IMG/VR virus record: IMGVR_UViG_2737471844_000008
Coordinates: 1 to 39,906 of that record
Direction: 5' to 3' (one strand)
Origin: a virus
Taxonomy: Duplodnaviria; Heunggongvirae; Uroviricota; Caudoviricetes
Length of the DNA stretch: 39,906 nucleotides
This document shows positions 1 through 39,906 of this stretch, piece by piece. How positions within the stretch are numbered: the first letter of the stretch is position 1; each line of letters starts with the position of its first letter. The position numbers and the translations under genes were made by a program. The notes beneath the pieces were generated by a model. That model saw only the letters and a program-made list of their open reading frames with translations, did no database searches and was not told the origin of the DNA.

Positions 1-1173
1 TCAGGCCTTATGGTGGAAATAATCACTCAGGCGGGAAAACATGCCGCCTTCCCCGACAGATTCCAGGGTAACCAGCGGCCAGTGCGCCACCTGTTTATCA
101 CGGTCGTAAAGTTCAATTTCCCCTACCCGCTGATGGGCGCTAATTGGCGCGGTGAGCTCTTTACCATCAAGGGTATATTTGGCTTTGATATGTGGAATTT
201 CGGCTTTCGGTAGCACCATCCAGAACTCTTGTTCCGTTCCCAGGTCGATATTTTCTTTATCGCCATACCAGATGCGTTCCGTTCCGACCTTTTTCCCACG
301 GAGCAAAATTTGCACCGTAGTAAAGTTTTGTTGCCCCCAACGCAGTAATTTTCTTGCCTCTTCCTCACGACCTTTTGCACTGTCAGCCCCCATTACCACT
401 GCAATGAGACGACGCTGCCCATCTACAGCCGAAGCAATGAGATTAAACCCGGCACCAGAAGTATGACCCGTTTTCAGGCCGTCAACATTCATGGTTTTAT
501 CCCACAACAACCCGTTACGGTTTTGCTGGGTGATACCGTTCCAGGTGAGACTTTTCTCACTGTACATATGATAAAACTCGGGCTCGCCGTGGATGATAGC
601 GCGAGAAAGCACAGCTAAATCATAAGCCGAGCTATGCTGGCCAGGTGCATCCAGACCATGCACTGTTTCAAAATGCGTATCCTTGAGATGCAGCTTCTCG
701 GCATAGTTGTTCATCATTTCAACAAACTGCCGTTGCCCACCGGCAATATAGTCAGCCAGAGCAACACAAGCGTCATTTCCGGAATCCACAATTAAACCAC
801 GGCTTAAATCACGTACCGATACGCGATCGCCCTCTTTCAAAAACATCAGTGAAGAACCGACAAACACCGGATTATCTTTCGCCCACGCATCGCGCCCCAC
901 GGTGACAATATCATCTGGCGTAATGCGATGGCTATCGATAGCGCGATCCACGACATAACCCGTCATCAGCTTTGTCAGGCTGGCGGGATTGCGCTGTTGA
1001 TGCTCATTACCCGCGGTGAGGATCTGACCGGTGGTGTAATCCATCAGTACCCAGGACCCGGCATGAATCTGTGGAGGCTGAGGTGAAAAAGGAATGTTTT
1101 CCGCCGCAAAACCAGACGATAAGTTAAAAACGAACAAAGAAGCAGCAATAATAAGACGGCGTTTCAACAGCAA
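1..1173 (-). CDS. dacD: D-alanyl-D-alanine carboxypeptidase DacD (PBP6b), host gene
   Basis: 390-aa ORF matches remembered E. coli DacD along its whole length (N-terminal signal peptide MLLKRRLIIAASLFVF, SLTK active-site serine motif, SGN and KTG motifs). Stop codon sits at window positions 1..3. Confidence 0.95.
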   Translation of the reverse strand: MLLKRRLIIAASLFVFNLSSGFAAENIPFSPQPPQIHAGSWVLMDYTTGQILTAGNEHQQRNPASLTKLMTGYVVDRAIDSHRITPDDIVTVGRDAWAKDNPVFVGSSLMFLKEGDRVSVRDLSRGLIVDSGNDACVALADYIAGGQRQFVEMMNNYAEKLHLKDTHFETVHGLDAPGQHSSAYDLAVLSRAIIHGEPEFYHMYSEKSLTWNGITQQNRNGLLWDKTMNVDGLKTGHTSGAGFNLIASAVDGQRRLIAVVMGADSAKGREEEARKLLRWGQQNFTTVQILLRGKKVGTERIWYGDKENIDLGTEQEFWMVLPKAEIPHIKAKYTLDGKELTAPISAHQRVGEIELYDRDKQVAHWPLVTLESVGEGGMFSRLSDYFHHKA

Positions 1174-1961
1174 ACCCTCAGGAGTTTCAAATAGCTGTTC
1201 TTTTTACGGAAATACTTATGAACTGGCTGGAATAAAGTGCAAGAAAATGTGACTACTCTCTCATTTTTATCTGACATGATCTGTTGCCACTCGCTGTCAA
1301 ATTGTTGCGCTAAAGCTGATTAGCACGGTGATATTTGATACTCTGGCAGACAGCAGAAATAACGGATTTAACCTAATGATGAATGACGGTAAGCAACAAT
1401 CTACCTTTTTGTTTCACGATTACGCGCAATACCCATGAGAACCGCCATGAACAAGGGTTTCATGATTTGTGATTTTAGTTTGGTACGCAATTTGGTACAC
1501 AACACTATTTTCACTTCAGCGGGTAGTCATCAAACTCACCATAACGAGCATCGTTGATGATGTATGTGATCACCACAAATATCACATCTGGACTAGTTCC
1601 GTCTTCATGCGCAGGTATCTGTTCACGCCTCCCTTTCTGCAAATCCTAAAGATGAGATTTTGGGGTTTTGGGATATCTTTTATCCTCAGTTCTCTATCCA
1701 TTATGCAAACCAGTAATGAACCATCACCGTGTGATAGTGAGGCATCTGCCACGATAAGCGCAGAGAAATGATGCAGTGGTGGGCGGACTGGATTGATGAA
1801 AAAGTTGAGTGATCCACCTTAGCTATCGAATGACACAAAGCCTTGTAATCCAGTGCAAAGCTTTGTTTGTCTCAGTTTTGTCTCAGCGGTTACAGCAAGT
1901 ATCGATCGATTGAGACTTGGATGATAGACTTCATCCCTTTGATTATTAGCTGATAGAAGAA

Positions 1962-2324
1962 ATGTTAAAGCTATTTGCAAAGTACACCTCGATTGGTGTG
2001 CTGAACACACTTATACATTGGGTGGTTTTTGGTGTATGTATCTATGCCGCGCACACCAATCAGGCTCTTGCAAACTTCGCAGGTTTCGTTGTGGCTGTGA
2101 GCTTTAGCTTCTTCGCGAATGCAAAATTCACATTCAAAGCTTCGACTACAACGATGCGCTACATGTTATATGTAGGATTCATGGGAACACTGAGTGCTAC
2201 TGTTGGATGGGCTGCCGATAAATGTGCACTTCCTCCAATTGTCACTCTTGTCACCTTCTCCGCCATCAGCCTAGTGTGCGGTTTCGTCTATTCAAAGTTC
2301 ATTGTCTTTAGGGATGCGAAATGA
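1962..2324 (+). CDS. gtrA: GtrA, bactoprenol-linked glucose flippase (O-antigen conversion)
   Basis: 120-aa hydrophobic four-helix protein. ATG start; stop overlaps the gtrB start (ATGA), as in phage gtr operons. Confidence 0.9.
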
Positions 2325-3241
2325 AGATATCTCTGGTCGTTCCTGTCTTCAATGAAGAGGAAGCGATACCAATTTTTTATAAAACGGTACGTGAATTCGA
2401 AGAGTTGAAGCCATATGAAGTGGAAATTGTTTTTATAAATGATGGTAGCAAAGACGCTACGGAGTCAATCATTAACGCTCTGTCCGTTTCAGATCCCCTA
2501 GTTGTTCCGCTGTCATTTACACGAAACTTTGGTAAAGAACCAGCATTGTTTGCAGGGTTAGACCATGCAACCGGAGATGCTGTAATTCCAATTGATGTTG
2601 ACCTGCAAGACCCGATTGAGGTTATTCCTCATCTTATTGAAAAGTGGCAGGCAGGTGCTGATATAGTGCTTGCTAAACGTTCAGACCGTTCTACTGATAG
2701 CCGGCTTAAACGTAAATCTGCTGAATTGTTTTATAAGCTGCATAACAAAATAAGCACCCCTAAGATCGAGGAAAACGTAGGTGACTTCCGTCTGATGTCG
2801 CGAGAGGTCGTGGAGAACATCAAACTCATGCCGGAACGCAATCTTTTCATGAAGGGTGTGCTTAGTTGGGTTGGCGGTCGTACAGATGTCGTTGAATATG
2901 CCCGTGCAGAACGCGTTGCAGGAAGAACAAAATTCAACGGATGGAAACTATGGAACTTGGCGCTTGAGGGGATAACGAGCTTTTCAACCTTCCCTCTGCG
3001 CATGTGGACTTACATTGGTCTGTTCGTTGCAGGTGCAGCGTTACTTTACGGGGCATGGATGATTTTTGACACTCTCGTTTTTGGGAATGCTGTTAGAGGG
3101 TACCCATCACTTCTCGTCTCAATTCTATTTTTAGGCGGCATCCAACTTATCGGCATTGGCGTTCTTGGAGAGTACATTGGAAGGATTTACGTCGAGGTTA
3201 AACAAAGACCTAAATATATATTGAAAGGAATTAAAAAATGA
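2321..3241 (+). CDS. gtrB: GtrB, bactoprenol glucosyltransferase (GT2 family)
   Basis: 306-aa ORF with GT2 signatures ([16 protein letters not shown]) and two C-terminal transmembrane segments; high similarity to remembered phage GtrB proteins. Confidence 0.92.
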
Positions 3242-4689
3242 TAAACATTAAAATAAAATTATTAATTTTGTCCATCATTACTTCCGTTATTGTGTATGGT
3301 TATTGCTTATTTAACTTTAGTCTTTCTATAGATGGAGAGTTTTTTGATAATACCATTCACACAATATCACTTGGCAGGTGGGGTCATGCCCTGCTTCATC
3401 AGTTTATATTACCAGAGCCATACACGCCTTTCTTTTCAGTATTATTATCTTTAGTTATTATTGCCATTGCCGCATGGATGGCATCTATTTTTATAACAGA
3501 AAATACTCACGAGAGATTGGTTGTTATATTTGGTTTTTTTGCCACGCCGCAACTTGCTTATCAATTGCAGTTTACTAACCAGGCAGACACCACAGCTATT
3601 GGTATTCTGTTGGTTGTTATATCCGCGATAACATCATTTAAAGCGATGGATGGTGACAAATCATTACTTAATGCAACCATATCTATTGTATGTCTTTGCT
3701 GTGCTATATCAATATACCAGTCATTTCTTGTTGTAGCGTTTAGTGTATATGTTGGATTCTTTATCCTGAGAACAAGAAATAAAGAAAACAATAAATATAA
3801 AACATCAATAATTAAATTCTCGTTATATAGCACAGTAATATTCATACTTTCACTTGCATTGTATTTTATGTTTTTCAAAATAATATTAATTTCGTATGGA
3901 GTTGATGATAAGACTGCGGAATATTCAAGATCACAAATGGCGTGGGGTTACAGACAAAATAGTTATATAATTAATTATCTGTATAACTACACAAAAAACT
4001 TTTTGCTTGGAGATACGTTTTTTGGGTTTAGGACGTATATTGTTGGAGTGATTGCTGTAGTGGTGGTTTTTTTTAACTTAGTATTCAAACGAAACCTAAA
4101 TAATGCAACGTCATGTTTAATGTCACTTGCTTTGGTGTTATCTCCTTTAGTTCTTGTTTTTTATTTCGGCAATAACCAGATGCCACGCACTTACATTTCA
4201 ATGAGCTTTGTAGTGGCATTTTCAGTTCTGATTATATTCAGAGGCTTGAGTTTAAAGAAAGAGTTTATTATTATCCCGGTCTTCATGTGCCTTTACTCTA
4301 CTTATGCAGCATCGGCATTATTTTATTCTGATGATATTGCAAGATCTAGAGATGAGTTTATATCACGAAAGATAGTTTCTGATGCGCAGTCATTAATTAA
4401 GCATGGTGAGTCTAGTATTATAACACTTTACTTTCATGGACATATAAATAATGAAAACAGATGGAAGTTACGAAACAGTGACACATTTGGAGTGTCTTTC
4501 TTTTCTTGGGATAATGGTGACCCTAGAAGAATATGTGCATATATTTCATATTACTCACTAGCAAAAGTTAGGTGTGAAAAGATATCATCTGGATATGACG
4601 CCAACATAGCAATGAAATTGCCGCCATACCCTTACATAGGATATATAAAAAACGAAAACGGAAAACTAATAATCAATCTTGGTGGGTAA
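3238..4689 (+). CDS. GtrC-like serotype-specific O-antigen glucosyltransferase (polytopic membrane protein)
   Basis: 483-aa highly hydrophobic ORF overlapping the gtrB stop. Markedly AT-rich compared with its neighbours. Third-gene position of a gtr cluster. Confidence 0.75.
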
Positions 4690-4691
4690 AA

Positions 4692-6725
4692 TTACATAGT
4701 TGTACCATCAGCGTATTTCCAAGCTTGAGCCAGTTGATCAAAAAAAACTGGCTTTTTAGTGTCTATGTTATAGATACTGTGACCGTACCCAAGAAGGTTC
4801 TTATTTATAGCGTTTATCTGTGAGGACGTTGCAGCAGTTGGAATGCCAGACCATGCAACAGTAATTAATATCCAGTTGCTTCCAGTCCAGCGGATGTATG
4901 TTCCTGTATCTGTCTGATAAAAAATATGACCAACAGGAACACCAACTGGCCTGGCAGAAGAAAGCCCAACAACCTGGAAGCCTCTGTCGTCAATCCAAAT
5001 TCCAGCCCCTGCGTTGGTGATGAACCTTCCAAATGCCACGTCATAGTAACTGAAACCAGCAATCGCAGACGTAGTGAAGCCAGATTTCCAGGCGGCAGAG
5101 TTATCAATTGATCTAACTCGAATTTCGCGTCTTGTTGCTTCCGTTGCACTCGATGGTGACGCGTTAGATACAGTGTGAATGGAAACGATATCAACCAGCG
5201 TGCTTACAGGTTCTTCACCACGATAGATGTACTGGAAGCCATCATAGTGGGCACTCTGAGAGTCAATGAATGTCGCCCGCACACGATCTGGTCGACCATA
5301 GTAAACAGATAGCGCATTGGCTGATGCGTATGCTTCATTATAATAGCGCGAACTCTTATCCTGAATTCTCAGAACGTTTTTGTAATCCACGCCAACAGCA
5401 ATGCCAGCGGTAGTGGTGGTGAACCTGAACTCGTTATCCGAAAGAATCAGATCTCCCATTTGCCACGTTGGACTATTAATGTCGTCCTCCGCTCCTTGTG
5501 CACCAATCAAAATTCCCGTTGCGAATGTGCGGCAGCGGTTATCACTGACTTTGAATACATCTGATTTCTGGTCGTGTCTGTGCGTGAATAGAGCAAAACC
5601 ATAACCGCCAACTAGGTCATTGTTGTGCAGGTTAACGCGGTGTGTGCCAATGAATTTAAACGCGCGTTCAAACGTTGTTTCTGGTGTTTCAGTATTGTAA
5701 TTGCGCATCACAACACTGTTGTTTTGTACGAATGCGGCGCGGCTGGTTCCTGTTCCATCGGCAAAACTTGATGCGTAGACCGCATGGCGATCAAGCGGTG
5801 CGCCGGCTACACCAAAAATACAGTTGTCGACAGAGATAATCTCACAATCGATAGGGACAGTACCATAGCCATAAACACCTGCGCTCCAGTCCTGTGAAGC
5901 GAGTTGCTGGAATACGTTGGAGTAACGAACGCCATAGCACAAGTGAATCTGTGCAGTCACAGTGTTAACACCAGCACTGATGTTGCGCATTTCTGATCCT
6001 TCATAATGCGCATAAACGTTGTTCACAGTAATGCCAACTACAGCACGCCCAACACCACGAACTTTTCCGCCGTCAATTTTTACTTTAGTGGTGACGCTTT
6101 CGACGCCTGTTCCGTCAAACGTCAGGATCTGGTAGTAGGTGTTTACGTCTGTAGGCGTGAAGTTAACCCAACCGTCAGCCGTAGATTTGATTGTAATGTC
6201 TCTACCATTTAACGATCTGCGAATTGGTGTGTTTATATTCTGTACGTTATCAATGAGAACATCAGCACTGTTCTCAAGAGCGGTATCAATAGCCTGTTCA
6301 AGGCTTCCAGCCTCTGATGTTTTTACAAGACCGCGAACGCCTCCAATGTATGAAAAACCAATAGAAGATGAAAGCCTTCCCTCCAGCTGATCAGGATCAT
6401 ACTTCAGCACATTAGGAAAATAGAACTGCTTCGCCCCATACGCATCGTACACAGCCATAGAATGACCTTGCACAGTTACGAACTTGGCAATCTGTCCGTT
6501 ATATACCGGGTAACCAGCAGCGTTAATGATGATTGGTTGCGAAACAGGAACGTGAGCGCCATCTTCGTTCTCCACATAAACCTGAATCTGGTTTTCAGGA
6601 TTTACAGGGTCAGTGTCAATTTTACCGATATAAATTTTGCCATTGGCTACAGCTTTAAAAGAACGAGCCATAGTGAAAAGTTGCGAAGGCATGCTTACCA
6701 CAACATTTGCGGTGATATCTGACAT
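4692..6725 (-). CDS. Tailspike protein: P22 gp9-type head-binding domain fused to a divergent receptor-binding domain
   Basis: From [13 protein letters not shown] the first ~110 aa closely match the P22/HK620 tailspike head-binding domain; the rest is divergent. The ORF-track start at 6773 is a 16-aa upstream extension; an ATG at 6723..6725 is preceded by a GGAG Shine-Dalgarno. Confidence 0.9.
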
Positions 6726-6846
6726 TTCATTGCTCCAGACGAATGATATGATGCAACCATGATGTGATTGCATACCGAAATGGTACTATTGAGTATTTAT
6801 CCAGTAGGTTACGATGCCATTCCACCCAACTGGTGAGGCATCAAGG

Positions 6847-7107
6847 ATGTACAGCAAATACGACGAGGCGCAGTTTCACTTGAGACTTCCGCATGAACTC
6901 CACGCGAAAATTAAACAGCGCGCGAAGATGAATAACAGGTCGCTGAACTCAGAGATAATTGCAGCGATTGAAGAATCATTGGCTAAACAAAGCTCTGCAT
7001 CAGTTTACATTGACGATGCAGAGCGTATGGCAGAACAACAATCTGATATTGTTAAGAAAATTGTCTTTGATACGCTCAAGGAGCTATATAAAAAAGACAG
7101 CAGCTAA
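6847..7107 (+). CDS. mnt: Mnt-like ribbon-helix-helix repressor (immI-type), orphan
   Basis: C-terminal segment NDAERMAEQQSDIVKKIVFDTLKELYKK closely matches P22 Mnt; N-terminal RHH motif (FHLRLPHELHAKIKQRA...NGRSLNSEI). Start taken at the internal ATG (MYSKYDE). Confidence 0.8.
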   Translation: MYSKYDEAQFHLRLPHELHAKIKQRAKMNNRSLNSEIIAAIEESLAKQSSASVYIDDAERMAEQQSDIVKKIVFDTLKELYKKDSS

Positions 7108-7127
7108 CCATCAGTTACGGAGGATTT

Positions 7128-7205
7128 ATGCAAAGAGATATGCTGAATATTGCGTTCTACATATTTGGTTTTTGCACGTTCCTGGTGTTTGCGAAGCTAT
7201 TCTGA
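7128..7205 (+). CDS. Hypothetical 25-aa hydrophobic peptide downstream of mnt
   Basis: ATG at 7128 with a GGAGG Shine-Dalgarno 4 nt upstream; encodes MQRDMLNIAFYIFGFCTFLVFAKLF; its 3' end overlaps the convergent gp16-like gene. No homology evidence. Confidence 0.3.
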   Translation: MQRDMLNIAFYIFGFCTFLVFAKLF

Positions 7206-9194
7206 CAACGCATCAGACTTGGCACCCTGAGTCAGGGCGTTAATGGCCTTTTGCGCCTGCTGCATGGCTTTCTCAAACGCTGTTGATCCGCGTTTGGTGT
7301 TTGCCATTCGGAGCATTGCATTTCTGAATGGCTCGCTCTCATAGGCGCGAGTAAGAAGTCCGTAGCTTACTGCTGCGCCAGTTGTTGCAGGGTTCATTGC
7401 CGCCCCATATCCGATAATGAACGGGATGGTTTGCTGCCCTGTGGGGGTTGTTACTGCCGCTTTTGCAGCCTGCTGCGTGGATTGAAGGTAGTTTTTCAAT
7501 CCTTTCAGATAAGCAGCATCCTGCCCCTTAAATGTTATTCCAGTCTGGTTTTGCAGGATGTTAAGCTGCCGAAGGAACTGGTCAGGGGATCCGCCAGATT
7601 TCTCCATCGCCTTTCCAATGATGCCATTGCGCATTTGCGCCCTGCCAACACGACCAACTGAGTTATACAGCGTCTTAATTTCCGATTTGTTCTTGCTGAA
7701 TAGCATGTTGTTGACAACTTCCGGCGTCAGGTCTCCTTTCATGAGAACATTCTTCAGCCTGGTATTCTTTAGTTTCGCCGCTTCGTCAGCGTAGACGGCA
7801 TTGGCCTGCTGATATTTACGGAGAGTATCGTTGCCAAGATTCTGACCAATGGCACCATTGATATCGTCGGTCATCGCCTTGTAAACACGTTGAATGGCGG
7901 CATCAGAACGGTTTGGTAACACTGTCCGCTCCCCCTTCACGTCCATTCTGAACTGGCTGCGCAGATCGCTTAATTGCTTCAAATCCAGATTAACCGGACC
8001 ATCAGGGCCAGCATTGCGAACAAGCTCATCACGATATGACTGAAGTTTTGAAATTGTCTCGTTATCAGCTACCTTACCAAGCTTCTGCAGATTAGATATT
8101 TCTGTATCAATCTGCTGAATTGCTCGCGCAGGCTGAATGTTTACTCCAGCCATAGCATTCTGAACCTGCTCCAGTCGATTACCGGCGGCACGACGAATTC
8201 CTGATGTTTTCGCTTTAAGGCTGTCAATAACAACCGCTGGATCATACTCCCCGAATTTATCGGCAAATCTCTGCACCAACTGACTTCTCGCTTCCTGTTG
8301 CGTTGCTCTCATTCCGCTTGTGCCAGCCAGAGGGATATTTTCTGCTGTAGTCTGAGCCATTTTTCCGACGCGGGAAGTAGGTTGTAACAGGTCTGTGGTG
8401 TGCAGAGGCACTCCTTCACGCTCTGCAAATCTGATAGCCTGCTGCGCTTCTGGCGCAATAGCACCACGAACGCCACGATAAGCAGCGCCTAATCCACGTC
8501 CGGCAGCGTTAATAGCGCCTCCAGCCAGAACGCCAACGCCTAAATCGGTAGCGAGTTCTTCCGCATCATCTTTCGCACTATTTGCAGCAAGTGACCCTAC
8601 TGCGTTTTCTGCGAGAAGGCGAGTTGCCCCCTGAGCAATTCGACCAGCAAGTGTTGGTGCCTGTGCCGCCGCTCTCTCAATGCCAGCAGGAGTGAGGTAA
8701 GGCAATGCTTCAGCAAATACCCTTCCCTCTGTAGTTTGTGGAGTCAGCGCACCTTGCTGAAGTCCAAAGTCATGCTCTAATCCCTGCGTTGTTACTCGTG
8801 GTGCTGGTTGATATGTACCATCGCCAATGCCGAGTTTACCGCCAGCCCAAGCCGCCGCGCTTGTTACAGCATCGGCAACTGATGCAGGTATGTTTGCCAC
8901 GTTCACGCCAGCCTGCACCAGTCCACGACCAGTCTCTTTTACTGCTTCACCAAGATCAGACATAAATCCACTTTGCTGTGGTTGTTGCTGTGCTACTGGT
9001 TGTTGTGTCTCCACTGGCTGCACAGATGGCAATGGATAGGCAGCATAGAAAGCTTGCTTAGCCTGCTCTGCATTTTCTCCGGCTTGCGGGACCACAACTT
9101 CATTGAAGTATTGCTCCTGAGCCTGCGCTTTTTGTTCTGGTGCTAACGCCTGATACTGTGGAGAGGCGATAACATCTTTCCATGCTTTAGCCAT
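7197..9194 (-). CDS. Ejection (DNA-transfer) protein, P22 gp16 / Sf6 gp13-like
   Basis: 665-aa ORF in the gp16 position of the P22 gene order; Gln/Ala-rich N-terminus typical of ejection proteins. TAATG overlap with the upstream gp20-like gene. Confidence 0.8.
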   Translation of the reverse strand: MAKAWKDVIASPQYQALAPEQKAQAQEQYFNEVVVPQAGENAEQAKQAFYAAYPLPSVQPVETQQPVAQQQPQQSGFMSDLGEAVKETGRGLVQAGVNVANIPASVADAVTSAAAWAGGKLGIGDGTYQPAPRVTTQGLEHDFGLQQGALTPQTTEGRVFAEALPYLTPAGIERAAAQAPTLAGRIAQGATRLLAENAVGSLAANSAKDDAEELATDLGVGVLAGGAINAAGRGLGAAYRGVRGAIAPEAQQAIRFAEREGVPLHTTDLLQPTSRVGKMAQTTAENIPLAGTSGMRATQQEARSQLVQRFADKFGEYDPAVVIDSLKAKTSGIRRAAGNRLEQVQNAMAGVNIQPARAIQQIDTEISNLQKLGKVADNETISKLQSYRDELVRNAGPDGPVNLDLKQLSDLRSQFRMDVKGERTVLPNRSDAAIQRVYKAMTDDINGAIGQNLGNDTLRKYQQANAVYADEAAKLKNTRLKNVLMKGDLTPEVVNNMLFSKNKSEIKTLYNSVGRVGRAQMRNGIIGKAMEKSGGSPDQFLRQLNILQNQTGITFKGQDAAYLKGLKNYLQSTQQAAKAAVTTPTGQQTIPFIIGYGAAMNPATTGAAVSYGLLTRAYESEPFRNAMLRMANTKRGSTAFEKAMQQAQKAINALTQGAKSDALSE

Positions 9195-10489
9195 TAATCA
9201 CCCCATAGTGAAGAAAAGTTACTGCCAGTAGTAGATTGTTGCCCTGACATATTCTGCACCGGCTCCTGATAATCAAACTGTTTTTTAACAGTGCTCAACT
9301 TGCTTTCAAGCTGATTTCTAATCTTTCCGATAGAGTCACGAAAAGCCTTTTCACTCATTTTGGGGCTTAGGGCACCAACCGCATCGGATAATTTTTTACC
9401 CTCAGCATCTGAAAGAGCACCCATACCCTTCAGGGACTGCACCATAGGAAGGAATGTTTGAGCTTTAAAGGTGTCGAGCCTTGCTTCAAAGTTAGCCGCA
9501 TCAGAGCCAGGAACTGTCGGAAACGCTGAGCGAATTCCTACTGCTTTTGAAAGGCCGGGGCTTTGCTCTATCTCGTTGAGAGAATCAAGCGCGGTGCTGA
9601 ACGTATCAACTGCACCCTGAGCGGCGGCCTGCCTGTCAGCGCGGGCTATGTCAGCCTTTTGCCGAACATCTGCCTGTTTCTGTTTTAGCTCTTCAAGCTT
9701 TAACTGATTGCTTTCTCTGGCTATCTGTCTGTCAAGAGCCTTTTCTTGTAATTCTGCTCTTTGTATTTCGCGGGAAAGAGCAGCATTCTGTGCGCTGATG
9801 TTCTGTCCACGTATCTGGATGTCCTGACCACGCGCTGTTAGTGCTTCTCCAGCCTGATTGCTGCGGATTGTCTCTGCAAGTTTTCCGCGATCAATCTCAC
9901 GACCAGCCATCTTGTCCTGAACATTGAAGTAATCAATTGGACCAAGAGCAGCCATTCCAAGGTGATCAACAAACTCACCAAATCCTGAAGGATTCTGCTG
10001 ATACATCTGAGCAACGTTATTAGGGTCAACACCGACGCGAGTCAGTTCCTTGGCGTTGTTTTGCAGCCATGATTGCATTGCTTCTGGAGACGATGACGCA
10101 AGGCGTGCGCCAGCCGCTAAGGTGCCGATAGAATTACGCTGGTCTTCATCAATGAATCCCATGCCTTTACGAACGGATTCAATCTGGTCTGGATATTGAG
10201 TAGCCAACTGACGCAAAGCACCGCGATCACCAGACGCATAAGCATTAGCGTATGCCTGCTGAAATTCTTTCTGCCGCTGAGCCTGCTTTTCCTGCTGAAA
10301 CACCCCCGCAATACCTGAAAGGCCTTGCAAAGCAGTCAGCCCAACATTGTTAGCGCCTGAACGCTCAATATCATTGTTCCGCCTGATAAGCTGAAGCGTA
10401 TTGCCGATGTCATTTACGCTCGGAGCGTTTGAGTTGACGCCGCCGATACCAGCCAACAATCCGCCGTTTGTTCCTTGCCAAGTAGCCAT
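9194..10489 (-). CDS. Ejection protein, P22 gp20-like
   Basis: 431-aa ORF in the gp20 position; coiled-coil central region; ATG start. Confidence 0.8.
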   Translation of the reverse strand: MATWQGTNGGLLAGIGGVNSNAPSVNDIGNTLQLIRRNNDIERSGANNVGLTALQGLSGIAGVFQQEKQAQRQKEFQQAYANAYASGDRGALRQLATQYPDQIESVRKGMGFIDEDQRNSIGTLAAGARLASSSPEAMQSWLQNNAKELTRVGVDPNNVAQMYQQNPSGFGEFVDHLGMAALGPIDYFNVQDKMAGREIDRGKLAETIRSNQAGEALTARGQDIQIRGQNISAQNAALSREIQRAELQEKALDRQIARESNQLKLEELKQKQADVRQKADIARADRQAAAQGAVDTFSTALDSLNEIEQSPGLSKAVGIRSAFPTVPGSDAANFEARLDTFKAQTFLPMVQSLKGMGALSDAEGKKLSDAVGALSPKMSEKAFRDSIGKIRNQLESKLSTVKKQFDYQEPVQNMSGQQSTTGSNFSSLWGD

Positions 10490-10498
10490 GATTACCCC

Positions 10499-11191
10499 TT
10501 AAAACAACGAGCCAAGCAATCCGATACCAGCACCAATGCCAGCGCCCCAAGGCGTTGATGTTCCCAAAAGGCTGGCAAGACCTGCACCGGCAATCGCACC
10601 AGACGTGCCACCGCTAATTGCAGTCTGAAGACTTGATGGTTTATTGGCATTAGCAGCGGCAAGTGCTGCGCTTTGCTGTGCAATGCTGCTCATGTTGTTG
10701 GCGTACGTCTGCCCGGCGTTTGCCTGACCTTGCAGCGCACCAAGCCCAACGTTTGCCAGATTGTTGTAATTGCTCATCTGGTTTGATAACCAAGACTGAC
10801 CGAGTGTCGGCGCGATCGTAGCCAGTTGATTGCTTGTGGCTGTCGAACCAAGTCCACCCGTCGCCTCCGCAGCAGCAAGACTCTGGTAACGCGCCTGACC
10901 TGCAAGGTCTTTATACTGCTGAGAGTTGTAATACTGATTAAGTGCCTGCCCCTGACCTTCTAAACTGGAAAGATTCTGCAACTGGTTAACATACTGCTCC
11001 GCAAGAGGCGTGAACGGAGCAAGGTTTTTCATGATCGTCTGCCACTGCTGATTTTGCAGGTCTGCTGCATACTTCTGAGCTTCTGCGGCATACTTTGCGC
11101 TTTTATCAGAACTGCCACCTTTCCCACCCTTTTCAGGGCAATAAGGTTCCTCGCCGCGCAGTTTTCTGCCCAGCTTAAATGCATATAACAT
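10499..11191 (-). CDS. Ejection protein, P22 gp7-like
   Basis: 230-aa ORF in the gp7 position, size matching P22 gp7 (229 aa); Gly/Ala-rich C-terminus. Confidence 0.75.
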   Translation of the reverse strand: MLYAFKLGRKLRGEEPYCPEKGGKGGSSDKSAKYAAEAQKYAADLQNQQWQTIMKNLAPFTPLAEQYVNQLQNLSSLEGQGQALNQYYNSQQYKDLAGQARYQSLAAAEATGGLGSTATSNQLATIAPTLGQSWLSNQMSNYNNLANVGLGALQGQANAGQTYANNMSSIAQQSAALAAANANKPSSLQTAISGGTSGAIAGAGLASLLGTSTPWGAGIGAGIGLLGSLF

Positions 11192-11193
11192 GG

Positions 11194-11649
11194 CTATCTC
11201 CCGTGATTCAGGAAGTCGATTAGTTCTTCGCGTGTGGCGCTGTAAAACGTCACGTCATCCACGCCTTTGAAGTATTTCTTGATGGTTCCTACACGCTTAA
11301 GGCCAATCATTGCGCAGTACATCTGCCCGTGGCGGAATTTGCGTGCAGCGAACGATGTGACGCACTGAACGGTGGTGTTAGTCAGAATGTATCGCCAGAA
11401 CGCCAGCCCGATTTCCTTGCTGAATCCGCGAATCTCTGGCAGGTACATGGCGTGGCAATCGAATGTAAGCGGCTGAATCTCCTGATAGTAAACAATGCCG
11501 CCGAACTGCCCGTGCACGTTCACCTCAAAGTAACGGCAATCAGGTTTGTAGTCGTATCCATCACCGTTGTTGCTCCCGGCAATAATGTCAGGGTGATTTC
11601 CGACTGCTTCGATCAGGTCGATGTTTCGCGTTGGTTTGAACTGAATCAT
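11194..11649 (-). CDS. Tail accessory protein, P22 gp14-like
   Basis: 151-aa ORF between the tail needle and gp7-like genes, matching the P22 order gp26-gp14-gp7. Confidence 0.65.
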   Translation of the reverse strand: MIQFKPTRNIDLIEAVGNHPDIIAGSNNGDGYDYKPDCRYFEVNVHGQFGGIVYYQEIQPLTFDCHAMYLPEIRGFSKEIGLAFWRYILTNTTVQCVTSFAARKFRHGQMYCAMIGLKRVGTIKKYFKGVDDVTFYSATREELIDFLNHGR

Positions 11650-12497
11650 TACTGCTCCGCGATTATCTTGATGGTTGTGGCAGTAAACGCCGCACCATTT
11701 GACTGAATGGTTAACGTACTGCCATTTGTGGCAAGAAAGCCGTCTTTATCCACGCTGAAGAACGTAGCTAACAGGATGTTGTCGGTTGTTGTCGCCGCAT
11801 TACGACTGCTGACCAACGTGTCAGGAACAGAGCCGGAAAAGGTTAGCTGCATTGACCTGTTGGCGGTTCCGCTGGGCCACGTCCCGACGATCGACAGCTT
11901 GAAGAACAAGGTTTTGTTCTCGTTGAACACAACCATCTTGTTGTTAACAGTGTCGAAGAATGGTGCCAACGTCCCGGATGACGGCGTGAGCGTTTTCAGC
12001 AGGCTAACAAGGTTGGTCGGCGCTGTCGGGATGGTTACAGATATGCCAGAGTAAACAACCTCTGACTTTTTGCGAGTAGTGGCATACTCCAGAGCATCAA
12101 TGCGCGTTTCATGGTCTGAAAGCGTGTTTTGAATGGCGATAACTTCATCAGTCAGATAATCAATATCGTTTTCTGCTGTCGTTAATCGGGAATCAAGGCC
12201 GACTATCGCCGATTCTGCGTTAGTGATCCTTGTTTCGTGGTCCTGAATCTTCGCTTCAGCTGATGCCAGTCGAATTTCGTGATCGACCAGAATCACATCC
12301 TGCTCATCGTTCCTGACTTGTGCGTCATAAGCGCCCTGTCCGGCCTCGTTGGCCTTGTTCGCCACGTTACCAACATCAGTACCCTGTGCGATAACGTACA
12401 GCAGATATGACTGCGAGAAGATATTGCGTGGAAGGACTGATGTGTCGAGCCGCGTAGCCTGGATGATTACCGGCACATTGAGATTCGAATCCGCCAT
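11649..12497 (-). CDS. Tail needle protein (P22 gp26-like) with C-terminal knob extension
   Basis: N-terminus [43 protein letters not shown] is near-identical to P22 gp26; 282 aa is the Sf6-type length with a C-terminal knob. Confidence 0.9.
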
Positions 12498-13915
12498 TAC
12501 TCAATCCTTATCTGGCAGCCAGACAGAGTGACAGGTGACTTCGTGATAACGCGCAATTTGAAGCCGACATTTTTCCTGATGCGCCCTACTCGCTTCCACA
12601 AAACGCGTTTGTCGTAAACGAACGGTTCATTCTGCTCAATCATCTGCTCACGCCCGTAATTGATGCCGTCAGTGGTTGCAGAGAGAAAAAGGCGGTCAGC
12701 ATACTGCGCAACGCCAGTTGACGATTCAACCTCAAGGTCGAACACTCTGGCGTTATCCGCTTTGAACAGTGGAGTAAACAGCAGGTGTTCCTGTTGCTTG
12801 TCGTACTGGCTGCTGATGTCGAATTGCAATTTCCCGGTCACGGACTCCAGCTTATCGCCGCACGTTATCTGATTGCCTTCGTAAATGAAGTCGATAGCGC
12901 GGTACACATCGTCATACAGGCCTGTTTTCAACACACACCATTGCGGACCATTGGCGCTTGAAGATGCGTCGTACACCAGAACATGGCGCGGAAGATGGAT
13001 AATCAGCAGCTCATGCGCATCAAATCGCAGAGACTCCATCACGCCATCAGCCAGTTCATCAGCAGTGTAGGAGCGTAGTATTTTCTCAATGCTCGCGCTG
13101 GCGATTGGTGATACCTGACCGGAGCCGATGATGTATACAGACGGCGCACCCGTTGCCGGATTGCTGATGAACGCATAAGAATCAGCGAATGGCGTTTTGC
13201 AGTAAGTCCCGGCAATACCTTTCTGCACCATCAGCGATGGTTGTGCAACATACAAAGCGGCACCAACGGTGGTTGCACCAGTCAGGGAGAAATATTCAAT
13301 CGTCGATGAACCAAAGCAGACGATGAAATCTCGCCATGTTCCGATGCCGATGATTCCGTCAGGCTGAGACTCGGCACGATATTGTGCGCTGTAACGGTCA
13401 GGATGAGATTCGTCTTCAGGGTCAGTGATAAACCATGAATCAGTTCCGTCTTTTGACCACGCATAACGCCCACGTAAGCGCGTAATGTCGCGAACTGAAC
13501 CTAACTCATACTGAGTGAATCCACTGTCTGTAGGCCAGTTTGAGACGGTTTTAACCGTACCATCATAGCGATACTCGACCAGTTGACCATTAACGCCTAC
13601 CGCCTGTGATGTCCGACCATGCGCCATTGATACGCGACCACTTCCGGCAACATCACCGACTTCGCTTTCGCCTTTGTAGAGCTTGCCGCCACACACACGA
13701 TAGACAGCATTCTGCGCCATGTTGTACTCGACGCCTCGAGATACACCGTTCACATCAGAACGTTTGGCAATGCCCGGGAATGAGCGAAGATATCCGCTGC
13801 TGTTGAGGATTTCTTTGGGGGTTGCCAGCATATTCACTGGCAGATAGTCGATATAGTCGGCGTTTCGAAAGTCTTTGCCGACACCTTTCATAAGCGGAAG
13901 TTGCTGAATCGGCAT
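12497..13915 (-). CDS. Tail hub protein, P22 gp10-like
   Basis: 472-aa ORF, the same length as P22 gp10, in the correct position. Confidence 0.85.
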
Positions 13916-13924
13916 TTATTCACC

Positions 13925-14386
13925 TCACGTACTCGGATCATCTTTCTCGATGTAAAACCGATTCCACGTAAACGCGCTTTTGTTACCACTACCGCGAGGC
14001 ATGTCATTTCGCCGCTCAAGTGGTGGTATTTTGGTTAAAGCGATACAGATTGTCTGATATGCACTGTCAGCAGCGGTAAGGAGAGCGTCTGACGGCTGAA
14101 TGACGTTATCCATGCACACTTGCACAGCGAGTTTCAAAGCGACGCCATCATTTGCCCATGCAGGGATACCTGAATCATCGTCAGGTAACGGCATGATGCC
14201 GTTTTCTGTATCAGCAAACTGATATCCAAGCTCGATACCTTTAGCCTGCCATGCTGCCATCATGTCTTCGAGGTCATTAATGGCATCTTCAATTGCCTGA
14301 GGGTCAGCATCTGTCAACGTGGCATTGGAATACAGCCCGGCTTTTCGTAAAGCCTTAAGAACGAGATCACCCTTCGTTTTCGCCAT
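13925..14386 (-). CDS. Head-to-tail adaptor, P22 gp4-like
   Basis: N-terminus KTKGDLVLKALRKAGLYSNATLTDADPQAIEDAINDLEDMMAAW matches P22 gp4. Confidence 0.9.
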   Translation of the reverse strand: MAKTKGDLVLKALRKAGLYSNATLTDADPQAIEDAINDLEDMMAAWQAKGIELGYQFADTENGIMPLPDDDSGIPAWANDGVALKLAVQVCMDNVIQPSDALLTAADSAYQTICIALTKIPPLERRNDMPRGSGNKSAFTWNRFYIEKDDPST

Positions 14387-14555
14387 CTTCTTCCGCCTTA
14401 GCCACTTTATGCTTCGTTGCGGTTTCTTCAGGAGTTTTTACCCAGCCTTTTTTCAGGTGAGATTTAACTTCTTCGTCATCAACAATGATGTAATCGACAG
14501 CAAACTGACCACAGGTGATCATGTTGCCAGGCTTATAGAGCATTGTTCGTGCCAT
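14367..14555 (-). CDS. Hypothetical small protein between coat and gp4 genes
   Basis: 62-aa ORF from an internal ATG preceded by a GGGAG Shine-Dalgarno at 6-nt spacing; acidic C-terminus; overlaps the gp4 start by 20 nt in another frame. Confidence 0.45.
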   Translation of the reverse strand: MARTMLYKPGNMITCGQFAVDYIIVDDEEVKSHLKKGWVKTPEETATKHKVAKAEEDGENEG

Positions 14556-14596
14556 TGTCTTCTCCCAATAAAAATGGGGCCGAAGCCCCACCAAAA

Positions 14597-15850
14597 TTAC
14601 TGCCCGGCAATAACGATGCCCGTATATTCAGGAACAAGTACAGAGCAACCGTACAGGGTGGTGAAACGCGCAGTGGTTACACCTTTGATGTGGTCGAAGG
14701 CGTAAGACATGATCAGCGTAGCGCCCTGCTCGGTGGTTGCTGTCATTACCTGTGGACCCTGACCAGTCGGGAACGCCAGTTTGCCGTACATCAGCTCAAC
14801 AGAACCATCAGCCCAGAATAGGTTAGCCGGTGCTGCATTTTTGTTGAGAATGGTAATTGCTGCACCATTTGCCGCGTTAGCATCAACGTTTGCATATGGT
14901 CGGCTGGCGACATCCGCGTTGTCAGGCGGCAGAATTTTCGGGGAGATAGTTACTGTCGTTCCGCTTACTGCCAGAACGCGGAATACCTGCGGCTGCCCGG
15001 TGGTATCTTTGGTGATCTGGTGTACGGAATTCACCCCTGCGATGGTAAACGCATCGCCAACCTGCAAACCAGATGCAGATACCGTAATGGTCCCCTGTCG
15101 GTTATCCACTGGCATATCGTTGGCATCTTTCGCTTCAACCTTGTGCGCAGGTTCAGCCGCCAGCGTCAGGGAAGTTGCTGTACCCTTCGGAACACGACCA
15201 GAAATATCGGTCTTGTAGCTATCGAAGGACGCAACCGGAGGGATCTGCGCTTTTTCGTATGCTGTCAGGGTTGCGCCCTGAGCATAGGCACGGTGACCAA
15301 GCTCGCCAGCAAGGTCTTTGTAGTTGAAGGGGTTCCAGAAAGAGCGGCGGTTGATACCCTGTGGTACACCAATCGCCGTCATGGTGGCATCAATACCTGC
15401 CGCACAGTTCCACAAATCACGGCCCTGTGAACCAGTGGTTGAGTCAGCCATCGTGATCACGTTAGTAGCACGCTGCGTAACCATGGAAATCAGGTCAGAG
15501 TCAATCTGTGCAGCAAGGCGCATACCTGCGGCGCGACCAGCTTCAGTTTTATGCTCAGGGTCACGCATTTCACGCGCATCCAGAGTGTACAGAATGTTTT
15601 TCGGCTCCTTGAACACAGAAGGAACAAGGCGCTGAACCAGTGCTGTTGGCGTTTTGCTGCTGAGATCTAGGCCTTCTTCAATGTTCATGTGGTAATGCTG
15701 CGGACGATACAGAACATCACCTGCTCGCTGCATTGCTGTATCACCGGGACGGAATTTTTTAGCGTTACGGGAAACTACGCAGGCGGCCTCAAAGCCTTCA
15801 ACGTAGTTTTCGAACATGATTTCAAGGTCTTTTGCTAATTGGTTAGCCAT
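14597..15850 (-). CDS. Major capsid (coat) protein, P22 gp5-like (HK97 fold with insertion domain)
   Basis: 417-aa ORF; C-terminal half aligns with P22 coat (YANVDANAANGAAITILNKNAAPANLFWADGSVEL versus the P22 YANVNTSLADAMAVNILNV...FWADDAIRIV region). Confidence 0.9.
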   Translation of the reverse strand: MANQLAKDLEIMFENYVEGFEAACVVSRNAKKFRPGDTAMQRAGDVLYRPQHYHMNIEEGLDLSSKTPTALVQRLVPSVFKEPKNILYTLDAREMRDPEHKTEAGRAAGMRLAAQIDSDLISMVTQRATNVITMADSTTGSQGRDLWNCAAGIDATMTAIGVPQGINRRSFWNPFNYKDLAGELGHRAYAQGATLTAYEKAQIPPVASFDSYKTDISGRVPKGTATSLTLAAEPAHKVEAKDANDMPVDNRQGTITVSASGLQVGDAFTIAGVNSVHQITKDTTGQPQVFRVLAVSGTTVTISPKILPPDNADVASRPYANVDANAANGAAITILNKNAAPANLFWADGSVELMYGKLAFPTGQGPQVMTATTEQGATLIMSYAFDHIKGVTTARFTTLYGCSVLVPEYTGIVIAGQ

Positions 15851-15868
15851 GCTTAATGCTCCGATAGG

Positions 15869-16762
15869 TTATTTTTTTGCCTTTTTAGCGGCGAAATACG
15901 GCGTCCAGTCACCAGTTTCCAGCGCCTTGGCTTTCAGTTTGTCGAGGTTATTGATTACTGCGCCGTTGCTCCCCTTAACTGTCGGGGTTGTGGCTGCCGT
16001 GGTTTTTGCTTTTGGCATGATTCTGGCCTTAGATTCGATACGTTCCAGCAGACGACCAATTGCTACGGGGTTGGTAGCTTCTGCCAGTTGCTTGCGCAGT
16101 TCAGCGTTGCGACCAAGCGCCAGAACAACGATTTCCGGCTTCTCTGACTCAAACAGGATCGCGTTTTGTGTCTCGATGGGGATTTCCTCGAGTACGGCCT
16201 GTTCTGCTTCCTGATAGCCAGGAACTTTGAGAGCCTTAACACGTTGCTGATATTTGGATAATCGCTCTTGATAAGCAGCCTGAAGCTCCTGCTCCTTCTG
16301 CTTGCGAGCCATCTCCTGTTGCTGGTACTTGCCGTTATCCTCTGCCCACTTAGCCATGCGTTGCTGGTAGATTTCTTCATCGAAACCGATGTCCTCATCA
16401 TCCAGTTTTGGCATTCGCGGTGGTTGAGTGATTACCGGCTGCTGCTCGACGGGTTTCTGAGACTGACGCATCAGCTCTTTCAGCTCGCGGTCTTTCTCTT
16501 TAATCGTCTTGCGCAGGTGTTTTACCAGTCCATGCTCTGCGCCATCTTCGCTGGTTGGCGAATCCAGCTTTTCGTCACCAAAGTAGAATTCCTGTTCTGA
16601 TTCGTCGTCATCAGTTTCAGTAGCTTCCTCTGCATCATTGCCGGAGGACTCACTGCCATCTTCTGTTTCGACTTCTTCAGCCAGTTCGACATCATCAGGA
16701 ATCTGCTCTGACGCGTCGGTTTCGATTTCAACTTCTGGTGTGTTTTCTGCCATCTGGTCCAT
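15869..16762 (-). CDS. Scaffolding protein, P22 gp8-like
   Basis: 297-aa ORF with a highly acidic N-terminus and a basic helical C-terminus, between the portal and coat genes. Confidence 0.85.
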   Translation of the reverse strand: MDQMAENTPEVEIETDASEQIPDDVELAEEVETEDGSESSGNDAEEATETDDDESEQEFYFGDEKLDSPTSEDGAEHGLVKHLRKTIKEKDRELKELMRQSQKPVEQQPVITQPPRMPKLDDEDIGFDEEIYQQRMAKWAEDNGKYQQQEMARKQKEQELQAAYQERLSKYQQRVKALKVPGYQEAEQAVLEEIPIETQNAILFESEKPEIVVLALGRNAELRKQLAEATNPVAIGRLLERIESKARIMPKAKTTAATTPTVKGSNGAVINNLDKLKAKALETGDWTPYFAAKKAKK

Positions 16763-16852
16763 TTGTTACCCCTGTTTACTCGATGTTCAGCCCATCGGAA
16801 GGCAATAGGGTGCCAGGCCTCATAAAGACAGCCATTGCACGTTATGGGTTAA

Positions 16853-19051
16853 TTACTGCTGTGGTTGTTGCTGAGTTGATTTTTGCAGGTTGCTGCTGAT
16901 GTCCATGCGCTGCGCATGACCCTGTGCCTGACTTTTCAGGACAAGCTCTGCATCAGCACGGGCATTGTCTCCTTGCTGTTGCTGGAACTGTCCGAGCAGT
17001 TTCAGAGCCTCGCGGATATCAGATTTCTGCTGGCTATCGGCAGATGCGAGGATTTTCACAACGTTTGCCGCTGCAACCTGAGCATCAGTCTGTGCCTGGA
17101 ATGCTTTAACCTGAATGGCTGCCTGTTCGTTCTGCGCTTTCTGCAATTCAGCCTGACCTGCAAGAAGCTGACCTTGCGCAGCAACCATAGCCGGATCCGG
17201 CTGACTGGCCTGTTGTTGTTTCGCCTGCTCAACCATTTGCTGCTCTTCTGGCGTTCTCGGCTTTATAACTCCAGACAGAAGCAACTGATTGCGGTTGTAT
17301 TCTTTAAGGTCGTCCATCCCTTCGCCGTCCATATTGTCGAGAATCATCGACGATACAAGGTCGTGCTTCGGCGTTCCTGGTGGGATAAGTGCCAGCATGG
17401 AAAGTAACGACTTAACCGTTGCATCACGGCGAGTAGCGAACGACTGACCGACATCGACAGTCACTTCATAGTTGCCCTGCGAAAGGTCATTAAGCGCGAT
17501 AACCTGCCCTGTCTGACGGTCAACCACTTCACCAGTCATCAGCGCCACGTCATCGCTGCCGTCCTCATTAACGATACGCATCGGCGTATCACTGCCATAG
17601 ACCTCACGCGCCATAGAAAGCCACACAACGCCAGCGCGACGCATGGATTTAGCCATGTTGTCCATGTAGATATAGGACTGCGTATCCATCCGGTTAAAGA
17701 TGCTATCAACGGTATCGGTGGCGACGTTGCTCGGCATGTTCTCAAGCTGCGACGCACCTGTAATTTGCTGAATAGCCGTTCCGGTGTACTGCAATAGCCC
17801 GGCAAGAGCTGGAGGCATTTGTGTTGGAGGAGTCCAGCCAGCAACCTGAGCCTCTGAAATGACCGTTCCGTTTTTGTCCTTCTTGCTGGTCATGGGAAGA
17901 ACTGCTGGTCTTTTCTTATTCCTCTCTGCCCAGTGATTCATTAATGGGCCGGGAATGAAATCAACATCCACGATAGGAATGCCATCACCGCCAGCCTGAG
18001 TGGCGTTATCTGCAATCATGGAAACCATCAGGTTCTCAAGACGCTGTGCATCCATCGCTTTTGCTGCGTGGCCTTCGATTCGCTCCTGATTATCAACAAA
18101 TGAACGACGCCCATATACCGGGATGAGAGGAATATGTTCGCCCGGAATACGCTTAGGTTCTTCCAGCCATTCAGCGCCAGACAGAAGACCGCAATAAACT
18201 CTGCGTTTCTTCACCGTCCGCTCACCGATCAGTTCGAATGCACCATCGGTCAGTTCGTCGACAATATCTTTGATTTGCTCTTCATCATAGATTGCCGTTT
18301 CTCCGCTAACAGGGTTGCGCCACGCCGTGAGCTTCACCTTCTCTATGCGAACTTCGTAGTAGCGTCCAACATAGATGGCATCGGGCGTTGACCAGTCATA
18401 CTGAGTGCCAGTGCCATCACGAGAAAGGCTTGCCGCGATGGAATCAGGGTATTCAGCCTCGAACGCTTTGGGCGTCATGGAGAACATTTCCATAGCCCAC
18501 ATAGCATCAGAGCGGTCATATTGCTTGCTGTCCTGATCAAAGAAGACGCATGTCGCTGGGTCGTAAACAGGGAGAAGGCTGATGCGTCGCTGATCGTTAC
18601 TCGGATCCATTTCATCTTCGTAATCGGCACACATGCGGAAACAACCGAATCCGCCCGTTACAGCATCATCAAATGCGTTATCACACGCTTCACCACCGGA
18701 TGTTTCCTGATAGTCAGCGCGGAATTTGCCGTTCATCTTTTCGGCTAACGCTTCCGATGCCTTATCGTCCTTCGGCCTGAATTTAACGCTGATGCGATTC
18801 TGTCGATACTCGCCAATGATGCGATCACATTCACGGGCAATCTTATTCAGTTCAAAGCGCGGGTAATGCTCAAACCTGCCTTCATCAAATGAGTAACCAG
18901 CGTTTGTGCTGCCTTCCCACTGTGCGCCGGACACCCGGACGAAACGTTGAGCCTCAATAATCTGCTCACGCATATCCTGCGTTGCTGACCAGGCATTATC
19001 AAAGTTGCACAGCACCTTGCGATGCCAGTCAGTCATCTTTTTTTCTGCCAT
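16853..19051 (-). CDS. Portal protein, P22 gp1-like
   Basis: 732-aa ORF (P22 portal is 725 aa) with a long C-terminal Gln-rich helical barrel region; between the TerL and scaffold genes. Confidence 0.9.
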   Translation of the reverse strand: MAEKKMTDWHRKVLCNFDNAWSATQDMREQIIEAQRFVRVSGAQWEGSTNAGYSFDEGRFEHYPRFELNKIARECDRIIGEYRQNRISVKFRPKDDKASEALAEKMNGKFRADYQETSGGEACDNAFDDAVTGGFGCFRMCADYEDEMDPSNDQRRISLLPVYDPATCVFFDQDSKQYDRSDAMWAMEMFSMTPKAFEAEYPDSIAASLSRDGTGTQYDWSTPDAIYVGRYYEVRIEKVKLTAWRNPVSGETAIYDEEQIKDIVDELTDGAFELIGERTVKKRRVYCGLLSGAEWLEEPKRIPGEHIPLIPVYGRRSFVDNQERIEGHAAKAMDAQRLENLMVSMIADNATQAGGDGIPIVDVDFIPGPLMNHWAERNKKRPAVLPMTSKKDKNGTVISEAQVAGWTPPTQMPPALAGLLQYTGTAIQQITGASQLENMPSNVATDTVDSIFNRMDTQSYIYMDNMAKSMRRAGVVWLSMAREVYGSDTPMRIVNEDGSDDVALMTGEVVDRQTGQVIALNDLSQGNYEVTVDVGQSFATRRDATVKSLLSMLALIPPGTPKHDLVSSMILDNMDGEGMDDLKEYNRNQLLLSGVIKPRTPEEQQMVEQAKQQQASQPDPAMVAAQGQLLAGQAELQKAQNEQAAIQVKAFQAQTDAQVAAANVVKILASADSQQKSDIREALKLLGQFQQQQGDNARADAELVLKSQAQGHAQRMDISSNLQKSTQQQPQQ

Positions 19052-19052
19052 A

Positions 19053-20468
19053 TCAACCTACACCACAAGGAATTGAGTAACTGGAATAGTCGGGTTGCGC
19101 AGCCGACTCCGGGCAATGCATACACATCATCAGCGCATCAGCCAGGTTAGGAGATGGAATACCGAGCTTCTGCTTCATTTCGACCTTAGTCATAAGCTCC
19201 AGCTTCCCGTTATTATTGAATTTGCGCTGAATCTGCGTAAGTTCTGCAAACAGCTTCTCCAGCATCTTCTCGCCTATCGCTTCTTTGTCGAAACTCAGCA
19301 TGTCGTCGGGGTCTGCATACTCCCCATAGACAACCGCCCGATATGTCAGATACAGCCTGTCAGCCAGCACGTAATAGAATTGCGCTCGCTTATTGCGGAA
19401 TACATCGCCAATAGTGCGAACGTTGTCGCCCTGTACGACTTCATCAGCCCAAGCTCCGGACTGATACGGCGCATCTTCATCGAATGGCGATTCACTGCCC
19501 TTGAACATCGTGGCGGTGATTTTCTTGCCGGAGAACGCTTCCGTTGTCTGTCTGCGTAGCCCTGCACCGACACCATCACCATCCCACAAGTAGTGGTCAG
19601 CACCGTCTTCAATCGCCAGCGAAGTAGCCCAGTCAGCCCCCTCGTTGATGTCCATCAGCAGACCTTCGGCAATGCGCTTAACTACCGAACCGTGACGCGA
19701 TGCATAACCTTTAGCATCTGGCCCTGTATCTGATGGATCATGCGCAGAGACAACAGCGCCTTTCGCTTTCCATCCGAGTTTCTTGTGCGCATCGGTTGCG
19801 GCTTCAAGCCATTCACGTTTGATGATTGCCATATCACTTGCGCTTACTGGCTCACCAAGCCAGATGTGACGATACAGTGTCGGATTTCTGCGTTTACACT
19901 CTTCCATCTCCAGACGGAGAACTTCAGGAAAGTGCGGATTGTCGGTGTAGTTCACCGTCAGCAGACAAATATCATCGGGAGGATTTACAACGAATCGCTG
20001 ATAGGTATCGTCGAGAATGTTCTTAGGGTTGAAGCTCACCCATATTTCGGAAAACGGCTTACGGATGGTTGGAATCAGGATATCCCATGATTCCTTCGTT
20101 ACCGCTTCCGCTTCTTCCACCCAGCAGATATCAATGCCTTCGAGCGATTTAATCTTCGTCGGGTTGTTTTTGATGCCGTAGAACATGAATTCAGCATTCG
20201 TTCCGAGATGACGAATCATTGAACGCTGAATTTCAAACTCAGCCGAATACCCTTCACGCTCGATGGTATCTTCAAGCAACCGGATTACCGAATCGCTGAT
20301 ACTGTTTTGCAGTTCACGAGCGCAGAGAATACGCACAGGCTGCCGACGCGCCGCTTCAACAAGCAGCCTCGCAATTGCCCATGACTTACCGCTACCTCGA
20401 CCGCCTTTGGCAACTTTGTAGCGATGCGCCTCAATGAACGGTTCAAAGATAGGATTAATCGAGGTCAT
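19053..20468 (-). CDS. Terminase large subunit (TerL)
   Basis: 471-aa ORF; Walker A GGRGSGKS near the N-terminus; C-terminal nuclease region; overlaps the terS stop. Confidence 0.93.
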   Translation of the reverse strand: MTSINPIFEPFIEAHRYKVAKGGRGSGKSWAIARLLVEAARRQPVRILCARELQNSISDSVIRLLEDTIEREGYSAEFEIQRSMIRHLGTNAEFMFYGIKNNPTKIKSLEGIDICWVEEAEAVTKESWDILIPTIRKPFSEIWVSFNPKNILDDTYQRFVVNPPDDICLLTVNYTDNPHFPEVLRLEMEECKRRNPTLYRHIWLGEPVSASDMAIIKREWLEAATDAHKKLGWKAKGAVVSAHDPSDTGPDAKGYASRHGSVVKRIAEGLLMDINEGADWATSLAIEDGADHYLWDGDGVGAGLRRQTTEAFSGKKITATMFKGSESPFDEDAPYQSGAWADEVVQGDNVRTIGDVFRNKRAQFYYVLADRLYLTYRAVVYGEYADPDDMLSFDKEAIGEKMLEKLFAELTQIQRKFNNNGKLELMTKVEMKQKLGIPSPNLADALMMCMHCPESAAQPDYSSYSIPCGVG

Positions 20469-20890
20469 TTTCCGAATAGAGTACTCATCGGTGATGTTTC
20501 AATCTGGATTGCGCCGCCGTCTTTGCCGACAAGCTCGTTAGTTACCTTGTCGCCATACTTACGGGGATTCATTCGGGCCAGCGCCCATTTGCGGGTATCA
20601 ACGCGAAGTCTTGCCTTTGCCACCTCGGCGGCATCAGGGATTACGTCGTCAGCAATTTCGAATATCTCTTCGAAAATAGAGTCGGCCCGAGTCTCTGTTG
20701 CCTTCGCGTACTGGTCACGAAACTCCTGATGTTCAGCCAGCCAGCGAAAAACTGATGTTTTGCTCGGCATTCCTGGGCGTTCGCAAACTTTGCGCAGACT
20801 CTCACCGGAGGAAAGCAATGCGCAAATGTCATTAGCCACCTCCGGCATATAATCAGAGGGGCGACCACCTTTCTTTTTCTCAGTCGCCAT
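20465..20890 (-). CDS. Terminase small subunit (TerS), Sf6 gp1-type
   Basis: 141-aa ORF nearly identical, from memory, to the Sf6 small terminase (GRPSDYMPEVA...ARLRVDTRKWALARMNPRKYGDK...IQIETSPMSTLFGK). The pac site is expected within this gene. Confidence 0.9.
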   Translation of the reverse strand: MATEKKKGGRPSDYMPEVANDICALLSSGESLRKVCERPGMPSKTSVFRWLAEHQEFRDQYAKATETRADSIFEEIFEIADDVIPDAAEVAKARLRVDTRKWALARMNPRKYGDKVTNELVGKDGGAIQIETSPMSTLFGK

Positions 20891-20969
20891 ATTGATTATT
20901 TCCCTTCTGCTTGCTTATCCCATTCATCGCGGAATTTGGATGGGTTGTCGAAACCTTGAGTTGCCATGT

Positions 20970-21212
20970 TTATGCTCCGGTGGTGAACAGGTCTAACGCT
21001 TCCTTCGATTTACGCACCGCTTCGAATGTGCGGATCGTGATATCCGAATTAGCGCCGCCTGACTGGAAGTGAATTTTGAATAGCTCAAGCTTCAGCTCGT
21101 CAGTGCCAATGAACTGAAACGCTTCCTCTGCGGCTGCGTTCTGGTTCATGACCAGTTTATAAATCTCTAACTGGAATTTCTGTTCTTCAGTCATGGGAAT
21201 AATCTCTGCCAT
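20970..21212 (-). CDS. Hypothetical protein (late region, upstream of terS)
   Basis: 80-aa ORF with ATG start, co-oriented with the late operon; no recognised motif. Confidence 0.5.
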   Translation of the reverse strand: MAEIIPMTEEQKFQLEIYKLVMNQNAAAEEAFQFIGTDELKLELFKIHFQSGGANSDITIRTFEAVRKSKEALDLFTTGA

Positions 21213-21565
21213 TGTTGGCTCCGTTTATCCGTTAAAAGGGATATCAGTTAAGTTATCCCGTGCAGGGTATAAGCCATTGTCGAGACCACTCATTGAATGG
21301 TCTCTGCAATAACCGATGTCTTTCCATCAGTCCGCCACCACAAAGAATCTTTTTTGCCATAAGGCAGGAGGTTCATCTTTCAGTGGCTGCCAGTGTTATT
21401 TCCCCACTTACTGGCTTGGGTTGTTTCGCTGTACTGCCGTAACTGGTGGTGCACAGATTTAGTTAAATCCGTTCTCGCATGATCCAGCTTTTACATACCT
21501 GGATTGTGAGGGATGTAAATCACGGTTTCATTATCAAGCCCACCCGTAGATGGGCTTTGGAATGG

Positions 21566-22084
21566 TCACTTTGGCAGTCCGGGGATCGATATTTGCTCCT
21601 GCTGCTCAAGCCTTTCGATTCTTGCTATGAGTTGCGGTTTTTTGATCCTGCCCCAGCGGTTCAGCAAGCGTCCTGACATACTGGCAACATCCTTTTCCTT
21701 CATGAACTCCAGCATTAACTCGTTGTGCTCTCTTTGGTATGAGTGAGCCATCTCCATCAGCCTGTCACGCATCCAATTAAATGCTTTGATAAACGCCTCT
21801 TTGATGGCGGCAGCTTTTTTGCCGGTAAACGACATGATGATGTACATCGCGCCGTCTTTGGAAATTTCATATTCAACATACTGATTACCCTTGTGTTCAT
21901 AGGTAACCCGCGAAAAGTTGCTGGTTAGAAATTCATCCGAACAGTCTAGCTTTTCGATTTTCTGAATGATGTGGTGATACTGCTTGTCGAAGTAAGCTGC
22001 TACCTTGCGGGAGGTTGTGATCACGCGATCACCAGAAACAACCACCATGTCCCGGAAATCGAGATTAGCCAATTGATGATTCAT
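21566..22084 (-). CDS. rha: Rha-family phage regulatory protein
   Basis: N-terminal domain (VVVSGDRVITTSRKVAAYFDKQYHHIIQKIEKL...VEYEISKDGAMYIIMSFTGKKA) is Rha-like. Start set at the internal ATG; the ORF-track start at 22120 is a GTG and possible but less likely. Confidence 0.75.
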   Translation of the reverse strand: MNHQLANLDFRDMVVVSGDRVITTSRKVAAYFDKQYHHIIQKIEKLDCSDEFLTSNFSRVTYEHKGNQYVEYEISKDGAMYIIMSFTGKKAAAIKEAFIKAFNWMRDRLMEMAHSYQREHNELMLEFMKEKDVASMSGRLLNRWGRIKKPQLIARIERLEQQEQISIPGLPK

Positions 22085-22233
22085 AGCGTCTTTACCTTTT
22101 AGAAAGTGAGCCTGTCTCACAGAAAAGCCGCCCCGAGATGGTCGCCACCATATACGGCAGTTCTCAGGCTCAACTTTCTGAAAGGCTCGGGTGATGTAAT
22201 ATGCGCGTGAGATGCGCTGTGAAATTCAGATGT

Positions 22234-22257
22234 AAAAAAGCCCCGCATCGCGAGGCT
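22234..22257 (-). terminator. Intrinsic-terminator-like hairpin downstream of the lysis cassette
   Basis: Minus-strand RNA GCCUCGC-GAU-GCGGGGC (7-bp stem with one G-U pair) followed by UUUUUU, about 30 nt after the Rz stop. Confidence 0.5.
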
Positions 22258-22288
22258 CATTAAATGGACTTTGTGATTTGCAAAAAAA

Positions 22289-22726
22289 TTATTTCAGGCA
22301 CTGAGTCCTGATGTATTCCTGCAGGTAGTTAACCTGCGCGGTTATCCTATCGATTCCACTTCTGAGACGGTAATAATTGAGTTCAGCATCTGCTGTAAGT
22401 CTTGGGCTTTCTCCATCGCCCATGCTGCTGGCTCCGGTCGTTGGCTTTGCACAGGTGGCGGCGACTTGCAGGCGCTTACGACCAGCAGAAACATCAGCAC
22501 GGAGGCTTTCGATAGTCGCGTTAGCATCAGCAAGCTCCTTTGTGTATCTGGCGTCGAGTTCTGCTACATCATGTTGCCGCTTCTGCATATCAGCGATGAT
22601 GGATGTGGCTTTATCGCGCTGCTCTTTGTAGGCGATTGCATTATCACGGTAATGATTAACAGCCCATGACAGGCAGACGACGATGCAGATAACCAGAGCG
22701 GAAATAATCGCGGTGACTCTGCTCAT
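22289..22726 (-). CDS. Rz: Rz i-spanin
   Basis: 145-aa ORF with an N-terminal transmembrane helix and coiled-coil periplasmic domain; overlaps the endolysin stop. Confidence 0.85.
22342..22533 (-). CDS. Rz1: Rz1 o-spanin lipoprotein, embedded in Rz in the +1 frame
   Basis: ORF entirely inside Rz; signal peptide with lipobox VSAC followed by a Pro-rich mature segment. Confidence 0.75.
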
Positions 22727-23199
22727 ACCTCAATCTCTCTGACCGTTCCGCCAGCTTCTTTGAATTTTGCAATCAGGTTGTCAGCCTTATGCTCGAACTG
22801 ACCATAACCAGCGCCCGGCAGTGAAGCCCAGATATTGCTGCAACGGTCGATTGCCTGACGGATATCACCGCGATCAATCATCGGTAAAGCGCCACGCTCT
22901 TTAATCTGCTGCAATGCCACAGCGTCCTGACTTTTGGGAGAGAAGTCTTTCAGGCCAAGCTGCTTACGATAGGCATCCCACCAACGGGAAAGAAGCTGGT
23001 AGCGTCCGGCGGCTGTTGATTTGAGTTTGGGGTTTAGCGTGACAAGTTTGCGAGGGTGATCTGAGTAATCAGTGAATAGCTCTCCGCCTACAATGACGTC
23101 ATAACCATGATTTCTGGTTTTCTGACGTCCGTTATCAGTTCCCTCTGACCACGCCAGCATATCGAGGAACGCCTTACGTTGATTATTGATTTCCACCAT
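22723..23199 (-). CDS. R: Endolysin, lambda R-type lytic transglycosylase
   Basis: 158-aa ORF essentially identical, from memory, to lambda R ([45 protein letters not shown]...). Confidence 0.95.
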
Positions 23200-23506
23200 C
23201 TTCTACTCCGGCTTTTTTAGCAGCGAAGCGTTTGATAAGCGAACCAATCGAGTCAGTACCAATGTAGCCGATGAACACGCTCGTTATATAAGCGAGATTG
23301 CTACTTAGTCCTGCGAAGTCGAGAAGGTCACGAATGAACCAGGCGATAATGGCGCACATCGTTGCGTCGATTACTGTTTTTGTAAACGCACCGCCATTAT
23401 ATCTGCCGCGAAGGTACGCCATTGCAAACGCAAGGATTGCCCCGATGCCTTGTTCCTTTGCCGCGAGAATGGCGGCTAACAGGTCATGTTTTTCTGGCAT
23501 CTTCAT
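23183..23506 (-). CDS. S: Holin, lambda S-type (S107/S105 dual start)
   Basis: 107-aa ORF essentially identical to lambda S; MKMPEK dual-start motif (Met1 and Met3); three transmembrane segments. Confidence 0.95.
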
Positions 23507-24296
23507 GTCTTACCCCCAATAAGGGGATTTGCTCTATTTAATTAGGAATAAGGTCGATTTCTGATAGAACAAATCCAGGCTACTGTGTTTAGTAATCAGA
23601 TTTGTTCGTGACCGATATGCACGGGCAAAACGGCAGGAGGTTGTTAGCGCGACCTCCTGCCACCCGCTTTCACGAAGATCATGTGTAGAAGGCCGCAGCG
23701 TAACTATCACTGATGAATTCAGGATAGTCAGTGGCTACGGCTCAGTTTGGGTTGCGGTGGTTGGTGCTGAACTCCAACTTGAGGCTACCCATCCTAGCCC
23801 GAAGCTAGGTGCTCACCTCTGAGCGTTAGCGCATCAGCCTGCGCATTCACCACACCGGAAAGAGCACTCAGTTGTACCGGCCAGTTGTGCCACTAAGAAA
23901 TGCTTTCGCAGACCGTTAAGCTCTTTGCCAGTTCTTTAATGCTCTTACCTGTTGTGTGCCCATTATTAATCACACCGGGCCAGTGCGCCAGATTCGTTGA
24001 TGAGGAACTGGAATACCTCACTGGTGTTTAGCGGTTAAGCTACGGCCAGATACATTTCTTCGTTTGCATTTATCTTTGTGATCAGTTTCTAAAAAACCGC
24101 AAAGTCGCTTACGAAAACCATCGGAAAGAACACATCTGTCTGCCGGGTCTCTGAATGATCTTCCAATCCAGCCCTATCAGTGCGTCGATATGCTCTTACC
24201 TGATAGCCTTCAATCTGGCTCAGGACTCTCGCGTATGAGTGTCAACGTGTCGTGCAGCACGCATTAACTCGAAATTCCTGACCGGATTGCAGAAAT

Positions 24297-24330
24297 GAAA
24301 AAGCCCCGAGCTATTAACTCAGGGCTTTAT
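24297..24330 (-). terminator. Intrinsic terminator about 25-60 nt downstream of the pR' start (tR'-like)
   Basis: Minus-strand RNA AGCCCUGAG-UUAAUAG-CUCGGGGCU (9-bp stem with one G-U pair) followed by UUUUUCAUUUCU. Confidence 0.6.
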
Positions 24331-24349
24331 TTAACGAGTGCATTTATCC

Positions 24350-24395
24350 ATCGTTGGGTCAAATTTACCCAACTTTATTCAAAAAGTCAATATCA
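24350..24395 (-). promoter_or_regulatory. Late promoter pR' with Q-utilisation (qut) region
   Basis: Minus strand has -35 TTGACT (plus 24385..24390) and -10 TAAATT (plus 24362..24367) with a 17-nt spacer, about 80 nt downstream of the Q stop; matches the remembered lambda pR' sequence. Confidence 0.65.
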
Positions 24396-24432
24396 TGCCG
24401 TTAATATGTTGCCATCCGTGGCAATCATGCTG

Positions 24433-25056
24433 CTAACGTGTGACCGCATTCAAAATGTTGTCTGCGATTGACTCTTCCTTGTGGCATTGCACCACCAGAG
24501 CGTCATACAGCGGCTTAACAGTGCGTGACCAGGTGGGTTGAGTAAGGTTGGGGATTAGCATCGTTACAGCGCGATATGCGGCGCTTGCAGGCATTCTTGA
24601 ATAGCCGACGCCTTTGCATCTTCCGCACTCTTTCTCAACAACTCTCCCCCACTGCTCCGTTTTGGCTATATCAGCCGCACGGCCTGTACCGTGGCAATCT
24701 CTGCATCTTGCACCCGGCGTCGCGGCACTACGGCAATAATCCGCATAAGCGAATGTTGCGAGCACTTGCAGTACCTTTGCCTTAGTATTTCCTTCAAGCT
24801 TTGCCACACCACGGTATTTCCCCGATACCTTGTGTGCAAATTGCATAAGATAGTTGATAGCCTTTTGTTTGTCGTTCTGGCTGAGTTCGTGCTTACCGCA
24901 GAATGCAGCCATACCGAATCCGGCTTGTGATTGCGCCATCCCCATAGCAGCCATCACATCAGTACCGGAAAGAGAGTCAGAAGCCGTGGCCCGTGGTGAG
25001 TCGCTCATCATCGGGCTTTTTGGCGAATGAAATTTAGCTACGCTTTCGAGTCTCAT
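24433..25056 (-). CDS. Q: Late antiterminator Q (lambda-type)
   Basis: 207-aa ORF near-identical, from memory, to lambda Q, including the zinc-binding CRDCHGTGR...CGRCKGVGY motifs. Confidence 0.95.
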
Positions 25057-25718
25057 GCGCCTTCTCCCTGTACCTGAATCAATGTGAGGTTTCCGCAGAA
25101 CACTGCGCCGGTATCGATATACATCTGGTTGGCAAACTTGAGTGGTTTCACTGTTGGCGTATGACCAAAGATGAACATGTCCGCGCCTTTGATTTCTTTC
25201 ACGATCCCGTCTTGTGAGTTGCTGATTCGTTCGCGGTTCCAGATTACCTGCTGATGATCAACTGGCTTTCCAAACTCGTATTCGTCACAAGGATAATCGG
25301 CGTGGCAGATGACATATTTTTTATCTTTGCTCACCAGTTCGATGATTAACGGAAGTTCATCTGCTTTATGGGCAAGAGCTTTAGCCAGAATTTCTTTGTC
25401 GTAATCGAGATTAAAGAACCATCCACCGCCATTAAGCAGCCAGTGATTAACGTTTCCACGCCCTGATAAGCCATCAATCATCATTTGCTCATGGTTTCCA
25501 CGTACAGCTCTGAACCAGGGGAATGTGATTAATTCCAGGCATTCGACGTTCTCTGTACCGCGATCAACCAAATCGCCAACCGAGATAAGCAGGTCTTTTT
25601 TGGTGTCGAATCCAATCGTATCCAGTTTGTTCATCAGGTTCGTGTAGCATCCGTGCAGGTCGCCAACTACCCAAATATTTCGGTATTTGCTGCCATCAAT
25701 TCTTTCGTAATAGCGCAT
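25053..25718 (-). CDS. ninI: Ser/Thr protein phosphatase (lambda PPase, NinI / ORF221)
   Basis: From [25 protein letters not shown] the ORF matches lambda phosphatase (GDLHG, GDLVDRG, GNHE metallophosphatase motifs). The ORF-track start is an upstream extension. Confidence 0.93.
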
Positions 25719-25902
25719 CTCTTTCACTCCATCCGCGATGAACCATAAGAACGTCGTTGACGATGGCGTGCATTTTCCCGTCTTTATCATCAACGTATTT
25801 TCTGACCGTACCGCGACTACATTTCAGTCTGCGTGCTACTTCTGTCTGGTTTCCGTATGCTTCAACGAGCATGTCTGGAATGGTTTTTACTGAGAACGTC
25901 AT
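25696..25902 (-). CDS. ninH: NinH
   Basis: 68-aa ORF matching lambda NinH from memory ([37 protein letters not shown]...). Confidence 0.9.
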
Positions 25903-26513
25903 GCGGCCTCACTTCTGCTATTTCGCAGGTCTTTGAGTTTCTGTTGGTACTCTGCCTTGATCGCCTTGCACTCTTCGATAGTCCAGCGATGGCGGTTATG
26001 GTTTGATTCGATTTCATCTACTGCTTCCTGCCCGATGCGGCTAATCAGTTCGACGCGATACGGAACGAGATTTCCGCTTTTGTGCTGGTTGCACACCACG
26101 CATTGCTTGTGAATATTGCGTTCATCAAATCGGAGTTGAGGTGCCGCAGCAGTTGTCCGGTAATGCCCGGCATCCCACTGAGCAGACGTGAGCGTTCCGC
26201 ACGAGATACATGGTAAGTCGCGGTCTCTTTCTCTGATGAAGGCGTTTACGGCTTGTTGGGCTTGTTTAATCCAGTAACTGCGGTGCTTTAAGGCGAGTTT
26301 TCGAATCTTAAGTTTATCTTTCTGTTTCTGCTCCTCTCGTCGTCGTTTCTTCTCTGCTGCTTTTTCCGCTTTTTCGCGTTCTTTGCTTCGTCGTTCGAGT
26401 GCTATCTTGGTTCCACACTCTGGAGAGCACCACCACTGATTAGCGAATGCAGGGTGAAACCATTCCCGGCATTCATCGTTTTTACATCGTCTTCGCGCTG
26501 GTTTAGCCATCAT
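25899..26513 (-). CDS. ninG: NinG (Rap) recombination-promoting structure-specific endonuclease
   Basis: 204-aa ORF matching lambda NinG; Cys-rich N-terminus and HNH-like region ([11 protein letters not shown]). Confidence 0.9.
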
Positions 26514-26679
26514 CTTCTTCCTCGTACATTGAGCTATTCGGATCGCTCATCAGTTCTGTGCAGCAGTGCTCACACACGTGAACTTCCAGCACATGCAGCT
26601 TCTGACCGCAGTTAGCGCACGTTAAAGCCCGCTCGACGCTTTCTTTCTGGTATTGAATGGATTGGGATGGGCTAAGCAT
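26503..26679 (-). CDS. ninF: NinF (58 aa; below the ORF-track cutoff)
   Basis: Manual translation gives [58 protein letters not shown], matching lambda NinF from memory; overlaps the ninG start. Confidence 0.7.
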
Positions 26680-27043
26680 TATTGGCGTCCTGCATCATGA
26701 GAAATACAATCATGGCGGCGCGGAGTGGAGATTCACCGCAGAAGCAGTAGCCAGGAATATTTTCCCATTCCCAACAACCTTCCTCTAAATCACCTCCTGA
26801 CCATGCGCACCATTCTTTTTCCGCTGTCATCCACATAGTGCTGATTTTGCTTTCAGTGATAATTGGCCATGCGTCTTCAGGATTATTGCAGTAGTCGTAC
26901 CATCGATAATTACCATTTGATTCATTGCCGACAGACCGTCCATCTGCGTTGTGCGGATAACCTAATGGTATTGCCCCCACTATCGCTTTAAATACTCGCT
27001 TGTTAATTTCAAAATCACTTAACTGTGAATAATCCATTATCAT
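26672..27043 (-). CDS. NinX-like protein (nin-region protein of unknown function)
   Basis: 123-aa ORF starting [23 protein letters not shown]; its ATG overlaps the NinE stop (ATGA). Family assignment is from memory only. Confidence 0.55.
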
Positions 27044-27216
27044 TTCCTCGCACGATGTCTTAGCCACCGGATATCCCACAGGTGAGCCGTGTAGTTGAAG
27101 GTTTTTACGTCAGATTCTTTTGGGATTGGCTTGCGTTTGTTTCTGGAGCGTTTCGTTGGAAGGTATTTGCAGTTTTCGCAGATTATGTCGGTGATACTTC
27201 GTCGCTGTCTCGCCAC
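27040..27216 (-). CDS. ninE: NinE (58 aa; GTG start)
   Basis: Manual translation gives (M)[57 protein letters not shown], matching lambda NinE from memory. No in-frame ATG; GTG at 27214..27216 is preceded by AAAGGAGGA. Confidence 0.65.
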
Positions 27217-27352
27217 ACGTCCTCCTTTTCCTGCGGTAGTGGTAACACCCCTGTTGGTGTTCTTTCACACCGGAGACACCATCGATTCCAGTAAGGCTGT
27301 CCTGGTCGAAAGCGATCGTCTTCCTTTCGCTCTCCACATCGATAACAGTGCT

Positions 27353-27943
27353 TCATGCGATCACCATTTTGCATGGTTTAATCGCCATGCCGGGAGCCAG
27401 TTCAAAATCGGAGTCGCACTGATTTCCCCACATATCCCACCCGGTCACTTTGTCGCGGCTAAATAACTCACAGCGCGGCACGTCGCCAAGCAACTTAGCT
27501 AACATGTCTCTTACGATCGGTGGTTTTGCACTGTGCTCCATTCTCGGTGCGGTAAAGTGCTGGCATATTGAAGCGTCCATTCTCTCAGGCAACCGCCCTC
27601 GAACGGCAAACAAGCAATCCTCGCTATTTGCCCGGGTCATATGCCCCATTCCGATCGCACTGTTGCCTTTGTGCTTATTGGTTTTGTGCCAAGTAAAGCC
27701 TTTCATAGTCATCAACCTGAATCCCCACGCCTCAATTACCTTTAGCGCTTCGGCTGGCTGTGTCGGCACCCACCACATCGCTAACAAGCAAGATTCTGGA
27801 TCCGCTAAATCCCATACTGGCAGTCGGCAAATGTCCTGAACATTCATAACATCGTATTTATGTCCAGCACCGCGATTGCCATCGTTGGCTTTGTCGCGAT
27901 ATTGCCAAGGTGGATCTGCGTAAATAAGTCGGTATTTGTTCAT
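27353..27943 (-). CDS. DNA N6-adenine methyltransferase, MT-A70 family (orphan, no adjacent nuclease)
   Basis: 196-aa ORF with the catalytic DPPW motif ([10 protein letters not shown]) near the N-terminus; sits between ninB and ninE. Confidence 0.85.
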
Positions 27944-28380
27944 GCAGCTTTATCTCCCCATCTCGCTTTCCACTCCAGAGCCAGTCGCGATTCGTCTGAC
28001 CATTTAACGCCACGTTCTGTACCGAATGCCTGTATAAGCTCTAATAACTCCGCAAATTCGCTTACACGCATCCTGCTGGTTGACTGGCCTATTACCACAA
28101 AGCCATTCCCGGCAAGGTTAGGAACAACGTCCTGCTGCTTTAATGCTGCGGTAAACACACACTTCCAGCTTTCTGCATCCAGCCAGCGACCATGCCATTC
28201 AACCTGACGAGAGACGTCACCAAGGCAAGCCCAAAGCTTTCGGTTTTGGTCTAAGCTGCGGTTGCGTTCCTGAATGGTTACTACGATTGGTTTGGTTGGG
28301 TCTGGAAGGATTTGCTGTACTGCGTGAATAGCGTTTTGCTGATGTGCTGGAGATCGAATTTCAAAGGTTAGTTTTTTCAT
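27940..28380 (-). CDS. ninB: NinB (Orf-family recombination mediator)
   Basis: 146-aa ORF matching lambda NinB from memory. Confidence 0.9.
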   Translation of the reverse strand: MKKLTFEIRSPAHQQNAIHAVQQILPDPTKPIVVTIQERNRSLDQNRKLWACLGDVSRQVEWHGRWLDAESWKCVFTAALKQQDVVPNLAGNGFVVIGQSTSRMRVSEFAELLELIQAFGTERGVKWSDESRLALEWKARWGDKAA

Positions 28381-28390
28381 GACTTCCCTC

Positions 28391-28430
28391 TCCCCAAAAT
28401 AAAAAGGCCTGCGATTACCAGCAGGCCTGT
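28391..28430 (-). terminator. tR2-like intrinsic terminator between the replication and nin modules
   Basis: Minus-strand RNA AGGCCUGC-UGGUAAUC-GCAGGCCU (8-bp perfect stem) followed by UUUUUAUUUUGG; same position as lambda tR2. Confidence 0.65.
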
Positions 28431-28457
28431 TATTAGCTCAGTGATGTAGATGGTCAT

Positions 28458-30338
28458 TTAATACTCCGTCACGTTTTCCTGTCGCCACGCCTCGTCATAT
28501 TCCGATTTCGGCATATTGGCGATGTAGCTATATGGCGATCCTGATTCAAGTTGCAGGAACTGGTGCGATTGCTCGTCAAGGAACAACGGGACACCACCTT
28601 CCCAACCTTCGCCGTTACGTTGTTTTTCAAGCATCAAAACAGATGCCGGAGATGCCAGTAGCTGTTCGTCCTTCTCTGACATCTTTTCACCACTCTGAAC
28701 TCTCTGTAACGCTCTCTCGCGAGCCTTGTTACGCCAGATGATGAAAAGGTTGTCTGTCAGGTCTGTTATCGCTCCAGAGCCTTTTACGTCCATTTTCCCG
28801 GTTGGTTTTTCTTCGCTGTCACCTTTTCGCGAGTGAGTAACGAGAATGACGTGGGAGTTTGTTTTGTTTTTGAAATCGCAAATCGAGTCAACAAACGCCT
28901 TCTGCCCGTTATAGTCATCGTCGCCTATGCCACATTTCATCAGGCTGTCGATGATGAATAACTGGATGCCGTATCGGCGGCGAGCGTAGTCGAATATTTC
29001 GATCAGCCTGTCGGCTTTCGCCGTTCCGGTCAGGCCAAACACCCAAAGTCTTTCGTCATAAAATTTAAATGCAGAGTCAATTTCCAGCACTGGCGGCATC
29101 TTGCAGCACGTCGCCTGACGGGTAAGTCGCTTAAGGAGAATGCCTGGCTTCAGCTCAAGTGACGCGATGCACGTCTTCACACCCTGACGCATTGCCTCAA
29201 GTGCCATATGCCCGACAACCTCCGTTTTCCCGTGACCGTTCACACCATTGACCAGCGTCAACTCGGCCTCACGGAACTGGAATTTATCTGCCAGAGATTC
29301 CCACGGTGGATTAAACAGATACTGCTGCTTGCCGTAGAAAGCGTTGATAGTGTCCTGGTAAAACTCTCGCGCGCTGTAGAGTTCTTCAGGATCGAAGTAA
29401 GATGCCGTGCCGATGTACTGCCAGATTTCATCCTCGGTAACACCGTTCATCAGGCATTCGTTGATGTCTTTGTACGGCAGAGTAACAAGACGGCAACGAT
29501 GTTCACCGAGTCGGCTTGCGATTTCCCTTGCGGCTTCACGACCAACATCATCAACATCCATCGAGATGAATATTTCCTCAAACCTGTCGAGGTTGTGATA
29601 CTCAAACTCAATCCACTGTTGCTTAGCGCCTTTCCCGCCACCAAACGGCACGGATAACGCCGAGATGCCGTATTGCGCATAGCTCATACAATCAATTTCG
29701 CCTTCGCAAAGCACAACCGCCCTCACGCCAGCGTCCAGAGCCTGCCATCCGAACAGACAAGGTTCACAATCACCTTCTGCCATAATGACTTTCTTCCCGT
29801 CCGGGCGCTCAGTGCTGATTCGCTTGACCTGCAACAACTCACCATCGCGTTTGTACGGAAGCACCAGTGCATCAAGTTCTCGTTCTCCATTCCACACCTT
29901 GCCGCTGACAACCTCGTAGCGCTTTACGACTTCTGGCGATATGCCACGCGATTGCAGGTACTCAAGATGGGATTCTGTTCTGGTAACGTAGCGGGCTATT
30001 TTCTTGCGATCAGGTCTGGAGAATTTCTTCTCACGTTTGGCATCGAAATGGTGATCGTCATCCTTGATACCGAGAAATGCTTTCGCTTCCTGCATAGCCT
30101 GATGCAGGTTAATTCCACGACATGCCATCCACAAATCAAGCATGTCACCGCCGTCTCCCTCAGCGAAATCAGCCCATTTTTTCTTGCCGCTAAGATTGAC
30201 CTTAAGGCTGTTTCCCTTGTCACCGTTGACGTTACCGGCAACCCACTCATGCCCCTCTTTCTTGCCGTTTGGCAACAGGTGCGGAGCCACCCTGTCAACC
30301 TGCGCCCAAAGCAGGTCGCTAAGTTCACTTGGCGTCAT
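28458..30338 (-). CDS. Bifunctional replicative primase-helicase (TOPRIM primase plus SF4 DnaB/Twinkle-like RecA-fold ATPase)
   Basis: 626-aa ORF. TOPRIM signature (VLCEGEIDCMS, then DVDDVGREAA) followed by Walker A (NGVNGHGKTE) and Walker B (LFIIDSL). Confidence 0.8.
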   Translation of the reverse strand: MTPSELSDLLWAQVDRVAPHLLPNGKKEGHEWVAGNVNGDKGNSLKVNLSGKKKWADFAEGDGGDMLDLWMACRGINLHQAMQEAKAFLGIKDDDHHFDAKREKKFSRPDRKKIARYVTRTESHLEYLQSRGISPEVVKRYEVVSGKVWNGERELDALVLPYKRDGELLQVKRISTERPDGKKVIMAEGDCEPCLFGWQALDAGVRAVVLCEGEIDCMSYAQYGISALSVPFGGGKGAKQQWIEFEYHNLDRFEEIFISMDVDDVGREAAREIASRLGEHRCRLVTLPYKDINECLMNGVTEDEIWQYIGTASYFDPEELYSAREFYQDTINAFYGKQQYLFNPPWESLADKFQFREAELTLVNGVNGHGKTEVVGHMALEAMRQGVKTCIASLELKPGILLKRLTRQATCCKMPPVLEIDSAFKFYDERLWVFGLTGTAKADRLIEIFDYARRRYGIQLFIIDSLMKCGIGDDDYNGQKAFVDSICDFKNKTNSHVILVTHSRKGDSEEKPTGKMDVKGSGAITDLTDNLFIIWRNKARERALQRVQSGEKMSEKDEQLLASPASVLMLEKQRNGEGWEGGVPLFLDEQSHQFLQLESGSPYSYIANMPKSEYDEAWRQENVTEY

Positions 30339-30442
30339 GATTCCCTCAGATTGAGATTTTTAAACCAGAAATCGACAAACGAAATACTTAACCAGCCGTG
30401 GTTATAACCAGCGACCAGTAGCGATTTGATTTTTGATTTCAT
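30335..30442 (-). CDS. Hypothetical 35-aa ORF coupled between the O-like gene and the primase-helicase
   Basis: ATG 3 nt after the O-like stop; its TGA overlaps the primase-helicase ATG (ATGA); encodes MKSKIKSLLVAGYNHGWLSISFVDFWFKNLNLRES. Confidence 0.3.
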   Translation of the reverse strand: MKSKIKSLLVAGYNHGWLSISFVDFWFKNLNLRES

Positions 30443-30445
30443 GGT

Positions 30446-31306
30446 TCACCTGTCGAAAAACACGTAGCCAGTTTTCGATACGGTGATTGCGGATGATGGT
30501 TTGGATTGTGGTTGAATAGTTTCTGGCTTCTCGTCGTTCCAGCGTTGACCGTTCAGGTAGCTCGATGGTAACAACCTGTCGAATCCGAACTGCTTACCAT
30601 TCCTGCATGCGATGTCTTCTGCCAGCATCGTGGCAAACTCGCTTGCCGTACCCCTGGTAGTTTTACGCCATTCCCTGAACTGTGTTCTGAATGCCGAAGC
30701 TGCGTTTTTCTTCCCGGCTTTCCGCATGCCTGCACACCAGAATATTTCCTCGAATGCCTTGTCGGTTTCTTCGTGACGGTCATGTGATTTTTCACACTCC
30801 GTCCGAACACTTTCGGACATAGTGTTTTTATTATTTCTTTTTTCTTTTGTAATAGTTTCTTTTGTGTGTCCCTGTTTTGGTGACAGCGCTGTCACCGTTT
30901 TGGTGACACTTTTTGTCACCAATGCAGTGACATTATCACCAGAGTAGTGACACCCTTCTATTTGCCATTCCTCGATGTTCTTGTTAGGCCCGATTTGCTG
31001 GCCTTCGCGAAGGATAACCTTCATCGCGATAAGCTCATTCTTGGCCTTGTTTACCTTCTGTCTTGGCAGCCTGGTAATTTGAGCTAACTGACTATCAGAG
31101 ATGCGATCCATCTTTTTACCGTAGCCGTATGTTTTACGGCATATGGCGTGGGCAACCTTGCTCTGATTTTTCGTTAAATCTGCGCCGATAAGCTCTTCAT
31201 ACAGGGCATTTGCAAGACGGGTATAACCATCTTCAACTTCTGACACACGACGCTCCACAGGCCGTTGTGAAGGCCTTAAATGTGTTACGGTTGCAAGATT
31301 ACTCAT
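30446..31306 (-). CDS. Replication initiator (lambda O-like replisome organiser) containing the origin
   Basis: N-terminal phage replication-initiator DNA-binding domain ([51 protein letters not shown]); iterons and AT-rich tract lie mid-gene as in lambda O. Confidence 0.8.
30826..30955 (-). repeat. Origin of replication: four iterons plus adjacent AT-rich tract inside the O-like gene
   Basis: (G/A)GTGACA...TGTCACC palindromic units at 30879..30896, 30902..30920, 30926..30940 and 30946..30955 (period about 20-24 bp), flanked by a T-rich tract at 30826..30875. Confidence 0.7.
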
Positions 31307-31445
31307 GACCTTTCTCCTTCTGCATCAGCTTCACTTTTTCCAACTCAGCCCGGAATCGACCAGGCTGCTTGAAGCTGGACAGGAAGCGATCACGTAGTAT
31401 GTGTTTGTGAATTTTGTCCTGGTAAGGACTGAGTTGTTTTGTCAT
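31299..31445 (-). CDS. Hypothetical 48-aa ORF between cII and the O-like gene
   Basis: ATG at 31445; its stop overlaps the first codons of the O-like gene; encodes [48 protein letters not shown]. Confidence 0.3.
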
Positions 31446-31477
31446 AATGACTCCTGTGGATTGATCCAGTAATGACC

Positions 31478-31771
31478 TCAGAATTCCATCTGGATTTGTT
31501 CAGAACGCTCGGTTGCCGCCGGGCGTTTTTTATTGGTGAGAATCGAAGCAACTTGTCGTGCCAATCGAGCCATATCGTCGTCAACGACGCCCCATTCAAG
31601 AACAGCAAGCAGCATTGAGAACTTTGGAATCCAGTCCCTCTTCCACCTGCTGATCTGCGACTTATCAACTCCCACAGCTTCCGCTGTCTTCTCAGTTCCA
31701 AGCATTGCGATTTTGTTAAGCAACGCACTCTCGATTCGTAGAGCCTCGTTGCGTTTGTTTGCACGAACCAT
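31478..31771 (-). CDS. cII: CII transcriptional activator (lambda CII-type)
   Basis: From [47 protein letters not shown] the ORF is near-identical to lambda CII. The ORF-track N-terminal extension is translated nutR/tR1 leader. Confidence 0.9.
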
Positions 31772-31804
31772 ATGTAAGTATTTCCTTAACAAATAAGAAG
31801 TTAT

Positions 31805-31822
31805 GCGCATCAACTTATGCGC
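31805..31822 (-). terminator. tR1-like hairpin between nutR and cII
   Basis: Minus-strand RNA GCGCAU-AAGUUG-AUGCGC followed by a U-rich tract (AUAACUUCUUAUUUGUU). Confidence 0.3.
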
Positions 31823-31828
31823 GTTGTA

Positions 31829-31872
31829 TTCCCGCATTTCGGCGGGAATGAGGACCATGACTGTTAAAGAGC
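31829..31872 (-). promoter_or_regulatory. nutR (boxA plus boxB)
   Basis: Minus-strand boxA GCTCTTTAACA starts 8 nt after the cro stop, followed by boxB hairpin UUCCCGC-CGAAAU-GCGGGAA. The same boxB recurs at nutL. Confidence 0.65.
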
Positions 31873-31879
31873 AATTTGC

Positions 31880-32065
31880 TTATGCCGCTTTGCGGTAAGC
31901 GCTTTCTTGATACTTCAGGGCGCCAGCTGTAACGACTTCCAGTCGATAGGCGTCTTTCTCTGGGATGACTTCCTTCCACTGAGAGACTGCTGCGTCGCTA
32001 ATGCCTAACGCTTTAGCTACAGCACGCTGGGTTCCGAAGTGGTCGATAACATCTTTCTTGTACAT
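31880..32065 (-). CDS. cro: Cro repressor, P22-type
   Basis: 61-aa ORF near-identical, from memory, to P22 Cro (MYKKDVIDHFGTQRAVAKALGISDAAVSQWKEVIPEKDAYRLE...). Confidence 0.93.
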   Translation of the reverse strand: MYKKDVIDHFGTQRAVAKALGISDAAVSQWKEVIPEKDAYRLEVVTAGALKYQESAYRKAA

Positions 32066-32079
32066 AGACTCGCTCCGAA

Positions 32080-32145
32080 ATTAAAGAACACTTAAATTAT
32101 CCACTAAAGGAATCTTAAGTCAAGTTTATTTAAGATGTCTTAACT
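32080..32145. promoter_or_regulatory. Right operator OR1-OR2-OR3 with divergent PR (to cro) and PRM (to c2)
   Basis: Three 18-bp P22-type operators: ATTAAAGAACACTTAAAT (32080..32097), ACTAAAGGAATCTTAAGT (32103..32120), ATTTAAGATGTCTTAACT (32128..32145). PR on the minus strand: -35 TTGACT (32118..32123), 17-nt spacer, -10 ATAATT (32095..32100). The c2 ATG directly follows OR3. Confidence 0.75.
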
Positions 32146-32796
32146 ATGAAAACTCAATTGATGGGAGAGCGCATTCGCGCTCGGAGAAAAGAACTCAAGA
32201 TCAGGCAGGCCGCACTTGGAAAGATGGTCGGCGTGTCTAATGTTGCCATATCTCAGTGGGAACGCTCTGAGACAGAGCCAAATGGAGAGAATCTTCTCGC
32301 CCTGGCTAATGCGTTGAAGTGTTCCCCTGACTATCTGATGAAAGGAGAGGAAAGTCTTTCAAACATTGCCTATCACAGTAGGCATGATCCAAGAGGGTCA
32401 TACCCTCTGATTAGCTGGGTGAGCGCAGGATGCTGGATGGAAGCTGTAGAACCATATCATAAGCGTGCAATAGATAACTGGTACGATACAACCGTAGACT
32501 GTTCAGAAGATTCGTTTTGGTTGGACGTGAAGGGAGACTCAATGACGGCTCCGGCCGGTCTCAGTATCCCTGAAGGAATGATAATACTCGTCGATCCTGA
32601 AGTAGAGCCGCGTAACGGGAAACTGGTAGTTGCAAAGCTCGAAGGAGAAAACGAGGCAACTTTCAAGAAGTTAGTTATTGATGCAGGCAGGAAGTTTCTA
32701 AAACCACTTAACCCACAATATCCGATGATCGAGATCAACGGAAACTGCAAAATCATCGGCGTAGTTGTCGATGCAAAACTAGCAAACCTTCCATAA
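32146..32796 (+). CDS. c2: C2 repressor (P22 c2; CI-type HTH plus S24 LexA-like autopeptidase)
   Basis: 216-aa ORF near-identical, from memory, to P22 C2 (QLMGERIRARRKELKIRQAALGKMVGVSNVAISQWERSETEPNGENLLAL...). Confidence 0.95.
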   Translation: MKTQLMGERIRARRKELKIRQAALGKMVGVSNVAISQWERSETEPNGENLLALANALKCSPDYLMKGEESLSNIAYHSRHDPRGSYPLISWVSAGCWMEAVEPYHKRAIDNWYDTTVDCSEDSFWLDVKGDSMTAPAGLSIPEGMIILVDPEVEPRNGKLVVAKLEGENEATFKKLVIDAGRKFLKPLNPQYPMIEINGNCKIIGVVVDAKLANLP

Positions 32797-32819
32797 GGGG
32801 GCATTCGCCCCTTTTTTTT
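32797..32819 (+). terminator. Intrinsic terminator downstream of c2
   Basis: GGGGGC-ATTC-GCCCC hairpin immediately after the c2 stop, followed by eight T residues. Confidence 0.7.
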
Positions 32820-32842
32820 ATTTCCTTTAAAAATCAAAGCAA

Positions 32843-32916
32843 AACTTAAGTTACGAAAGAAAATTTAAGTTTTCTTCAAAAATATTCTTGACCATTAATT
32901 AAAGAGATCTTAAATT
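32843..32916 (+). promoter_or_regulatory. Left operator region OL with PL promoter
   Basis: PL: -35 TTGACC (32888..32893), 17-nt spacer, -10 TAAATT (32911..32916). P22-type operator ATTAAAGAGATCTTAAAT (32898..32915) overlaps the promoter; two further TTAAG-containing operator-like sites lie at about 32843..32879. Confidence 0.6.
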
Positions 32917-32962
32917 TAAGCCATCAGCAGGACGCTGGAAGCCAAACGGAACAGATTGGCAG

Positions 32963-33003
32963 GCTCTTTAACATTGATGGGATTGTCCCGCCGAAATGCG
33001 GGA
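32963..33003 (+). promoter_or_regulatory. nutL (boxA plus boxB)
   Basis: boxA GCTCTTTAACA (32963..32973), then boxB hairpin UCCCGC-CGAAAU-GCGGGA (32986..33003), about 40-80 nt downstream of the predicted PL start; same boxB as nutR. Confidence 0.65.
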
Positions 33004-33314
33004 ACCAAAGAGTAGTTGGCTTTGGGGTGACGTGAAGTGCAGCTGCACGACGGCAACCGGAAGATAAGCACCCGGCGCGTCACCGCCAAAGTCAATTCCA
33101 TAGGCGAAATGCAGCCGCCAAACACAGCCAATGCTGCACATGCAACAGGAGGATTTATGTGAATGCATAACTTCAAAACCGAGGTTAATTAAATCTCTCG
33201 ATCCGAGCATCGACCTATTAGGTGGCGAGATGCTCTTTCTGCCCCTCATGTCGAGGGGACAGAAACCACTTTGCAATCACTATCAATTCCAAAGTTGTTT
33301 CATCGGAGGTCAAC

Positions 33315-33620
33315 ATGACAGTAGTCATTACATATCTGGCTGACGATAACGCCAGAAATCGCCGCAGAGCACGCAGACAGGCTCAACGTGAACAGGCAAT
33401 GCAAGAACAGCGACTGGCGCGAAAGATTGCGCTAAAGCTCTCTGGTTGCGTCAGAGCAGATAAAGCAGCATCAATCGGAAGCCTTCGCTGCAAGAAGGCA
33501 GAAGAAGTCGAGCGTAAACAGAACCGTATTTACTACCGCAAGCCACGCAGTGAAATGGGTGTGACTTGTGTTGGTCGCCAGAAAATGAAATTAGGCAGCA
33601 AACCACTGTATGAGGGGTGA
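33315..33620 (+). CDS. N: N antiterminator, phage-21-type
   Basis: ATG preceded by GGAGG; N-terminal arginine-rich motif (NARNRRRARRQAQREQAMQEQRLARK); C-terminal ~65 aa match phage 21 N from memory (ARKIALKLSGCVRADKAAS.GSLRCKKAEEVERKQNRIYY...). Confidence 0.85.
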   Translation: MTVVITYLADDNARNRRRARRQAQREQAMQEQRLARKIALKLSGCVRADKAASIGSLRCKKAEEVERKQNRIYYRKPRSEMGVTCVGRQKMKLGSKPLYEG

Positions 33621-33623
33621 GAT

Positions 33624-33755
33624 ATGAGCTACCAAATTCAATACAGAAGTTGCGGTAGATGGGTTTGCGGAAACTCTTTCAAAACAAAAGAACAGGCTGA
33701 GCAATACGCAAAACAAACAGGTCAGGATTATCAAATTGTAAAGACAAGGAGATAA
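33624..33755 (+). CDS. Hypothetical 43-aa protein immediately downstream of N
   Basis: ATG 3 nt after the N stop with a GAGGGG Shine-Dalgarno; encodes MSYQIQYRSCGRWVCGNSFKTKEQAEQYAKQTGQDYQIVKTRR; its stop is 1 nt before the PAPS-reductase-like ATG. Confidence 0.4.
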   Translation: MSYQIQYRSCGRWVCGNSFKTKEQAEQYAKQTGQDYQIVKTRR

Positions 33756-33756
33756 C

Positions 33757-34614
33757 ATGCCAGGATTTACAAGTAAATTCATACCAAGAAGAGAATTCAA
33801 GCATAATCCAGAAAGACTAAATGTTATTTCTTCCGGTGGTGGTACTCAAAGTAACGCAATAATCTGCTTAGTACATGCTGGCGTTCTTCCAAAGCCTGAC
33901 ATTATCGTTATGTCAGATACAGAACGTGAGGCAAGTAATGTATTTGAATATCAGAAAAAATATATAGCTCCTATTTGTGAAGATATGGGTGTTGATTACC
34001 TGATTGTTCCTAAAAGTAGATTTGCTACCTACGACATTGATGGGCCTGATCCAGACGTTCCTCTACCTGGATATTTCACAGAATACGAGGGAAGGGATTC
34101 AAAAGGAATGTGCGCTGGAAAGCAACCAGCATTTTGTTCTATAAAGTGGAAAACTGAAGTTATTCAGAGATTTTTAAATGAAAGATATGGAGAGAAGTAT
34201 CTTACAACAAGAGGAGTGGATAGTTGGATTGGGATAAGCATTGAAGAGGCTAAACGAAGAGCGAAATACCCAACTGGCAAGTGGCAGAGGCGCTATCCAC
34301 TTATTGAAATGCTAATGACTAAACAGATGGCAATTCAATGTGTAGAGGATTATGGTCTTCCTACACCACCTGCCTCGCTTTGCTGGATGTGCCCTAACAG
34401 AGATGATGATCTGTGGCTTTATATGAAAAATAACGTCCCATCTGATTTTGAAAGAGCATGTCAGCATGAAAAAGAGATACAAATGAAGTGGCCTCATTTG
34501 TGGCTTACTAAATATGGTGTTCCACTATCTGAGGCACCACTAACACCTAGTGGTGGTAAAAATGCACAAATGGATCTTATACAATTCTGCGATTCTGGAC
34601 TGTGCTTCGTTTAA
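33757..34614 (+). CDS. PAPS reductase-like PP-loop ATP pyrophosphatase family protein with C-terminal Cys cluster (accessory gene)
   Basis: 285-aa ORF; N-terminal PP-loop-like motif (VISSGGGTQSNAI) typical of the PAPS reductase/DndC/BrxP/IbrA superfamily; C-terminal cysteines (CWMC...C...CDSGLC); AT-rich coding sequence; two terminator-like hairpins follow. Confidence 0.8.
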   Translation: MPGFTSKFIPRREFKHNPERLNVISSGGGTQSNAIICLVHAGVLPKPDIIVMSDTEREASNVFEYQKKYIAPICEDMGVDYLIVPKSRFATYDIDGPDPDVPLPGYFTEYEGRDSKGMCAGKQPAFCSIKWKTEVIQRFLNERYGEKYLTTRGVDSWIGISIEEAKRRAKYPTGKWQRRYPLIEMLMTKQMAIQCVEDYGLPTPPASLCWMCPNRDDDLWLYMKNNVPSDFERACQHEKEIQMKWPHLWLTKYGVPLSEAPLTPSGGKNAQMDLIQFCDSGLCFV

Positions 34615-34751
34615 GCCGCATAACCCATTAGAGCAGAAATATTCGCTAATTAAAATTGAAAGAATAATTTCATTTATAAACCAGTTCCCTGAATCTTACC
34701 TGTTTTGCGATGGTGACCGGGAAATAGCAGAGATTAAGTTTGAGGAATGAA

Positions 34752-34776
34752 GCCGAATATTCGGCCTTTACTTTTG
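34752..34776 (+). terminator. Terminator-like palindrome downstream of the PAPS-reductase-like gene
   Basis: Perfect palindrome GCCGAATATTCGGC followed by CTTTACTTTTGG. Confidence 0.35.
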
Positions 34777-34894
34777 GCACTAACAACAGAATAAACACTG
34801 CACTGTGTATTCATTCCAACGAGTGAATACACGGAGCAATGTCGCTCGTAACTAAACAGGAGCCGACTTGTTCTGATTATTGGAAATCTTCTTT

Positions 34895-34921
34895 GCCCTC
34901 CAGTGTGAGGGCAATTTTTTT
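34895..34921 (+). terminator. Terminator-like hairpin immediately upstream of the coiled-coil gene
   Basis: GCCCTC-CAGTGT-GAGGGC stem followed by AATTTTTTT, ending 13 nt before the downstream ATG. Confidence 0.45.
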
Positions 34922-34933
34922 GATGGAGGATAT

Positions 34934-35902
34934 ATGAGTGAAGTAACAGATTTAGTTGTTATTGAAAAAGCAAATGCAATGACTGTATTTCAGTCTGCCG
35001 ACCAGATTGAAGAAATCCTTCAAAAGGTTGAACGTGAAGTTATGTCCTTTGTGCCTGATATCACAACGGCAAAGGGCAGAAAGGAGATCGCTTCTCTGGC
35101 GTATAAAGTTGCGCAGACGAAAACATATCTCGATGGTCTTGGAAAAGACCTTGTTGCTGAACTGAAGGAAATTCCAAAGCTAATTGATGCCAACCGCAAG
35201 ACAGTGCGTGATCGCCTTGATGAGCTGAAATCCAAGGCACGCCAGCCTCTTACTGATTATGAGGAGGAACAGGCACGGATTAAAGCCGAAGAAGAAGCTA
35301 AGGCAGCAGCTGAAGCTCTCGCAAAGCAAATTGAGTCTGACCATGAAATAGCTATTTTGATGGATCGCGAATTTGACCGCCAAAGAGAAGAGGCAAGACT
35401 CAAAGCGGAGCAGGAAAAGCGAGAGCATGAAGAACGCTTAAAAAGAGAAGCTGAAGAGAAAGCCAGAGCAGAAGCCGAAGCAAAGGCAAAAGCCGAAATT
35501 GAAGCAGCAGCAAGGCGAGAAGCAGAAGCTAAGGCCGCAGCGGAACGTGCAGAGCGTGAACGCATTGAAGCCGAGCAACGAGCACAGCGCGAAGCAAAAG
35601 AGGCAGCAGAACGAGCTGAAAGAGAAAAGCAGGCGGCAATTGAAGCAGAACGCCGAAAAGCACAGGAGGAGGCTGAACGAATCCGGCGCGAGGCTGAAGC
35701 AAAAGAGCAAGCCAGAATAGCAGAAGAAAAAAGAATCAAGGACGAAGAAGAGCGTAGAGCAAAGGATAAAGCTCACCGGAAAGAAGTAAATAACAAAATA
35801 CTTGCTGACCTTATCAAGGTTGGCGCATCAGAAGATGTTGCTAAAAATATCATAACAGCCATCGTAAAAGGCAAAGTATTCGCAACAAAAATAACCTACT
35901 AA
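34934..35902 (+). CDS. Coiled-coil protein with long Ala/Glu/Lys/Arg-rich TolA-like helix (unknown function)
   Basis: ATG at 34934 preceded by GGAGGA; the ORF-track start at 34880 is a TTG that would translate the terminator hairpin. About 120-aa N-terminal domain, about 180 aa of EAKA/AERA-type repeats, short C-terminal domain. Confidence 0.7.
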   Translation: MSEVTDLVVIEKANAMTVFQSADQIEEILQKVEREVMSFVPDITTAKGRKEIASLAYKVAQTKTYLDGLGKDLVAELKEIPKLIDANRKTVRDRLDELKSKARQPLTDYEEEQARIKAEEEAKAAAEALAKQIESDHEIAILMDREFDRQREEARLKAEQEKREHEERLKREAEEKARAEAEAKAKAEIEAAARREAEAKAAAERAERERIEAEQRAQREAKEAAERAEREKQAAIEAERRKAQEEAERIRREAEAKEQARIAEEKRIKDEEERRAKDKAHRKEVNNKILADLIKVGASEDVAKNIITAIVKGKVFATKITY

Positions 35903-35926
35903 TAAAACCAACATAAGGAACCACCC

Positions 35927-36058
35927 ATGATTTACGCAATCGCGGGAGGCGCTCGCATGGGTGCCTTCCAACTAAATGAATCTTTACTTGAACGAATCAC
36001 CCGTAAATTACGTGACGGATGGAAAAGAGTTGAGGTCTTATTATGCGCAATGAAATAG
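35927..36058 (+). CDS. cIII: CIII-like protein (FtsH/HflB inhibitor), 43 aa
   Basis: Manual translation gives MIYAIAGGARMGAFQLNESLLERITRKLRDGWKRVEVLLCAMK; the central ESLLERITRKLRDGWKR matches the lambda CIII core helix. AGGA Shine-Dalgarno 8 nt upstream. Confidence 0.75.
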   Translation: MIYAIAGGARMGAFQLNESLLERITRKLRDGWKRVEVLLCAMK

Positions 36059-36195
36059 CCATCAATCACCAGATGCTTCGTGCTGCACAGAACAAAGCAG
36101 TAATAGCCAGATTTATTGGTGATTCCAAAATGTGGCTTGAAGCAAATAAAGCGATGAAATCAGCTATCAACCTTCCGTGGTATCGCAGGAAATGA
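36043..36195 (+). CDS. Kil-like small protein (candidate host cell-division inhibitor), 50 aa
   Basis: Overlaps the cIII 3' end in another frame; ARFIGDSKMWLEA resembles the remembered lambda Kil motif (ATFIGDEKMFREA). Weak Shine-Dalgarno. Memory-based assignment. Confidence 0.4.
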   Translation: MRNEIAINHQMLRAAQNKAVIARFIGDSKMWLEANKAMKSAINLPWYRRK

Positions 36196-36270
36196 GTTTT
36201 ACAGATAACTGGTCAGACGAAGAATTCATTCGTCAGATGAAAGAATTAATCGGTAACGAAGGAGATATTC

Positions 36271-36441
36271 ATGTCACTTGCAACCACAGTGAAGGAGAGC
36301 AAGTTACAGAGACGCATGTACACGCAGAAAGCTCTCTGGTATCGCCATAATGGCGACCGCGAAGGAATGCGGGTATGCCTTAATTTGTCCCGAGTCGAAG
36401 TATTAAATCAGCGTTATTTCCTTGGGCCATGTCCATTCTGA
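36271..36441 (+). CDS. Hypothetical 56-aa protein upstream of the annealing-protein gene
   Basis: ATG preceded by a strong AGGAG Shine-Dalgarno at 6-nt spacing; ends 8 nt before the Erf-family gene. Confidence 0.35.
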   Translation: MSLATTVKESKLQRRMYTQKALWYRHNGDREGMRVCLNLSRVEVLNQRYFLGPCPF

Positions 36442-36449
36442 GGTGATTT

Positions 36450-37157
36450 ATGGATTTGAATAAATTCGATGAGCCATTCAGCCCTGAAGATATCGAATGG
36501 CGAATACAGCAAAGCGGTAAAACACGCGATGGCAAAGTGTGGGCTATGGTGCTGGCTTATGTCACGAACCGGGCAATCATGAAACGCCTGGACGATGTTT
36601 GCGGCAAAGCAGGATGGCGCAATGAATACCGCGATATTCCCAACAACGGCGGAGTTGAATGCGGCATATCAATCAAGATTGATTCCGAATGGGTAACCAA
36701 ATGGGATGCTGCTGAAAACACGCAGGTAGAAGCCGTCAAAGGCGGTCGTTCCGGTGCAATGAAGCGCGCTGCCGTTCAGTGGGGAATCGGTCGGTATCTG
36801 TATAACCTTGAGGAAGGTTTTGCACAAACATCTCTCGATAAAAAGCAGGGATGGCACAGGGCAAAACTGAAGGATGGAACAGGATTTTACTGGCTCCCTC
36901 CATCGCTGCCGGGATGGGCAATCCCAGCATCAGATAACAAACCATCACCAGAAAATACCAACCAGAAATCTCCATCGGTTAACTGCGAACAAATCCTGAA
37001 AGACTTCAGCGATTATGCGTCAACAGAAACTGACAAGAAAAAACTCATCGAGCGTTATCAGCGTGACTGGCAATTAATGGCTGGCAACGAGGAGGCGCAG
37101 GCTAAATGCGTTCAGGTAATGAACATCAGAGTTAACGAACTAAAACAGGCGGCATAA
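36450..37157 (+). CDS. erf: Single-strand annealing protein: Erf C-terminal domain joined to a divergent Rad52/Sak-like N-terminal domain
   Basis: C-terminal ~55 aa (EQILKDFSDYASTETDKKKLIERYQRDWQLMAGNEEAQAKCVQVMNIRVNELKQAA) match the P22 Erf C-terminus; the N-terminal domain (KGGRSGAMKRAAVQWGIGRYLYN) does not match the P22 Erf N-terminus. Confidence 0.85.
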   Translation: MDLNKFDEPFSPEDIEWRIQQSGKTRDGKVWAMVLAYVTNRAIMKRLDDVCGKAGWRNEYRDIPNNGGVECGISIKIDSEWVTKWDAAENTQVEAVKGGRSGAMKRAAVQWGIGRYLYNLEEGFAQTSLDKKQGWHRAKLKDGTGFYWLPPSLPGWAIPASDNKPSPENTNQKSPSVNCEQILKDFSDYASTETDKKKLIERYQRDWQLMAGNEEAQAKCVQVMNIRVNELKQAA

Positions 37158-37664
37158 ATGGCAAGCAGAGGCGTAAATAAGGTGATTATCCTTGGTCGGG
37201 TAGGACAAGACCCGGAAGTTCGATACTCACCATCAGGAACAGCGTTCGCTAACCTGACAATAGCCACGTCAGAACAATGGCGAGATAAAAATACTGGCGA
37301 GCAAAAGGAATTGACTGAATGGCATCGTGTTGCTGTATCCGGGAAACTGGCTGAGGTCGTGGGGCAGTATGTGAAAAAAGGTGATCAGATTTATTTCGAG
37401 GGAATGCTGAGAACCAGAAAGTGGAAAGACCAGTCAGGGCAAGACCGTTACACAACCGAGGTTCATGTCGGAATTAATGGCGTGATGCAAATGCTTGGCG
37501 GCATTGGCGACAGCAAACAACAAGCAGCCAGCAGGCAATCACAGAAGCCACAGCAGCAATCATCACCAGCACAACACAACGAACCTCCGATGGATTTTGA
37601 CGACGATATACCCTTTGCACCAGTAACTCTCCCCTTCCCTCGTCACGCTATTCACGCAATTTAA
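37158..37664 (+). CDS. ssb: Single-stranded DNA-binding protein (SSB)
   Basis: 168-aa ORF with an OB-fold N-terminus ([38 protein letters not shown]), Gln/Pro-rich linker and acidic C-terminal tail (DFDDDIPF); start abuts the erf stop. Confidence 0.93.
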
Positions 37665-37677
37665 TCAGGAGAAAATC

Positions 37678-37971
37678 ATGCCAGCGCCTCAGTATGGTGC
37701 GGATGACCCACGCCGCTGTTCCGGCAATTCCGTATCGGAGGTGCTGGATAAATTCAGGAAAAACTACGACCGGATAATGTCGCTACCGCAGGAAACGAAA
37801 GAGGAAAAGGAATTTCGCCACTGTATATGGCTTGCAGAGAAAGAAGAACGCGAGCGAATTTACCAGACATCAATCCGACCATTCCGCAAAGCCACATATA
37901 CCCACTTCCCTGAAATTGACCCGCGCCTGCGTAATTACCGCTCACGCTATGGCGCTATCAGTAATGACTGA
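37678..37971 (+). CDS. Hypothetical protein (97 aa)
   Basis: ATG preceded by an AGGAGA Shine-Dalgarno; no recognised motif. Confidence 0.5.
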
Positions 37972-37981
37972 GGAATTTACC

Positions 37982-38146
37982 ATGAGAGGACTTGCATACA
38001 ATCCCGGCATTCTTCCGGCAGAAATGATTATTCGCCAACGCGTAAAGCCAATGCCATCGAGAGAGGAATTGCTTAAGAGAAATTCTTTTCCATCAGTAAA
38101 TCAAAACAAATATCTGAATGCGATGTTGCGGAGTGGGAAGAAATGA
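37982..38146 (+). CDS. Hypothetical small protein (54 aa)
   Basis: ATG at 37982 with a GAGGAA Shine-Dalgarno; stop overlaps the next gene's ATG (ATGA). The ORF-track start at 37832 overlaps the preceding gene. Confidence 0.4.
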
Positions 38147-38850
38147 AACAAATGTCACTAATTGAGATGGATGGATTCCTGAAAGGTAAATGCTTCCCAC
38201 GAGATTTAAAGGTTAACGAAACAAACGCTGAATATCTTGTCCGTAAGTTCGGTGAACTTGAATCAAAACTCAACGAGCAGCGTGAGTATTACGAGGGCGT
38301 TATCTCGGATGGGAGTAAGCGCATAGCAGAACTGGAAAAACAATGCGCCGAATGGGAGCGAAAAGAATTAAGCAACTTTGAAGAGTGTGCTGCTATGGCT
38401 GAACGTATCGAAGAGTTGCAGACAAACTCTGCACCAGATTCGTTTGGCATCATCGGTGAAAATATTCGAACACAGGATAATCGAATAACGTCAGACCCTA
38501 TGTTTTGTGTGTATCAAAAGCGCGAAATCGTTGTTGATGCTGATTATGACTATGACCGGATTGTCTGGGTTGATGAAGATGGCAATGAAGCCAATAAACG
38601 CCAAAGTCGTCGTCTCGAACTACTTCACGAAAACTTTCGAGAGCCACCAGAAAAATGGCGGCGCGTTGCTGTGAAAGATATTGATGAATTCGTTACCTGC
38701 TGTTTCACCGAACAGGGTTGTAAAGACTACCTGGCAGTCAATGGTCACAATCTTCGCTTGCCATTTATATATGTAAAAAGCGGTTTCAGGAACGCTGAAT
38801 ATATCGGCATAAGAAACTGGCTTGCTGGCATTCGCATCAAAGGAGAGTGA
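38143..38850 (+). CDS. Hypothetical protein (235 aa), early-left accessory region
   Basis: ORF with an N-terminal coiled-coil segment and a Cys-containing C-terminal domain (CCFTEQGC); coupled to flanking genes by overlapping stop and start codons. Confidence 0.55.
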
Positions 38851-38851
38851 T

Positions 38852-39334
38852 ATGACCACTTTTACCGACAAAGAACTGATTAAAGAAATCAAAGAGCGCA
38901 TAGGCAGCTTGGACGTTCGAGACAATATTGAGCGTCGGGCTTATGAAATCGCACTGGCATCGCTGGAAGCAGAGCCGGTGGCGTGGAAGGTAACATTCAC
39001 GCAAATTGACCGTGAATATAACACGTTCACTGGTATGTATTCTGACAAAGCAGAAGTCGAACGGTGGGTGCGGCTGCATAAAGCATGTAATTTTCGGGCA
39101 GATATAACACCGCTTTATACCGCCAAGCCAGTGCCGGTAACTCCGGATGATTGGATAAGCTGTAGTGAGCGAATGCCGAAAGGGTATGCTGATGTGTTAG
39201 TGACCGATGGCGAGCATGTCGAGGTTAAATGGTGGGATGAATCTGGGTATTGGAATAGTTGGACGGAACTTAACTCAGATATCTTTGCCGATGAAATAAC
39301 TCACTGGATGCCGCTACCAGAGCCTCCACTTTGA
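38852..39334 (+). CDS. Phage protein with C-terminal DUF551-like domain
   Basis: ATG at 38852 after an AGGAGAG Shine-Dalgarno; C-terminal ~60 aa (WISCSERMPKGYADVLVTDGEHVEVKWWDESGYWNSW...THWMPLPEPP) resemble the DUF551 module of Ea22-like proteins (memory-based). Confidence 0.6.
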   Translation: MTTFTDKELIKEIKERIGSLDVRDNIERRAYEIALASLEAEPVAWKVTFTQIDREYNTFTGMYSDKAEVERWVRLHKACNFRADITPLYTAKPVPVTPDDWISCSERMPKGYADVLVTDGEHVEVKWWDESGYWNSWTELNSDIFADEITHWMPLPEPPL

Positions 39335-39430
39335 AAGCGAAGCTTATACATATCTTTTACATCAGCAATCTATTGTTAATCTCCAATCAATGTTACGTTG
39401 TCATCTCACTCATGCTTTGGAGGTAGTGAT

Positions 39431-39610
39431 ATGTCTTGTCCAAAATGCGGTTCTGGAAATATTGCAAAAGAAAAAACAATGCGTGGATGGTCTGGTGATT
39501 ATGTGTGCTGCGATTGTGGATACAACGACTCTAAAGACGCATTTGGAGAGCGTGGTAAAAACAAGTTTGTCAAAATTAATAAAGAACGCGAAGGCAACGA
39601 AAAAAGCTAA
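39431..39610 (+). CDS. Small zinc-ribbon protein (CxxC...CxxC)
   Basis: 59-aa ORF from an ATG preceded by GGAGG; encodes MSCPKCGSGNIAKEKTMRGWSGDYVCCDCGYNDSKD... with two Cys pairs. Confidence 0.45.
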   Translation: MSCPKCGSGNIAKEKTMRGWSGDYVCCDCGYNDSKDAFGERGKNKFVKINKEREGNEKS

Positions 39611-39675
39611 TTTATTTATTCATATATGAAAACAATGTAACCAATATTCGAATTGAAGAACTGAAAGAACACCAA

Positions 39676-39699
39676 GCCGCCTGATGGCGGTTTCTTTTT
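39676..39699 (+). terminator. Intrinsic terminator upstream of xis
   Basis: GCCGCC-TGAT-GGCGG hairpin followed by TTTCTTTTT. Confidence 0.6.
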
Positions 39700-39714
39700 G
39701 CCTGGAGAATTAAG

Positions 39715-39906
39715 ATGACCGATACCAGCCTGATTCCTGAGAAAGAAGTGATGAACAAGCTCGGTGTTTCATCACGTCAGACAATCTGGAACTATACCAA
39801 ACGGCACGGATTTCCGAAGCCAGTCAGAACCCACCCCAAATCATACCTTCGTGAAGCTGTTGAAGGGTGGATTCTTAACGGTGGCGTTAATCAGAAATGC
39901 TCCTGA
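39715..39906 (+). CDS. xis: AlpA/Xis-family excisionase or small HTH regulator
   Basis: 63-aa ORF with the AlpA-family pattern (LIPEKEVMNKLGVSSRQTIWNYTKRHGFPKPVRTHPKSYLREAVEGWI); last early-left gene before the window edge, where an integrase would be expected next. Confidence 0.7.
   Translation: MTDTSLIPEKEVMNKLGVSSRQTIWNYTKRHGFPKPVRTHPKSYLREAVEGWILNGGVNQKCS

Follow-up and report, generated by a model that had tools for sequence, protein, structure and literature searches.

Phage recombination systems of the Red/RecET type are the basis of recombineering, and they work poorly outside their native hosts. Such systems combine single-strand annealing proteins (SSAPs) with exonuclease and SSB genes in a homologous-recombination (Rec) cassette, and the gene examined here belongs to a very large, widespread and uncharacterised family that accompanies these cassettes in many phages. 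Its closest described relatives are gene 33 of phage Sf6, Orf53 of Pseudomonas phage D3 and PHROG 1376, from which it differs in nothing of substance; all are the same gene, hereafter called gene 33. The family is already catalogued and widely conserved, and the present copy is an ordinary one. Literature searches on TolA-like and lambdoid genes, Sf6 gp33, DUF1351 and accessory-gene screens returned no functional data, in agreement with a reading made from the sequence alone (the sequence-only reading), which had found the function not evident. A 2025 survey of lambdoid Rec modules, which it defines by SSB, nuclease, SAP and anti-RecBCD genes, omits the gene from its list (PMC12315714).

Gene 33 and its surroundings in the pL operon

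The window, a stretch of 39,906 nucleotides, derives from a P22-like E. coli phage in which gene 33 lies within the pL operon, with the following features.

34752..34775, + strand: first terminator-like hairpin (GCCGAATATTCGGC, then a T-rich tail), at the end of the accessory slot (terminator scan, RNA fold)
34783..34925, + strand: conserved leader segment with a 14-bp hairpin and a terminator (alignment, Sf6 annotation, RNA fold)
34893..34921, + strand: intrinsic terminator, an 8-bp G+C-rich stem (34893-34914) followed by T7 (terminator scan)
34926..34930, + strand: ribosome-binding site GGAGG, ending 3 nt 5' of the ATG (from the sequence)
34934..35902, + strand: coding sequence of gene 33, ATG start, 322 aa; PHROG 1376 match
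35257..35739, - strand: spurious antisense ORF of 160 aa, from GAAGC-type repeats; not a gene
35438..35776, - strand: spurious antisense ORF of 112 aa (ORF listing)
35927..36058, + strand: cIII (Pfam Lambda_CIII, 4e-15)
36043..36195, + strand: kil (Pfam Lambda_Kil, 1.7e-20)
36450..37157, + strand: Rad52-like annealing protein, the SSAP (Pfam Rad52_Rad22, 5e-26)
37158..37664, + strand: SSB (Pfam SSB, 1.6e-36)
37678..37971, + strand: Abc2, anti-RecBCD (Pfam Anti-RecBCD_p2, 4.9e-63)

The phrog_1376 profile matched the protein over its full length (E = 9.4e-111; residues 1-322 on profile positions 1-362), and at the nucleotide level the gene is 98-99% identical to its counterparts in Sf6 (gene 33), CUS-3, mEp213, mEp234, HK544 and IME10. 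It was found in 530 of 5,426 complete E. coli genomes, about 10%, so the gene, which the sequence-only reading had taken to be obscure, is in fact very common. An upstream TTG start at position 34880, offered by the ORF listing, is not credible because this position falls within the terminator hairpin. The two antisense ORFs are present and spurious, as had been anticipated from the low-complexity repeats: the translation of the longer one is low-complexity Ser/Ala/Arg sequence, and the sense strand is under purifying selection.

In a three-way alignment with lambda and Sf6, the leader proved essentially identical to the lambda segment 5' of ea10 (the tL2 region) and likewise to the 'boundary sequence' bsq4 of the Sf6 annotation; its RNA fold scored z = -6.25. 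Its terminator at 34893..34921 is identical to the Sf6 element annotated as tL2A, and Sf6 gene 33 occupies the same slot, 3' of tL2A and 5' of cIII. A terminator-like hairpin does stand before the ribosome-binding site, as had been noticed, but the gap to GGAGG is 11 nt, not 13. Rfam detected no RNA families in 32000-37500. Because a terminator identical to tL2A lies ahead of the gene, transcription into gene 33 should, judging from lambda biology, need N antitermination; the protein would be made as a delayed-early pL product once N permits read-through of the tL2-type terminator. Lambda Ea10 shares this slot, directly 3' of the identical tL2-type leader and 5' of cIII, but homology to it was rejected: the sequences are unrelated (BLASTP E = 1.4), and Ea10 has 122 aa compared with 322 aa. 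Downstream, Pfam verified all four genes that had been named from the letters, cIII, kil, the annealing protein and SSB; cIII, kil and two small ORFs lie between gene 33 and the SSAP.

Architecture and length variation of the protein

The ORF and its composition agree on a real 322-aa soluble protein with a long helix, as first described. Its coding sequence contains the following elements.

34934..35278, + strand: conserved N-terminal region, residues 1-115, comprising helices 12-20 and 22-38 and the first part of the long helix
35264..35788, + strand: central Ala/Glu/Arg/Lys-rich helix, residues 111-285, of allele-variable length (composition, AlphaFold2)
35288..35545, + strand: 27-nt direct repeat pair (35288-35314 and 35519-35545), 89% identical, 231 nt apart
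35492..35648, + strand: 16-nt direct repeat pair (35492-35507 and 35633-35648), 141 nt apart
35765..35899, + strand: conserved C-terminal mini-domain, residues 278-322 (alignments; pLDDT 90-96)

Residues 1-110 are of mixed composition, residues 111-285 consist to 80% of A/E/R/K (E 28%, A 25%, R 16%, K 11%), and K, I, A and V are abundant in residues 286-322. The protein has no signal peptide or membrane helix, because every 20-residue window contains charged residues. The AlphaFold2 model (pLDDT 86.4) places helices at residues 12-20, 22-38, 46-168, 176-295 and 300-311. The N-terminal region is modeled as two short helices packed onto the start of the long helix, in place of the separate globular domain that had been proposed. 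More than 5,000 protein clusters, from at least six phyla, belong to the family defined by the N-terminal 120 aa, in which R49, K63, G70, K78, D85, R88 and E110 are invariant. In alignments, family members keep the N-terminal head, a variable helix and the C-terminal ...IxY tail. The C-terminal mini-domain follows the pattern H-x3-I-N ... G-h-s-E-x-x-A-K ... G-x-I-P-x-h-x-I-x-Y, which ends at the carboxyl end, and 112 of 140 family members end in Tyr. A subfamily motif, LAKQIESDHEIAILMDREFDR, occupies residues 128-148, in the central helix.

The coiled coil suggested by the sequence-only reading is not established, since residues 155-280 contain about one hydrophobic residue per 20 and heptad periodicity is absent. 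With 60 opposite-charge i/i+4 pairs in the 175 residues from 111 to 285, the helix looks more like an ER/K-type single helix. AlphaFold does not discriminate between a single helix and dimeric or antiparallel coiled coils, and the helix has an Ala-containing face (period about 3.7) with which it may form a coiled coil or 'alacoil' instead. We take ER/K single alpha-helix (SAH) spacers and KfrA-type plasmid proteins, which have an N-terminal head and a long Ala-rich helix, to be the proteins that it resembles. The likeness lies in composition, i/i+4 salt-bridge pairs, the absence of a heptad hydrophobic pattern and the head-plus-rod design; none of 62 family members gave a KfrA_N or any other Pfam match. 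A low-confidence break in the model at residues 167-173 (pLDDT < 50) could be a hinge and makes an antiparallel hairpin rod conceivable; large rmsd values to homologous rods (80-105 Å, BFVD search) suggest extended models.

Natural alleles range from 245 to 333 aa and differ only by in-frame indels within the helix, at direct repeats, with both ends intact. The 27-nt repeats coincide with the deletion end-points of a natural 245-aa allele (P0099), which lacks 77 aa, and the 16-nt repeats match a 47-aa deletion in a natural 275-aa allele (P0018). Recombination at short direct repeats, always with the frame preserved, has thus given the alleles their different helix lengths. In the family as a whole, the middle segment ranges from 42 to 255 aa and both ends are retained, as one would expect if a spacer joined two functional ends. 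The gene is not a degenerate remnant: the dN/dS of the N-domain is low (about 0.05-0.09), and all length variants preserve the frame.

Searches with the whole protein and with its isolated termini against Pfam, NCBIfam, PADLOC and PDB sequences gave only compositional noise; neither the isolated C-terminal 51 aa nor the whole protein matched Pfam even at E ≤ 10, and the two ends showed no recognisable DNA-binding or protein-binding fold. When the full-length model was compared with the PDB by Foldseek, nothing fell below E = 2 (a RuvA-like match at E = 9 is not meaningful), and the BFVD fold search returned only members of the family itself. Catalytic features, membrane features and enzyme-family matches were likewise absent from the sequence and fold searches.

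Linkage to recombination genes and competing readings

We compared the neighborhoods of 72 species-dereplicated loci from Alpha-, Beta-, Gamma- and Deltaproteobacteria, Acidobacteria, Planctomycetes, Verrucomicrobia and others. In 56 of the 72 (78%), gene 33 was followed on the same strand by an SSAP or a YqaJ/DUF3799 exonuclease, typically in the order gene 33–SSAP–exonuclease–SSB. At 23 of the 72 loci the SSAP started no more than 120 nt from the stop codon of gene 33; in many non-enteric loci gene 33 thus directly adjoins the Rec genes, whereas in this window cIII, kil and two small ORFs intervene. An SSAP was found upstream at only 8 of 68 loci, and the upstream gene was heterogeneous. Pfam matches of the next two ORFs were to ERF (21), RecT (9), Rad52 (3), AAA_24 (4), YqaJ (17) and DUF3799 (6). 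Examples are JBD44, in which gp65 is the gene 33 product (gp65–ERF–YqaJ), and phiLM21, in which it is gp10 (gp10–Erf–exonuclease–NinB); in Vibrio V039C the order is ERF–SSB–gene 33. Among the matches of the IMG/VR scans, the first of which covered only copies 98-100% identical, alleles of at least 98% identity sit upstream of ERF (33 loci), Rad52-like (30), RecT (5) and Sak4 (L022) annealing proteins, with no SSAP recognised at 6 further loci. Since near-identical alleles precede four unrelated SSAP families, any partner of the protein would not be specific to one of them. Of the three candidate roles that had been put forward, a recombination-associated factor, a host-envelope effector and a counter-defence protein, the synteny of the 72 diverse loci favors the first.

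Our tentative proposal, which we consider possible and prefer to the alternatives below, is that gene 33 encodes a non-enzymatic, rod-shaped accessory protein of the phage Rec cassette. The protein consists of a helical N-terminal head that bears an invariant basic/acidic stripe, then a stiff helix rich in Ala/Glu/Arg/Lys, whose length is about 26-39 nm in different alleles, and lastly a small domain at the C terminus that ends in a conserved h-x-h-x-Tyr carboxyl tail. We propose that each end binds a partner of its own and that the helix serves as a spacer or tether between them. Instead of one particular annealing protein, generic partners are envisaged, among which DNA ends, ssDNA-SSB or a host replication/repair factor would be candidates. 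In this way the protein may assist the SSAP/exonuclease/SSB machinery in its work on the ends of phage DNA.

The same gene position could also be read as that of an anti-nuclease or anti-defence protein, a somewhat unlikely role in which the gene 33 protein would protect DNA ends or inhibit a host nuclease or defence system (RecBCD/AddAB, SbcCD, SMC-type) as a functional analogue of lambda Gam or Mu Gam, sparing linear phage DNA and recombination intermediates. The gene heads SSAP–exonuclease cassettes, which is the place of Gam in lambda (gam–bet–exo), and at 70 of the 72 diverse loci no Gam or Abc2 homologue was found beside the cassette, so that nothing else identified there accounts for such a function. 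The cassettes of Firmicutes phages carry one or another of the Mu-Gam-like, DUF2483, DUF1351 or gp157 genes in this position, and these have been read as having analogous functions (PMC8093625). However, Abc2 accompanies gene 33 in almost all E. coli phage copies, and Gam does so at a Raoultella locus (L161, gene 33–Gam–RecT–YqaJ) and in a near-identical E. coli copy (L067, gene 33–cIII–Gam–RecT), indicating that the protein is not simply a substitute for the known anti-RecBCD proteins. Pfam and PDB searches gave no homology to lambda Gam, Mu Gam or P22 Abc2, the last of which is encoded here by a separate gene at 37678-37971, and no PADLOC or known inhibitor model resembled the protein. Its rod carries almost no net charge (about -0.05 per residue) and is not acidic, and is thus no DNA mimic.

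We regard it as unlikely that the protein has no link to recombination and acts instead in host takeover or early regulation, on the nucleoid, division or replication timing, as Kil and cIII act, with the Rec adjacency reflecting a conserved early-left operon order. In this window and in close relatives, the immediate neighbors are cIII and kil, not Rec genes, and gene 33 lies in the variable ea10/ral/gene-17 'accessory' region of lambdoid phages; because cIII, kil and small ORFs part it from the SSAP in these phages, the linkage could be one of operon order. No recognisable Rec gene was found nearby at 16 of the 72 diverse loci (about 20%). Nevertheless, the immediate adjacency to SSAP or exonuclease genes is found again in phyla whose phages have no other early-operon genes in common, and the combination of recurrent Rec genes downstream with an unconserved neighbor upstream forms a directional pattern that operon order alone would not explain.

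Distant homology to DUF1351 (PF07083) of Firmicutes phages, which would make both parts of one ancient superfamily heading SSAP cassettes in Gram-positive and Gram-negative hosts, is quite unlikely. DUF1351 proteins are of similar size (about 260-310 aa) and share the position upstream of SSAPs (PMC8093625), as in Oenococcus phi9805 (DUF1351–Sak4–SSB). Both families are uncharacterised and largely helical; in each, a helical N-terminal part is followed by a middle rich in E/K and by a short 'L-T/S-x-x-Q/E-A ... I-x-Y/F' element in the C-terminal part, and hhalign gave weak matches that run colinearly at the N and C ends. These matches reached only E = 0.07-0.5 and a probability below 1%, both with a profile of 12 DUF1351 sequences and with a deeper one of 118+; none of 62 gene 33 family members matched PF07083 in Pfam at E ≤ 0.01, and a scan with a single DUF1351 protein found only itself. 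With none of three profile-profile comparisons of growing depth significant, DUF1351 stays a positional analogue.

The naming of the protein as a TolA-like envelope protein by NCBI and several phage annotations ('cell envelope biogenesis protein TolA') is almost certainly wrong, as its tolA_full score of 10.5 bits (TIGR02794, E = 0.26) lies far below the cutoff of 59.45, and family membership is refuted. The long Ala/Glu/Lys-rich helix, likewise found in TolA domain II, is all that the two share, a compositional likeness and not evidence of homology. A TolA-type N-terminal anchor is absent, with E3, D6, E11 and K12 among residues 1-20 (MSEVTDLVVIEKANAMTVFQ), Pfam detected no TolA C-terminal domain III, and the gene 33 protein is cytoplasmic and phage-encoded. 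A role as a host-envelope effector found no support.

Meaning for phage recombination and its annotation

The gene 33 family is systematically mis-annotated as TolA, and automated annotation spreads the error. Its tight, one-sided linkage to SSAP/exonuclease/SSB cassettes in distant phyla makes it a candidate missing partner of Red/RecET-type systems. As a speculative extension of the accessory role proposed above, and a doubtful one, nearly every phage single-strand-annealing recombination system may contain the protein as an additional, so far unrecognised component, a rod-like tether or loader that would work with any SSAP family (ERF, RecT, Rad52-like, Sak4) through a generic partner, be it DNA ends, SSB-coated ssDNA or a host replisome factor, and of which DUF1351 may be the Gram-positive counterpart. 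If this is true, co-expression of the gene 33 protein could make recombineering more portable and more efficient. Furthermore, the repeat-driven, in-frame length polymorphism of its helix would provide a clear natural case of a tunable protein spacer.

Gene order and leader around the ORF of X

The window comes from a P22-like phage or prophage of E. coli, in which the ORF of the 322-aa protein studied here (X) lies between the antiterminator and the recombination genes, as listed below.

Features around X in gene order
32146-32796, + strand: cI-type repressor, first in the gene order
33222-33620, + strand: N-like antiterminator
33757-34614, + strand: PAPS-reductase-like accessory gene (285 aa; PHROG 424), between N and X
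34893-34914, + strand: hairpin followed by a T7 run, annotated as terminator tL2A in Sf6
34934-35902, + strand: X, ATG start, 322 aa
Directly downstream of X, + strand: cIII, then kil
36177-36350 and 36271-36441, + strand: overlapping small ORFs (57 and 56 aa), between kil and the annealing protein
36450-37157, + strand: Rad52-type annealing protein, followed by SSB and Abc2

A GGAGG site precedes the ATG of X by three bases; an alternative TTG start at 34880, from a mechanical ORF listing, was rejected because it sits within a terminator hairpin. The 143 bp preceding X (34783-34925), annotated in Sf6 as a mosaic "boundary sequence," are essentially identical to Sf6 and to the lambda stretch upstream of ea10, and the match is common to the three phages despite their differing flanking genes. 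X thus sits where lambda has ea10; kinship to Ea10 itself was rejected, the two proteins being unrelated. By analogy with lambda biology, it is reasonable to infer that expression of X would depend on N antitermination. The leader RNA (34745-34935, + strand) folds far better than shuffled controls (MFE −64.7 kcal/mol, z = −6.25) and holds two terminator-like hairpins plus a 14-bp hairpin that is perfectly paired (GUGUAUUCAUUC...GAGUGAAUACAC). The MFE fold pairs the GGAGG ribosome-binding site with AUCUUCU, which lies immediately 5' of the terminator stem; this pairing hints at translational control. In mEp213 (L002, PV340538.1), two "antitermination protein N" genes are annotated (1138-1470 and 2623-2895), both upstream of X in the same early-left operon.

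The 285-aa accessory product matches PHROG 424 ("phosphoadenosine phosphosulfate reductase") at 4.2e-36 and has a PP-loop-like motif, SGGGTQS; no Pfam model matched it at E ≤ 0.01. PAPS-reductase-like accessory genes are frequently linked to DNA modification or counter-defence. The two small ORFs hit PHROGs 2123 and 1723, whose common label "recombinase" has no evident basis; the ORFs are counterparts of the HK97 gp42.1/gp42-like genes in Sf6 and occupy the P22 arf position. Names of lambdoid annealing proteins (SSAPs) are inconsistent between records: the 36450-37157 product is "Erf-like" in Sf6 and PHROG 1097, yet its Pfam match is Rad52_Rad22 (5e-26), and the mEp213 gene annotated "Bet" is actually ERF-type, sharing with that product only a C-terminal segment (29%, 114 aa).

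A variable helical rod between conserved ends

X has mixed composition at residues 1-110, is 80% Ala/Glu/Arg/Lys at residues 111-285 (E 28, A 25, R 16, K 11%), and is enriched in Lys, Ile, Ala, and Val at residues 286-322; composition analysis of all 322 residues found neither a signal peptide nor a membrane helix. An AlphaFold2 model from a 62-sequence alignment (pLDDT 86.4) predicted two short helices (12-20 and 22-38), a single very long one spanning residues 46-295 and interrupted only by a low-confidence break at 167-173, and a helix at 300-311 followed by a confidently placed extended tail. Since the first two helices build on the start of the long one, the N-terminal part is modeled as a small helical head and not as a separate globule; the sequence-only reading had proposed a globular domain. 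That reading had also called X a TolA-like coiled-coil protein; both terms proved to be compositional impressions. The NCBIfam TolA model scored 10.5 bits, far short of its 59.45 cutoff, and neither the anchor nor the C-terminal domain of TolA was found in X. The name "TolA" in NCBI and several phage records is a product of amino acid composition alone, and "antitoxin," "fibrinogen binding protein," and "major outer membrane lipoprotein," used in other records, are no better founded. The gene as such was confirmed with minor corrections, as were the spurious long antisense ORFs, which are made by its GAAGC-type repeats.

Because hydrophobic residues are sparse (about 1 per 20 at residues 155-280), a period-7 signal is absent there, and 60 opposite-charge i/i+4 pairs occur in 175 residues, the rod looks more like an ER/K-type single alpha-helix than a canonical coiled coil; a coiled coil through a weak Ala-containing face (period about 3.7) is possible. 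Across the family, the middle is 42 to 255 aa long (median 199), about 79% A/E/K/R/Q/D and about 14.5% hydrophobic, with a net charge near neutral. Natural E. coli alleles (245, 275, 290, 300, 322, or 333 aa) vary solely by in-frame blocks within the helix, their ends being 98-100% identical, and so the helix may serve as a spacer of tunable length, roughly 26-39 nm if each residue adds 0.15 nm. Of the deletions seen among these alleles, one of 77 aa maps exactly between 27-nt direct repeats of the window at 35288 and 35519 (231 nt apart), and one of 47 aa between 16-nt direct repeats at 35492 and 35633 (141 nt apart).

The ends are held fixed by selection. The N-domain dN/dS against Erwinia and Pantoea homologues is about 0.05-0.09, indicating strong purifying selection; R49, K63, G70, K78, D85, R88, and E110 are invariant in the head; and the C-terminus follows the pattern H-x3-I-N...G-h-s-E-x-x-A-K...G-x-I-P-x-h-x-I-x-Y, the final residue being Tyr in 112 of 140 members and aromatic in 125.

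X is an ordinary gene that has been catalogued before: PHROG 1376 covers it from end to end, its identity to Sf6 gene 33 and to counterparts in CUS-3, mEp213, mEp234, HK544, HK633, and IME10 is 98-99%, and it occurs at ≥95% identity in 530 of 5,426 complete E. coli genomes. In the CUS-3 record (L183, CP000711.1 35058-36027), one extra nucleotide follows codon 112, where head and rod meet (window equivalent 35269); it is either a true frameshift or a sequencing error. The gene is annotated there as a pair of overlapping ORFs (116 and 214 aa), which is probably why PHROGs also has separate families for the N part (17211) and the remainder (21365). When the N-terminal 121 aa were searched against 1.84 billion cluster representatives, 5,006 matched at E ≤ 1e-3, of which 3,530 reached E ≤ 1e-10, always N-terminally and in proteins mostly of 250-430 aa. 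The family occurs in phages of Pseudomonas (D3, JBD44, PAJU2, Ab31), Vibrio, Klebsiella, Erwinia, Acinetobacter, Shewanella, and Sinorhizobium, and species-level loci add Beta- and Deltaproteobacteria, Acidobacteria, Planctomycetes, Verrucomicrobia, and one CPR genome. Part of this breadth may be binning noise. A 3.9-kb contig of an "Actinomycetes bacterium" MAG (L167, JAFADF010000066.1) carries a copy of X with 99% identity to that of the E. coli phage, almost certainly through mis-binning or contamination, and a "Coriobacteriia" MAG (L120) carries a Pseudomonas-like X>ERF>YqaJ>SSB cassette; the Acidobacteria, Planctomycetes, and Verrucomicrobia matches stand on longer contigs.

Linkage to recombination cassettes

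After dereplication by species, 72 loci had 2.5 kb or more of sequence downstream of X; in 56 of them (78%) a same-strand SSAP or YqaJ/DUF3799 recombination exonuclease followed X. A downstream SSAP lay within 3 kb in 36 of the 72 and started within 120 nt of the X stop codon in 23. An SSAP was upstream of X in only 8 of 68, and the upstream neighbor is heterogeneous. X>SSAP>exonuclease>SSB is the typical arrangement (e.g., JBD44 and phiLM21), and the 141 proteins of the two ORFs after X gave Pfam matches to ERF (21), RecT (9), Rad52 (3), AAA_24/Sak4-like (4), YqaJ (17), DUF3799 (6), SSB (3), and Arf (2).

Near-identical E. coli copies with enough flank were followed by a recognized SSAP in 68 of 75 cases, from three unrelated families (ERF 33, Rad52-like 30, RecT 5). 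Of the seven others, the single one inspected (L022, an IMG/VR contig with 100% identical X) is a prophage in which an identical X-cIII-kil block is followed, at 6440-7704, by a Sak4-type ATPase (Walker A GESGTGKS) and an HK620 HkaK-like SSB (C-terminal DYPPF). These two stand in for the Rad52-like SSAP and the SSB of the window, so that modules have been swapped cleanly where kil meets the SSAP. Because near-identical copies precede ERF, Rad52-like, RecT, and Sak4 proteins, X travels with recombination cassettes without co-varying with the annealing-protein family. The partner of X is therefore more likely generic (DNA ends, SSB-ssDNA, or a host factor) than one specific SSAP.

In a survey of Firmicutes SSAPs, the position upstream of erf-ssb or sak4 was filled alternately by Mu-Gam-like, DUF2483, DUF1351, or gp157 genes, for which analogous functions were suggested (PMC8093625). 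DUF1351 resembles X in size, position, and a C-terminal "L-T-x-x-Q-A...I-x-Y" element. With DUF1351 taken from Oenococcus phage phi9805, profiles of 12, later 118+ sequences gave non-significant profile-profile comparisons (E 0.07-0.5, probability <1%); distant kinship gained no support, and DUF1351 is treated only as a positional analogue. In some DUF1351 proteins (P0288, P0386) a DNA methyltransferase domain is fused on (PF00145 C-5 cytosine methylase; PF02086 MethyltransfD12), and several others have an E/K-rich MAP7-like segment (PF05672); such additions may hint at the binding targets of DUF1351-type proteins. A recent survey of lambdoid Rec modules describes SSB, nuclease, SAP, and anti-RecBCD components, and the X gene is absent from it (PMC12315714).

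Possible roles of X

The interpretation given in the sequence-only reading is supported in part: both termini match nothing characterized, and we found no experimental work on any family member in the literature. Of the candidate roles it offered, a recombination-associated factor gains from the Rec-cassette neighborhood, and the others gain no support. Tentatively, the most likely reading is that X would be a non-enzymatic, rod-like accessory factor within phage recombination cassettes, its rod serving as a spacer or tether that would join two conserved binding ends. A role for X in blocking nucleases or protecting DNA ends seems rather unlikely; X co-occurs with Abc2 in the window and with Gam in two loci (L161 and L067), which argues weakly against its being a mere further anti-RecBCD protein. 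A role unrelated to recombination we consider unlikely. The part that deserves experiment is the family-level linkage of X to recombination cassettes, not the single gene itself.

Follow-up and report, generated by a model that had tools for sequence, protein, structure and literature searches.

The window, by which we mean the whole stretch of 39,906 nucleotides that was analysed, comes from an E. coli podophage or prophage of the P22-like kind, and over its first 25 kb it matches the Escherichia phages vB_EcoP-720R6, CUS-3, Sf101, and others like them at 94 to 96%. The gene under study encodes a 235-residue annealase (single-strand annealing protein, SSAP) and is preceded by conserved early-left genes, with a cIII-like gene also lying upstream. 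Immediately downstream, as the sequence-only reading of this DNA had stated, is an SSB gene whose ATG abuts the annealase TAA and whose product is 100% identical to the HK75 SSB, followed by abc2, the DNA of which is 85% identical to P22 abc2 and 95% identical to HK97. The annealase, SSB, and abc2 genes are contiguous, without a nuclease gene between them, and the same order is found in HK75. A recombination module composed of anti-RecBCD, SSB, and annealase with no nuclease is described as the “HK75 type” (PMC12315714), and it is a lambdoid early-left recombination module of this type that the window carries. The features of the locus are as follows.

36041-36442, plus strand: upstream early-left genes, which are conserved and flank the exchangeable cassette on its left (compared with HK97)
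36043-36195, plus strand: kil-like gene, within the upstream early-left region
36177-36350 and 36271-36441, plus strand: small open reading frames, within the same region
36440-36446, plus strand: ribosome-binding site GAGGTGA, 3 nt before the annealase ATG (read from the sequence)
36450-37157, plus strand: annealase gene, ATG to TAA, 235 amino acids plus stop (open reading frame list)
36450-36917, plus strand: Rad52/Sak-type annealing core, residues 1-156 (Pfam, identity to ul36 Sak, AF2, Foldseek)
36738-36803, plus strand: signature KGGRSGAMKRAAVQWGIGRYLY, residues 97-118, quoted in the sequence-only reading
36918-36983, plus strand: flexible linker, residues 157-178 (AF2, alignment)
36984-37154, plus strand: Erf-type C-terminal domain (CTD), residues 179-235, three-helix bundle (BLASTP, AF2)
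36987-37157, plus strand: DNA common to the window and the 3' end of P22 erf (78.4%, blastn)
37155-37157, plus strand: annealase stop codon TAA (sequence)
37158-37664, plus strand: SSB gene (Pfam SSB, E value of 1.6e-36; NCBIfam TIGR00621)
37599-37661, plus strand: SSB tip DDDIPF (37599-37616), then a 15-residue extension (37617-37661) (SSB alignment)
37678-37971, plus strand: abc2 anti-RecBCD gene (Pfam PF11043, Anti-RecBCD_p2, E value of 4.9e-63)

The annealing core belongs to the Rad52/Sak type. Pfam Rad52_Rad22 (PF04098) covers residues 4 to 136 (profile positions 7 to 153 of 153) with an E value of 5e-26 and a score of 91.9 bits against a cutoff of 20.3; in the Pfam comparison, ERF (PF04404) is absent from the annealase at E values of up to 0.1, and RecT (PF03837) is absent as well. 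P22 Erf matches ERF with an E value of 4.6e-46, and the same profile is matched by the HK97, EhrS_49, GZ7, Morganella, and Yersinia proteins discussed below. The core shares 57.9% identity over 159 residues with Sak (ORF252) of Lactococcus phage ul36, the founding phage Rad52 homolog, and in tblastn residues 6 to 159 are 58.7% identical to Sak of the Lactococcus phages ul36 and Q33 (E value of 1e-54). This likeness includes the KGG.SG.MKRAAVQWG.GRYLY signature, KGGRSGAMKRAAVQWGIGRYLY of the window being identical to ul36 Sak at 19 of its 22 positions, and a W..P.LP.WALP motif carried by both proteins. In an alignment of 34 homologs, most positions of the signature are invariant, the end of the core carries an invariant W148-P151-L153-P154-W156-A157 motif, and the core as a whole (residues 1 to 157) is almost invariant. 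The AF2 model built on these 34 homologs (mean pLDDT of 81.5) shows the strands and helices of the Rad52 fold in the core, and yeast Mgm101 and human RAD52 account for every one of the best 16 Foldseek matches in the PDB (probability of 0.87 to 1.0), with modest TM-scores and modest E values of 8e-4 to 2e-2. The N-domains of the annealase and P22 Erf are only 15% identical in a forced global alignment, and BLASTP with P22 Erf gives no alignment in the annealase N terminus. HMM classification of the N-terminal domain points to Rad52/Sak and to neither ERF nor RecT, and alignment sets it apart from P22 Erf, bearing out the sequence-only reading that this domain does not match P22 Erf and carries a Rad52/Sak-like signature.

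The linker that follows the core is disordered and hypervariable in sequence and length, forming indel-rich, unconserved columns in the 34-homolog alignment, and its residues 163 to 175 have pLDDT values below 50 in the AF2 model. The CTD is modeled as three helices (residues 179 to 192, 196 to 209, and 214 to 234), and a CTD-only AF2 model reaches a pLDDT of 95. In BLASTP, similarity to P22 Erf is confined to residues 157 to 235, which align with P22 Erf residues 134 to 205 at 63% identity (E value of 2e-30); over the last 56 residues, 42 are identical (75%). The homology to the P22 Erf C terminus seen from the sequence alone is therefore confirmed, whereas its description as almost identical was too strong. 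Unlike the core, the CTD is variable among the 34 homologs, with a conserved ...ELKQAA end. Across 40 CTDs taken from both core types, the conserved positions are L183, F186, A190, L199, Y203, W207, Q217, K219, and C220, together with R227, E230, and L231; L183, F186, A190, L199, Y203, W207, and C220 look mostly hydrophobic-core in character. The domain contains 9 K/R against 10 D/E residues, and with a net charge of about –1 it is not basic overall.

No solved relatives came out of sequence searches of the PDB with profiles of the CTD and of the full-length protein, and Foldseek comparison of the CTD model with the PDB gave generic three-helix bundles, all with E values above 1 among the best 50 listed. 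A fold search of BFVD with the same model placed phage annealases at ranks 1, 3, 4, 6, 13, 16, and 35, with TM-scores of up to 0.81 but weak E values of 0.5 to 4; the best-ranked of them are labeled Erf, “recombinase,” SAK3, and RecT. The CTD of λ Redβ (PDB 6M9K) is, like the Erf-type CTD, a tethered C-terminal three-helix bundle of about 60 to 70 residues, but sequence or profile similarity between the two is not detectable: the hhalign probability is 1.2% when the profiles of the two CTDs are compared and 0.2% when the Erf-type CTD is compared with λ Beta alone, 6M9K is absent from the best 50 listed Foldseek matches, and no Erf-type CTD occurs on a Redβ core among 120 Beta homologs. In the Erf-like Gp77 of SECΦ27, the N-domain forms a ring, and the C-terminal region, flexible and peripheral, consists of three helices (PMC13017515). 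Judging from the CTD model, the BFVD matches, and Gp77, phage annealases seem in general to carry a tethered small helical adaptor. A CTD-only search of a 5.8-billion protein set yielded only short fragments from which core types are not readable, and a CTD profile search of 1.84 billion representatives gave only 22 matches, the domain being too short for a database of this size, and missed the HK97-type CTDs.

Essentially the same protein is found as Sf6 gene 28 (gp28), HK75 gp32, and the mEp235 protein (98.6 to 99.6% identity over 235 residues), and the annealase gene is 98 to 99% identical in DNA to those of Sf6, HK75, mEp235, mEpX2, and IME10. ES18 gp49, ST64T orf-235, ε34 gp36, and phage L “Erf” are about 90 to 92% identical over 235 residues, with about 91% DNA identity for the phage L gene. 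All of these equivalents occupy the same module position, and the proteins differ from that of the window by point substitutions only. Their neighborhoods are less uniform; in phages L and ST64T the annealase is followed by abc1 instead of ssb, and Sf6, ES18, and ε34 have an extra endonuclease-like gene between ssb and abc2, unlike the window (PMC2629481). In ul36, sak is also followed by ssb, but the roughly 90-residue C terminus of ul36 Sak is unrelated to the Erf-type CTD, and the host is Gram positive. P22 Erf occupies the same module slot and shares the overall plan (ring-forming core, linker, and small CTD) and a homologous CTD, whereas its core is of the Pfam ERF family rather than Rad52_Rad22, and abc1 rather than ssb lies downstream.

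The segment shared with P22 erf is the only DNA of the annealase gene that matches it. Relative to P22, the left joint falls at codon 180, in the first CTD helix, and the right joint falls at the stop codon; similarity is lost after the stop codon, since ssb in the window takes the place of P22 abc1, and it returns at abc2 (85%). Similarity between phage L and P22 begins at the same codon 180 and continues through abc1 and abc2 at 87%. Compared with HK97, the flanks of the window are 95 to 98% identical as far as the start codon and once more beginning at abc2, and the left flank, at 98.3% DNA identity to the HK97 kil-to-gp42 region, ends right before the annealase start. Between the window and HK97, the annealase and the next gene have been replaced as a cassette. 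The annealase is a lambdoid mosaic product whose joints lie at three places: the start of the gene, codon 180 on the boundary between linker and CTD, and the stop codon. These are classic examples of lambdoid exchange at the borders of genes and domains. They illustrate a textbook lambdoid principle, by which joints at domain boundaries let the core be exchanged and the adaptor domain be kept. The domain swapping within the recombination module that had been suggested from the sequence agrees with the position of the joint at the linker/CTD boundary and with the homologies of core and CTD.

The full-length architecture was found in 5595 matches, with full-length coverage down to 57% identity, in Enterobacterales (Escherichia, Salmonella, Cronobacter, Citrobacter, Klebsiella, Enterobacter, Erwinia, Yersinia, and other genera). 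Among 5426 complete E. coli genomes, 402 (about 7%) carry the gene, which is annotated there as “Rad52/Rad22 family DNA repair protein.” An artefactual chimera generated by assembly was rejected, since the same architecture recurs in hundreds of independent genomes. For five of the six ERF-core annealases with recognisable CTDs, the nearest CTD belongs to a protein with a Rad52 core, the Morganella phage being the exception, as follows.

P22 Erf CTD: closest on a Rad52 core, 94.7% (Salmonella P0021); closest on another ERF core, 43.9%
HK97 Erf CTD: closest on a Rad52 core, 51.8% (P0124); closest on another ERF core, 42.9%
Erwinia phage EhrS_49 CTD: closest on a Rad52 core, 75.4% (Erwinia P0104); closest on another ERF core, 64.9%
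Klebsiella phage GZ7 CTD: closest on a Rad52 core, 68.4% (P0054); closest on another ERF core, 64.9%
Yersinia phage vB_YenM_30.14 CTD: closest on a Rad52 core, 71.9% (P0121); closest on another ERF core, 42.1%
Morganella phage IME1369_01 CTD: closest on another ERF core, 44.6%; closest on a Rad52 core, 42.9%

In addition, the cores of HK97 Erf and P22 Erf are 91.5% identical, and their CTDs share only 41% identity. From the closest-CTD identities across the six ERF-core proteins, it follows that new pairings of core and CTD have arisen at least four or five times; as judged from these comparisons, ERF-type and Rad52-type cores have evidently been exchanged repeatedly in phages of Enterobacterales. 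Where the source of the Rad52-core partner is known (Salmonella and Erwinia), it is the host genus of the phage, and the CTD tends to follow the local phage gene pool.

The product of this gene is therefore very probably an SSAP built from a Rad52/Sak core and an Erf-type CTD. It could instead be regarded as an ordinary full-length member of the Erf family, whose chimeric appearance is artefactual and stems from divergence, annotation, or assembly, and the nomenclature would agree with this: the protein matches PHROG 1097 (phrog_1097) over its full length with an E value of 8e-130, the RefSeq label is “Erf-like ssDNA annealing protein,” and Erf, Sak, and Redβ have been placed in one Rad52-like superfamily (PMC2896510). 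Such an origin is nevertheless extremely unlikely, given the absence of Pfam ERF, the strong Rad52_Rad22 match, the disparity between N-domains (15% identical) and CTDs (75% identical), the sharp DNA joints, and the lack of any P22 Erf alignment outside the C-terminal part. The chimera of Rad52/Sak and Erf-type CTD is real, and it represents a very common kind of lambdoid domain shuffling that is already known. Erf “domain swaps” with a conserved C-terminal 55 to 56 residues were described in the ε34 and phage L genome papers (PMC2629481, PMC8022706), and part of the ε34 paper discusses gene 36 as a named homologue (PMC2629481); Steczkiewicz et al. reported a shuffled C-terminal domain common to distinct SSAP families and considered it a remote relative of the Redβ CTD (PMC8093625). 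The protein is already named “Rad52/22 family” in the GenBank records of mEp235 and mEpX2. Because the case is already documented, the value of the present comparison is mainly corrective, databases labeling the protein “Erf-like” although its core is Rad52/Sak; what it adds to the known swaps is the recurrence of the exchange between core and CTD.

As for function, family knowledge of ul36 Sak, RAD52, and P22 Erf suggests that the core would assemble into ssDNA-binding rings and anneal complementary strands, that the substrate would be ssDNA made by Abc2-modified RecBCD, and that the CTD would lie outside the ring on its flexible linker. By analogy, the CTD would serve as a protein-protein adaptor needed in vivo; the presence of one CTD on two annealing cores makes it the part most likely to carry in vivo partner contacts, which would be relevant to the engineering of portable recombineering proteins. 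The Redβ CTD, a three-helix bundle, binds both λ Exo and the SSB C-terminal tail and is essential in vivo (PMC6393309), and in HK620 the annealase Sak4, found in this same slot, is stimulated by the SSB of its own module, which acts through its final six residues (PMC5928155). On the Redβ model, the CTD would recognise the acidic C-terminal tail common to host and phage SSBs, and the annealase would in this way reach SSB-coated ssDNA. Recognition of the SSB tail, mainly that of the host SSB, is the most plausible role for the CTD, although we propose it tentatively. Several observations count against it. The CTD shows no similarity to the Redβ CTD that sequence or profile comparison can detect, the E values of the Foldseek and BFVD matches are weak, and the domain is not basic overall. 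The SSB of the window phage runs 15 residues past the canonical ...DDDIPF, so that its IPF terminus is masked; this conserved extension is shared by unrelated phage SSB-like proteins. Moreover, CTD subtypes differ by 55 to 70% between phages of different host genera. The SSBs of these host genera presumably end in the same DDDIPF tip, which would therefore not explain the diversification of the CTD. Taken as a whole, the account of a mosaic SSAP with a Sak/Rad52 core, a linker, an Erf-type CTD, and the roles proposed here is probably correct.

The partner of the CTD could also lie nearer to the gene. The sequence-only reading had the conserved C terminus serve the cognate SSB encoded downstream, and a dedicated docking module of this kind would fit the translational abutment of annealase and ssb, the frequency of SSAP-ssb pairs in phages (PMC8093625), the dependence of HK620 Sak4 on the module SSB tail (PMC5928155), and the presence of ssb beside CTD-bearing annealases in Morganella phage IME1369_01 and Yersinia phage vB_YenM_30.14. 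However, in phage L, which encodes the same protein, abc1 and abc2 come next and ssb is missing, P22 has the same CTD subtype followed by abc1 and likewise no ssb, and Erwinia phage EhrS_49 and Klebsiella phage GZ7 have related CTDs with neither ssb nor abc2 nearby; furthermore, the window SSB carries its extension, whereas the Sf6 and ES18 SSBs end at IPF, with annealases that are 92 to 99% identical. The CTD therefore assorts independently of the gene that follows it, and on account of these contexts and the SSB extension the proposal is not supported as originally stated; own-SSB docking is improbable. The partner would not be the cognate SSB in particular; the host SSB tail or another common partner is possible. 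The other neighbor, Abc2, or RecBCD modified by it, might be coupled to the annealase through the CTD, as a counterpart of the contact between the Redβ CTD and λ Exo. Relative to P22, the CTD segment (78%) and abc2 (85%) form conserved islands with a variable gene between them, abc2 accompanies the CTD in P22, L, HK75, Sf6, ES18, and HK97, and the Redβ CTD binds its exonuclease (PMC6393309). Such coupling is a reasonable alternative but an unlikely one; module types with SAP only or with SSB and SAP exist without an anti-RecBCD gene (PMC12315714, Table 1). No abc2 lies within 2.5 kb of the CTD in EhrS_49, GZ7, IME1369_01, or vB_YenM_30.14. Murphy is said to have found in 2000 that Abc2 also works with λ Beta, which is without this CTD, and this would count against the coupling as well.

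It is also doubtful that the CTD is a nucleic-acid-binding, helix-turn-helix (HTH)-like domain or a RecA-interaction domain and not an adaptor for SSB or a nuclease. ul36 Sak reportedly interacts with RecA (Ploquin, in 2008), which would count for such a function, but the C terminus of ul36 Sak is unrelated to the Erf-type CTD. The CTD common to SSAP families has been termed a “DNA-binding domain (HTH)” (PMC8093625); against this, the Redβ CTD does not bind DNA (PMC6393309), Pfam gives no HTH family match, and the conserved CTD positions are mostly of hydrophobic-core character in a domain of slightly negative net charge. A rather unlikely reading of the recurrent exchanges is that the CTD is a portable adaptor that goes with the local phage gene pool, often with the host genus, and not with the annealing core, and that it has a partner that varies between lineages and is neither the phage SSB nor Abc2; a candidate partner under this reading, in HK75-type modules, would be the extended SSB tail (DDDIPF plus 15 residues). 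If the portable adaptor were true, CTD swaps would reprogram the host range of recombineering annealases.

Two resemblances to the Redβ CTD, both unproven, were noted by eye. A W...C...IR...EL pattern can be compared between the two domains, which would pair helices in a different order. The C-terminal ends also look alike, ELKQAA in the window and FLKQKAA in Redβ, where F249 and K253 of the latter motif are SSB/Exo-binding residues.

The Rad52/Sak core of this E. coli phage annealase (window 36450-36917) shares 58% identity with the core of Sak, the Rad52 homolog of Lactococcus phage ul36 (L011:1471-2229). As judged by sequence comparison, this value is unusually high between phages whose hosts belong to different phyla, and it suggests that the core moved by horizontal transfer relatively recently. 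C-terminal variation appears to extend to the Redβ family; in many of the homologs (among database proteins P0167-P0178 and P0209-P0265), the match to λ Beta spans only ~70 to 75% of λ Beta length, despite sizes of 255 to 285 aa, implying that alternative C-terminal domains occur in this family too. In some Redβ homologs, Pfam identifies a phage-integrase domain (PF00589), a sign that they may be deletion fusions. A screen of 120 λ Beta homologs for the Erf-type C-terminal domain detected it in none of them.

In P0001, a 106-aa protein of a 42-kb metagenome contig, a λ N N-terminus (MDAQTRRRERRAEKQAQWKAAN..., Pfam PF11438) is joined in frame to the Erf-type domain; it looks like a prophage deletion linking N to the 3' end of the annealase gene. 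The 1,698-bp record OR850339.1 (hits H49 and H115), titled "Staphylococcus phage SA 1298 Kay," contains an enterobacterial annealase gene whose product is ~90% identical to that of the window, and this record is probably mislabelled or a contaminant.

The final stretch of the phage SSB gene (window 37599-37661) codes for the canonical IPF tip followed by 15 extra residues, and the canonical tip is therefore not C-terminal in this protein. A conserved pattern runs over the tip and the extension, the later portion of which reads [VI][GT]L[PQ][FY]...H.I. This pattern is shared by ε34, g341c, HK75, mEp235, and mEpX2; SSBs of Vibrio phages also have it, as do proteins of ~410 aa from Klebsiella and Acinetobacter phages of the Vequintavirinae type. 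The comparison loci with this pattern are as follows:

L012:2033-2590, tip plus extension
L013:867-2087, tip plus extension
L014:840-2081, tip plus extension

An FDDDIPF motif is described in an SSB-like trigger of Bas52 in a DRT10 preprint (10.64898/2026.04.29.721553). We speculate that PVTLPF in the extension may loosely resemble a β-clamp-binding motif.

In Sf6 (L002), the final 14 residues of the window's SSB (window 37620-37661) recur as the C-terminus of gp26 (L002:4192-4671), a Cys-rich, HNH-like protein, while the gp27 SSB terminates at IPF; this distribution points to insertion of an endonuclease gene into the 3' end of ssb, or to its deletion from there. ES18 resembles Sf6 in having an additional gene between ssb and abc2, and such a gene is also reported for ε34 (PMC2629481).

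Two other genes of the window were noted:

window 33757-34614, PAPS-reductase-like gene of the early-left operon (phrog_424, E value of 4e-36)
window 34880-35902, 340-aa ORF, strongly charged, rich in Glu, Ala, Lys, and Arg, with a coiled-coil look

Neither ORF had a Pfam match. The second is ~95% identical at the DNA level to the Sf6 gene 33 region and matches phrog_1376 and phrog_21365, both of unknown function. A gene with a similar PAPS-reductase-like annotation lies just 3' of the annealase gene in Erwinia phage EhrS_49.
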